A stretch of DNA of 61,530 nt, the filler included, from Sphacelaria rigidula (Eukaryota): NCBI GenBank assembly GCA_964200075.2. It is 4 parts of 4 records of this genome, joined end to end, with 100 filler letters (N's around TTAATTAATTAA, not from the genome) between each part and the next. Parts side by side here need not be neighbours in the genome. Positions count along the whole stretch, not along the records: positions 1 to 15,309 come from CAXNAA020001804.1; 3 more parts are not named here. The stretch is one strand, 5' to 3'. Of this stretch, positions 1 to 61,530 are shown one piece after another. The position numbers were made by a program, and so were the translations under genes. Numbering within the stretch: the stretch's first letter is position 1; every line of letters begins with the position of its first letter. Below the pieces are notes generated by a model. It had not been told where the DNA came from. It did not search any database and saw only the letters and a program-made list of their open reading frames with translations.

Positions 1-895
1 GCCGATCATACTCCGTCCCCCTGCTTCCACCCACCATCAACCCCCCAGCCCCCCCCCCTCCCCTCCCCCACCCGGCATGGTGTACCGCAGTTCAGTAAGA
101 GCTACGGCAGGGAAGGGAATGTAGCACCCCTCTCCCAAGTGAAAAGCTTTGCGATTTCGATTCTCTCGAGTTGCTGAAGATCCTGCAGTATGTGATTTGT
201 TTAGTGGTCGACCTGTCGTTTTTTCTTGTGGGGACAAAAGACTACTCGTGTCGATCGTGATGAGGATCGCTGGCTTTGGATTCGGTCAGAGATGTCTCGT
301 GTTTTCACCTCTTGTTGTCGCCTATGTAGTGAGGGTAGCCGCCATGTGTCACCTGTGTCGGGGTTATCCGGATTATGACTCCAACGTCAATCGGGATGGC
401 GGCATCAATAGGTCGGTTTTACTGTAATGTTTTATATCTCATCATTCGTCTCTGTCTACTGGCCGGTCTGTTTGTGTGACGGCCTTCCGCCATGGACCTT
501 TGTTCGAGTATGATGTTGAGGTATGCGATGATGTCGTCGTGTTGTTGTTGTTGTTGTCTCCACATTGAGAAAAACCGTTCCGATATCTGCGTAGTACTCT
601 GTACTGGGCATCTGATGCGGACGCCTTCCGTGGTCGCAGGCTAACTGCCCCGAGCGAGGGTAGACGAGAACAATAAAACCAAAATCGGACTCAAAAATGT
701 TTCACTCAGACGACGCGATACAAAAGAAATAGAGAACAAATAGAAGAAAAATACAAGAAGAAAATATATATGCGCGTCTCTTTTGGTATATATATATATA
801 TTTGATACATCAACTCTTGGTGTGAGTCGTCTGTGGATATATTTGTCGACATCAACAAATCATCTCCGTTGGGTTTTACCGGTATTGCTGTGAAG

Positions 896-1045
896 GTGAA
901 GCGGGCGCTTGGCGCGCAGTGCTTCCCCGTGGGAGGATATGCGATCAAGACATACCTGCCTGACGAGGAAGTGGGTATCTCGGCGTTCCTCTGCCACGGG
1001 CAGGAGAAGAGCTGGTTCGTCAGGGTCAACGAGACGCTGTGCAAG
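896..1045 (+). CDS. Exon (first seen in window; gene 5'-partial) of a Pol-beta-fold nucleotidyltransferase-like protein, plant-type PAP/OAS1 substrate-binding family
   Basis: AG|GTG...AAG|GT, 150 nt, phase 0. Encodes VKRALGAQCFPVGGYAIKTYLPDEEVGISAFLCHGQEKSWFVRVNETLCK, which resembles the family motif FGSVPLKTYLPDGDIDLTAF. The nine exons (896-1045, 1754-1975, 3008-3127, 3645-3776, 7058-7297, 8744-9160, 13315-13511, 14348-14579, 14816-14926) splice in frame with GT-AG introns and no stop. Confidence 0.88.
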
Positions 1046-1753
1046 GTCAGTACGAGGGTTACGGAGATGTGTTGAACGGGTGTACCCCCCAACCCTTCGC
1101 GAGGAAGCCATGGCTGATACACTCGTCGCCCTATCCTCACCCTTACCCTGGCGCTGAGCCGACTCCTAACCCTAGCCAAAACCGTGGAGTGTCAAGTAGC
1201 GCTTTCGTGTGTTTTGCGAACTGGCTTCAGCTTTGCCCTCCGGGCGTTGGGCCTCATTTCGGAAGTATAACGGCGCGTGCTCGTGACTGGCGGTGCCCTC
1301 GATTCTACGGTACGACTGAGTTGATCCGCTCTGTTCAATGTTGGTAAGCAGCGCCGCCGATGACATGATGCCGTGTGTAGTGTACAGTTCCCAAGCTGTG
1401 ACTGACGCTGATCGGTTGAACAAGGCTGTCGTCTGTCACACGGTTCGTAGGGTGTCGCTGACATGTACTGTACAAGACGGACCCTGAAATACAGGTACGA
1501 CAGTACGGTGGTACCCGTCAGTTCTCATGTCTTGAGCTGACGGACTTGCTGTTTTCGTCGGTTGGTTTCATTTCTTCCTGAAACACCCTGTTTGCTTTTA
1601 GCTGTTGTTGTTGATGTTGGTGATGCCGTTATTATTGCTTCCGTGGCATTCTTTTGCCCTCCTTTTTTTTCTTTCGTTCTCGTGCTCGTGACACCGAGTA
1701 CCCTGTTCTATGTTTTTTTAACTTTCTGGTGCTCCCCCGCCGTCAAAATGCAG

Positions 1754-1975
1754 GTTTCGAGCGAAGCCTCAGAGGAAGCGGCGGCCGAAGGCGGGAGTGG
1801 GGTTGCTGTTAGCGGAGATGCTGGAGAGGAGCAAGCAGCGGTAGGGGGGGCAATCGGGGGTGCGGTGAATGATAAGGACGCCGACGAGGGGTCTAGCTAC
1901 AAGCATCGCCTGAGTAACGTCAATTTTATTAATATGGGCAACTTGCAGAAGATCAAGTGCGTCGTGGACAATCAG
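1754..1975 (+). CDS. Nucleotidyltransferase-like gene, exon 2
   Basis: cag|GTT...CAG|gt, 222 nt. An E/A/G-rich insert is followed by LSNVNFINMGNLQKIKCVVDNQ (family motif VKxIKCLVDNI). Confidence 0.88.
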
Positions 1976-3007
1976 GTATTGCGCCCTTGCTTCAGCCAGC
2001 TGTAGATTCATTTGATTGGTCGATGCGTGAAGCAGCAAATCACGTGCTCTTGGTTGACTGGTTTGATCATCCCGAACCCAGTCCGTGGTCGGTGACGAGA
2101 TAAATCGTGCAGCACTCAAAAGTCATGTCAACGAGGAATACTCGCTAGAGAGGGAGCTCGAGTTCAAGAGGCAATAAAAGGCAAAAGGTAGCGAGGAGAA
2201 AACTGAGAAACGCTGACGATAATTAATCGGATATGCAGTGACCCAGTCTGCCCGCAAGCTTGCTCCATCCGATAGTGCTGAAATCTTGCCTGTTTCGCGT
2301 GGACTGGATCATCCCCGGTGCAGTCTCACCTCTGACCTTGCCTTTCAACTCCTGGACTGCTCAGCAGTGTGTGCATCCATTTTGAGTCCAGGTGTGCCAG
2401 TGACAACGTTTGTGTCGTGCTTGGAATTTGACGTACGGAACTAGACGCACAAAAACAGAATTCTTTACCGAGGGCCCAAGAGTTGTTCATTTGCTGCACT
2501 GCACGCGGTGTTTGTGGTGGTGGTGGTGGAGGAGCTGAATGGATGATGACACGCAGGATTAATCCGAGCCCTCGGTTGATTCTGATGGCTGCTGGATAAG
2601 CGCCACAAGAATTTCGTGCTGTTCATTGATATGCTCTGCGGTCGAGCGATTCAAGTACAAGAGTACACCAATGGCCAGGTATCGTTGGACGGAAGAGATG
2701 CGGTTCTCAATGCCTACAGGCGCGGTGCATTCGAGAAGAATCAGGTTCGGCCGTTCAAAGCATGGGGGCCTTGGGAGCAAAGGATGTGTTCGGCGAGAGT
2801 CGACAGCATGCGGGAGTAGTGCTAGTCGTATCCACGGGTGACGTCCCGTACAAGGCGGGCGGGGGGTTTGAAGTAATGGAGGAGAGGGAAAGGAATCGTC
2901 TGACCACCCGTTATTTATAGTTGTAGTGGCGCACGTGCTACGACGGTTGACGAGCGTCCTCCTTCCATGTTTGATCTACGCGTTTGGTGCGTCTTGGTCG
3001 GAAAAAG

Positions 3008-3127
3008 GTGGCTGTCGATATCGGAGCCAACCAGGTCGGGGATATTGCCACTGTTGCGTTGCTGGAGGAGACCGACCAGCTGCTGGGAAAGAACCATCTC
3101 TTCAAAAGGAGCCTTCTGCTAATCAAG
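3008..3127 (+). CDS. Nucleotidyltransferase-like gene, exon 3
   Basis: aag|GTG...AAG|gt, 120 nt. Encodes VAVDIGANQVGDIATVALLEETDQLLGKNHLFKRSLLLIK (family motif VVDISFNQLGG...LE.VD.LIGK.HLFKRSIILIK). Not present in the ORF track. Confidence 0.92.
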
Positions 3128-3644
3128 GTGCAAAAATCCCCATGAAACAATGCTGCCATCTGACCAAATTATTTCAGCACGTTTTCGAGTACATTTTCTC
3201 AAGGTATTTTGATGTGGCATAGGTGGACATTGCACGATTGCGCCAAGGGATGAGCCCACGGCCGTTATTTGAACTTTGGCGTCGTAGCCGTGTTTGTGTC
3301 TTTCGTTTTCCTGCTATTCAATTTGTGCAGCTTTGGATCATACTGGCTTTGGTATTTTGTGCCTATCGAGCAATAAGCAAGGCACTCCAGCGAACCCTAA
3401 CCCACCTATTAGGGCGACTGCCGGGCAATTTTGGCACGTGCCGGAGAGAAGCATGTAGCTGACTCCTCGTGGGCGCAAGAGGATGATCAGGGTTGGGGAT
3501 AGTGTTACAGAGTGAGGGTTGGAAGGTTCATAGCGATGTAGTTCGTGTACGGCACAAAAGTGATGAATGAATCGACTCCGACCTCACCAATGTGTCCAAT
3601 TTTGTTCGCGCCAACTGGTGGGTGTTCTTCGTCGATACGAGCAG

Positions 3645-3776
3645 AGCTGGTGGGTGTACGAGAGCAGGGCGTATACGGGCAGCAACATGCTGAGTAGAAT
3701 TACGGAGGCTGCTCTAGCGACGATGGTGCTCGCTGTGGTGAATCAGTACCACGCGAGGCTGCACACCCCTCTCCAG
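3645..3776 (+). CDS. Nucleotidyltransferase-like gene, exon 4
   Basis: cag|AGC...CAG|gt, 132 nt. Encodes SWWVYESRAYTGSNMLSRITEAALATMVLAVVNQYHARLHTPLQ (family motif AWCYYESR...STYALETLVL...L.GPL). Confidence 0.92.
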
Positions 3777-6225
3777 GTGTGTATTCATGTTGGTGTTGGC
3801 AGGCAAAAGCGACGGCCGGTGTACACTGCATTTTGCGTTGCGTCCAGTGGCTGCATTAGCTGCGCGGGATTCAGGCTGTCATTGCTGCACGGATGAATTA
3901 ACGATGGTGAGTGTACCGTGGAACATGACAGCTAGTTCGTTCGAGGTGCACCCTACAGCATAGATGGACCCCTGCGACTTTGTTGATTGGCCACAACGTT
4001 TAGCAGTAGTTCCTGCCGTGTGCATGCTGCAGTTGCAGGTGGGGTGTCTGGGGGTTCTCTGGTGTCTCGCTCTTCCGCAGCGGTATCATGGAATACGACA
4101 ATTCCCCTCTACCGGTGTGTTTCGGTTTGTGCCCACCGTGTAGTTGTTTCGCACAGAGTCTCATGGATCCTCGCGTTCTGCTAAAGAACGTGTCGTTGTT
4201 CGCGACCTATCTGTCGACTTAGGTTTGGGGTTGTACACTTTTTGCAGTCACGAGCAAGAAACTGTGGGTATGGGTGTCGGTGTTGATTAATTTTAATTCA
4301 TTGATTAGTATCGCACTTCACCCCATCCACCAGGGATCCAGCCGTGTTTCTCATGATGGACTTACACAGGATAGACGTACCCGAGACAAGGCAACGGTGA
4401 AACACTCGGTGAAGAAAAGAGACGAAAAGCAGCAAAGGTCGAACCGAGTAGACTAGGAAATAGTACTCGGAGTGTCAAACAAAATGAAAGGAGAACGCCA
4501 CGAAAAACACAAACGAGAGGAAAAAGAATGTGACATGTGTATCATGCCTGGCACCCAAGGGTCCACAGTCGTGTCTTTGGCGTGGCGGTGTCACCGTCGA
4601 CGTGCTGGTGCCATGGCGATCTCGCCACAGAACACAAGTCACTCATCGATAAATTATTCCGCGACGACGACTGAATGTGTAGTTGTGATTCTTGTGATGC
4701 CCTTCATCTCGGAGGGAGCGAGGCGTATGAACCCCTTAGGTGCGGGATGACATGGGTGACCATAGTTGGATCCTCAATAGACTGCTTACAGTGTGTGAAA
4801 AGCAACTAGATACCTATCGTCACACCGTCATATTTTCATGAAGTCACTGAGTGGAGTCAAGGGATTACCCAAAATATATTTCAACGGCGGTGATCGTCAA
4901 CAGAGGAGTAGCTGCTCAGCTGTATACTAGGTTCGCGGGTTACCGGCTGTGAAGGACGGCCTGCCATGCTTTTTTTTTTTTCTTTAGCGAAAGTCGGCAA
5001 AGTCCACCCCGAGCATCGAGGTTTAATTCGAAATATTTACGAATATGAGGTTTCAGCTGCTTCCGTCGCGACGCTCAGTAGATTATTCCAAGATATTTGA
5101 TGGATACGTTCAAGTAGATCGTTCCTCGTCCAATCTCTGTACTGCAAGCTGACAGAAGTGGAACCCCAGCATCTGCTGAACCGGCACCATTTTCATTCGA
5201 AATAGAAAACCATGCAGCTCCGGTATGGTGAACAAGGCTGGTACGTACCAGAAATAATCTGATGTTACTGTAGAAAATTCCTCGGGCGTATGTGTAAATT
5301 TCGGGGAGAAGTTGAATCAATGTAGTGCAAGTTGGACATTTCAGGAAGAAGTTAAAAATCGCATGGCTCTAAAGCGAAAATTTCTTGCCCGAAAACAGGG
5401 CCTGCGGCTGATTCCGCTGCGCTCTGCTAGAGCGAACTCAGCCAAGGCAATGTGTTTGCCAGCTGTAATATCGAAGGACGTGAGTATGTTCAGTGAACAG
5501 TTGATAAGAGCTAGCATTAGAGTGTAGTCGGGTCAGTGCGTGTATAATACAAGATTTGAATACGTGTATTGAAGCCCGAGATGGTCTACGAGCCTCGGAG
5601 GGGAAAATGTCACCGCTTACAGTTGTAGACTCTGACCGTCATTGTTACCTAGATGAGGTACAGTTAGGACAAAGCACAGCAGGCGTGTTTACGGCAGGTT
5701 GAAGGATCACGGGTCTGCCGGTCTGTTGAGGCACTCCGTGAGTGTTGAATCTCGAGGGTATAAGGTTTATTGTCACCTTGTGGGAGGAGCAGCTGGGATG
5801 TTGCCCTCCTGTAGAATAAACAGCGAAGGTAATGAATGAATAACTAGAACTGGTGAACTAACGTGCCAATCATGGAAGGAGTCCGCGTAGCTGACTGGCG
5901 TTGAGTGACATGGAGTTCATTGGGTCCAGTGTTGAACAGGTGACACGTCAGCCCAGGGGAATCGGTGAGTTTGCAGGCATCATGGGCTTTCACGAAACGA
6001 AATCAGCTCAACACGTGTCTATGTCGAGAAGGGGCGGATAAAGCGAAGCCGAGGGGTGTTCTGAGGTAGTGCTAGGGCGTGCTGTGGTGTCGCACGTGCG
6101 CAAGGCGGGGGGACCACAGGGCACGAGAAAGGGTGGATGAAGAGTTGATACTGAGCTCTTGAAGCCCCCTTGAAAGCATAACGCCGCATTTTGAGCGCGA
6201 AGATAATTTGTTCATCAGTGTACGT

Positions 6226-6575
6226 GTTGTGTGTTGTCATCCTATCTATTCTGAACGCAAGTGCACACCTTTCGGTATATGTGGGCGCATCAGTCGGGGC
6301 CACAGGAGGAAGACCAAGAAAGGGGTTATTTCTTTTTCTTTTGATTTGGGACTCCACCGTCCTTCTGCGGTGCTTGCCTAATTTTTTTCAGGTTCAAAAG
6401 TCACTTTCCCTCGACGACCGTGAAGTTAAATTTTGTGTACCGACGACACTGTTGCTCTCTATTGTTGAGTATTGTGTGGGAAATAATCCCATATCGTGTG
6501 ACCGCACCAAGAGTCGAACCCGCGACCCAACCGTCAGGAAGTTGAGAGGTAACCAACTGAGTCACTGGGGCGACC
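6226..6575 (-). mobile_element. tRNA-derived SINE in intron 4
   Basis: The minus-strand head GGTCGCCCCAGTGACTCAGTTGG...GGTTCGACTC has A-box and B-box-like motifs. The 3' part (ACACCTTTCGGTATATGTGGGCGCATCAG on +) recurs at 46094-46124, and both copies have a (TGT)-type simple tail. Confidence 0.7.
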
Positions 6576-7057
6576 AGTGATTCAGTGTCGACACGATATG
6601 TTAAGAAGGCAGTGTGTTGTGTTGTGTGACGTGTTGCAATGTGTGAGCGATTGTGTGGCGACCGGGGAGATGAACAAAGAAGAGAGAGAGCCCCCGTCAC
6701 GTTGGCGGCGAATGACGTGTCCGGACAGGAGTGTACATGCGAGAGAAAGCGTGGGACAGGCTTTGGCACAAATGTTGCGGCCCTCAAACTATGGCAACGG
6801 ACGTGAAAGCAAATGTAGTCTAATTTCGAGTGGACGAAATGGTGGTCTGTGAGGACTCGAGAACGAGCGAAATGCTGCACTGTGCGACGTCGAGATGTAA
6901 CTCTCCTGGTCTCTGACGAATGTCCCAACGTATGAAGAGGTAAAAAATTGTATAGCACAAAGTTTATGCACAGTTCTCCTCCCTCTTTCTGTTTTGGATA
7001 TCTTGAAAAGTTGTGTGTGTCTCGCTCAGTTTGCTCTTCTTTTTTTTTCTGCCGCAG

Positions 7058-7297
7058 GTCATGGCCTTATTTTTTCACATGCACAGTCATTTTGACTGGA
7101 GCAGGTACTGCTGGTGCATCGAGGGTGCTCGTCGCCTCGACACCCTGCATAGCAACACGCTGCACAGCACTGCCGCCGGTGGTACTGGAAGCGCTAGGTC
7201 TGACGGGACCGGCGGTCATACAAGCGACAGCTATGGCGATGAGGCACAAGCGTTCGAGGGACTAGCAGGGCACCAGGCGCCGTTGCTTCTGTCCCAG
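7058..7297 (+). CDS. Nucleotidyltransferase-like gene, exon 5
   Basis: Polypyrimidine tract, cag|GTC...CAG|gtaaag, 240 nt. Encodes VMALFFHMHSHFDWSRYCWCIEG... (family motif VLY.FL..FS.FDW..YC.SL.GP). Confidence 0.9.
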
Positions 7298-7734
7298 GTA
7301 AAGAGCTCTGATACCAACCAATTTCGCAGGGCGGTCCTCGCGTACGGTTTTTGGGTAATGACGGCACGGGGCGGTTGTCCGTCATTCCGGGCCGAAGTTT
7401 CGCATACTCAATTCTCCTCATATGGAGGGTATGATATATATTCCGACTGGAAGTTAGGTCGAGACGCCGCATCCGAGTTTCCTGTTTTTTTCTTTTCATG
7501 AACCCTTCTTTGAAAATGACTGATGAAATTTCTCACTGCCAATCCGGGGGCGTTGAAGGCATGGTACACAAAAAAGCAACTCGAAAATCAAATTTACGCT
7601 ATCGAATAAGGGGGGTTAATGGTAGCTTGCGGCCGAATCAGGCGACGTCAGTTTTGGATAAAGTCAGAGAAGGTTTCACTGCTTGGACGCTCAGAGTTCG
7701 TACGAGTAGGCTCCCCGTGAAGGTTAAACGTGAA

Positions 7735-8290
7735 TCATGTACCAAAGGGCCACCCGGTATTAATCACGGATAGCAAAGTTGTGCGTTCGAGGCCGTACCG
7801 CACGAATCACGAATTGGGAATGTGTACACTACAAGTAGTACGTCACGAATCAAAAGTGAAGAATACTCCGGAGTATGTACGAACCACAATTTCTGTCTGA
7901 AGCATGGGTGGGAACCATGTACAATTTTTCCATCTCGTATGAACGAAAGGTGGATATCATATACCTATGATATCGGGAAACATCTACGCTTGATTCACCT
8001 CGTATGAGTGGACGGTGGAGAACATGTACCCGTGATTTATATCGCATGATGGGAAATTGAGAAACATGTACGCTCGATTCACCCCGTGGCATGAAAGGCC
8101 AATAACACGTGAAAACGAATCGTGCTGCACGAATGAAAGGGAAGATACATGTACGCTCGATTCACCTCCTGTCTATGGAAGGTGGGGAACATGTACCTAT
8201 GATTGCTGTGCGAATGCAAGGTGGAAAAAACACGTACATGCGATCCATACTCCATACATGTAAGTGGAGAAACGCACGTGGGACTCATGC
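7735..8290. repeat. Degenerate minisatellite, ~42-bp period (~84-bp higher-order unit), intron 5
   Basis: A CATGTAC-like core recurs at about 7737, 7820, 7874, 7916, 7958, 8022, 8065, 8148, 8190 and 8232. CATGTACGCTCGATTCACC is repeated at 8065 and 8148. Confidence 0.7.
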
Positions 8291-8743
8291 AGTATAAATG
8301 TACGATTTCGTACTACTGTTCAGCATCCGGACAAATCCGGCGGCCATCAGCAGTATCGCTGAAGAGCCAACGTCTTGGGCGTTTCTCAAATCCCACCGCA
8401 GATTACGTACAGGCGAGCTGTTCGCATTTGGGCCGCTCTCTTGTGTCCGCACTTATGTACTCCCCCTCCTATATCCGCGACTCGTTTCAAGCCTACATCA
8501 TCATGACTTCTTGTCACTCACGCAGTATTGGATAAGTTTTTTCATCCCTGAGTGTGTCATATCGCAACTTTGTACTCGAGAAAAATTTCGATGGAAACTG
8601 CCTGTTTGGAATGCTGACTTCGTCGCGCCCTGTGTGGTGACGTGATGCATGGATTCTCAGCAAACCCTGACCGTAATTACGTACTCACCCCGTCTAACAT
8701 CCCCCCGGCTCGTTTTCTCCCACCACGCGCACGGCGACTACAG

Positions 8744-9160
8744 GAGGTACTAAACCGCTACCGGTTGAGACACGGCAACAAAGCCAAGCAGCAGCGTGCC
8801 CATGCGATAGGCTCCGGGGGCCGCAAATCCCCCGGTACTGCAACGACCACGCCAACGACAGCATCTACTCTTGGGGTGGGAGTAAGCGATCTCGCGGGCG
8901 ACGCGCCTATACTTCGGGGTCCGGGCGTCGATGCTGGGTTTTCGGAAATTGGGTCGAGGGGTGCAGCGGTAGGTCAGGTGGCCGCTGGTGCTGGAGGGGA
9001 ACGCGGCGGGGGTGTCTCGGGAGATGGAGGAAAGGATGAGCAGTCTCGGAAATTCCCGATCCGGAACATGAACGTCATGAATCCGCTGGACTGCAACGAC
9101 AATCAGATCGATGAAACGGTTACGAGGAAGCGTGCTGCCCGCATGCACAGCTTGCTGCAG
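8744..9160 (+). CDS. Nucleotidyltransferase-like gene, exon 6
   Basis: cag|GAG...CAG|gt, 417 nt. A G/A/T-rich linker is followed by FPIRNMNVMNPLDCNDNQIDETVTRKRAARMHSLLQ (PAP-associated-type motif F..K.LNI.DPL...NNLGRSV). Confidence 0.85.
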
Positions 9161-9929
9161 GTATTTTTCTCGTCTTTTCTCGTTTTCTTTTGCTTGATGT
9201 TCTGTGTTTTTGTCCTTTTTTTTTATTAGATCAGTTTTCTGTGTGACGTCCATCATCGCGATGTTGATGGCTCGCTTTTCGGCACTTACGATGACAATGA
9301 GACAGTAGACCCAAGCCCATGGTGGTATTTTGATCATCAGCGTTGAAAGTTCCAGCCCGACGCCAACGATGTCGTGAGTGCACTATAACGTGTTCTTATG
9401 GCTTTACCGTCCACCCGTGACGGCCTCCCGACTGGAGATGTATATGTCGGAAAAAGTCAATCTCGTCAACAAGCAGACGACGAGGGGAGTGACATGACCT
9501 ACAAAACAGTCTACAGAGCAGCCTGTGTAGTGCGCTAGTTAGATGAAATGTATTTTTTTTACCCGAAGCTCAGTCCCGCAGCTCCGGAGTTTCACTCAGC
9601 GTTGAGATACTGGAACGGATAAAGCGTAGGTGGAGATGAGATGCCAGTGAGTGTCAGCTTCGACGACTTGGAGCTAGCGTTCGACGCGGGCTGGGACGGC
9701 TGCACCTTTGAGAACAAAGTGCGAAGCATGTATCTGAATTTTAACGTACCAGGGAAAGAGCGGAATAGAGGGGAAAATGCCCGCACCTGAGATAAGTAGG
9801 AGGGCTAGACCAGAAAGGAGGGCACGGCAAGGAGAGAAGCGTATAGATGCAGATGGGAGCTAAAGCTAGGTCCAGTACTGGGGTGCTTATGATGGCAACC
9901 TATTTACTTCTTTCATTACAATCACGAGA

Positions 9930-12870
9930 CAAAATGAGTTTAGTCATGCCAACGTGTGTATGCAAAAGTGCACAGCGATGAGTTGTGACGCCAATGGGCG
10001 GCAGGAGAATAGGACACCGAGGAAAACTGAGTTATCTGCCGCGGGATACCGCGTAGTTCGCTGCAAGGCGGAAGGGGCAACGGAAGGGCCGGACAACATG
10101 TGACTACCTTTGCGGTCCCGGAGTCGATCATCAACAAGGATATGTAGATACATATAGGGACAGGTCCTGGGCTGAGGTGCACAGCACTGTGAACCGAGTT
10201 CCGACACTTTCTACGATAGACCCCCCCCCGAAAAGTGCATGGCTTTGGGAGGCAAAATCTTCACGTAAATCGAAAGGGGAAAAGCCAAGCACAACAAGGA
10301 GCTGGCAATTCTCACGCTCGGGTTCATTCTAGCCAATGTCGACAATATGAGGCGCTTCATGCAGCCTGAATCCGAACATCAAGCGCTGATTGGTCTTTTT
10401 TTTTCGTGACACTTTTAGCTGGTGTTGGGGGGGGCTATCGTAGAAAGTGTCTTCCCTACGACAGCAATGTATTTGAATCGATGGATGGTAACGGTATGGC
10501 TGAGAAAAAAAGCAGGAGAGGAGGATGCGAAAAAAGTATGGGCATACGACGTACGGCAGGGGGCTCCTGGGCCACTGACAGCAATGGCACTGTATTACCT
10601 CGAGTTCCAGGTGACAACACACCTACTACTCTCATCGAAACGTTCTTTTACCCCAGAAACAGTCACGTGGCGTATTGCAAGCCGTCCAGCGGACAACAAA
10701 TATACTGGCGGATCATCACACAGTGTGCCCAGTGCCGACTTGTTCGAAATGTCGCGTCCACCACTTTTCTCGGTTTGCCCTCCACTCCGACCACGCTTCG
10801 AACTTTTTCTCGTACCCGCTTCTTGTGCTGGCGTTAATTGACGCGTGGGCTAGTAGTTCTACTAACTTCGCACCTCTCTTCTCGCCTCGAGCGAGGCATC
10901 CCATTTGTCCTGCAATGATTTGACGAGTTCAGCGCGAGTTCAGTCTTGTGGTCTATTGATCATGTTCCTGATCTGTTGGTCTAGGCTTTGCTCCAGGGGT
11001 TTCTCTTGCAAAATCATTCCGAGCATCTCTTTGCCTCGATTCCCTAGAGCTGAGTGGAATGTACATGACCGCCTGCGCTATCAATGAACACCAAACTCGC
11101 CAAACACTGATCATGAGATGATGAGCGCCTCAGTGAGGCTCCTTGGCCGATTCGTACGCAACAGACACCGGCGAATCCTCACCGGGTGCATATCTGTAGA
11201 TGGCGAGCAATAATCGTCTGTTACCGACGAGCGTGAGCAACTCACACAGCTTGAACAAGCAACCCCGGAGTTTCCCTAGGATAACTAGCTGCAAACCTCG
11301 CCGTCAACTCCCAAGACTCGACAGTCCCGTGTATGAGGTTGGTTCGAGGATGCTACGATGCAAGCCGAGTTCAAACAGGCCTGTGGTTTACGGAAAAAGA
11401 CGTTGGTGTTACTGATGAGGACGTTGCCGTACCTCGCGTGCAGCTACAGCACAGGGGTCTTGGCTAGACGATTGGGCCGGGTTGAGTGCCAACTGAAGTG
11501 ATGAGGCTTGGATTTCTGGAGGAGCTTTTGAAGACCCTTCGCCATTTTCGCAGCATCGGCAACGAGCTTTATGGTTGTCGTCTGGACGTCTGGTGAGGTA
11601 TCCCAGTAGTGCAAGAACGCCACTCTTGAGGTGCTACACAAGGAGAGTAGCACGGAGTGTGGTAACTACAATGACATGTCACTCGTGGCGCATGCTGGTG
11701 ACGGTCTCCCCAACAGCTTTGCAAACATACTCGGTAGTTTCTGCGAGAAGGCAAGATTTGACCCAGAAGACGAGAGCGGATTCCGGCGTGCATGATCAAC
11801 AACCGAGATGATGATCGTGGAACGCCCACTGCAGGAGATGTGACGGGCAAGCATGCATGCCATTCACCTGGACAACGCGTAAGACTCCAATATTGGCGCG
11901 CTTTTTTGGGAAATTATCGCTCGTTTCGGAGTCCCGCCGGGGGTGGTGAAGATCAGTTGTATGCCCCCACGATGGCAGGCGACTCGGGTACGGCTGATGA
12001 CAACAGTATCGAAGGGTTACCACGTCTGCCAGTGCCACAGGCAAGGGTCCTTTTCAGCTTCGTTGCTGTTCGACATCTTGGGCCCAGCATTGGTCGATGT
12101 GATCTCACATCGTTTCGCGGCAGATCCAGCCATCATCTCACACTTGGCATACAAAGATGGTGAGCCAAAAAGCGAGGATGGCATCGACGATGAGACCCCG
12201 CCGTAGAGGGTGCGGAGCGCGTTGTGGGAGTGCTGTACGTGGATGACGCCGGTCTAGCTTCGAAGTCTTGGGACGGGTTTGTTAGAATGGTGGATGTGGT
12301 GGTGGTCTATCAGGGGCTCGGAACACCAGTATGGGAGAACGAGGCAGAGACCGAACGTCTACACTCCGTACGCAGCAAGCCAGGAAGCATTGCACATCAA
12401 AGCGGCAGACCAGGGGTATAAAGAGACGGTCGGTTCTGACTACGTTGGTAGTTCTGTCAGCTCAGGCGCGAATATTTCCCATCGTCAAACTCAAACTTGG
12501 CATGAGCGCTGCGTGGACATGGCTCCGAACATACAGTTGCCAAACCTACGATCAACCCAACGCTCAGCTCTACAGTATATCGGAATACGGTATTTCAAAG
12601 CGGAGGTGGTGGCAGCTGAGCTTTACGGATGTGTTTCACTGGCGCTGCTGCCTGGCCTTTTATCGCGAGCAGCTGGTTTCCACAGGAAGGGTAGTAGTCG
12701 ACAAGACGACTCTGTCGTATCGTGCCGCGGTCGAGAAGACGCGATGCAAACGTATGGAGGCGACTACCGCAAGCATGAACTTCAGTTCGTGAGGCCCCTG
12801 GTTCATTCCGTTGTCATGATGGCGTCGTGGTTGAATAAGAGGGGGGTAACGTGTTCCCGTTGTTTCGCGG
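9930..12870 (+). mobile_element. Decayed RTE-type non-LTR retrotransposon (APE endonuclease + RT) in intron 6
   Basis: Relic motifs occur in the expected order across many stops and frameshifts. Endonuclease: SCD..GRQENR, NGT..RVPGDN...ETFF, RLVRNV, HSDH. RT: ECGNYNDMSLVAHAG, SGFRR..STTEMM, WEIIARFGVP, RQG....LLFDI, VLYVDDAGLAS. Confidence 0.85.
10203..10451. mobile_element. MITE (249 bp) nested in the LINE endonuclease region
   Basis: TIRs GACACTTTCTACGATAG(A)CCCCCCCC / GGGGGGGGCTATCGTAGAAAGTGTC, with a 4-bp TTCC duplication (10199-10202 and 10452-10455). A second partial copy lies at 30818-30876. Confidence 0.85.
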
Positions 12871-13314
12871 ACGTGTTACATTAGACCATAATCCACGAGC
12901 CGAGCGCTCAGGTGGCGTGTCTTGCGGTTGACTACTAGAAGGCCCGTATTGTATCTCGAGAGGGTGGCGCCTTTTCTCATCCGGTGTGGTGTTTGCCTCA
13001 GGGTCAATGTAACGCTAACTTGAGTAGATGACGTGGGCCAAGCGCGAGAGGCCATTATCTCTTGTGGTTTCGGAAAAAAACGAAAAAAAAGGGGTAGATT
13101 CGACAAAGCTGTCCGAGAAAGACCTACAAGCTGCGGAAGTGCTCATGTATAGCTCATACCAAAGTGCAATGTTGTTCCTATCGGAGAATAGATGTTGTCC
13201 CCTGGAGACTCTTGGACGAATGCGGAGGAAAGGGTGGGGTTGGAACTACGATACACATACACGTAAATGATCTCGTCACGTACTGTACGTTATCACCACA
13301 TTTTGGATACACAG

Positions 13315-13511
13315 GTCGGCGCCCGCCAGCTTCGGCCTGTGCTTATGCACCTAAAGCGAGAGGTGACCAAGGCTCAACGGGGTCAGCCGGTGCCACCGCA
13401 ACCAGGGTACATGAATACATCGAGCGTGTCAATGCTAGAGAATTTCTTCGCTCTCAGCTGGGCTCGCTTCGGCGAAGGCTGGCGCCCGGATGTGCCCCCG
13501 CATTTAGACAG
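13315..13511 (+). CDS. Nucleotidyltransferase-like gene, exon 7
   Basis: cag|GTC...AG|gtgagt, 197 nt, phase-2 end. Encodes VGARQLRPVL...MLENFFALSWARFGEGWRPDVP (family motif GA.KL...FF.NTW.RHG.G.RPD). Confidence 0.88.
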
Positions 13512-14347
13512 GTGAGTTTCGATGTCTCAGTCAGATTCACGCACACGTTGTAGAACACAGGATCGTTCGTCCGCCAAAATCACTAGTTTTTACGGTGTAC
13601 GTGGTCAATTAAGCGATTTTTGATTGATGGTAGCACTTTACATGACTCCCAGGGATCCAGCGGTGGTCACATGATGGACGCACCCGAGACAAAACAAATA
13701 CTTGAGTCGTAAGGAACGCGCCTATGTATCATGGGCAAATGTTTCCGGCTCAGAGTTGGTTACGTAGAGAGCACTGCACGCTGGGCACGTGGAGTATTAA
13801 AGCCCTATTTGCGCGTGAACTTCTCGGACCCCGCGGTCGCCTTTGTGGTGAAACAGATGGTCGGAGTAACACTGTCTTTCCGGTCTGTTATGTTGAGTAT
13901 TAAGTTGTTTCTGAAGTCATCACTCGGTACGACTGTGTGATGGTGAAAGGTGCTACTGACTAGACTGAGTCTGTTTTCAAATGTGGGCTTTCGCTGTCGC
14001 TGGAATGGTGGGGGACGGGGGGTTGTGGGATGACTCACCTGTTACAGCCCTGCTACCAAACGATTCTTTGTTTTGGAACGGTTTTCCGCTTACTGTCTCA
14101 ACTAGCATACAGCGGTCAAAGTAGAACCCGTTTACCTTGGTGTACTGCCTTTTCATCCCAGCTATGTCTTGAGTAGCGTTGGTGTGTTTCGACTGGCCAA
14201 GCATGGATCGGGTCGGCAGAGCGATTGTGATGGAACGTTGTGCTCGAATTTTGGTCGCCAGGACCTCTGCCTGGGTTCGGTGTGAAAATGTAAAGAGAAA
14301 AGTTAATCTGATGACGTGTTGTTTTGTTTACCCTACGAATTTTGTAG

Positions 14348-14579
14348 GGATGACGGGGTAGGCAGCAAGATTCCGTGGTTAATGACTGATCACGACCATA
14401 ACAGTTTCGGTAGCTTGGATGAGCTGTCGCGTGCTGTGCTGGTGGAGGATCGTGTTCGGGGCGATGATGATGAGACGCACTGTGGGAAGGACGAATCCGA
14501 TGATGCCCTGGTGGACGCCGTGGCCACAGGAGCTTCCAGTGCCGGGCTCCCTCGCGATGAGAGGAGCGATCCGTTCCAC
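14348..14579 (+). CDS. Nucleotidyltransferase-like gene, exon 8 (acidic linker)
   Basis: tag|G GAT...CAC|gtacgt, 232 nt. Phase matches exon 7. Encodes DDGVGSKIPWLMTDHDH...DERSDPFH. Confidence 0.78.
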
Positions 14580-14815
14580 GTACGTTGAGTTGCTACTCTG
14601 CCTTTTTTTATTCCGTCCATATATGGGTTTCTTGTCTGTATCCTCCATGTTTTGCTTTCTCCTTTCACCCGCTCGTCTGCCCTCTCTCTGTCTGCGCTTT
14701 TTCGGTCCTCATGGACATTTCTCTTGCCCCTGTTTATTCAGGATGTGTCTTTCCTTGCTGTGCCCTGATAAGCCTCATCGCCTCCCTGACTGATTGATCG
14801 ATTTTTTGTTTTCAG

Positions 14816-14926
14816 GTTGACCTCCTGAGCGTGCGCGACAGCGTCAAGTATTGCTGCTTCTTGCTCGAGGCCGAGGTGACGGACTCTGCGCTTCTCGCCC
14901 TGTCCAAAGAAATCCTCGCAGATAAG
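14816..14926 (+). CDS. Nucleotidyltransferase-like gene, exon 9 (gene 3'-partial, runs towards the assembly gap)
   Basis: ttttcag|GTT...AAG|gtaacc, 111 nt. Encodes VDLLSVRDSVKYCCFLLEAEVTDSALLALSKEILADK. No stop codon is reached before the gap at 15310. Confidence 0.8.
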
Positions 14927-15309
14927 GTAACCAGAGGTCACTGTTCACAGCCAGACTTCTCTCCAGAAATTTATCATACCCAAATTGCCGCTCAAAATCA
15001 CCGTCCACAACCGCATTACTCGCCCGAACGTTATTATACAACCACAAACCTCCCACACACCCTAGTCACTGTGGCAGTCGAAAGGTTGAAATGCATATGT
15101 TCGTCAGGAATTTCATTGTCCAAGAAGTTGTATCCCTTTTCACGTGAGGTATCTTACATTTGTGCCATGTCCGCGTTTCTTCTGAAGACATTTGAGAGTG
15201 TAAATGTCGAGTTTTGAGGAGTAAACCTTTGGAAAACAACTACAAACAACAAATTGTGCGAATTGAGGTTCAACTCCGGGATGAGGTTCAAGCCTAAAAC
15301 AGTGCTTTC

Positions 15310-15409
15310 NNNNNNNNNNNNNNNNNNNNNNNNNNNNNNNNNNNNNNNNNNNNTTAATTAATTAANNNNNNNNNNNNNNNNNNNNNNNNNNNNNNNNNNN
15401 NNNNNNNNN
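15310..15409. other. Assembly gap with six-frame stop linker
   Basis: 100 nt of N with an embedded TTAATTAATTAA. Confidence 0.98.
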
Positions 15410-17150
15410 GTCACGAGTCGACTCATGATACTAAAACCAAGTAATTCCCAGGCGAATCATGATTTGTCCGACCCTTGCAATCTTCACATGTGTGGACCAA
15501 TTTTTCGAAGTATACCTGCATTCCTTGACGTACCGATGGATATTACCAATTTCTGCATGCCACACAGATTGAAATCCGATAACCGAATTTCTGGGGTTCA
15601 GAACAGTGGTTCCAAGTGCTGCACGCGGGAGGAACATCGGATGATGTTCTTCGTCCCTACCCCTTCATTATTGCCCACCAAACTTCGGTCCCCATCACAC
15701 CGGACAATCGATGTGACTACCTATGCTTCGAAGCAAACCCTGACGCCGTTTCCGTGGTGTCTCTCTTTTGTTTCAGACAGCTTACAGTATCACTGACGAC
15801 ACGAGGAATCGGCAGACCGTGAGTGTGCGTTTACACCTTGCGCGGCGATCTCGTAAGCACGCTTCATGCGCCGCCCCAGCGACAATGACAAGCACATGTC
15901 TGGAACGTCTTTCCCACTGGCGGACAATGTTGATTTTGCATGTATGCTTGCTGGAAAAGATATTCCCGACGCTACAAACCAAGTGGACGCGGCGCAATTA
16001 CTACTTGCTCAATGTGGATATCACATGTGACCCGATCGGTTTTCACGCCGTACCTCACATGTTATAACACCCGTCACCGAGATGGCAATATCTCAACGCA
16101 CACGGCAGCTATCGACACAAATCGAATTGCACTGTTTTGACACTCAATTGAAGTCCGCCAGAGCTTGAACGATGGCTAGTATCTAGTGGTACCTACTTGT
16201 AGAGTTTAGGCTTCGTGACGTTCGTCAGTAGTGAGTAATCTCCTGTCGCGTGAGGGACGGGCATGTTGGGAAATGACTTTTTGCCTGTACAAATAGTTAC
16301 AACTTCTTTTAGGGGTATCCATCGCTGGTTTATGAGCTGCACTGGGTAGAATTGAGCCAGACTGCAATCAGAAGATAGCTTTGAACATATAATACAGCTT
16401 TATAACGCTTCATTTGCTATATAACCTTCTGTACACTTCTTAGATTCCGTCGCACCTTCATTTTGGGGGTGGTGGTGGGAAACGTGATATTAACCCCCGG
16501 CGTATCACTGGTTGAAGTTTTTGCTCTCTGTGACGCAGAAAATGACCCCGTATGTCTTTATTTTAATTCAATGCGCTTGGTTATTCATCCTAGATTACCC
16601 CTCATCTGCGTGGAGTCCGAACTTCCAGATAAACAGCGCATGTGAAGATTTTGTGTGTACAGACAAGTTCGATCGAGGTGTGAGGTTACGTGAGTTCACA
16701 AAGGTGGCACGCGACCAAAGCTGCGGGACACTGGGTGCTGACATCGCAGCATGCTAGCACATTGATTCTCAGCCAGCTGGGTGTGCCTGGGGTGGCATCT
16801 TCTGGGGGACGTCCTCGCAAGGCAGATCGGATACGATCCATTATCCAAGGTTAGTCGCGGTTCATGATCTGATAAACACGAATAGCCTTAGCCGTATCGT
16901 AGCTGCAGACCAAGCACACCGACAGGGGCCCTGGATATCAAGCAGCGGCATTGCCTTATTTGGGAGCTAACAGACATGAGGGTGCGAAGAGCACGAACGA
17001 CCAGACAGAACGACGGACAGTACAATCACCTCTCATCGAATACATGTTTCCAACAAGTTGTGTACTGTAGCTGCAACTGCACCCAACAGACAAGGGAAAC
17101 GGAATCTCACCATAGTCTCGCATGTATCATTATTGCACTGCCTCTATTGA

Positions 17151-17252
17151 CCCTTAGACCGCAAGATAAGTCTTTCTAGAGATCATGCACACTTTTTTCA
17201 CTTTAATTTGATGCCGATTCAACAGAAGACTAACCTCGCGGTCTAAGGGTTA
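17151..17252. mobile_element. ~100-bp piggyBac-like MITE
   Basis: CCCTTAGACCGC...GCGGTCTAAGGG followed by TTAA (TTGA on the left). The interior matches the copies at 28400-28705. Confidence 0.8.
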
Positions 17253-18207
17253 ATGCTGTTCTATATATCGGAATAGTTTCCGACATAAGTTGCCGCAATG
17301 TTTGGTGGTAGCTGACGCGTGATCAGCAGTGATATATTATCCGATGAACCCCGATCGCGTACCTGTTTTTTTTTCCCTTCTAATATTGGAGAGAGCTCGA
17401 ACTACAGCGGGAATAGAGGATCAATAGGGTGGGAGAGTAAAGTAGAAGCGTGCTGGGTAGGTCACAAGGCAGGATTCTGTCCTTGCATCTTCGGGTAATT
17501 ATCTCACTCAACACACTTCTGCGCATGCAGCTGTACGTACCTCTTTCCTCCGCAATTTCATGGTTGATCTCGTACTCGAATGTAGTATGCATAGATCGTA
17601 CCTCTTTCCTCCGCAATATTGATCGATCGATTGATTATCTAGCAATATCATGGTTGATCACATACTCGAATTTAGTGTGGATCCTTGCACTCAGTCCCAA
17701 GGGCTCGCTCAGCAGGCGCAGGCGCCCGTTGTGCTCAAATCGGCGACGCCAAGGCGCCGATTTGAGCTCTGCCAGTGTACACTCCGCCCTAGGGCACTTT
17801 GCATACCCCGCATTCCGAAGGGTTTTTACTGTCCCTTGGGTTTGGGTTCGGGTTTGGTTTAGGTTTAGCCTCAGGGTTTGGGAAAAGCAAAGTACGTGTA
17901 CGGTCAACCAGAGTTTGTAGCCGGGCTGGAGCAACTGTGGCTCTTCTTTTCATCATCGTCACCTCCCGTTGTCGGAAGGGACCAACTCATGTCTCATCCA
18001 CTACACGCCTGGCATTTTGGTGTTGTCTATTGAATCAGCACTCCTGCACAACGTCGACTCACCCCGTCAACTCTATTTGCTTCTCGCGGTCTCACGCTTT
18101 TGCAACGACGGAAGACAGACGCTTCTCAGAAAAAGGTCCGTACAGCACTTTCCGTCAGAATTCAAACTCTCAAATTGTCTACAGTACCCTCTCAGCGCCC
18201 ATCTTGA

Positions 18208-18309
18208 CCCTTACAGCGTGAGAGTAGGTCATCTGTCGAATGAGAATCAACTTCACCTGAGGAAAGTATTCATGATCCAGATGGATTACCCTTGCGGTCT
18301 AAGGGTTAA
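18208..18309. mobile_element. ~100-bp piggyBac-like MITE
   Basis: TTGA CCCTTACAGCG...GCGGTCTAAGGG TTAA. Same family as 17151 and 28400. Confidence 0.75.
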
Positions 18310-19341
18310 CGAGCTGGAAAAAACAGACAGCGACGAGCACAACAATCCTCCTCCAGCAGCATTTTGATCGGTCGCCACAACATCACGCGCCAGGGTGACC
18401 AATCAATATGTTGCTCTTGTAGGCTTGCGTTGCTCTTGGCAGGCCGAGAAGACACGGACCTCCCCGGCCACTTACAGAGGAGTTTGTCCCACTTTCGGGC
18501 CATTCTCTTCATATTTTGATATTACTTGATTTAAATAGCACCAAGTAGATTCGGATCTTGAGTGGGGTTGATAGTCGCAACTCGCTCCTTCTGTGGCAAA
18601 ATGCACTAGGAATATATATATATATATATGTTGGTGTTGCAAGGCATTCCTGCTAGATCTCGTACGGTCATGACCTTGAGATCTCGGGTGTTCCGTTAGG
18701 AAAGGTTCGATTAGTTCACAGAGGAATCCTCGCTAACGAGACATACATATGGGTTGAAGACCAATTACAATACATACCAATCAATCCATTGTGTCCATCC
18801 TGTCCATCCAAAGATGGGAAATTCTCTGGAATCATGGAACGTAACATAAAACTCACGCCGTGTTACCTCGCGTGCACAGCTCATTCACACATCTGCTAGT
18901 ATACCCCCTCATCATGATACGCTGTCGACGGCACGAAATCTTTCCACCTCGCCGTACCAGATGATGCGTTACTTGTACAAGTTTTGTCTTCAGCTCGCCC
19001 GTTGTTTTGGCGCCTAATCTCCAAAAATATCGCCTCCGTATCATTGAAAAGAAGTAACACTGACCAGTACTAGCACGTCTTCCGCCTCCATGTGCTGAGA
19101 ATTTCCTTACACCAATGAAGGTTGCGTCCAACCGCTACAATTTACACTAATAAGATGAAATTTAAACAAACATGATACAGACCCCCGCCGATGCGCCCAT
19201 GTATGCCGAAAGTTGTGGACTGGCGTCCGGAATATTTGGGATGAAAACCCACATACACACATGTTTCCGCTCTACACACATACACACATTTTTGCTCCAC
19301 ACACATACACACACATTCTCGCTCGAGAAAATCAAAATAAA

Positions 19342-19770
19342 ACACGGGATTTTACACATTGGGGATGGATCTTTTATTGGGGATGAAAACCTGGAGGATT
19401 ACAATCTTCGTATCCCCACCAAATCTCCGAAGTACGCCTCCATTTCTTCACTTGCCGATAGCAATCGACAACTACTACACGCTATACAAATTTGGATTTC
19501 GAAAACCCATATTTCGGGGTCCTTCGTGAAGAACCGATTTTTGCGTCCGATCGTACACCTAGAATCGCCCAAAATTGGCTCTTTACCTAGGACCTCGACA
19601 TGTCGGTTATCAAAATCAAAATCTGTATGGCGTGTAGTAGTTGTCGATAGCTACCAGCGAGTGAAGAAATGGAAGCATACTTGGAAGATTTGGTGTGGAT
19701 ACAAAGACTTTAATCCTCCAGGTTTTCATCCCCAATAAAAGATCCATCCCCAAACTGTAAAATCCCGTGT
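19342..19770. mobile_element. Foldback/MITE with ~150-bp terminal inverted repeats
   Basis: ACACGGGATTTTACA..TTGGGGATGGATCTTTTATTGGGGATGAAAACCTGGAGGATTA... is mirrored by ...TAATCCTCCAGGTTTTCATCCCCAATAAAAGATCCATCCCCAA..TGTAAAATCCCGTGT. No clear TSD. Confidence 0.85.
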
Positions 19771-20540
19771 CATCACCGTTTTCGACCTTTGCGGCATAGA
19801 AAAACGCTGAAATACGACAAGTGTGTAGAAAACAATGGGGAGATTGATCCCACAACATGATGACATACAAATTAGAAACGCTTATTGGCCCAACTGTTGC
19901 AATAATCAAAACAGAACCTTGTATTTGCTAAATTGACTCAAGTAGAAACGTGTAGTTGCCAACTCAACCTAATGGAACCTGTATTTGCCAACATTGAACA
20001 CCGTAACCACACGAGTGCAGCCCAAAAACGAGCCACCCAGCACCCATTCATCCTCAAATCACCTCCTCCTGCACAAGATAAATACCAAGATATGCTGAGA
20101 ATACATGCCGACGAAGAACACAAATGCCAGCATATCAACAACGACCGTCACTTCGCATGGTTATGCCCCCTCGTGTCATGCTCAGTCAATAGATACCTTG
20201 TACCTAACAGTAGTCAGTACTTCATACCAAATTTCATCATGCACCCCAGAATTGGGACATGAAACGCGTGTCTCTTGAAACTTGTCGTCTATTGAGTATT
20301 TTAGCATCCACTATACCCCATATGGGATGTTCGCTGTCAATTTTTTGCGAACCTCGGGCTCTACTTCCGTGACAATTATTTGCATGATGTAAAAGTACAA
20401 AACACAACGAGCGACCGCGAGACAATATACTTGATGGGGCTAAGCTGATGCCAAACCGACAATATTGCCTCCGCCAAATCGTACGTGAGGTTGATGGCTG
20501 ATCTTGGACCTACCCGATTGTCGCACGAAGACAGGCGACG

Positions 20541-20570
20541 TTACTCGGATTCGGCAACCCAGAACTCCAC
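20541..20570 (-). CDS. Terminal exon of discoidin/F5-8 type C (CBM32-like) domain gene
   Basis: cag|GTG GAG TTC TGG GTT GCC GAA TCC GAG TAA = VEFWVAESE*. It completes the last strand (…WFSLLE|VEF). Confidence 0.65.
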   Translation of the reverse strand: MEFWVAESE

Positions 20571-22336
20571 CTGCACATACCGCATGTAGCATCGACAGGG
20601 AAAACATTGCGGTGAGGAGGGGAAGGGGGAGGGGTCGCACTCATTTGTTGGTTGCCTTGGTCGTGTGACCATTGACCGCGCATCCCTCTCGAGACCGACG
20701 GAGCAGCGCCCCTCTCTGACACTTGGGCGCTCACGGCGTTTCTTCCAAACATTACACAGAAACCTCTCACACATCGTATCCCCCTTCCGGCTTCGCCGTC
20801 TGTGGACACCATCTATCTCCTAGTATATAGCGATCGTTTTTTCACTACTGCCAAATGTACCAGACGATTTTATGTCACCCCCGCTTTCCACATTTCTCCC
20901 TGTACAAACCCCCCGTTCCTCCTTGTATAGCCCACATTCTGCCCCCACATGAGTTTTGCCCCATTGCTTTGGGACAGGGGTATTTTCATGTTTGTATTTT
21001 CTCTTCTCCCTTTCCCCCCGACTGCTGGCATTATTATTATTATTTCCGCACATTAGTCCGATCTCGCGAACCCGTAGTCACAGACGTAGGCTCGCCTTTC
21101 CAACGCCGTCCTTGCTATTCCTTACCAGACACATTACCAAAATCAAGAAAAAATAAGGTGAGAGACGCCACGAAAACCGGTGAGAAGTAGGTTCCCCCAA
21201 CGGGGAGAGAAAAGAACGGAAAAAAGAAAAAAAACCGACAGATCTGTCAAAAGTGTACACCGAAAGAAAGGAAGAGAGAAGATAATGTAGGACAAAACAG
21301 GAAAAGACAGGTGGCACAAGGAGATTAGTATGGCCACCACGTTAGGGTTAGACTCAAAAACAAAACAACCTCGGGTACCCTGATATACGACAACCACAGC
21401 TGTTCGGAAAAAAGTGGCAGCGAGCGTACTGCTCGAATGGACTACGGGTTACTTTTTGGAGGTCCTCGGTGGCATACCTCTTTTTTATGCCAGGTCCAGG
21501 TCTTCCACACGAAATCGCTTTCTCAAGTCTGTCGTTTAATCTGTTGGGCCGTGCAGATATGCTTCCTCCCTACCCCGTCTCCCAACCCCCCCGTACATCT
21601 TCAGGTGCTATTCGTCTACTTTCTGTCTTAGCGCTTGGTTTTGCCTTATCTCCAGTATGCCTCTTCCTCTTGCTTTGTACCCCTCGCATCCACCTGTGGA
21701 CACCACCTCGTCTTGGTTTCCCCACATACCCTTCCATAGTTTCTCGACTACACGTCACCCCACCTCATTCCAGCATACATTTCCGTCACTTTCTTCCATA
21801 CAGCCCCGTTGAATGGCTGGCAATCTCTCCCTTGTCATGTTCCCTACATTATATTGTAATTCTCATTCTCGCAGATGTCCATTTGTTTTCCACGCGAGTA
21901 TATCCCTAGGTAACTCTTCTCCCAAGTCTGTATTACGTGAGCGACTTGCGAGTCATGCTACCATAGGGGGGCGTACTCATTTGTTGCTTGCCTTAGTCGT
22001 TTGACCATTGACCACGCATCCCTTTCGAGACGGAGGGGGGCGGGGGGGTATTTTTGGCTGGTTTCTCCCACGACGGTCCAATTCAATCGCCGTTGAACAC
22101 AGCCAATAGTTGTTCGAACGCGCTTGCTCCCGATGAAAAAAGCTCGATCATACTGCTTTATTACACCGTTTTTCCCAAATACAAGCGCACTGCGAGTGTT
22201 TTAGATCGTTCGACGCATTCACGAGCAGACTTTTTCGACGAATCGAGCACTCCCCCCGCCCCCTATCGTAGCATGGCTCTTGCACACAGGGAATTCCATG
22301 TAAAATGCTCAACTACAACCCCGCCAGCAGCCGCAC

Positions 22337-22552
22337 CTCGAGAAGGCTGAACCACTCAGTCGAGTCCAGATCCTGAGCCTCGATGCACATCTCCTCGGTT
22401 CCCTCGGTGTTGACTGTGAAGTACGCCAACCGATTGGAGTTTCCGCTGGACGTATATTCAACTTCACTATCAACCGTGCCGGTGCTCTTGAGGAGGAAAG
22501 TTCTCTGCCGCTCTAAGCCCTTGTAGAAGGCGATCCTTACCCACTTGATATC
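22337..22552 (-). CDS. Exon of discoidin/F5-8 type C (CBM32-like) domain gene
   Basis: cag|GAT...GAG|gt, 216 nt, stop-free. Encodes DIKWVRIAFYKGLERQRTFLLKSTGTVDSEVEYTSSGNSNRLAYFTVNTEGTEEMCIEAQDLDSTEWFSLLE, with IAFYKG..R, TSSG and W.S..EV motifs. Not present in the ORF track. Confidence 0.82.
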
Positions 22553-23112
22553 CTGATTAGGCGTTGTTGTTGCAGAGCCGAAGAATATGGAGATGCGAGA
22601 GGTTGAAATACGCTGTTTCCGTGAGCAATAACAAATATCAACGCTGCATTTTGTGTGGCACGGGAGTAGGTTCGGTAGGATACATATGTTACAGAACTCT
22701 CGGTTACCCCTATCAAAGAATTACACAGAACTGCGATCGAATACCCGGAAAAATACCGCGGGTGTACAAAAATCGTTATCCTACAAGCATTGGGACATGA
22801 CCACCATCAAAGTCGATGACCTGCACCTTGCTTCTTGATTCCGCTCGTGGCGGAAATGAAACGACTCCACTTGAGCCACCACTCGAGTCCTAGGGGTTAT
22901 ATTATACTTGTGCGGAAAATACATGAAAAAGGCTGATGATCGAATCGCAGGAAACCTATACTACACTGGGAGCTGAAAAAGTCCCGGCGTGCAATCTTTG
23001 CGACTACCTCGACCCATACGTATTACCGAACGATGCTCCTGCCCTGCTGTAACGCTGTAGTACGGGCGATCGGCACCTGTCAAACAACTCTAGAAAAATA
23101 ATAGGCTCATAC

Positions 23113-23327
23113 CTGGGGCTCGCTGAACGTGTAGCAAATTTCGCACGGCAAGTCGTCATCACTGAGATCTTGGGTACAGGCCCAGCGATCTGCGGGCAAA
23201 CGGCTTTCGTCGCGAGTGTTCTCGCAAGTGCACCCGCCCACACCGCAGTCGTCTTCTGTCGGATCGAAGGCGGTGCAACTTGAGACGGTGACGGTAGTCT
23301 TCGTATCAGCATCCACATACCGGATCG
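23113..23327 (-). CDS. Exon of discoidin/F5-8 type C (CBM32-like) domain gene
   Basis: cag|CG ATC...CAG|gtatga, 215 nt. Encodes IRYVDADTKTTVTVSSCTAFDPTEDDCGVGGCTCENTRDESRLPADRWACTQDLSDDDLPCEICYTFSEPQ, with NTRD...RW.C and I.Y.F.EPQD motifs. Joins the next exon in frame. Confidence 0.82.
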
Positions 23328-24253
23328 CTGAAGATATTGGGGGTACGGATTGCAGTTGATACGGCCATCGTTCAGTCAGGTCGGTTGGGAAGACAGACAG
23401 CACCTGGATATTTTTCCGGGGTGAAACAGGCACCTGTATGCTTGCTGCAGGCGGACTCCGTCCGAAGATACAATGCATTCTTCAAAAGGTTGGCAGGGGG
23501 GGTGCGTCCGGCCGAAATAAGCAAAAACAAGATAATGTCGTGAGTTCAGGAACAAAATGAAAACCTGCAGCTGCTCACGGGATGTATCATTTCCTTGGGT
23601 GCAGAAGGTCTTCGTGAAATTACCGCTCAAGAGCCGTCGAATCGGGCCGTGCGTGCAACGTTTTGCGTGACGCTGCTGCACCCCTATAATTCAAGTGATG
23701 AGAAACTCCAATTATGGACGTCATGAGTTCGAATCCCGACATGTTCTCTTTTGTGTTTCATCCGTCGTTAAGGTTATATATTATGCAGTACACTTTTTTC
23801 AATTTTTCTTCATTCAGCGGCGGTGCCGTGTATTACCAGGTTGGTCTGCCGCAGCGATATGCTCAAGTCGCGCTGAGTTGGGAAAGTTCAGAAGTCGTGG
23901 TGTGGAAAGCGAATGCAGGATTCACTCCTGGCCCAGCTCGTAAGCTGTTCTGTTTTTCACCCTGCCCGTCGGACGCAAATAACTATAAAATTGTCACGAA
24001 GCCATCTGAGAACATATATGCCGTGGACGTATGAGATACGAGCCAAATACGATCAATTCGATTCGACCGGATGTTTTCGACTCGAAAACAAAATGATCAG
24101 ACACGGCCTGGAAGTGAGAGACCCTGTGGCGACCGCAAACAAGGTATAGAACTCTCTTGTGACCCTCTGACGACACTCTACAAGGTATATAGTAGGACCC
24201 CCTGTGGCGACCCTCTACACACGTACCCTTTACAACGGTCCGCCTTCATGTAC

Positions 24254-24278
24254 CCTGCGGCGAGAGCAAAATCTCCAC
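24254..24278 (-). CDS. Candidate 25-nt microexon of the same gene
   Basis: cag|GTG GAG ATT TTG CTC TCG CCG CAG G|gtacat = VEILLSPQ. The phase-1 end fits the next exon, and it parallels the terminal VEF exon. Confidence 0.5.
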
Positions 24279-24592
24279 CTGTGAGGCTCCTGCGTGCGAC
24301 CCCATGTTTCTGGCAATCCGGTACCACAGGTAGGCTTTTACTTGTTATGCTGGCATACGTTCTGGCATATTCCACCTTGGTAGCATAAATAACATGGAGT
24401 TTCAGCAAGTTGTATCAACAGCATATATATGGCGTTTCGGCAAGTAGCATAATCGAGCATTTTATTTCACTTTAGGGGTCGGCATACTGGTCTAAATGTT
24501 GGCCTGCTGAAATTGTTTGGGCGAAACCTCTGCTATTATTGACCGCGGGTCTGAAATACGTGTATGCTCTTGAAGCAGTCATGAACTGATAC

Positions 24593-25855
24593 CAGGGTTG
24601 CACCTCGGATATCGATAATTGATACAATTTCGATAATTATCGGCGATATGCCATATCGGTATCGGAGCGTAGAAAACCGATACATGTGATATGTATCAAT
24701 ATCGAATATCGATACGCTCGATATTTTTGTTCATTTTTCGTCACATTAGCTCAATTCCCGCAGTGTTCACGGGTTGCACTGGCGAGTTCAGCTGTAGAGC
24801 GGTTGCACGGTGTACAAATGGATGCAATATATATATTCGTAGGATAGGAGTCGACAGAGTAACCGCTGGTGCCTCGTGGGTTTAGGGTATAGTGATGTGA
24901 TTCAGCGGGGGTGTTTCGTGGCGGAATAGATACGAGGTCACGATCAATGCAAAGCTGCAGATAACACTAGAAAACAGCTATCCTTCGGAGTATGAGGAAA
25001 CGGTACTGTCGCTTCGCCTTTCCTTCATGTTTGACGAGTGTTGGATTTATTTTTCCCTCCATCCACTAGTCTGGACATTCTGATTGTTGCAAACTTAATG
25101 TTTTTTTCTTCTTGGTTGGTGACACACAAATTTATATTTTGGCATCAAAAAATGAAAAATTGACGCGTGTTGCCGACGTTTCCTGTCATTTGTAGTGAAG
25201 AATGTTGGGAAAAAGAGCTCGCATTTGAGTTTGTTCATCTCCAAGGTTTGAGACCTTTTTCTTTTCTAATGATTGTGCAGAGTCGAGATATGCGCTCATT
25301 CGATCGAAACACACGGAATTGTGACGGTAGAAATGAAAACAATAGTATAACCAATACTAGACCCGGCCCGCTGTGGTCAACTACGTCTTGCACCACGACG
25401 AAAGATATCCGCACGACAGCTGTATCACCGCTGCTGTACATCATGTGTGCACTGCTGTCCACTAGAAACTACCGTAGGTTGTTCGAAATACCACACCCTC
25501 AGGAGCGATTTTCAAAGCTAGATTACTTCCTCTCGAAGAAGTGATTGCAACGCTGCCCAGTTCAGCCCTGGCATCGCTTCTGGTAAGGAGTAAGGGAGCT
25601 TTGAAACTCTGTCTAGGAGATGTGGTATCTAAAGCGACTTACCATCATAGTGATTGAGAGTGTCAGTGTGCTAGTGTACTGCTCGGTCTTGAACACTGCG
25701 GCCATACTAAAACAGCCGTATCGTATCGGATATCCATACTCGATACACATCGTGTCATTTTCGGAATATCAACAAAAATATCGGTATCGGCGGCTGTGGT
25801 TCGATATTCTAAAAATATTTATCGAACTTTATTCTCGGCCCGATATGCAACCCTG
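24593..25855. mobile_element. Non-autonomous hAT-type element (1263 bp)
   Basis: TIRs CAGGGTTGCA / TGCAACCCTG with an 8-bp TSD ACTGATAC / ACTGACAC (1 mismatch). Dense subterminal CGATA/TATCG repeats at both ends. Confidence 0.8.
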
Positions 25856-27120
25856 ACTGACACTGATGACAGTATAACAAAACTGCCAGTCTGATTGTGA
25901 TCGACAAGTCTGTGTCCGGTCGAAAATGGCATCCTTGTTGAATATCATTACAAGCATAATCGATCGAGCATGAATTTCACATTGCAGGCTGCGAGCATAC
26001 ATCGAGCCTTTTTTTTTAGAATGAGAGAATAAATCGAGCACAAGATTTCGGTGAAATACCAAATACTAGCATAATAAGTGAAAGCCTAACCACAGGGCCA
26101 ATCTCCAACGTCATTTTTGACAAGTTTGTTTCTATGTGGATGGATTTTCTTCATTTCCTTTTCCTTCGCGCGAAATTGAACCGCGTTGTCTACTGCTGTG
26201 CTGCAGATGTGAGTAGATTCTCGCAAAATTGCCAACTACATGCGTGCGTTGTTGGGCCGAAGAATACTAGTTATTTCTGGTGTTGTCGAGATCGGTCTCT
26301 TGGCAAGGATACCCGTTTGTCCTCACGAATACAATAATTATCAGAAGAAGCGGCGCTACTGCAGCACACATGTATGTCTTGTTGCAGCCTGTAAAATCGT
26401 GGGTTCGATACGCATTGTGGGCTATGTAATAACAAAAGAACAAGGAACCCTACCTATACAGAGTAACCCGAGGGCCATAGCACAATAGGTCCAACCATGC
26501 AACTGAAGACGACTGCGACTCAAGAATTATTACCGCCCTCCCACCCCCTGCTCCCTCAAGCCCCTCGGGAACAGTAAGACCCTCGGCAAAAATGTTGCTT
26601 TGTTTATCTACCATTTTACAAAGGTGGGTCAGGAGTAGATCCCGCATTCGCTTCCCACACCATAACTTCTCAACTTGCCCAAATCAGCGCGTATTGAGCA
26701 TATCGCTGCGACAGACCAACCTGGCAACACATAGCACCGCCGCTGATTGAAGAAAAACATGTAGACTCGAACTGTGTGCGTATGTGCGTGTGTGCTTGCG
26801 CGTGTGTTTTGTGTTTTGTGTTGTCATCCCATATAATATCCTTTACGTGGGCGAAATTACGTGTCATTGAGTGCAGGTGGCATAAGGACAACATGCAAAT
26901 AAATGATGACCACTTCCAAGCTTGCCACTTCCACCATCTGCACGCAGGCTAGATGGCCTTGGATGTATAAACCCCCTAATTTTTTTCATGCGACTATATG
27001 CATGGTGGGACTCTGAAAACTGATTTTTCTGAAAAAAATCACTTGAGAAAAGTCGTTCGCCCAAACGTTTTTCAGTGACTTTTTTTCAGTCTCTAAAGCC
27101 GTGTCTTTCAAGCACATAAT

Positions 27121-27257
27121 TTTTCGATCGAAAAAGTGCGGTGGAAAACAAAAATTCCTACGGTATCTGATAGGTCGTGATTTCAACCATTTTCGAAATA
27201 AACCACGATAGTTGAAATCACGACTTATCAGATCGGAGTTTTCCTTTTCCACCGCAC
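27121..27257. repeat. Long palindromic (hairpin) repeat; second copy at 29259-29403
   Basis: GTGCGGTGGAAAA...ATCTGATAGGTCGTGATTTCAAC / GTTGAAATCACGACTTATCAGAT...TTTTCCACCGCAC. Confidence 0.8.
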
Positions 27258-28278
27258 ATTTGGGGTGGAAAAATAACCTGCTAAGGCACGTCCTAGCAAG
27301 CGGCCTCGACCATTTTGAACCAACCCCCCACTAACACGGGGTGGACCGCGTGTTAGTAAAATATTAAAAATAATTCAATGAGCAACCTGCCCAATCACAG
27401 CGAGTCGAATCTCATCGACCAGACGCGAACGACCAGCGCGGGGATTGTTTCCGAGTTTGATGTTTCACTGCCAAGACCGTGTGGAGGTCTTGTCCCTAGC
27501 CCAGATAAAACGCCTTCCGAGGTATGCAAAGCCCGGATGCTCGGGGAACGATTTCTCGTTTACTTGCATTCAGTATATCGCTCCCGTAATTCCCCGGGTG
27601 GTTTTTGGAGTCGCCAGCCTATACTAAAACGTAGTTATTACACTACAAATAATTGGGGGGGGGGGGGGGAAGCGTACATGCTACAATGTGGTCATTTTCA
27701 CGAGGCTAAACCCAGCTGGACCGTGGAAGGAGAGAAGAAGCTACAGTCATGAGTTTCGCCTATCCCTCCGCCGATGCCTTGCAGAAGACAGTAAACACAT
27801 TTATATAGTGGGTGGGGACGAAGAAGCGTCATGTAGGCGGCTGCTTTTGGTAGCTGAGAACTGCCCAGAACGTGCAGGGGAGTATGCAGCGGCAGCTGCT
27901 GCTGATGCAGTCGGAGAGGCGTACTGCACTGTACTGCGTTGTATATATATATACATGTGCGCTGCAACGCTCATACCCTCAGAGAGTTTGCCGCTTGCAA
28001 CAAAGAAAGGGAGAAATCGCGACCCATCCCGACCACGACGGGCTGTGTGGCAAGGTGATGGGGACAATAATATCATCCAAAGCCACAAGTGGCGCTGGCG
28101 GCCCGCCGGTCGCCGCACCCTGTTGAAAGCTCTCTACGTCGACCCATACTGCTTGCTGTTACATCAGATGTGCATTAATTACCCACGAGTAGTGACCACC
28201 CCACCTGAAATACAGTTTGTATCTGCACATATCTGCACCTGAAAGTAGATTGAGTGCAACTTTCGGTCTTCCTCCTAA

Positions 28279-29443
28279 CCCTGTGGTTACATCCGTGGAT
28301 TTTCAGCAACATGAAGGCACTGTTTCGTGCAGACGCCAGACGCGTTATTCCTAACTAGCATCATTAGCCGTTCTGGAGGCCTGGTCCCCAAAGGGTCAAC
28401 CCTTGGACAGCGAGAGTAGGTCATCCGTTGAATCGGCATAAATTTCGCATGAAAAAAGTGTAAATAGTCCAGATGTACTGAGTTCGCGGTCTAGGGGTTA
28501 ACCCTTTGACCGCGAGGTTAGTCTTCTGTTGAATCGACATCAATTTCAAGTGAAGAAAGTATGCATGATCCAGGAAGACTAATCTCGCGGTCTAAGGGTT
28601 AAGCCTTTGACCGCGTGCAGGTAGCCCATCTGGATCATACATTCTTTCTTCAAGTGAACTTGATGCCGATTCAACAGATGATGACCCCCTCTCGTAGTCT
28701 AAGGGTTGACCCACCAGTATCCGTGATCATCCAGATTAGCTACCAGCATCGCGGTATGGGGGTTTAACCCTTTTGGAGGAACCCTCTCCTCCTGTCGCCA
28801 GGTTAAACGCCTCATTATGAGAAGCCATGGCAAAGAGGAAAAACGAAGGCAGGAAATGCCGACGGCAACCATTTTATTATGGAAGACCGAAGAAAAATCC
28901 AGTAGCACACGCGGCGGATGCAGGAAAAATGTCCTCCCCAGAGAGGTCGGGTGAGGTTTGTTCAATCATACGACGCAGCGGATGAGGTGTGTCTAATTGT
29001 ATCCATCGACAATAACCAGCAAAAACACTATGAAATATTTCATTCAAAAAACAGCAATGAGTTTCAGGGTGTGGTACGGCACATTGGTAAATAGGGAACC
29101 TTCTTTTGTTCCACTTGTCACTCGTACGGGTCTGAAAAATACGCATAGGGTGAATGTTGTTGCGTCGGAGCTGTAAACCATCAACCATATCTTGCTCGAA
29201 AACCGTCAATTGCAAATGATCAATTTTCCTTTGTGAGCCCCTGTCTTAGCACATCAGGTTTCGATCGACAAAGTGCAGTGGAAAACAAAAATCCTGATCT
29301 GGTAGGTCGTAATTTCAACCATCGTCGAAAATTTGAAGATGGTTGAAATCACGACCCATCAGATCAGGATTTTTGTTTTCCACCGCACTTTTTCGATCGA
29401 AAACTGATGAGTTATGACAGCGCCTGAGTTGCAAAAGGGTTAA
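28279..29443. mobile_element. Tandem train of TTAA-delimited piggyBac-like non-autonomous elements
   Basis: Units 28279-28395, 28400-28497, 28502-28598, 28603-28705, 28710-28763 and 28768-29439 are mostly bounded by CCC...GGG and separated by a single TTAA or variant (TCAA, TTAA, TTAA, TTGA, TTAA, TTAA). Confidence 0.8.
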
Positions 29444-30717
29444 ACCACTGAAACATGTTAGTGACGGCGAGCTACAAATAAATGGCCCCTTCGTGCCAGC
29501 CATGATCATTAGCGGGAATCCGATCCCAAGGGCGAGTATGGGTAGTCATTGAATATAAACGACGCGCACATGAATGAAGACCTATCCTGATCCTGATCCT
29601 TCTATCGGCACCCGGGTTCTTTTCCGCCGCACTTTTTCCATAAAAAAATAATTTGATGAGACAGGCTACGTGTCTTATCGAGAGTCTGATCGAGACCTGA
29701 AAAAAACCCGTAGAGAACGACGCAAAGATCCAAGTCTTGCAGCAGCATGCTGATCACCACAGACCCGCACAGCTGTCAATCAACGCGCTGCTTTTGGGCG
29801 CTTGTTTGTTATTTTTCTTCATTTTTTGGTCTCGATAAGACAGAACCTTATTCGTTGTTCTCATATCCTTGTTCCGGACAAGCGCCTCGATGCACTCTCG
29901 CTTAGAATTCGCCTCCGTGTATTTTATTTCCACAAAATCTGTACGCGTCTTTCTTGTCGGCGTTGTACTTGTGTCAGTTCATGCATCACGTGAAATTGGC
30001 ACTCGACCGGCGTCCTTCCCGAAAAATGGGAACGAGATTCTGCATGAGAACAAGGAGGCCGTATCGTATAATACATGGATGATAATGAACCTAGTAGTAG
30101 CGTTAAACATGCGCTGAAGACAACAAACCTTTGGCAGGTACTGAGTTCAATATCCTGTCAATTGCGATTCCTCTTTGTTTCCACAGGAAGAATTCACGAC
30201 CGTGAGGGTAGTCCACCTGGATAATACATTCTTTTTTCAAGTGGAATTGATGCCGACTCAGCAGATGCCGACTTAGTAGATGACGTACACTCTTGCCGTC
30301 TATATTAGTCAGCATCAGAAGTTTTCTGAATTCGTAGTTGTCCTTTTTTCTGAGTTTCTCTGGAGCACCGTTCTTCACTACTACTTAGAAGTGCTAGCGC
30401 CGGTAGATTTAGGGGAAAAGCGTAGGCCGCGCTCAAACTGCAGTGCTCACATTGGTGTTTTTGGGGCGATACGGACTTGATACCCCGTTTATCAGGAGGG
30501 TGTTATGGACCGTTTTTGGCCCAATATAAGCAGTTTTCCCGCTCTTCAGCGAGATCGTGTCTCCGTCCTATACTGCACAGACCTCAGTCTAGCATTTTCT
30601 GCGGATGGCCTATATATATTTTTTTTTCGCCTGACATTTTCCATGAGCACTCGAAAGTGCTAGCGTCGATAGTTTTGGCAAAATAAGCAAACCGTGCTCA
30701 AATGACAATCGCTCAAG

Positions 30718-30817
30718 NNNNNNNNNNNNNNNNNNNNNNNNNNNNNNNNNNNNNNNNNNNNTTAATTAATTAANNNNNNNNNNNNNNNNNNNNNNNNNNN
30801 NNNNNNNNNNNNNNNNN
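30718..30817. other. Assembly gap with six-frame stop linker
   Basis: 100 nt of N with an embedded TTAATTAATTAA. Confidence 0.98.
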
Positions 30818-30876
30818 CGAAGATTTTGCCTCCCAAAACCATGCACTTTTTTGCGGGGGCTATCGTAGAAAGTGTC
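30818..30876. mobile_element. End of a MITE of the 10203-10451 family, truncated by the gap
   Basis: GAAGATTTTGCCTCCCAAAACCATGCACTTTT...GGGGGCTATCGTAGAAAGTGTC is the reverse complement of 10203-10262. Confidence 0.8.
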
Positions 30877-33800
30877 GTACAGCATTGGTTTTTGTCCAGA
30901 CAGCGGAAAGTATTGAGGCTCGCTCTCGCTCGCCCCTCGCTTCTCACTCTCCCCAGCAACCCAGTTTTGCTTCCACAGCTCTCTCTTGCAAAAGAGGCTA
31001 TTTAATATTTTAGGCCAGAAGCGCCGAACTACACTATCTTGATTTTACTACACTGGCTGCTCGCAAGTAGCTCTACCGCTTCAGTGCAAGCCTCTGCTTA
31101 ACTGTCCAGTGAGACAGTGCCGTGTCAAGGAATGATTTCCAACACAGTACAGTATCCTAAGGCGTGATGAAGTAGATTTCGTACAGCAAGGCAACCCTGG
31201 TGGTTTCGGCCACGAAGACACCAACCGCGGCGTATCCTATGTGCGATAACTCTATGGTATTGCGTATGAGGGAAATGTCCAACTTTGTGCCGTGGATGCA
31301 TGTGTCTCACTGCTGCTGAAACTGCTTAGAAATTCAAGGCGAGCTGAACGTTCGTGCATCGTCTCACCCAAGAAGTCACGATGGATGTCACCGCCGGATC
31401 CTCCCTCATGCCGCCTGTAACTAGCTTTTCAAGAGTACTTTGGCAGTCGTTGAGGAAAGCAATGGGACCCCCGATCATATTCACTTTCTGCAACAAACGC
31501 GGAACGATCATGATCATGCGCAAGCCAGTCATTTGATGAGGCGACGCTGGAACAAATAAATTGTATTCACCGGTATATCATCGCGGCGACTCGACTCTGA
31601 CTGATTACCTTCAACGAGGTATCGAGGATGTGCCAATATTTCCCGTAGTCTGATCGTGCTTCCCCGGATGCCCGTTCCCGTTTGGCCTTTTCGCGAAGTT
31701 CCCTGAAGACCGTGCGAAGTTCCCGAAAGACCGTGCCTCTTGCATAGGCCGTTCGACCTTCCTGTTGGATCGAAGACGAGGCGCGCCGTATTCACATTTG
31801 TCACGGTTCACATCGGGCGAAATTCTGGTATTCCTATACCCACGTCAAAGGAGAGCGTAGCTCGAGGGGTGACGATCAGGTCGGTCTTGTGAAGTTCATC
31901 ATGTACAAAAACACGACGTGATGCGCGATAGCAGAACACCATCGCTTGCCCAGCATAAAATCGGCGGATCGTTCAAATGGAGTGTTGAAGCGAACCTCTG
32001 TCAGGGTGGTCCACGTTTTCGAGTGCAGGCTAGTGGAGTTGTTGCTCAGATCTTGGCCACTCCCACTGTCTACGGTACGGTGTAAAACCGCCGACACAAA
32101 GATCGCTGAAGCGTGTGGAAGTTAGAAATATGAAGTAGTGTGCAGCACGACATTCAAGTCTGGTGCTTTGGGTCTGTTTTGATTTCACAGGTCAGGACTT
32201 ACTTGCAAGTGAACTACTATATCTTCCGCCGACGCATCCCTATCCAGGGCAATGGACGCCGACCCCGCACACCAGGTGATACCCGAGAGTTCCTCGAGAA
32301 CCTCCGCGCGAAATATATCCATCAATTTCGGCGCCGCGGGCTCATCCTGCGATACAATTACGCCAGTAGTAACATAGGCCTCAGTTCTTCAAGGTACAGC
32401 TTGAATGCATGTTCTGGTTAGCTGTCGCTCCGCTACAGCGAAGATCATTCCATCATCTGTTCCAGCGTAGACCCTGGCTACTTGGGACTCAACAAACGAC
32501 GGCACATCTCGGGGTACGGCCTTGCTCTAGAGCAGTTCTTGTGTGGGTCAAGGAAACGAGTACGATGTTCAGAATAGTAACTTGCGATCATCCTGAAATA
32601 TCAGGAGCTACCAATGCAACGACTTTAGCCAAGACCGCGAAAATCCCGATTGCGCAGCTGCTATCATCGGCGGGAAGCTCTCAAAGACCCTATAGGGCAG
32701 AAAGTGAAAGACTCACCTCACCACATGCGACGAGTTGTAGTCGTTTTTTCACCAAGACCTCTTGGCTAGCTGAGTCCTGACCGGGAGACAGCCGTGAAGA
32801 CCCGAATAGAAAATGAGGTGCGTGTGAGCAGTCTAACTCACCCGACGCGACAGCCGTCATTCGTGTTTACGACAACTCGCGACTTGATACCTAGTTATCC
32901 GAGCCTACACCCAAGAACACATGTCAACAACGAGGCACTACTGTCATTCGGTCTGGATGTACTGACCAACTCGGTTAAACGCTCGTCGCATCGGACGTGC
33001 AATTATGAACGGTGATGTCAATTCGTGGAAACGCGTACAAATATTATCTACGGGTCCAAATATGCGACTGCCGTTACGTGTGATGGGAAATCACTCCATG
33101 GGTATACGATAGGTGTAGCTTGCTTGCCTTCGATAGTTGAAGCTGTCCATCGCGCGCATGTCTAGCGGAGGGTCCTAAGCGCGCCGGAGAAACCCAGCAG
33201 CGAGCGAGCACATGACAACGGGTATCAGGAGCTGGGCTAAGGAGATGAAGGTATATTTCGATGGCTCCGGGGGTACGTTCGACATACCTTCATCGAAGGA
33301 TTGGATGCTTTTGAGGGGTACGTCAAAGCTTCCCCGCCTGTAGACCTCTCCTACCATGCGACGTGCAACCAATCTTCGGAAGGAACAGTTTCACCCTTCA
33401 ATATTCCGAATGCTTGTATAGCCGAAAATGCGGATATATTGGCCACGAGGAGGACGCGCCGATGGCTTCACTGCGCCACTCAACGCTTGTTGTCAACAGA
33501 AATTTTACACCATCCTGTACGTACCCTTTTCGGTTCCCGCTGATGTTCGTTATGCTCCTCCCGTGACGGTAGCGACTCAATCCTTTCATCATCACCTTAT
33601 ATGATTTTATTCAGCGACAATCTTCCTAATCTGGAAGCTCTTACCAGCCGTGATGTTATCGGCCTGAGGCTGCGTAGCACCGCACTTTCTTTTCCCCAGG
33701 GTGTCGCTGGAAACCGCAAGTATAACAGTGGCGCGAAGGGGAACGAGGATCAAAGTTTGTCAGTAATGCCACGTCGTCATGTGTGTCCTTCAATTGTGTG

Positions 33801-36800
33801 TGGGTGTGGCATGAGCACATGGCCTGAAGCATGAGCAGCGCAGCAGTATACCAGAGCGGACTCAGTATCTCCGGTGCGTGGTGATACGACATAATCACGC
33901 ATCCGAAACCAGGGAAAACGCGCTGAAGGTTGCCAGTGTGGTGTGTTGTGATGCACCCGTAGCCCGAGTGGATATGGTCCAACTGTAGTAAATCTATTGT
34001 CCACCAGGCCAGCCCGCGGTTGGTCTTATCAGTGTAAGTGTAATCGGCCACAGTTCTTGCCTGAAAGAACATACTGTATATCAGCCCGGGACGGGTGAGG
34101 TGGGGGGTGAACGGATAGCCAATAATAAATCAAGCATTAACCCCCGGTAGACTCGACAACTTGCAAATTTTGTTCGAGCCCCCCCCGCCCCATTTCACGA
34201 TGCAGCAAGTATGCTCTGCGTACTGCATGCAATGAATAGCGTTCCCTTTTTTATCGACGGTTCCAGATGATGATAACGAAAGTCAATTCTTCGGAAAAGG
34301 AAGTCGCGGTTATCATGACAAACGATTTGCGGGAAGCCGCAAGTACAACCCTCAGTCGTCCGCCCTGACGAAATTCAGTTGTACCAGATGGATCACAGAG
34401 GCTCGGTGATCAGTGGTAGGTTTTCCGGGTTTGGTCTTCCCGTGCGCACAACTATTAATATCATGAAAAGGGAAGGACAAATCGAGGTACATCTGAACGG
34501 ATTTCGGTCACAAACAGGTACAGGTCGTACTGCAACGTAAATGCCTGAAATAACGGTCATGTGCTGGGTTGAAACCGCCGCGTACCTGGCGGTGACTAGA
34601 AAGGCAACAGATATATTCCTGAGGCTTTCGTATTTTCTCCGGAATCTGTATGTCAAGGTTCTACTGTTCCTGAACCAGGCGGATGCTGCATCTGTTGATG
34701 GCGGATTCCAAGGATCTGGAATGCTATATTCCTACGTCTCGCGGAGGATAAACCAACAATAGTTGTACTATTGAGCTCTTTCCACTGGGTGCACTCGATG
34801 AAAAGACGACATGCCCTCCGATCTCCGTACGAAGTACGACTTTTGCGTGCGGAGGCTCTGCCAACCAGTTTACCCGCGACCGCCAGCCCATGCGCGGACA
34901 AACAGATCAGGGCGCGAAACGTGCCAACGACGACCAGTCAGTCGCGCACTCGAGAGCCCCACAAGAGCCGTACACAAAAAAAAATACGACGGACGGTAGC
35001 CCATCAAGACGGAGAGGTAGTGAAACAATGTCGAAGAACTCAATGATACCCTCTGCCAAAGAGGTGGACCAATTTGGTCTGATGGATGTGTACTAGGGCC
35101 TAGAAGTTTCCTAGAAATGCAACCTTCAATCAAGTGTTCCTGCAGATGTCTTTCGCGTGTGTAGCTCAGCAGAGGCGTAGAAACGTTGACATCCAGAAAG
35201 AGAGCGGTAGCATGCCTTCAACTCAATCACCTCCTTTTCTCGCGTCTCTCCATTCGAATGGCACCTCCACGTTACATTTTCACACACGCTAGCCTAGATA
35301 TATGCCCTACCCGTGCACACCGCACGGAGCTTCACCGCAGTTTACGGTTACTCAGATGTATGATCCCGAGCTTACGAATTGTCCGGGAATTCGGGTTAGG
35401 GCTACGGTTGCTCATCTTCGCTTTGGTGCGTACGTTCATCGCCATTTGTACTTTACTGGAGTTAGGTCTGCACTCGATTGTTAATGTTCAAGCTACTATA
35501 CACTGCCTCGTTTCACGCGTTTGTCTTTGTGTAGTAATCAGTTACACTGAATGGAACATATACATTCTTCACAATGCGTGCCGGGACACATGAAGACCTG
35601 AAATGCGCAATATTGCGCAGTAACTCTTGAGTATCTCAGTGACCGGTCACTGAAATCTTTCAAACGCGGTGAGTACCTATGTGGTCGTAACTTTGGCTCT
35701 AGCGATTTACTTGGCAATTTTCCTGAGATGAGATCTTCGAAAATTGGCAGCCCACGAATATGCTTGTTTGTGGTTATTTGTCGGTATGTGCAGCAGTCAA
35801 CTGTGTGTGTGTGTGTGCGGCGTTCTGTGACTATTAATATGAGATCACGGTACACGCTTTCGAGCATACCGTATGTATCTCCCGATCGTGTTGAGAGTGT
35901 GAATGGAAATGCTTAGCACGTGTCTTTTCGAGGTGGTCTTAGTTTCGTATCTGCAATCCAACAGGATGTTGTTCCTGAAACGCCTCCTCGGGGTGGGGTA
36001 ATGGAATATTTTCATTGATCAGAGAGCCATTTTTACACGAAACATGACGATTTTGGACGATATCCAGCCAAACTTCACATCGCCACAGCCAAGAAGCATT
36101 TGACAATTGCGTGGCAACTGATCGGTACTGCTCCACACATGCCCGATACTGTCGTAGGCAAGTGTACCTCGACACCTTTTTTCTAACGATGCGCCTTTTG
36201 ATTGCTATACAAAACATTTTATGGTCCCTTCGGGGTTCAGATCTGCTTGAGGTATTTGACTTCATTGTAGTCGTTTAAGCGGGCGCTATCAGCAGATCGG
36301 TATCACAAAGTCCTTTGAGTTGAAGCATGCTCAGGTTCAAGACTCATCGCGTGCGTGGCATGATTTCGACACAGAGGTTGCAAAAAGGTGGAAAGTGCAA
36401 ACCTTTTGTCGACAGCCGGACTGATGGAGGATGACAATAGTCGACGTTCTACAGTCATGGGATTCGTGGGGTGGATTCCAGCTGCTGGTGCAGGCAAAGA
36501 ACGACTCGACGATCATGCGAGACGCCGGAGGGAGGTAGTCGCCAGACGCCGAGGAGGTATGTCTCGTGCAGTGGGCAGGCCGCGATACGGGTGAAATAGC
36601 GACCCATATGGCCATTGGTGAAGAAACCTGTAGCCAAAATACACCAAGGCGTAGTAGATGTGTCGTTCGTTTGTCTTGAACTCGCTTTGAGGGTGCTGTA
36701 GCCAAAATACACCAAGGCGTAGTAGATGTAGCATGTGTAGGATCCTGGATGATGACCAGGGTACAAGGGCATCCTGTGGATGATGACGCTTGCTGTGTAG

Positions 36801-39800
36801 CCTAAGCCTGATGGTACGGGTCGCGGCTGCTCACTTCATGAATGGAGCTCTAAGAGAAGTTCTTATCGAGCGTGAGGCCAGTGGATTCTTGAGAAGTCCC
36901 TCACTGAATAGCCCTCTACTCCAGATCGTCTGGCAGAGGCTATAAACCTCGTGTGTATCCACACGGAGAACCAGATGGACCAGGTACTGAAACCGTATAC
37001 ATGCCCCCAACAACGAGGGCGGCAAACATTGTTTCCTTTCACTCTTGTGATGATTTTTCAGACTCGTGCTAAGCTTCATTTCCCAAGACGCTTGAAATAC
37101 CCGTCCCGGCGACTTGGGGTCACTGTCCGAACCTCTACCCCCATCAGAAGCTGCCACGCTTGCGGGTCCATCCATGCCTTGCCGCCTCCGCACGTCAAGA
37201 GCATTGGCCTTGCTCTCGACCTGCAGAGGGCTGAAGGAGATGAACGCACAAGGCAGCATCTTCCGACGGGTGTGGAGTTCCGTAACGCAACCAAGTCTCC
37301 GGGGCAGATTTCGTCGGTAGTAGGTTCGCATGAGTCAGGGACATCATCACACAGACAAGGGGAAATCATGTTTGCCGTTTTGGTTGTTGATGAAATGTGT
37401 ACGGTTTCGGGAGCAGGTCCGCCTGGTTCTCCGTGTGCATATGCACCGGATTTCTGTACCACTTGCTGCGTAGGCTGCTTTACACCCGTAGTCGGTATCT
37501 GTCCACTGCGCGAGACGCACCTTCTCGGCATGTGGTAAATACTTACCCCCGGCTCTCCAAACGATCTCCAGGCTCTTCCGTCCCTGCACCTGCCGCCGGA
37601 ATCTATCCCAAGATGACCGTGACATATCTCAAGTCTCCAATTTGTGCCACATGCTATAGAGGCCACATGATACACTTTCTAATATGCGAGTCTCCCCTCA
37701 ACTATAAAGCTTTGTCAATCGTACTCACCCATTTCCAGCGTCGTCCGTGTTACCATCGCTCCCCACCCCAACCTCCCCTGACATCGGGGAGGCAGTGCCC
37801 CTACGCGGGAAGCAAGAGTAGCGCCGAACCAAACACAAAGCGCGAGGGAAGCAGGAGGGACAAAAACACGAACGCGTGTGGATGAAGTTGAAATTGCTTC
37901 CGGCAAGCTCCGGGATTCGATTCTGGGTAACGTTTAAATATACTGCAGAGCGCGAAAAACCTCCTTGCAGTCTGCCGCCCTGACTTTCGGTGGACTTCAG
38001 CTCCTCCAGGTGGAGGGATGCACGCCCACTGAATGACCCTGTGATTGAAGAGATCTAACCACTAGCACCGAGCGTCAGCTCTTACCGCCTAATCTCGTGA
38101 CAAATCTCGCTCTATGGGGGTAGGATGCAGGATCTACGCTCAACCTCCTTCACTTGCAAGCAACTCGACGGCGCAAGTGTGGGAATATTTGGCTCCAGCG
38201 CATTGCCACGAATGTACTCAGCGGCATGATTGGTCGGCAGAGAATGGTGATGTTCGAACGTGGATCTTTGGTGTCGCCGGCGACGACGAGAAGAAATCGT
38301 TGACAAGGAGCGGAACCACTCATTGGTGTGACGGAACTTGAACGACGGGAAGCCATGGGCGTGAGCGAGGTCCGGACCAGAGTACCCAACACGTGGAATC
38401 TGTTCCTGGGCGAAATTCTGGTACTACCGTGCGTTCAACCAGCTCCCTAAAACAACCGAACGACCCTGTGCTTCGCGAGGAATACCGGTGTCAGCCAGAG
38501 TTTCGATTATTCAGAAGGCAGCCATGGACAACCGCTTTCATCCCCACTAGCAAGGAGGGCGCGAAAAGAAAGTGATTCTGACCGGCAGAGTGTGAATAGG
38601 CGCCTCATCATTGGAGCATATAATTTGTTTTGCGTAGTATTAGGCCAGCTATGGCAGGATGTCTCATCACCATGTGCATGTAAAAAACGGAACCAAGCCC
38701 CCAGAAATATTGATTGATGCCGATCTAAGCGATAGATTTGGGGACTACGAGTGTGACAGCGGTTCCAGCATTTCGTGTATTGCTCTTGTCGATGAGCCAA
38801 CGCGTGAAATCGTCTTGTCCAGGGTTTGAGCAATTTGTACTCAGTATACCAAGCGTCTTCCGGTTTGAATGGTCGGATCTAGCGGCGAAGTAAACGCTTC
38901 TGAACCAGGTGGCGTGAAGTTTCGGTACGAGAAAAACTGGTATGTCTGGCACTGGACACTAGGAAGATATCACGCATTGTTTTGCCTTGTTCTGCTGTGA
39001 GGTGCGAAGTGTCAACGAGTTGCACACCGAAACATGGATTCTGGATAGATATATATCGATCAAGCAGCCAATTATCGGCGATGATGGCGCCTACTGCGGC
39101 AGTGCTACATGAACACACCTGGTTTGTGTTGTAGGGGAAACACCTAAATGCCGGCGTTGTTGTTGCAGTCGATGTGTGGAGAACTACCATATGATCATCG
39201 GGACTAATTTACTTTTCGAGTAAAGTTCAAACTCTCGGCTGATGGTCTGGTGCCCCGTCGCCGACTTTTGTTAGGATATAGAACATACTTTTACACGCTT
39301 TCTCGTGTACCTATATGGGTACGATCTCTCACATGCTTTGTGAAACATCGTCACCGTCCTCATCGGTTGCACTCGGCAAAAATACATATCTCATGTAGTA
39401 CGCGGAGGCTTGTCGAATAGGCAGTCCGCCGTAGGTTGATATCCGTCGCGAGAGAGCATGTTCAAGGCCTCGTTACCATACAACTCACTGAGACATGTGT
39501 CTGTATCTCTGGCGTTGCAACGCCTTAGCTTTTAGTTGGCATATCTATCGTGAATCCGGCCATCAATTGGCGTGCGTCCCGTGGTCGGGTGTGTTTTTTC
39601 GATAAAGATCAGCCGACTCCTCTAACGAGCTCGTCTGAAGCACTGCCTTGGGCGTGAAAACGTACGGTTTACGCCTGCTGGGCGGACGTAAATAAGATAC
39701 GATGAAATTCATCAACGACATCAGCGAGACGAGAATCAGACCGGGTACGGAGATAGGAGGAAGTGCTACGTGTGTTGCGTCGCAACTGTTCGTGTATCGG

Positions 39801-42680
39801 AGATGTGCGAGATTGCATTTACTGCAATTTAGAGTGGACAATAGATCACCCGTGACAACATGTCCGAACGCTTTGAATAGCAATGTTGAGAGAGGCCTTG
39901 CTCGGATATCTACTGTTCAACATGAGTATTAGTGATTTATCGGTCGCCTCGAACCAGTCTCGACGACCAGAGGAAAACATGCCCGGACTGTCTACAAGGA
40001 CATGCTGTCAATAATATAATGGTTCCATCGATACCCGATGGGAAGGTTGGAAATAATATGAATAGTAGGTCTGCATTTTGGCAACCAGATGACCAACACC
40101 AAACGCACAGACACCCCTGGACGGGCATTATCCAGGGTATGTTCAGTCGACAACGCGTCTAAAAATGGTTTTGTGAAGTTGAGAGTTCAGCGTTGATTGA
40201 CAGCGAGTTTTATCATTCGCACTAATTTGGCCAGATTTTCATTTCGTGTGTGCGTTTCTTTGCCTGTATCACTGTCGTGTGCTTGCAGTTACACGTCGAT
40301 ATCGTACTGAGGGATATTGAAGGCTTCAGTGGCAAGCTCCTACAGAAAGTGTATCGGGTCTCGTCGAGCGGCATTTCGGAAGTGAACATTTTTCTTCATT
40401 CATTGACCGCTCCTGACTCTCGATCGTATCCTGAAATCTCAACCTCACGAAAACATGTTTGTCTTTGCGGCCACATACTGGCCTAGAATAACGTTTTCCA
40501 AAGACAAATGTGTATTTCGTCAACACAGGTTCGTAGATCATCAGAGACACGGACTACGTATACATCAGATTCCCCTACAAAAGGCAACATGCAGCACAAA
40601 TTCCACCCTACGTGGTTATCGAGACCCCATTTACCCACAGTTCAGCGTCCTCAAGTTTTGGGCAAGCGTAAGCACAACGTGTTCGAGAAACAGGCTCCGG
40701 CAGTGTGTTGTTATTTCTTTTGGGTGTTTCGGCAAATTTTTCGTGACTATACGTTACCGTACGCAGCGCAGTGCATGAAATACAGCAAAATCTCGAGCTT
40801 CTTGTGCGCGAGAGAGTCTGAGAGAGGAACCACCATGCCTTCGCGCTGGTGAGGTGGAATACCGTACCAGAACCTGTTTTTCCCAAAAGTATATTTGCGT
40901 TGACATCCAGAATTGTGCTTTAACTGCGGTGAACCTACTTGAAGGCCACCGCACCAACGCGGTGCTGCATTATGTCACATGATTGATGGTGTCTTTGACG
41001 ATCCAGGTCTGAAAGAGAGCCGGGGGCTCGTGCGTCTGGGTGCAACTCCACCGCTTCTCGGCAATTCTCTACACACTAAGGCGCAGTGTACGCGGTAGTT
41101 GATGGTGTACGTGGGCGCTTCAACTTCAACCGCTCCGACTGATGATTACTGCAGCTAATTTCTATTTCGTGTCAGGGCTGGGAAGTAAGAAGATGGAGAG
41201 CTCAGGGGGTGGTTTCGAACCACTGATAACCCCAAATCCTGTGAGATCTGTAAACCACCGCAGGATTTGTTTGCGTGTTACCCAAAGCATCAAGTCTTTT
41301 CAACCGAATGCAATTGTGAAACGGCTGGGCGTCTGGCAAGCATCCAGCTGAGCACAGCTTGTCATGTCTGAGCGACAATCATCCCATTTTCAGGGAGGAG
41401 AAGGAGCACCAGTTTGCCTCACTCAAGAAAATTATCCTCGAAGGGGGGTGGTGAGTGATTACCGCCTGGGGAAAATTTTATTCAATTCTGACACAAACAA
41501 CCTTGTTTTTCTCCACCACTTCGGCACCAGCAAGACCCAACGCGCGGCAGACGGGTATGCTCGGGTCTCCACCCGAGCTGTGGCGTGTTTGGTGGTAGCT
41601 CTGTAGCTGTCAGGCTCAGCGAAAGCGTGATTCCTCTGCTTTTTCATCATCAGTCTCTGATATTGTACAACAATCGGAAAAGAAGAAGAGAAAGCTGCTC
41701 GTAGTCGAAGAAGTTCGGTAGTGTTGACCCAGTCCTCGATGACAAATAGCAAGGCCAGTACCGGGGAAGATTCGGATCGATCTCTTGATGCAACGGTGCT
41801 CTCGATGGAAGTTGCTGGACCTTGAAACATCGGCAACTGAGAAGTGAACTCTCGGGGAGGCGGCAGAAATATTTTAGAAAAGCGCAATTCGGAGAAGAAG
41901 GCAAATCACATCGACGACAGGCGGGAGTGAACAGAAAGGAGGGGGATACGGAGCGAGGATGTGACGCCGAGACGCCGCCGCTGCCAGGTAGGCGCGGAAA
42001 AGCTAAATCTAAGCAGTGAAGTTGGGATACGGCAGCACAGGAGCCCGTGTTTCGCAGTAGTTGTTTGCGCACAGAGAGTTCACGAGAAGATGGGTAGCCC
42101 ATGTGTTGATGGAGATGACTACAGTAGCATCGGTAAGATACGGTAGACGGGTTTTAACTTGTTTTGTCCCATAGCTTGGTTAACTCTGCGATATTGAAGC
42201 GTCCTTCGGTTTTGTTGAGTAATTCTACGGTAGCGGTGCACTTTTTGATCCAAAATTCCCCCGAGGCTGCACACTAAGGCCCAGAGTGTGAGTTGGGCAT
42301 CAACAGCGCCACATAGTACAGACTTGGAGACAGCTGCCGGGAGTTGGCGCCTTCTCACGAACGCGCAGATGTATGCGGGCAAGCTAATCTATCTGTTCCA
42401 GATATCGGAATGCACGCAAGCACCCCCGGTCGGAAGGACAGTCCATTTGACTAATGCTGATTCGGAGAGTAATGCGCAGTGTCATGGGATGTCGGAAGTC
42501 AGCTCTCAAGCAGGAGACGGTGGGTGAAATGCTGGGAATCTACAGGTCGCGCATCTCCTCCGCATCAACTCGGGAGGGAGGAAACTCAGACACCGGTGGA
42601 TTCTGCGTCCGGGTGCAGGGAAACGAAAAAATAATGCGACAGATGAATTAAACAGGCTTGTGGCGCCGGAAAAAACCACA

Positions 42681-43350
42681 CACTGAAAATCGTTTTCTTC
42701 AACGTGCATGTTGTTGTCGTGGGTTTGGTACACGCCACAACTCATGATAAAAACGAAAGAAATGCAGAGATAATAACCTTCAAATTTGTGTTTCACCTCA
42801 TAGCGCCAGACGGTTTGTACCGGCGACAAGTAGGCGGCGACCCGCTCATCTGGGCTAGTTTGAAAAAAATTGTAGTTATGACACTTTTTTCTCGTCACTT
42901 TAACAACGGGGCGTGTTCGAAGTCGTTTCACACTACCGTTAGTTCACAAGCATTTCAAAGAAAATGCCAGGAAACATGCAGAAAAGGCACAACAGCGCGC
43001 TGGAAATAAAACACAGACTAAATTCAGCGCCCTGCGGTGCCTTTCCTGCATGCTTTCTGGCATTTTCTCCACGATGCTTGTCAAGTTACAGTAGGGTGTC
43101 AACGACACTGAGCACACCCCAAGGTTAAATCGGCGAAAACGAACATGAAAGCGACAACTCTCCGAGAATCAGTACACAGGACCAGGATGTCGTTTTCTCC
43201 TCGCCGGTACAAGTCGTCCAGTCCTATGATGTGAAACGAAAAACAGAGAGGCTTTTTCGCAACAGTTTATCTCGTGTTTTTAGTGAGTTGTGACATGCAG
43301 TATTAATCCCACGACAACACACGCGTGTTGAAAACAACCCAAATTTTCAG
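42681..43350. repeat. Degenerate foldback (inverted arms of ~310 bp centred near 43010)
   Basis: AGAAAATGCCAGGAAACATGCAGAAAAGGCAC vs GTGCCTTTCCTGCATGCTTTCTGGCATTTTCT; TGTTGTCGTGGG...CACAACTCA vs TGAGTTGTG...CCCACGACAACA. Confidence 0.75.
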
Positions 43351-45040
43351 CCTACGTTTTGAGTTGTTGTCTTGACCAAAGTGTTCACGTGCATCGTCAG
43401 TCTATGGGCGCTTGTGTAGGCACGAGGTATACATATATACATGTATACGTCTACCGAGAAACCAGAATGTCTGAGGGTGTACTGGAGGGATTCCGAGGCG
43501 CACCGAACGCGTAACAGAGGAAGTGAAGATTGCTCCTGTCAGGCTCGAGCCGTACACGCGTGCCATCTTCAAGTAACGCCATAGCCGCGACGGTAAACTC
43601 AAGAATGTCGCAGCTGAAGTGAAAGAAGTGCGGATTCTCAAGCAAGGTATGCGGCATCGTGGTAGTCGTGAGGGAAAATGCAACGGTTTCGGGCGCTTCA
43701 ACAGACAGCGGTTGGAGTCTACTACTGCCCATGGCACCAACATGTTTGAACGCTAGGGGCACGCGGCACGTGCTGGAAGCGAATATTTCACACAATCCTG
43801 GACCAAATGATGCGTGTCTCACCGGTCATCTTCACCACCATCCATTATGATGCCTGATATACCCGAAAGAGGCGAGCCAAAGTGTCGCGGTTGAATCCGC
43901 AGTTCATCTGCATATTGAGCACGCCCGAATGGTAGGTAACAACGCAAATAAATTGTTTGGCCGTCCGGGCAGTTTGTACAGTTCAAAGCTACGTCGGAAG
44001 CACTACATCTGCATGCAACGTCGTGCGTGATATATAGTGGTATACCGGAAAGGGGGACGAATACCCCAGATGGTGCAGCTTTGACCGTCATTGGTGAGGA
44101 AATACTCATTTTGTTTTGCACGAGCATATCGGAGACACCCTCAGTCGTTTACCACGCAATAATCAAACTCGGGAAACCATCCACACGTTTGTTGTTGGAG
44201 AATATGATAACATAACTGGTCAAGACAAGACTCCAGGCTGCAGAAACGGAATGGCATTTCCAAAACTTGAAGTTGCAACCAGACATCCTGGCGGAACTTT
44301 TGCGGTAGAAACGAACGCCAATATGAAGCATTATACTTTCTCATGCGATGTTCTGACCATACAAACCAATGCAAAACTGGGATCATGAGGAAAGCGAAAA
44401 GGTGTTTCGCGCGAATTTCACCTTCTTCGTGGTTGTCGACATCGGGTGGTTTACTCGAAACTGCCTGTGCCCCTCATGATTTTGGTCAGTGATCAATACT
44501 GTGCGGTTTATACCCGAGAACAGCTCTTCCTCTTTGCGATGTGTCGAATTCCTGGCAGCAAACCACTATGTCGACAAGCAGCACAACCTAAAGATATCCG
44601 GATATGCTGGAAACAAGTAGGCAACAAAATGTGACCATATTTGACTTGTCTCAATAGAACATGCCCTCCCTGGTGGCACCTTGGCAAGGCCTCTTGATTT
44701 CGCGCTTGGAATGTTTTCATCCGCTTACCGAACCGGAATAATATGAGGGGTTACTGTTGACGACGTGCAGTACGGTTACACTCTTTGAGCTGCCACACCG
44801 GTTATCCATCACACCCTAGTACTCTGACCAGGTTCCGAGACCCTCGGAGCCCTGTTTCCCAGAAGGGCACCTCGCCAGTTCGGAGGTTCTTTGCCGCTTG
44901 ACATGGTGCACACTAGCCCAACTTGCGCTTTCAAGCTCACTTGCTCCGGTAAGGGTTGCTATTATCGAACGAAAGATGAAAAAATCGGAATCAAGTTGAG
45001 CGTGAGCATCGTTCAGCTGAAGAAGCCCCGTGACTACGAC

Positions 45041-45257
45041 TGTAATGCGTGAGAGGACCGTGTGCTTAGAGGACCGCATCAGAATTTGAGCATCCCCATG
45101 GTTAGGGTTAGGGATAGGGTTAGGGTTAGGGTTAGGGTTAGGGTTAGGGGCATGGTACCTGCAGGGACTGGCCCCCTTGGTTTTGAAAAACGTTGATCCT
45201 GAGGTATTTTTAACAACGCCGCGGTCCTCTAAGCACGCGGTCCTCTCACGCCTTACA
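45041..45257. mobile_element. 217-bp MITE with TGT...ACA termini and internal (TTAGGG)n
   Basis: 37-bp TIR TGTAATGCGTGAGAGGACCGTGTGCTTAGAGGACCGC (2 mismatches), exact 5-bp TSD ACGAC, and about 8 TTAGGG units at 45100-45149. Confidence 0.9.
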
Positions 45258-46049
45258 ACGACAACAATCGTGTGGCACAGTGTAAGCTACATGAAACGTA
45301 ATGCTGCACAAGAGGATACCCAGTATAATCGCATAGAGACAGAGGAGAGAAAAACGACGCGTGGCTGTAGAACATCTCTTGGATCACTGAACAGACCGAG
45401 TCACACAAAATTAGCATAGAAAACAAAACACGGGCGGTAGTGTGCTCACCACAGGGTAGCAATCGTGATCTTACTCTGTTCGATCATGTCATTTTCGCTG
45501 GGTTGCACAATCTGTGTTGTTTACATGTCCAACCAGTCGGACGCTGCTCTTCCAGCCTCCGCTGAAAGAGGCCCAAGAGGCCTACGGCCACGAAACTTAC
45601 CTCTACTCCGCTGCGGTCAATCCTTGGGCTGGGGCACCCGGAAATTTTCTAGGGCCCCGGGAAACTCCAGGCCTTCACGGGGCCGGAGAGGTACCTCGAG
45701 GGGATACTGCAACGACGGGCGATTATGACGAGTAGCGGGATTCAGAACGCGCAAACAACGTGCCAGGACGCTCTCGTGAGGATGTCCGGCGTGCGCACAA
45801 CGTACCAACAGCACTTTGAATGCACGTTAAACCCCACCAGCGCGTCGGTCGTTGCAATACCCCCTCAAGATACCTCTTTGCCCACGTATATTCGGCCTCG
45901 TCTCTAGGTGATGGGAATGTAATGCGTGCTTGCAGGTAGCTCGTCCGTTGCTATAGCGAAAAGGCGGCGCAACTGACGACGGTTACATGTAGAATTTCTC
46001 CGCTCTCAGAAAGAGGCGTTATTTTGTCAGTTGTCGGTTGTGCCCAGCT

Positions 46050-46124
46050 GTGTTGTGTTGTGTTGTTGTCCCTTTTATTCTGGGCACCAGTCTACACCTT
46101 TCGGTGTATGTGGGTGCATCAGCC
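46050..46124 (-). mobile_element. 3' end of SINE (same family as 6226-6575), truncated by the gap
   Basis: (TGTTG)n tail plus ACACCTTTCGGTGTATGTGGGTGCATCAGCC. Confidence 0.65.
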
Positions 46125-46224
46125 NNNNNNNNNNNNNNNNNNNNNNNNNNNNNNNNNNNNNNNNNNNNTTAATTAATTAANNNNNNNNNNNNNNNNNNNN
46201 NNNNNNNNNNNNNNNNNNNNNNNN
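46125..46224. other. Assembly gap with six-frame stop linker
   Basis: 100 nt of N with an embedded TTAATTAATTAA. Confidence 0.98.
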
Positions 46225-46242
46225 ATGATGATGATGATGACA

Positions 46243-46273
<31 letters not shown>

Positions 46274-46287
46274 CGATGATGGCGATG
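46225..46287. repeat. (ATG/GAT)n microsatellite at contig edge
   Basis: About 20 imperfect ATG units directly after the gap. Confidence 0.95.
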
Positions 46288-46433
46288 GATCTACTGCTGT
46301 TAAATACTATCAATGGGGGTTATGACGCGATGCTCCTGATAGTGCTGACAAATGCTTCCGTGTTAACTTATTGATGTATTCTTGTTCCACCCCACGTTCA
46401 CATGTCCGTATATGAAAACTGCAAAAAAAAAAG

Positions 46434-46596
46434 AATTGGGGTCGGGGACGAGGCAGACTTCGGTCCTATGGAAGAACTGGACGGGGATGAGGTTCGCATC
46501 AAGGATTACACCGGGAAGCCTGCATCTAGGGACATCGTGCAGTTCGTGCCCATGAAGGACTTCCGACAAGCAGATTTCCATTCCCTTGCTCGAGAG
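46434..46596 (+). CDS. Copine (vWA domain C-terminal part), penultimate exon; gene 5'-partial
   Basis: aag|A ATT...GAG|gtacgt. Encodes IGVGDEADFGPMEELDGDEVRIKDYTGKPASRDIVQFVPMKDFRQADFHSLARE, matching the copine signature IVGVG..DF..M..LDGD...A.RDIVQFVP. Confidence 0.92.
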
Positions 46597-46724
46597 GTAC
46601 GTACTAGCGGACCTGCGCCAGCCTGTATGCAAGATGGAAGGATAGGCAAGATAGGGCTACCTATTTGTTTTGGTCATCCTCCATCACTGCGAGTAGGATT
46701 TCGCTCGTGAGGATTTATCGGAGG

Positions 46725-46975
46725 GGCGGGCGGGAAAATACGTGCCGTTTCATACTCAAAAATGTGCGCCGCGCTGCAATGCGTGTCATTTCTTGTCGTG
46801 ATGGTGTGCGCTACGGGGGGGGGAACAGACTACGGGCAAATCAGTGCCGATTCCTACTCTAAACCGTGCGGTACGAAATGTCTGTGCCGTTCCGTGGTGT
46901 CAATATGCGCTGCGGACGTGGGGGCGGGGACGGGCAAATAAGTGCCGCTTCGTGATCGGGAATGTGCGCTACAAA
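46725..46975. repeat. Three degenerate ~100-bp tandem units in the copine intron
   Basis: CGGG(C/A)AAAT..GTGCCG.TTC.T.......A.TGTGCG recurs at about 46731, 46833 and 46931. Confidence 0.6.
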
Positions 46976-47814
46976 TGTGTGATATTATTCATGTCGATAG
47001 CGCGTCTTAGCTACAACTTGTGCGCTTGTTTTGTCTTGTTTTTCGAGGTGAGTGCAGAAAGTAAGCGTCGTTCCGTATTCTTCTGTTTCGCGTTACTAGT
47101 GTAGCTGAGCTGAGGAGAAGCCGAGCGCCTTGGCTGAGTACATGGAGTAATCTATTTGATTTGCTAGTGCTTATCCCCCCAGCTCAAGGCGACAACATCA
47201 TTTACGAAGTGGAGGAAGTGCCATGGCCTTGTTTGGATGTAGACGTGAGAATAAAACAGAAAGCGATGTAACCCCTGTGCACTGTGTACGGTAGTATTGT
47301 AGCAGCATATTTGATCTGTACTGGACGGATGAGCATTTTGTCGAGTGCTGCAGTAGCCAACATGAAATCGGCATGATCTGAATGGATGGCCATCTGGATA
47401 TTCTGCTCGCACAATGCGGTATGTATGGGCAAGAGAACGATATTTGTATTCGTTTTTTTCTCCTCCAGTTGCTGCTGCTGCTGCTACTCCTGCTGCTCCT
47501 GCTGACACAATCTTTCCTGGTATATGGACGAGACGTCCCTTATACGGAAAATGACTAAAATACGGAAATAGTGCGGGGGATAATAATCCTGTGGGTTTTT
47601 GAAAAAAATGCCCGCTTGACGTATGATTAGCACAAAAAGCTATTAAAATAACAAGCCAACGCAAGACCTCTCATGCTTCCCCTGCTGTGTGTTCACTTCC
47701 TTCTATCCTGTTTGTTGTCGCGTCTTGCCGTGTACTGTACTGAATCCCTGTACTGTATTCTCCCGGCGGTCGTCGCTCTGAAACATCCGCTATGTAATGA
47801 ATTGCGAATCACAG

Positions 47815-47913
47815 GTCTTGGCGGAGATTCCAGCCCAGGTTGTGGAGTACATGAACGACAATGGCATCAAGCCATGTCCGCCCAAAAAAGCGCTAAATCG
47901 GATTCCACGATGA
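47815..47913 (+). CDS. Copine, terminal exon
   Basis: cag|GTC TTG GCG GAG ATT CCA GCC CAG... = VLAEIPAQVVEYMNDNGIKPCPPKKALNRIPR*, matching the copine end motif VLAEIP.Q...Y....GI.P. In frame with the previous exon. Confidence 0.92.
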   Translation, partial: VLAEIPAQVVEYMNDNGIKPCPPKKALNRIPR

Positions 47914-47942
47914 CCTAAATGAGGGGAACAACAACATACCTC

Positions 47943-49130
47943 ATACAGCGGCCGAGATTTGAGGATACATGTAAATTCTCCATCATGCGGTGTTCATTCT
48001 GCTGGTTCGGTATGTTTTAACAGCAATATCTATTCGACAAAAGAACAGGATTTCGGACAGATGGGTGTAAATAAGGGTAATAACTTCGCGGCTCAGATAG
48101 AGGCCGATATCGACGAATCCGTGTGAAATCCATCATGCGGTGTTAATTGTCGCCGATTTGGTTTGGTTTCACGGGGTCGTTCATCCGAAAAAGAACAAGA
48201 TTTCACACAGATGAATGTGAATAAGGAGGATAACAACACGGCTCAGATAGTGGCCCGAGATTTGCGGATACGTGTCAACTGCATTATGCGGTGTTTATTG
48301 TGCCGGTTCGGTTTGGCTTAACGGGGTTGTATTCTTGACGGAAGAACAGGAATTCGAACAGATGGATGTAAATAAGGGGAATCACTACGCGGCTCAGATA
48401 GCGGCCGAGATTGTGCGGATACGTATGAACTCCATCATGCGGTATTTATTCTGCGGGTTTGGTCTGGCTTCAAGGGGTTACCTATTGGACAGAATAACAA
48501 GATTTCAGACAGGTGGATGTAAACAAGGGGGATAACTTCGCGGCTCAGATAGCGGCCGAGATTGTGCGGATGCGTGTGAACTCCACCGTGTGCTGTTTAT
48601 TTTCTGCCGGTTAGGTTTGGCTTCACAGGGTTATTTACTGGACAAAAGATAAGGATTTCAGGACAGATTTATGTAAATAACGGGGACAACAACACGGTTC
48701 AGATAGCGGCCGAGATTTTGCGGATAAATCACGTGTGAACTCCATCGTGCGGTGTTTATCGTGCAGGTTTGGTTTGGCTTCAGAGGGTTGTATATTGGAC
48801 ATACTGTAAGGACAGGGTTTCAGGACTGATGGATGTAAATAAGGGGGACGACAGCACGGCTCGGATAGCGACCAAGAGTTGCAGATACGTGTGAACTTCA
48901 TCATGCGGTGTTTATTCTGCCGGTTTGACCTTGCTCCACAGGGTTGTCTATTGGACAAAAGAACAGGATTTCAGGACATATGGATGTAAGTAAGGGTAAC
49001 AACTACGCGGCAAAAGAGAGCGGCCGAGTTGCGCGGATACGTTTAAGCTCCAACATACGGTGTTTGTTCTGCCGGGTTGGCCTGGCTTCATGGGGTTGTC
49101 CATCGGACAATAGAACAGGATTTCAGACAG
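47943..49130. repeat. Tandem satellite, ~151-bp unit, ~8 diverged copies
   Basis: GATAGCGGCCGAGATT...CCATCATGCGGTGTTTATT...GAACAGGATTTC...GATGGATGTAAATAAGGG recurs at about 47945, 48096, 48246, 48397, 48548, 48701, 48863 and 49016. Confidence 0.92.
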
Positions 49131-50597
49131 CGTACAGCTTTTCCAGTCTGAGCTTACCAGCTAAGTGATGAGAATAGTCAGCATCAGCATCTATTCATCC
49201 CGTTTCTTCCTTTTATTTATGGAGGTTAAACAAATGAATGAACCTTAAAGGTGTGCGTTAATATTGTTTTCGCTACGTGGGTGTTGTCTGCTGCCTCGTG
49301 TGATGAAACAAAAAAGTCTTCGACTTGATTTGTATTAGATGCACTTTCACAGGGGTGTACATGTTGCGTTACTTTGCCATAAAACGTTGATGGAAGAGGC
49401 TGGTGCATGCGTACAACGTCAGCCCATGTGTATGTATGGTTTTAAGCCCAGCGTTCGGTGTCTATATGGTTGGTTTCTTGTATCGTAGTTATCAGGTGTT
49501 GGGAATGGCAAAGCGCCCTGTTGTTATGATTTGCAAGTCGTATTCATATAGCCTGTCTGACGAGGGAACGGTTGTTGGACATGTAGCGAGCGACGAGATA
49601 TTATATATAATGGGTTATCTCAATCAGTATAATTTTCCCGTCACACCCTCATCACCCTCCCCTTCCTCGGGACGAGCCCGTGGTCTGAAGGGGATCGAGG
49701 CACTTCTACCCCGGTATATGCTTGCCTGATATCCTCGCCAGGTCACGTCATGTTCATGGACGCTGTGTAGTAATAGCAATATGTATGAGTTTTTGCCACC
49801 TATATATCTATGTATTACTTCATGTACAGTGCACATCCTAAATCGGCACACTTGGCATTAGCTGCAGTGGAACTAGACGACAGCCATGCACCTACAATTG
49901 ATCCTATTTCCACAAGCACCGAGTAGGCCACCACTCAAGCGTGCACTGTTTCCATTTGAAAGGAAGCGGCGCCCTACCACAAGGGGTCGCATACGCAGGA
50001 AAGATGGATGTTTACGTAACTCGTAGCTTTCCGATGCTCTGCGTGAAAAGTGCTTGTTTGTCTCTAAGGTGATGATTACTTTTATCTCAAGTTTCTGTCA
50101 CGGTACCGACAATACTGCCTGTACCGCAAAATGCGTCAACTGTGGCTCGCCAGAAGGCATCGCCTGTACACGTGTGTTTTCTCCAAACGTGTTGGATTCG
50201 CGCACATGGGACTACGACTTTCGCAATCACGGTAAGCAGAGCGGATCATGCAATACGACATGTATCGATATCGTTTGATGAAGGCAACGAGATTCAGATG
50301 CATCAAATTTGTGATGGTGCCGCAAAAGAAGAGAAGAGTGGGTTAGTGGTCACACCACGTTAGAAATGCATCGCGTGACCATTAATAGCGTCCCTGGTTC
50401 GATTCCGCGGGTCCAGCAGTTCCCACTCTCCCTTTTTTTCTTCCATCCTTTTCCTGCCTTTGCTTTCCTGGTGGCCACACTTTATTGTTTTACCCTCGGC
50501 AGCCATCTCACTGTACGCACCGCTCTGCTGGTAGGTAGTACAGCAGCAGCACCGATGACAGTCATCATCGGTCGGACGATGATGCCGACACACGTGG

Positions 50598-50926
50598 CCA
50601 TTTGGCTACCCCCCAAAATGCCTCCGGAGGGATGCGCGGCCCTCCAGAGGCAAAGCAAGCCTCCGGAGGCATTCCATCCCTCTGGAGGAACCAAACACTA
50701 CCGCCCTGGAGGGCCGCGCACCCTTCCGGAGGAATTTGAGGGTAGCAACCTGCCTCTGAAGGGATGCGTGAGCCTCTGAAACAAGACTCCGAAGGCCGTC
50801 AATCCCTCTGGAGGAAACAAAAAAGTAGTCCTCTGGAGGGCCGCGCACTCCTCCAGAGGCGTTTAATTCCTTTAGAGGCTCGAGAAGTTGACCGCTCTGG
50901 AGGAATTTTGGGGTAGCCAATTGGCT
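50598..50926. mobile_element. MITE-like element with multiple CCTC(C/T)(A/G)GAGG palindromes
   Basis: Imperfect TIR GCCATTTGGCTACCCCCCAAAATGCCTCCGGAG / CTCTGGAGGAATTTTGGGGTAGCCAATTGGC, with about 10 internal CCTCCGGAGG-like motifs. TSD not resolved. Confidence 0.7.
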
Positions 50927-52242
50927 GCCTGCGGAGCATCCATGAGCAACTCATGACGATGAATTTTTCTATCGATCCCCTGCCCCTCGATTGCGTCGAT
51001 ACTTCTTTACTTGAAGCTCCGCACTGTACTAAGTGTGTACGCTCACAGCGCTACATACATGTAATGTCTGAACGCTGCCTGCCAACAAAATAATTGGAGC
51101 CAGCGACGTTGATGCGGGTACAATCATTTTCTCGGGGTATGTTCCCTCCGGGCAGCATGAAAGAACACGCAACCACGACTATGAAACAATACTGTCTCTG
51201 GCCCCGGATGCAAAGCTGTGTCGGACACAGCAGCCATGGACACTGTAACGCCAACTCCGGCCACCGCAACCATACCAGGGGCACCGCGTCACTTGAAGGA
51301 ACCTTGGGCACGCAAGTTTATATAAGAAAACGTATTTATGGAAAAAAGGCGCCTGTGTACCAATAAATGATCGCTTGCACAAACATGGTACGAATGTTTG
51401 CTGAGAAAGGGGGAGATAGGCAATCCTGAACGGGGGGAGGACCCTCGTGTAAAGAGGCCATCGACTCATGGGAGAAGTACCTTCATGGGAGATGGTCCAG
51501 GTCACCATCCTCAGCTGCTTCTCTCGCTCGCCCGAAAAGGCAGGGACACATACACACGTGTGTGTGCTTCTCCCCCCCCATATTGCTGTACAGGGGTTTG
51601 ACGACGCATGCATCTCTCATTGACGGGAAGGGGTGGAAGGACAGATGCGGGCGTTGCTTTCGACGGTTCTGCTGCTTGCAAAACTTGCGGAAGTAAATAG
51701 TGAATGTGGGGGGGTGTAGTGGTGATGATACCTAGGTAGCGGACAAAGTAGGCCTGTAGTGGTATTGTTCTGATGGCACGGTCAAGATCATGTCACGCGC
51801 GTGCCTGGGTGTTCCTTGGTAGATGCACCTTGGTAGACCCACCAAGACCCCGTAGAGGTGAAATAGAACCTCCCCGTTCACAGTCGAATCAAGTCTTGCT
51901 GCGCACGCACAGTAGTTCAGGAGTTCCAGGGCTACTATGCAGGTACAGTGATGTGACGTTTTATGCTTTCATCCGGGTACGAAAAAATGTGCCGCGAATG
52001 CGCTATGTGGTAGTTTCGATGCTTAAAGCAGAACAGAGCGGCGGGGTTGTGCTGGACAACATGTACCATTTTTCTTGTCATCATCTGTACACATATATTG
52101 ATAGCGGATCCTAAAAAACGGGGTCGATCTCAAAATGAGGTTCAAGTGGCATATCCTTTGTACAGGGATGACGCGGAACAGTTACACAGAGCGAAACCAT
52201 CCCCCCTCCCAAAGCTCTGCAGCAGTGAATTAGTTGTGGCTA

Positions 52243-52617
52243 GGTGCACCCAACGAATGCAGTGTACACGCATGTCGATCACGATATCACCAGAGAGAGA
52301 AGCAACGACAGAGAGGAAGCTCCTCGCCCGTGTCCTTTGTGTGTCCTCGCGCGGCGATCACCAATCGCTTGAGAGACTGGCATCATCGATGATACCAGTA
52401 CGTGCCCAATTTTCTATGTGCCAGAATATCGAGCTGCGGAGAGATTTCGTCTCTTCTTGCCTGTGGAGCTCACCAATGCGACGATCGATCTCTCTCTGCC
52501 TCTCTTTTCGGACAGGACGCGCCTCTGTGCGCTGAAAAATATGTCGTTGAAAAACAGGGCAACGTTCCCGTCACCGCTACTACCTGTCATACACATGCCA
52601 GCAAGGGCGGTGCTGCG
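52243..52617. repeat. Dispersed repeat, copy 1 (direct copy at 61073-61461)
   Basis: GGTGCACCCAACGAATGC.GTGTACACGC.TGTCGAT...ATATCACCAGAGAGAGAAGCAA.GACAGAGAGGAAGCTCCTCGCCCGTGTCC is shared by both copies. Confidence 0.9.
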
Positions 52618-54381
52618 TCAATGCTGCAATCTGGAGCTTTCGTCGCTCTACTCTGCTTACTGCCCTCTGCACAGACGTCGCCCACCGTAACAACATGAAA
52701 ATACCGAAAATCCGAACAGATGTGGAAGCAAAACAGTTCGGTTTTGTAAACTACGTCCATATGATTGAAGTGACTCTTGATACCTGAGGGAAAGTGGTCG
52801 CTTTGGGTCCGGCGGAACCTGCGAAGATACTGTCGAACAGCACTATCAAACCTTGCTGGCATTGGCATGTGCCAATCAGTACAGAACCGAACCGAAAACG
52901 ACGGCTTAACGTTCTTATTAAAAAGCAACGGGCATAAAACGGTTTGCAGATGAGAAAAGGGGAATGTTCATACAGGAGAAACTCTCCGTTGCCCCGTGAG
53001 TGTCACATGCACTCGCAAAAACTCTGTAGTCGTTCTTTCATATCTGGCGGAGAAGGGGAAGCCACAGTTCCTCAGGTAACAAGAGTCATTTCAATGACGT
53101 GGACGTAGTTTAGAAAATCAGACTGTTTTGCTTGTATAGCCGTAAGGTTTCAGAGTGATATGCATGCGATTTTGCCTTGGCTTTTGTTGGTTGTCAAACT
53201 CGTTCGTTTGCCTTGAACTCGCTTTGAGGGTGCTGTAGCCAAATGATACCAAGCCGTAGAGTTTCAGTGTAATCGCATGCATGATTGGAGCAGTGGAAGG
53301 GACCAGGGGACCCTGGGTTGATGGCCCTTTTTTGTGTGGTCCCTTGCTGTCTGACTCGTGATTTGTTGAGGATCATTCCGTGATAATAACAAGTTAGAAG
53401 GAAGGGCTTGTCGAGCACGACGCCAGTGATACTAGAGGAGCCCATCGTTGAAAGTCCTCTCGTCCAGATCGTCTGGCAGAGGCTATAAGCCACTCTCACG
53501 CCCTCTCTCATGTGCTAATATTACTGTGGTATGTTCACACCTCGCGAAGACGGTTCGGACTCCGCGGGGTTTGTCTATGAGCTACTGTTGTATTCCGTCT
53601 GTACCAAATGATTATAGTCGGCACGCAATGCTGTCTTGTCAAATTTGAAAATGCCATAATAATGCGTTTGTTGGACGCCGTGTCTTCCGCAACGAGCAAC
53701 GAGCAAAGCGCCTTATGCCCAGAGCCATCATCCCTGTGCTACAGCTGAGACTGTAATGTGGTGCGTTTGAACCCTACGAAGACGGCCTATCTGCGCTGGG
53801 GATTGCCTGAGGTGCTGTAGTGTTGTGTCCCGGTCGGTACGAGTGTAGTCGGCACGCAGTCGTGTCTACACGTCTACACACTGTTGAAGGCGTCATGGTG
53901 TGTTGGCTGCTGGGTCTTCTATTAAACAGACAAGGCTCTTCGTGCTCACACACATCATTTCTATGCTGTAGTTGCCGCTGTACAGTGGTGCGTTTGGACC
54001 TCGCAAGGACGGTTTGATGTAAGGTGGGCGCCGCCTGAGCTGCTATATTGCTGCTGTTTTCCAGTCTGTACAGAATTGGGGTGGGAACACATTGCCGTCT
54101 TTTCATGAGCTGGGGTCGCCTAAAAACAGATGCAAAAGGGGATCCAAAATGGACACGAATATTTCAATGGGAACGGCAAAAGGAGGTGGTGTTCGAAGTT
54201 GTGCCAAATGGTATATGCGCCCTACGCTGACGTAAAACGGGCAAATATCGCCAACATTCAGCAGCCCGGAAGGCACCAAACAACTGTATGTTTTGCAACT
54301 TGTCGACAAGTTATTACGGAAAAAATTCTCAAACTTTCTTCAACTCAAACTTTCTTCAAACCCACTGCTTCCCAAACGACC

Positions 54382-54641
54382 TGTGACGAATATACGCCGT
54401 TACGTTGAGTTGGTAGGGATTATATGGATAATGACTGGGGGCACGGGGATTCTGGAGGATTCTGAATAATGACCGGGGACACAAGGATGGTACCCTGCGG
54501 GTCTAGGAGGTTGGTGCCTTGGAAGGGCACTCCTGATAATATGAGATGTTGTCAAGGCTGACAACTGAAACTGACGCCAGTGAGATTGGGGAGTTCCTCA
54601 ACAGCAGTGATCCACCAGTCCTTCTTCTGGTTGGCGTCACA
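54382..54641 (+). repeat. 5' LTR (260 bp)
   Basis: TGTGACG...CGTCACA termini. About 27 differences from the 3' LTR by manual count (~90% identity). Confidence 0.95.
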
Positions 54642-57600
54642 AGACCGATATTAGTGCTAGTGTTAGTGCTTGAAATAGTACCCAGCAAAACCTGCTGTAA
54701 GGATTTCGGCGGAGGAGTCTGGCAGCTGTGGAGAATCTGAAAAACCACGGACGCGTGGAGAGGGTTCCAGCGGAGGCGGCTGCAGAAAAGCGGCTGGCCT
54801 GTGATTGATCCAGACTAGAAACTTGCTGAAGCTGCGTGCAGCGGAAGTTTGGAAGCTCTTACAACTGTGTGGTGCGGCGACGAAGCCAGGAAATGTGCAA
54901 TTCGCGAAGGTCCGCTGGCCTGCAAAATGTTTGCAAGTAGCCGGTTGCAGCTATGGCCACCGGCTCGCGTGGTACGTCCAGCGTGACACCCGTGGTCATG
55001 CGGGAAGAGTTGCGACCTCCCCAATACAGGAATAGGTACTCAGAGAGTACATCTCGTTCTTTTTATACGAAGTAGTTTGAGTATAAGAAGCGTGTGGAGC
55101 ACGCTCACGCAGGGGGTGCTGCACGGCATCAGGTGGTGTCAGTGGCTCAACAAGTACCAACTCATGTGCAGAAAGTGTTTGCTCGTTTGGAGCATGATGA
55201 GAGCACAATCACCTCACAGCAGCTGGTTGCGACGATCAAGAAGTATGGGCATGCGGCGGGCACCGAGGTGGAGCTGACCCAAGTGTCCGCGACCGTGGCG
55301 AAAGCTGTCGCCATGGGTTCTAGGGGAAATACGATGTTGGAGTAGGTGGAGTCAATCCTGGGGAAGTATTTCACGGAAAATCCGAACGTGGAACTGGTAT
55401 ATCGTTCCCCCGGCTGTAGTAATCACTAAGGCTTTGATGGAAGGGTTAGCGCCGGAAAAATTCAAGCAAGCCGTGCTTGTCAAGCTGAGGCACGAAAAGA
55501 ATTAGAAGGCAGACCCCTACTTGGTGATGGACACCGTCCAAGGAGTGGCGGGAAATAGAGGTGTTTGGCCAGTCGTCCACCTCCTCGCCGAAATCTTCGC
55601 GCAACCACAGCTCGAAATTGACCGGCTGCGCCGCGAGTATTACTTGCCACCGCTGTGGCCAGGTCGGCCATTACGCGCGCGATTGCCCAACGTCTTCCGG
55701 TGGAGAGTCTGGGCAGTCTTATGCCGCGCGCCATCAGCATCGTCAACACAAGGGCAGAGGACGAGTTGATCGGGGTGGTGGCGGCGGCGGATCCTCCGGC
55801 GGTGGAGGGTCGCAGTCGAGTCTTCAGCAGCAGCAGCAGCAGCCGCAGCAGCAGCAGCAGCAGCAGCAGGGGCAGCAGGGGCAGCACGGATCTGGTTCTG
55901 GGTCCGGCGCCGCTGTAGGTGCTGAGAGATGCTACGGTAGCAACAGGCGGCGCAGGTGGGACCGACTTCTACGCGCAGGTGGAACCGACTTCTACAGTGT
56001 CGAACATTGTGCCGGCGCCGGTGGTGGCGCCAGTGGCGACACCGGCAGCAGCGCCAGGCGCGACACCTGCTGATGCGTTGATCGGAAGTTCGCTAAATTC
56101 TTCGTCTGCTGGCTGGGAGTCATACCCGCCAGCGGTACCGTTTGAAGCTGCCGGGGCGTCTCCGCCTGCGCAGCTAGCGCAGCCTTGGCGTCAAGTGGGA
56201 TTAGCGGCGCATTCGTCCGCGGATGAAGTGCCAGTGGAGTTTGCGGGCAGGTACGTTCCTGCGGAGTTGTGTCTTCCAAATCAACGGGAGAGTGGAGCCA
56301 TTGTGGTTCGGTCTGTGTTGAATTCTGGCGCCTATTTCACTAGTCTGCCGGTGCAGATGGTGGACTCTTGGGTGTGCCGCTGAGCATCCCGTTTTCGCTC
56401 GGGGCGCGGCAGGCAGTCACCACGTCGGGTCAACATGTTCCCGTCACGGAGCGTACTGTTCCGTTGCAGTTGGCCTTCAAGACTGCCTGGGGGCTGGCGC
56501 CGTTGCCTCCGATCTCGTTTGCAATTATGACGGAGTCGGATGGCGTTGTTCTTCTGGGGTTGTCGACGCTTCAGGATCTAGGAATCGACCCGTATGAGCG
56601 GTTGAAGGACTCCATCAAGACGCGGATATCCCCGCCTGGTCCGCACGTGGAGATGCCCGCCTTTTTGGACAGTCGTCGCGTGAGCTTGTCGCTGGGTGCT
56701 TTTCAGGAGGCTGGGGGGGCAGGCGACCGAGGAGCGGGATGCGGCGGTGGAACGCTGGGTAGAGCGCGGCCTGGACGTGTTTATGGATCCGACGGAAGAC
56801 GAGTCCGCCCGGACGGTCGCGCTGGAGGAGAGCATGACGGATGCTGTGGTGAAAGGCCTCAGCGTCCCCAAAGCGGAACGCCTGCGCGGAAAATTTCATC
56901 GCCGCGTCAACGCGTTTCGTCGTGCGCTGCGGGGTGATCCCCATGCACGTATGGAGCCCATGCGTGTTCAGCTAAAACCTGGGGTGTTCGCGGTGAAGGT
57001 GAAGCCGCGGCGGTACGATCCGGTGAAGTCGAGCTGGTTGGCGTCGTGCATGGCGGCTCTTCTGGCGCATGGGTAGGCAACCCGGAACCTGCAGGCGGTG
57101 TGGTCCAGTCCGGCGATGGTGGCTCCCAAAAAAGACTCGTTTTTTCCTGGAAAGCGTCTACAAGGCCGTAAATGAGCAGGTTGAGAAGTCGCCGGGTGTG
57201 ATGCCCAATCAAGAGTTGGACATGCGTGATCTCTTGAGTGCTCGTTTTATGACAAGTTGGACCTCCTCCAAGGTTATTGGCAAATGCCGTTGGCGAAGGA
57301 GGCGCAGGGAATTTTCACAATCACGACCCCGTTTAGCTTGTTTACCCCGAAGCGAGTGCCGCAAGGCGTGCTGAATGCCATGGCATATTTTCAAGGCATC
57401 ATGACAGAACTGCTTGTCGGCTTGAAATGCAAGATATGAGTGGATGATGTGGTTTTGCGCGGACACGGAAGACAGACGCTTAGATACGCTTGATGCTATC
57501 TTGGCTGGTTTAGAGAATGTTGGTTTGTTTGCGGTGGCGCACAAATGCACTTTCTTCGCTAGTGAACTCGTGTGGTGTGGGAAGGTGTACTCACACGGAG

Positions 57601-58053
57601 GCGTATCTTATGGCCCTGTCAGATTGCAAGGCTTGTCTGACATGCGGCGCCCGGAGACGGCCGCAGAACTCATGCAATGCCCGCAGTTCGTCAATTGGCT
57701 GCGTACCTCGTTGCCGCGTATGGCAAAAACCGTAGCTGCCCTGCGCGTTTTCCTCGAAGAACTTATGGCGGGTGCTGCGTGGCGGACGAAGCGTGTTGCA
57801 GAAAACCGCGCTCTTCCACCTGCATCGCGGACGGCGAGTAGGCTGCAGGCGTGGGCGGCAGCGAAGGATCTGGTAGCTCACGCCGTGACGCTGTTCCATC
57901 CTCATCCTGATCGTCAGGTGTTGGTGTTTCCGGATGCATCTGAGTCCCATTGGGGTAGTTTTGTCACGCAGGTTCCTAAAGTTGAGTTGCAAAGACGCTC
58001 GCCGGTTGAGGATATAACGCATGCACCGCTGGCTTTCCTCCGTGGTAGTTTCA

Positions 58054-58312
58054 GAGTGATGCTGCGATAGGGTCTGCACTTTTGGGGTCAAAACCGGCCT
58101 GATTCAGGGGTTCCTAACAATTATGGACTACACAAGAGTATGGGTCAGGATATCCCAGTTTGCAAATTCATTCGGAATATCCCTAGCAAATTGGAAGAAA
58201 AATCCTGGCGTACTCTCACCTTTTTCGAAAGTCGTGTTTTGGATGAGATAAAGGGTTCCTAACAATTCTACTCTCAGGCCGTAAAAGTGCTGACCCTATC
58301 GCAGCATCCCTC
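58054..58312. mobile_element. 259-bp MITE (GAG...CTC termini, Sola-like) nested in Gypsy RNase H
   Basis: 30-bp TIR GAG(T/G)GATGCTGCGATAGGGTC(T/A)GCACTTTT with a 4-bp TSD TTCA. Removing it restores RGSFKSSQLRWATIDKE. Confidence 0.9.
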
Positions 58313-59947
58313 TTCAAGAGTTCACAGTTGCGCTGGGCCACAATTGACAAGGAAGGTTTTGCTATCGTGAGAACGTTTCGTCGTTTGGAGCATTTTTTGT
58401 GGGATGGCGTGCTCATTTTCACGGATTACCGAAATCTCGTGTATATTTTCAACCCGGAAGCGTGCGTCACGTCTGTGTCGAAGGCATTGGCAAAACGTTT
58501 GGAGGCTTGGAAAGCTGTTCTTGGCCAGTATCGTAACTCGATATGCCACATTTCGGGCGACCGTAACGCGTGGGGTAACTTGCTTTCGCATTGAGTGAAT
58601 ATTCCGGCTTTGCTTGTGCGCGCTGTGGCTATGTATAGTCCTTGTGAACCTGATGACTCGATGCCGTCCAAATCTGTTGTCCGCCAAGCGCAACGAAAAG
58701 ACCTTGGGGCCGAAGATGCGGATGTTCAATTTTTCGAGCCGGCCGTTGGTACTTCTATTTTGGACTACAAAGGTCTGTTTCGTGTGCATGTGCGTGGCCG
58801 AAACGTTTTGTGGACCACGAGTTCGCGGTGGCGTATTCTCCATGCTCTAACGGCACGTGCGAACGCATGGTCAAGGAAGTACTTTTTGCTCTCCGCTCTA
58901 TTCTTCTCGAGCAGCATAGAGCGGTTTCCGAGTGGGTGGACGTGTTGCCTGCGGTGAAATGGACGCTCAATACAGCGTATCGTCGTCGTCACAATAGTAC
59001 GCCGTATCACGTGATGTTTGGTCGTGCTTTTCGGACGTCTTTCTCGGTGCTGGCGTCTTCGTCGGCGGGGGAATGGAACTGTGACATTTTGGACGATGTT
59101 CAAATTTAGCGTGGATTGAAACGCGCCTTGGACATGCAAGAACATTTCCACGTTCAAGTGCATGCACGTGTCGCCGCTGAACGTGCGCGTAGGCGTGAGG
59201 GTTCCTCGTCGGGGCTGGAACTGCCGAATTTTGAGGTGGGCGGCCATGTCTTGTATGCACGCGTGCGTCATCCGGGCGTTACGCCCACGTTGATGGCGAC
59301 GTAGACTGGTCCATGGCGAGTGGTCGGGGGCTGGATTCGCAACGTATTACAAATCTTGTGATAAGCATCAGCCGGTTCATCACTCCATCGGATCTTGCGG
59401 CAGTGTGATTCTCGTCAAAAGAAGCAACAACCAAGGTTGCATTCCTTTGTCGCTCGGACTGACGTAGTCTCTGGAATCTTATCGTACCCGTTGGTTGGAG
59501 CTCACCACCCGCACGTGTTTGAGATTCAGAATATTGTTTCGGGTCGTGTTCAGACCGCCCATGTCGTTTGTTTGCGTTTCATGCAGACTCGCAGAATGAT
59601 GTTACGGCTGTAACCTCAAGGGTGTGTTCCAGCATGCTTTCAATCAGGGGCAATTTCAGATGGCTGGTATTGTCCGAGGGGCAGAAGCAGGTGATCGTTC
59701 GGTGATCGTGTTGGTCGATTGGGTTGGATTCGAAGTTGAGGGGCGTACGTAGGAGCCTTTCAGGGATATTTTTGAAGGCCGCTCCGGAATTTCTTACGAA
59801 GGAGTCGCGTACATTGCGCGTGACTCGTGTCGTTGCTGCTCGCATTTCGAGTGAGTTTGGGATTCAGTTGTGACTTACTCATCGTTTTGGCGTTTTCTAT
59901 GTGTCAAGCTTGTTGATCGAGTTTCGCCCAACGCGCTTTGGGGGTGC

Positions 59948-60206
59948 TGTGACGGAAATATGCCGTTACGTTGAGTTGGTAGTGATTATATGGATATGAC
60001 TGGGGGTACGGGGATTCTGGAGGATTCTGGATAATGACCGGGGACACGGGGATGGTACCCTCCAGGTCTAGAAGATTGGTGCCTTGGAAGGGTATTCCTG
60101 GTGACATGAGATGCTGTCAAGGCTGACAACTTCAGCTGAGGCCGGTGAGATTGGGGAGTCCCTCAACAGCATTGATCCACCAGTCCTTCTTCTGGCTGGC
60201 GTCACA
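59948..60206 (+). repeat. 3' LTR (259 bp)
   Basis: TGTGACG...CGTCACA, preceded by a G-rich tract GGGGGGTGC and followed by the GACC TSD. Confidence 0.95.
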
Positions 60207-61072
60207 GACCACTAAGGGAGAATGTATATAAAACATAGAGCTATCTACATGATCCGAAAGGAGCTATTGGGTGTTCTGAAATTTCAGGAACAGTATATGT
60301 TGGCTGTTCGGACCAGAGGGGAAAAAAATCCTGGCCTTCAACATGAAGCATCTTGGTCAGGAGACAAACGACCCGCATTCTATTATCAAAATTATACTAC
60401 AACCTCTGAGCTCGGTTTCTCAACCTTTTGGAGACCTGTAGTCTACTCGGTGCCTTCGAGGGGTCCATTTCGCACAAGTCCGAGCGCCTTTTTTCATTCC
60501 CATTTTATAATCATTACTCTCCATTTTTCAGGATTCCCTGTTATCGATAGGTTGCCGACACCCCTACAGCTCAGTTTTGAGAGTTGTGCTTCGAAACTTG
60601 GTGCGGAGAACCGCTAGAGTAGAGTGTAGAGCAGGTTTGCGAGATATCGCGATCTTTTTCCAATCGAGGGCAAAATACGACATCCATTTTCTAAAGCAAC
60701 GTCCCGAACTCTTGAAAAATAGTTCCGATGTCCTGCATTCTTTTTACTATATTACCAATATGTCCTTGCGATCCTTCATACCAAGTTCAATCATATCAAT
60801 CCGAAGAGTGTCGCCGGCTGTCATGATGGGCATATTAGCCTGTTGTCATGCCGCCTCAGACCCGTCGATGAGTCCAGCTTTATATCTCAACCCAGGCTAT
60901 TTTAAGACTGCAGGTCTGTTTGGAGTTAACAGCCGATCCTAATTTTTGGGGTTGAAGTATAAAATGAGGTTCAACCCGCAAATCGCTTCCGTTGGGAAAA
61001 TACCAAACAGTAGCACAAAAGGAAGGTATTTTCCCCCAAAACGCCGCAGGCGGAGTTGGGCAGTTCGGGCAA

Positions 61073-61461
61073 GGTGCACCCAACGAATGCGGTGTACACG
61101 CGTGTCGATGGCGATATCACCAGAGAGAGAAGCAAGGACAGAGAGGAAGCTCCTCGCCCGTGTCCTGTGTGTGTCCTCGCTCGGCGATTACCAAACGCTC
61201 GAGAGACTGGCATCATGCATGTTATCAGTATGAACTGAACTTTCCATGTTGTGCCTAAAGACCGACCTGCGGAGAGATTCTGTCTCTTCGTCTTGCCTCA
61301 GCACCTCATCATCTATGCGAAGATCATTTCTCTCTGGCTCTCTTTTTGGACAGCACGCGCCTCTGTGCGCTGAAGAACGTGTCCTTGAAAAACAGGGCAA
61401 TATTTCCGTCACCGCTACTACTGTTCTCTGTCACACACATGCCCGCAAGGACGGTGCTGCG
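61073..61461. repeat. Dispersed repeat, copy 2 (of 52243-52617)
   Basis: Colinear similarity over about 380 bp. Both copies are preceded about 110 bp upstream by AAAATGAGGTTCAA. Confidence 0.9.
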
Positions 61462-61530
61462 GCAAAACCAGATAGATCCAACATGAACTTGGGGGGTGTT
61501 ATTCATCGTCGATTGTCCGCCACCCCGACC

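Follow-up and report, generated by a model that had tools for sequence, protein, structure and literature searches.

Results

A spliced gene that overruns its contig

The window analysed here, a stretch of 61,530 nucleotides of Sphacelaria rigidula DNA, opens with an entire contig (G000:C1804, positions 1-15309) carrying nine exons of a nucleotidyltransferase (NTase)-like gene (Table 1). As an earlier note on this DNA had read them, these exons splice into 1821 nt, or 607 codons without a stop, with AG/GT at every border, and 8 of 8 joints are found as GT..AG skips in transcript contigs from four of four runs of one study, whose RNA nature is the tool's guess, none being recorded as RNA. The evidence for expression comes from these spliced contigs, which give no level. 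The same note called the gene intact, which holds for the open frame but not for completeness: the frame has neither start nor stop codon, and the gene extends past both contig ends. The transcript contig of run X1 reaches beyond the nine exons by about 2.1 kb on the upstream side and about 0.35 kb on the downstream side. In runs X2 and X4, the loose downstream end corresponds to the opening 30 bases of an exon on G000:C2869. No exon upstream of 896 was found in the fragmented assembly by protein search or with an exact pattern from a variant run. Scans of the window for tRNA and Rfam families gave 0 matches, and Pfam searches with each of the nine exons separately gave no relevant family. The eight joints rule out mis-splicing or a chance frame, and the lack of stops, the kept splicing, the constraint and the orthologues described below rule out a decaying or young pseudogene.

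Table 1. Exons, motifs and residues of the NTase-like gene (positions along the window unless a contig is named)
Feature	Position	Strand	Remark
NTase N-lobe exon: strand 1, GS helix, degenerate DxD (GG...PDEEVG)	896..1045	+	
Degenerate signature GGYAIKTYLPDEEVG	932-976	+	
G14	935-937	+	in place of GS serine
E24	965-967	+	gained acid
E25	968-970	+	first carboxylate position
G27	974-976	+	lost second Asp
Exon: Gly/Ala-rich insertion, then NTase-lobe strands 3-4	1754..1975	+	
Exon: strand 5 with third carboxylate, N132, basic FKRSLLLIK helix	3008..3127	+	third carboxylate D128 at 3017-3019
VAVDIG motif	3008-3025	+	third carboxylate
Exon: PAP/OAS1 lobe start	3645..3776	+	L-S-[ST]-Y phosphate-binding motif reads I-T-E-A
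E185	3705-3707	+	gained acid in I-T-E-A; Tyr position lost
Exon: PAP/OAS1 lobe (FFHMHSHFDW...GARRL), low-complexity linker	7058..7297	+	
Exon: Gly-rich linker, altered nucleotide-recognition motif	8744..9160	+	
NPL..DNQI	9080-9109	+	intact relatives DP...NNLG
N401	9080-9082	+	of NPL..DNQI
Exon: final NTase-module helices, conserved RFG.GWRPD motif	13315..13511	+	
Exon: acidic low-complexity linker	14348..14579	+	
Exon: lead helix and first helix of C-terminal LOTUS/Egalitarian-like winged helix	14816..14926	+	
Remainder of winged helix	G000:C2869, about 545-659 and 1500-1750		
PX-domain exons	G000:C16476	-	link to gene inferred from orthologues

Predicted fold and register of the active site

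The predicted fold is that of the ncPAP/TUTase enzymes of the Pol-beta NTase superfamily, an NTase lobe joined to a PAP/OAS1 helical lobe. That the fold is preserved, as had been claimed, is borne out through the model of an orthologue, P0009, which matches GLD-2 with Z 23.0 (rmsd 2.5, 260 aligned) and both TUT7 and TUT1 with Z 22.1, and which gave 82 Foldseek matches at E<=0.001. The family PF26180 (PAP/OAS1-SBD) is precomputed on orthologues; our own Pfam scan did not return it.

The family profile aligns gaplessly to Trf4 GSYSTDLYLPGSDID, with E-V-G over D-I-D, E25 at the first Asp position (site 1) and G27 at the second (site 2). In the AlphaFold model of the Phaeothamnion orthologue, which likewise has EEVG, strand 2 begins at the motif Val. 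Both observations agree with the proposed change of D-h-D to E-V-G, and the motif readings E-V-G, VAVDIG and NPL..DNQI all stand as written. With residue roles taken from Cid1 (PMC5689010, partial text), the strand-2 signature [DE]h[DE]h is absent, E-V-G standing there, and the third-carboxylate motif h[DE]h is present with D128 (site 3). The GG matches the superfamily pattern hG[GS], at a position that is Ser in 32 of 34 intact relatives and in 5 of 85 clade sequences. The S-[ST]-Y phosphate contact has become T-E-A and the nucleotide-recognition motif (NRM) DP..NN has become NPL..DN, in a TUT4/7 register given by short, low-scoring alignment stretches. The protein retains acids at sites 1 and 3, N132, K157 and K164, and has a new acid beside site 1; since acids stand at both sites 1 and 3 in 13 of the 85 clade members and these other residues are kept here, residual metal binding is possible.

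The loss is shared by a clade

The tree set comprised 139 sequences (85 of the clade, 34 intact, 20 otherwise degenerate), relatives being the best 150 of 1841 matches, a sample biased toward the query. The gene falls within a clade of brown algae, a diatom, Parmales and Platysulcus (support 98/95, with six trait columns removed and 31 of the 85 sampled), whose named members are Ectocarpales, Discosporangium, Phaeothamnion, Platysulcus, Parmales and Coscinodiscus. The second Asp is present in 0/85 clade sequences against 34/34 intact relatives, and in no clade sequence are sites 1, 2 and 3 all acidic. Site 1 is Pro in 51/85 and site 2 Arg or Lys in 36/85, the basic site 2 being paired with an acidic site 3 in 32/36 (p 0.06, kinship ignored); the third carboxylate is acidic in 65/85. 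Where the motif could be aligned, the NRM Asp is kept in 6/28 clade sequences against 29/31 intact ones. The Asn is kept in 73/85, and the Lys site is basic in 78/85. Two acids have been gained: one directly before site 1 (79/85 of the clade, 0/34 intact), found also in 9/20 separately degenerate sequences outside the clade, and one at the S211-like site (63/85), where 32/34 intact relatives have S or T. The refuting scenario named in the earlier note, in which the acids of PDEE bind metal, is weakened but keeps some probability, the acid before site 1 being so widely conserved.

With a degenerate motif throughout the clade, a species-specific change is ruled out. Core identity to three Ectocarpales is 175-178 of 184 columns, and the exon differences in run X4 are 8 synonymous and 3 nonsynonymous, on 430 and 1391 sites, which speaks for constraint; the loss, whose conservation in orthologues the earlier note had asked to be checked, is indeed conserved. 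In place of orthologues with a canonical DxD and an unexpressed copy, we found clade-wide loss and spliced transcripts. Judged from these sequences, the loss of the catalytic residues is old, dating from an early stage in the evolution of brown algae, diatoms and their relatives, and about five further separate losses lie elsewhere in the family, beyond the single well-supported one of the clade.

An intact paralogue (GSFPTKTYLPCADID) lies in the same genome, on G000:C8367, and belongs to the sister group of the clade; its core identity to the degenerate protein is 15/34 and 49/130. That contig, which may be incomplete, yielded neither a PX nor a winged-helix exon. A PX domain occurs in 12/34 intact relatives and a winged helix in 19/34, and these domains therefore do not explain the loss.

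Flanking domains

The complete layout, seen in orthologues, is PX, coiled coil, NTase, PAP/OAS1 lobe and LOTUS/Egalitarian-like winged helix. The PX domain, clear in Scytosiphon (Pfam E 1.5e-10), was found in 35/85 clade sequences, many of them partial. The lipid-contacting residues R, Y, K and R named in PMC10380299 are kept in 23, 25, 23 and 25 of these 35 domains, and all four are present in the exons on G000:C16476; some clade members apparently have no PX or have degenerate lipid residues. A profile match to SNX16 spans the PX and coiled coil (E 1e-10), a coiled-coil-like stretch follows the PX in both paralogue groups, and the clade-like protein P0017 carries an additional DEP domain. 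Homodimer predictions for the PX-coiled-coil part of P0007, made without an alignment, gave no answer, with scores of 0.05 and 0.08 where the mark is 0.32.

The winged helix is present in 62/85 clade sequences. Pfam WH_Egal was found in 12/42 members (best E 2e-6), and OST-HTH was not among the Pfam families listed (25 of 28) for those 42. The top structural match is the Tejas LOTUS domain (Z 9.4, rmsd 2.2, 71 aligned), followed by TDRD5 (Z 9.2), and the non-LOTUS winged helices I73R (Z 9.2) and a PadR-type domain (Z 9.0) tie with these. Foldseek gave no match to the helix at E<=0.001, a PDB sequence search with the helix alignment returned nothing relevant, and the ESM Atlas gave no usable feature matches, its structure hits being generic winged helices. 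A K/R-rich stretch follows the helix in 19/41 clade sequences against 1/14 intact ones. In a pattern search, PAM2-like motifs appeared in 6/87 tails against 0.18 expected; they are rare (3/44 clade sequences having both NTase halves), and none was convincing in G000:C2869.

Discussion

The predicted fold and its gapless register, the loss across the clade of four residues (second Asp, GS serine, motif Tyr, NRM Asp), the two acids gained in the pocket, the splicing and the constraint argue that the gene product is very probably a catalytically dead pseudo-enzyme, as first proposed. The earlier note was right on the motifs and missed the PX and LOTUS-like domains, how old the loss is, and the gain of acids. 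These acids would fill or neutralise the triphosphate site and so prevent NTP turnover; the PX domain would bind PI3P on endosome-type membranes, and the pseudo-NTase and winged helix would jointly bind RNA or an RNP. A dead tailing fold with a lipid-binding and a likely RNA-binding domain may thus tie RNA to internal membranes. As a whole mechanism we favour, tentatively and short of conviction, a dead-NTase adaptor (PX, coiled coil, disordered linker, pseudo-NTase, LOTUS/Egalitarian-like winged helix, basic and Q-rich tail) that would tether RNA or RNPs to PI3P-containing endomembranes, there to be transported, translated locally or passed on to decay. Its gene goes back to the duplication of a PX-NTase-winged-helix ancestor early in the stramenopiles, after which D/D/D was kept in one copy and lost in this one.

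Other readings were weighed against this tether. An unlikely one, still to be taken seriously, is that the dead NTase is the protein-binding module of a sorting-nexin-like trafficking adaptor that works without RNA. MiD49 and MiD51 use the NTase fold to recruit Drp1, and MiD49 is among the structural matches (Z 13.1); the PX and coiled coil resemble SNX16, P0017 has its DEP domain, and the acids gained in the cleft could repel not just an NTP but also the 3' end of an RNA. However, the nearest folds are RNA-tailing enzymes (Z 20-23), the strongly conserved winged helix is closest to LOTUS/Egl domains, and PAM2-like motifs and basic tails are enriched.

It is distinctly improbable that the protein is an enzyme with a remodelled site, in which E24/E25 and D128 (plus E185) bind metal for a slower or different reaction, on another substrate, by hydrolysis or by lipid-linked transfer. 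The frequencies of the acid before site 1, the third carboxylate, the S211-like acid, the Asn and the basic Lys-site residue speak for such a site, and Tam41/MMP37 offers a precedent, having been called probably inactive from its motifs (PMC2794190, partial text) and being an active enzyme (PMC7018664). Against this, sites 1 and 2 are free to vary, and neither the GS serine nor the NRM Asp has been retained. The pairing of a basic site 2 with an acidic site 3 looks like a salt bridge replacing metal, and the same acid in degenerate sequences outside the clade is expected of a stabilising change after loss.

Slightly less probable again is that the protein is a catalytically dead regulator, forming a dimer with the intact paralogue or with some other terminal transferase, which it would recruit or activate in the manner of DZF heterodimers, NTase-fold pseudoenzymes themselves (PMC11952958, partial text). 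The role as partner of an active TUTase that the earlier note had raised drew no support from the present analyses. The sister-group paralogue in the same genome and the coiled-coil-like stretch in both groups would suit it, whereas the low core identity between the paralogues and the lack of a PX or winged-helix exon on the paralogue's contig would not. Finally, an RNP-granule scaffold, its LOTUS-like domain recruiting a DEAD-box helicase for small-RNA or transposon silencing with the PX secondary, is very unlikely: Tejas, TDRD5, TDRD7, MARF1 and Oskar LOTUS domains are among the top structural matches, OST-HTH scaffolds have been proposed in stramenopiles (PMC2848206, partial text) and there are long Q/G-rich disordered regions, but the PX lipid residues are conserved across the clade and OST-HTH is missing from the families listed.

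The tethering pseudo-NTase that we prefer has several partial likenesses among known systems: (i) With Trf4, GLD-2, Cid1, TUT4/7, URT1 and the PF26180 family it shares the two-lobed fold, the motif order and the third Asp, and it differs from them in its lost and gained residues and in its fused PX and winged helix. (ii) The first NTase domain of TUT4/7 is inactive, and in TUT4 reads SDVNID at the DxD site. Like it, NRAP/Utp22, the DZF of NF45/NF90 and MiD49 have kept the fold and a conserved gene and lost carboxylates (PMC2794190, PMC11952958, partial texts); unlike them, the present protein has a separate origin, from the PF26180 family, and a PX and LOTUS-like combination not described for them in those texts. 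(iii) Drosophila Egalitarian likewise joins LOTUS-like winged helices (Z 8.1, 24% identity to ours) to an RNA-enzyme fold with dispensable catalytic residues, which together bind localising mRNAs (PMC13186709, partial text). This is an analogy only, Egl having an exonuclease fold, three helices and a BicD-dynein link, and ours an NTase fold, one helix and a PX. (iv) Ustilago Upa1 also joins an endosomal lipid-binding domain to RNP-binding motifs (FYVE and PAM2; PMC4466420, partial text); it is non-homologous, with FYVE in place of PX, and PAM2-like motifs occur in few clade members and were not seen in the present gene. (v) SNX16 and SGK3/CISK-type PX domains have the R-Y-K-R residues and then a coiled-coil-like stretch, as here, and no entry among the PDB matches has PX together with an NTase fold.

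Pseudo-NTases are thus already known, and at title and abstract level we found no paper on NTase, PX and stramenopiles, nor the PX/NTase/LOTUS-like architecture; in the main text of PMC2848206 neither "nucleotidyl" nor "PX domain" occurs, and its supplement and figure may bear on novelty. A more sweeping proposal, which we regard as doubtful, is that stramenopiles carry two ancient and so far undescribed RNA-tailing proteins, both anchored to phosphoinositides. One would be an active PX-NTase-LOTUS enzyme; the other, its dead twin, would have plugged its own triphosphate pocket and would act as the supergroup's RNA-to-endosome tether, convergent with Upa1 and Egalitarian and built from a poly(A)/poly(U) polymerase fold.

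To our knowledge, RNA localisation or disposal at membranes has been little studied in brown algae and diatoms, and our literature searches brought up nothing about this protein. As some intact relatives bear a PX domain too, the tailing of RNA may itself be anchored to membranes in these organisms. The gene described here provides one conserved, testable candidate with an intact paralogue as a built-in control, and a clean case of pseudo-enzyme evolution, in which one well-supported loss extends from Platysulcus to brown algae and a pocket acid has been gained recurrently.

Gene structure and constraint

The window's gene is spliced and conserved, and its protein has the NTase fold but lacks the two-metal motif. 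Joined, its nine exons give 607 codons without a stop, and all eight introns are skipped at GT..AG in contigs from four public runs of a single study (the label 'RNA' is a guess), which bears out the splicing proposed in the earlier note from the DNA. That note also called the gene intact: this stands for the stop-free frame but not for completeness, the frame having neither start nor stop. A transcript contig of run X1 reaches ~2.1 kb farther upstream and 0.35 kb farther downstream; the downstream loose end of the spliced contigs is the start of an exon on contig G000:C2869, and PX exons that, judging by orthologues, probably belong to this gene are located on G000:C16476. Window positions 1-15309 are contig G000:C1804, one of four of nearly equal length; N linkers join these separate contigs, and the remaining window sequence is not this gene's genomic neighbourhood. 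Intron 2 (1948-2934) is covered by low-depth contigs, and one run splices an alternative donor near 2742 to exon 3, which we read as minor retention or alternative splicing.

Features of the window and of the paralogue's contig
Feature	Position	Strand	Remarks
N-run linkers	15310-15409, 30718-30817, 46125-46224		first reads N44-TTAATTAATTAA-N44
Intact paralogue (loci L005, L015)	G000:C8367, ~5700-8680	minus	GSFPTKTYLPCADID, VVVDVT, DPLNPLNNLG
LTR-retrotransposon-like stretch, broken	55528-58067		zinc knuckle E 2.8e-8; RT RNase H-like piece E 5e-4
Bins within introns, contig depth very high	511-1020, 6121-6630, 10201-10710		probably repeats with transcription elsewhere
tRNA-like stretch	near 6500-6580		by eye only; no match in ARAGORN, Rfam and Pfam scans
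LINE-like remnant	11.6-12.9 kb (11600-12900)		by eye only; no match in the same scans

The nearest named proteins are those of Ectocarpus, Pylaiella and Scytosiphon (exon 1: 94%), which makes a brown alga the very likely source of the sequence. Core identity is 48/50 and 127-130/134 against three Ectocarpales, 44/50 and 107/134 against Discosporangium, and 30/49 and 53/127 against Platysulcus. Public run X4 has 17 listed letter differences from the window, 11 of them exonic: 8 silent (430 sites) and 3 non-silent (1391 sites; two within a Gly-rich linker, one E to D), a small sample that fits purifying selection.

Catalytic positions and fold

The Phaeothamnion orthologue P0009 shares PDEEVG and VAVD with the window's protein; its AlphaFold model has pLDDT >90 across most of the core and matches GLD-2, TUT7, TUT1 and CutA with structural Z of 22-23. 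In a profile built from the Ectocarpus orthologue and 15 intact relatives, GSfplkTYLPdgDiD aligns gaplessly with Trf4 GSYSTDLYLPGSDID; therefore E25, G27 and D128 are carboxylates 1, 2 and 3, confirming the reading of D-h-D as E-V-G with the third carboxylate kept. The family motif given in the earlier note, GSVPL[KR]TYLPDGDID, was found among the tree sequences, in rows that we take to be plant proteins. The profile's glLStya aligns with TUT4/7 GSLSSYA, a short and weak match that places E185/A186 on the Ser-Tyr pair of the TUT motif; we equate this SSY motif with Cid1 S211/Y212. E185 and A186 thus fall on a pair that, according to parts of PMC5689010, contacts phosphates in Cid1.

Age and extent of the loss

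Local profiles were applied to 168 sequences, comprising 166 collected ones, the paralogue and the spliced product of the window's gene; both NTase halves were detected in 143, of which the tree includes the 139 whose columns were at least 70% filled, 4 being dropped. In this tree, which draws on the best 150 of 1841 matches, the window's protein falls in a clade of 85/139 rows (FastTree support 0.86; 98/95 in IQ-TREE with 31 clade and 36 other rows, six trait columns removed). Few rows are named; those that are include Platysulcus tardus, a Parmales species, Coscinodiscus wailesii, Phaeothamnion, Discosporangium and Ectocarpales. Platysulcus branches near the stramenopile base. The loss in the window's protein is ancient.

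Within the same best 150 of 1841 matches, the clade and the intact rows differ at the following positions, in counts of sequences, not events, because rows share kinship: (i) Asp at site 2, 0/85 versus 34/34, a loss conserved across the clade; (ii) an acid at site 1, 14/85 versus 34/34; (iii) an acid at site 3, 65/85 versus 34/34; (iv) the hG[GS] serine, 5/85 versus 32/34; (v) the nucleotide-recognition Asp, 6/28 versus 29/31; (vi) the residue preceding site 1, D/E in 79/85 versus G, A or S in 34/34; and (vii) the S211-like residue, D/E in 63/85 versus S/T in 32/34. Outside the clade, 20 more degenerate rows occupy about five or six tree positions; they carry gain (vi) in 9/20 and gain (vii) in 0/20. 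One separate degenerate lineage (P0071, P0079, P0110, P0125, P0152) has Asn for the second Asp, Glu at the third site, and a winged helix plus U-box, accounting for all 5 U-box matches among 42 scanned members.

The sister group, weakly supported (87/59, IQ-TREE), contains this genome's paralogue together with intact proteins of the PX-NTase-helix type, P0068 of Epipyxis among them. The paralogue is a single 952-codon open frame, which is striking in a genome otherwise rich in introns, and its contig yielded no exon for PX or the winged helix. PX, an intact D/D/D NTase and a winged helix occur together in 10/34 intact rows, including the chrysophyte Epipyxis (P0068, P0076, P0100, P0042, P0066, others), candidate membrane-anchored active tailing enzymes. 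Another intact member, P0101, labelled Hirondellea gigas (amphipod) in UniRef, possibly derives from an associated protist.

Architecture and proposed function

Full-length orthologues carry PX, then PF26180; a coiled-coil-like stretch, judged by eye, follows PX, and an SNX16 match spans both. A more degenerate relative, P0017, has a DEP domain N-terminal to PX. The C-terminal 95-residue domain, modelled from fragment P0155, is a predicted winged helix that comes structurally closest to LOTUS domains (Tejas Z 9.4, TDRD5 9.2, TDRD7 8.2, Egalitarian 8.1, MARF1 7.9), with equal scores for unrelated winged helices; Pfam WH_Egal matches 12/42 scanned members.

Acids gained at two phosphate-lining positions would neutralise kept basic residues and may shut the site against NTPs; a basic residue at site 2 often stands opposite the site-3 acid (32/36, best 150 of 1841 matches). 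The PX domain retains R, Y, K and R, critical for PI3P binding according to parts of PMC10380299. The winged helix is similar to the domains through which Egalitarian binds RNA; in that protein, according to parts of PMC13186709, they are paired with an enzyme fold that does not need its catalytic residues. PAM2-like motifs occur in 6/87 tails versus 0.18 expected, but in only 2 of 87-94 control bodies versus 1.18 expected; in this genome's downstream contig, G000:C2869, none was found. Taken together, the simplest combined reading of the parts, which we hold tentatively, is an adaptor that would link RNA or RNPs to endosomes, analogous to Upa1 (PMC4466420, in part).

A trafficking adaptor working without RNA is a rather doubtful alternative. 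That the active site is remodelled, not lost, seems unlikely, although Tam41 illustrates that motif-based 'inactive' calls may be wrong (parts of PMC2794190 and PMC7018664). We consider it quite improbable that the protein is a subunit of an active transferase, and a role as granule scaffold is very unlikely.

Pseudo-NTases are already known as a kind, as NRAP and DZF illustrate in parts of PMC2794190 and PMC11952958. In the open literature, judged mostly by title and the start of the abstract, and including parts of the main texts of PMC2848206, PMC12026948 and bioRxiv 10.1101/2020.05.26.114322, neither a PX-NTase-LOTUS protein nor this clade was found described. The degenerate clade is real and old, and apparently undescribed.
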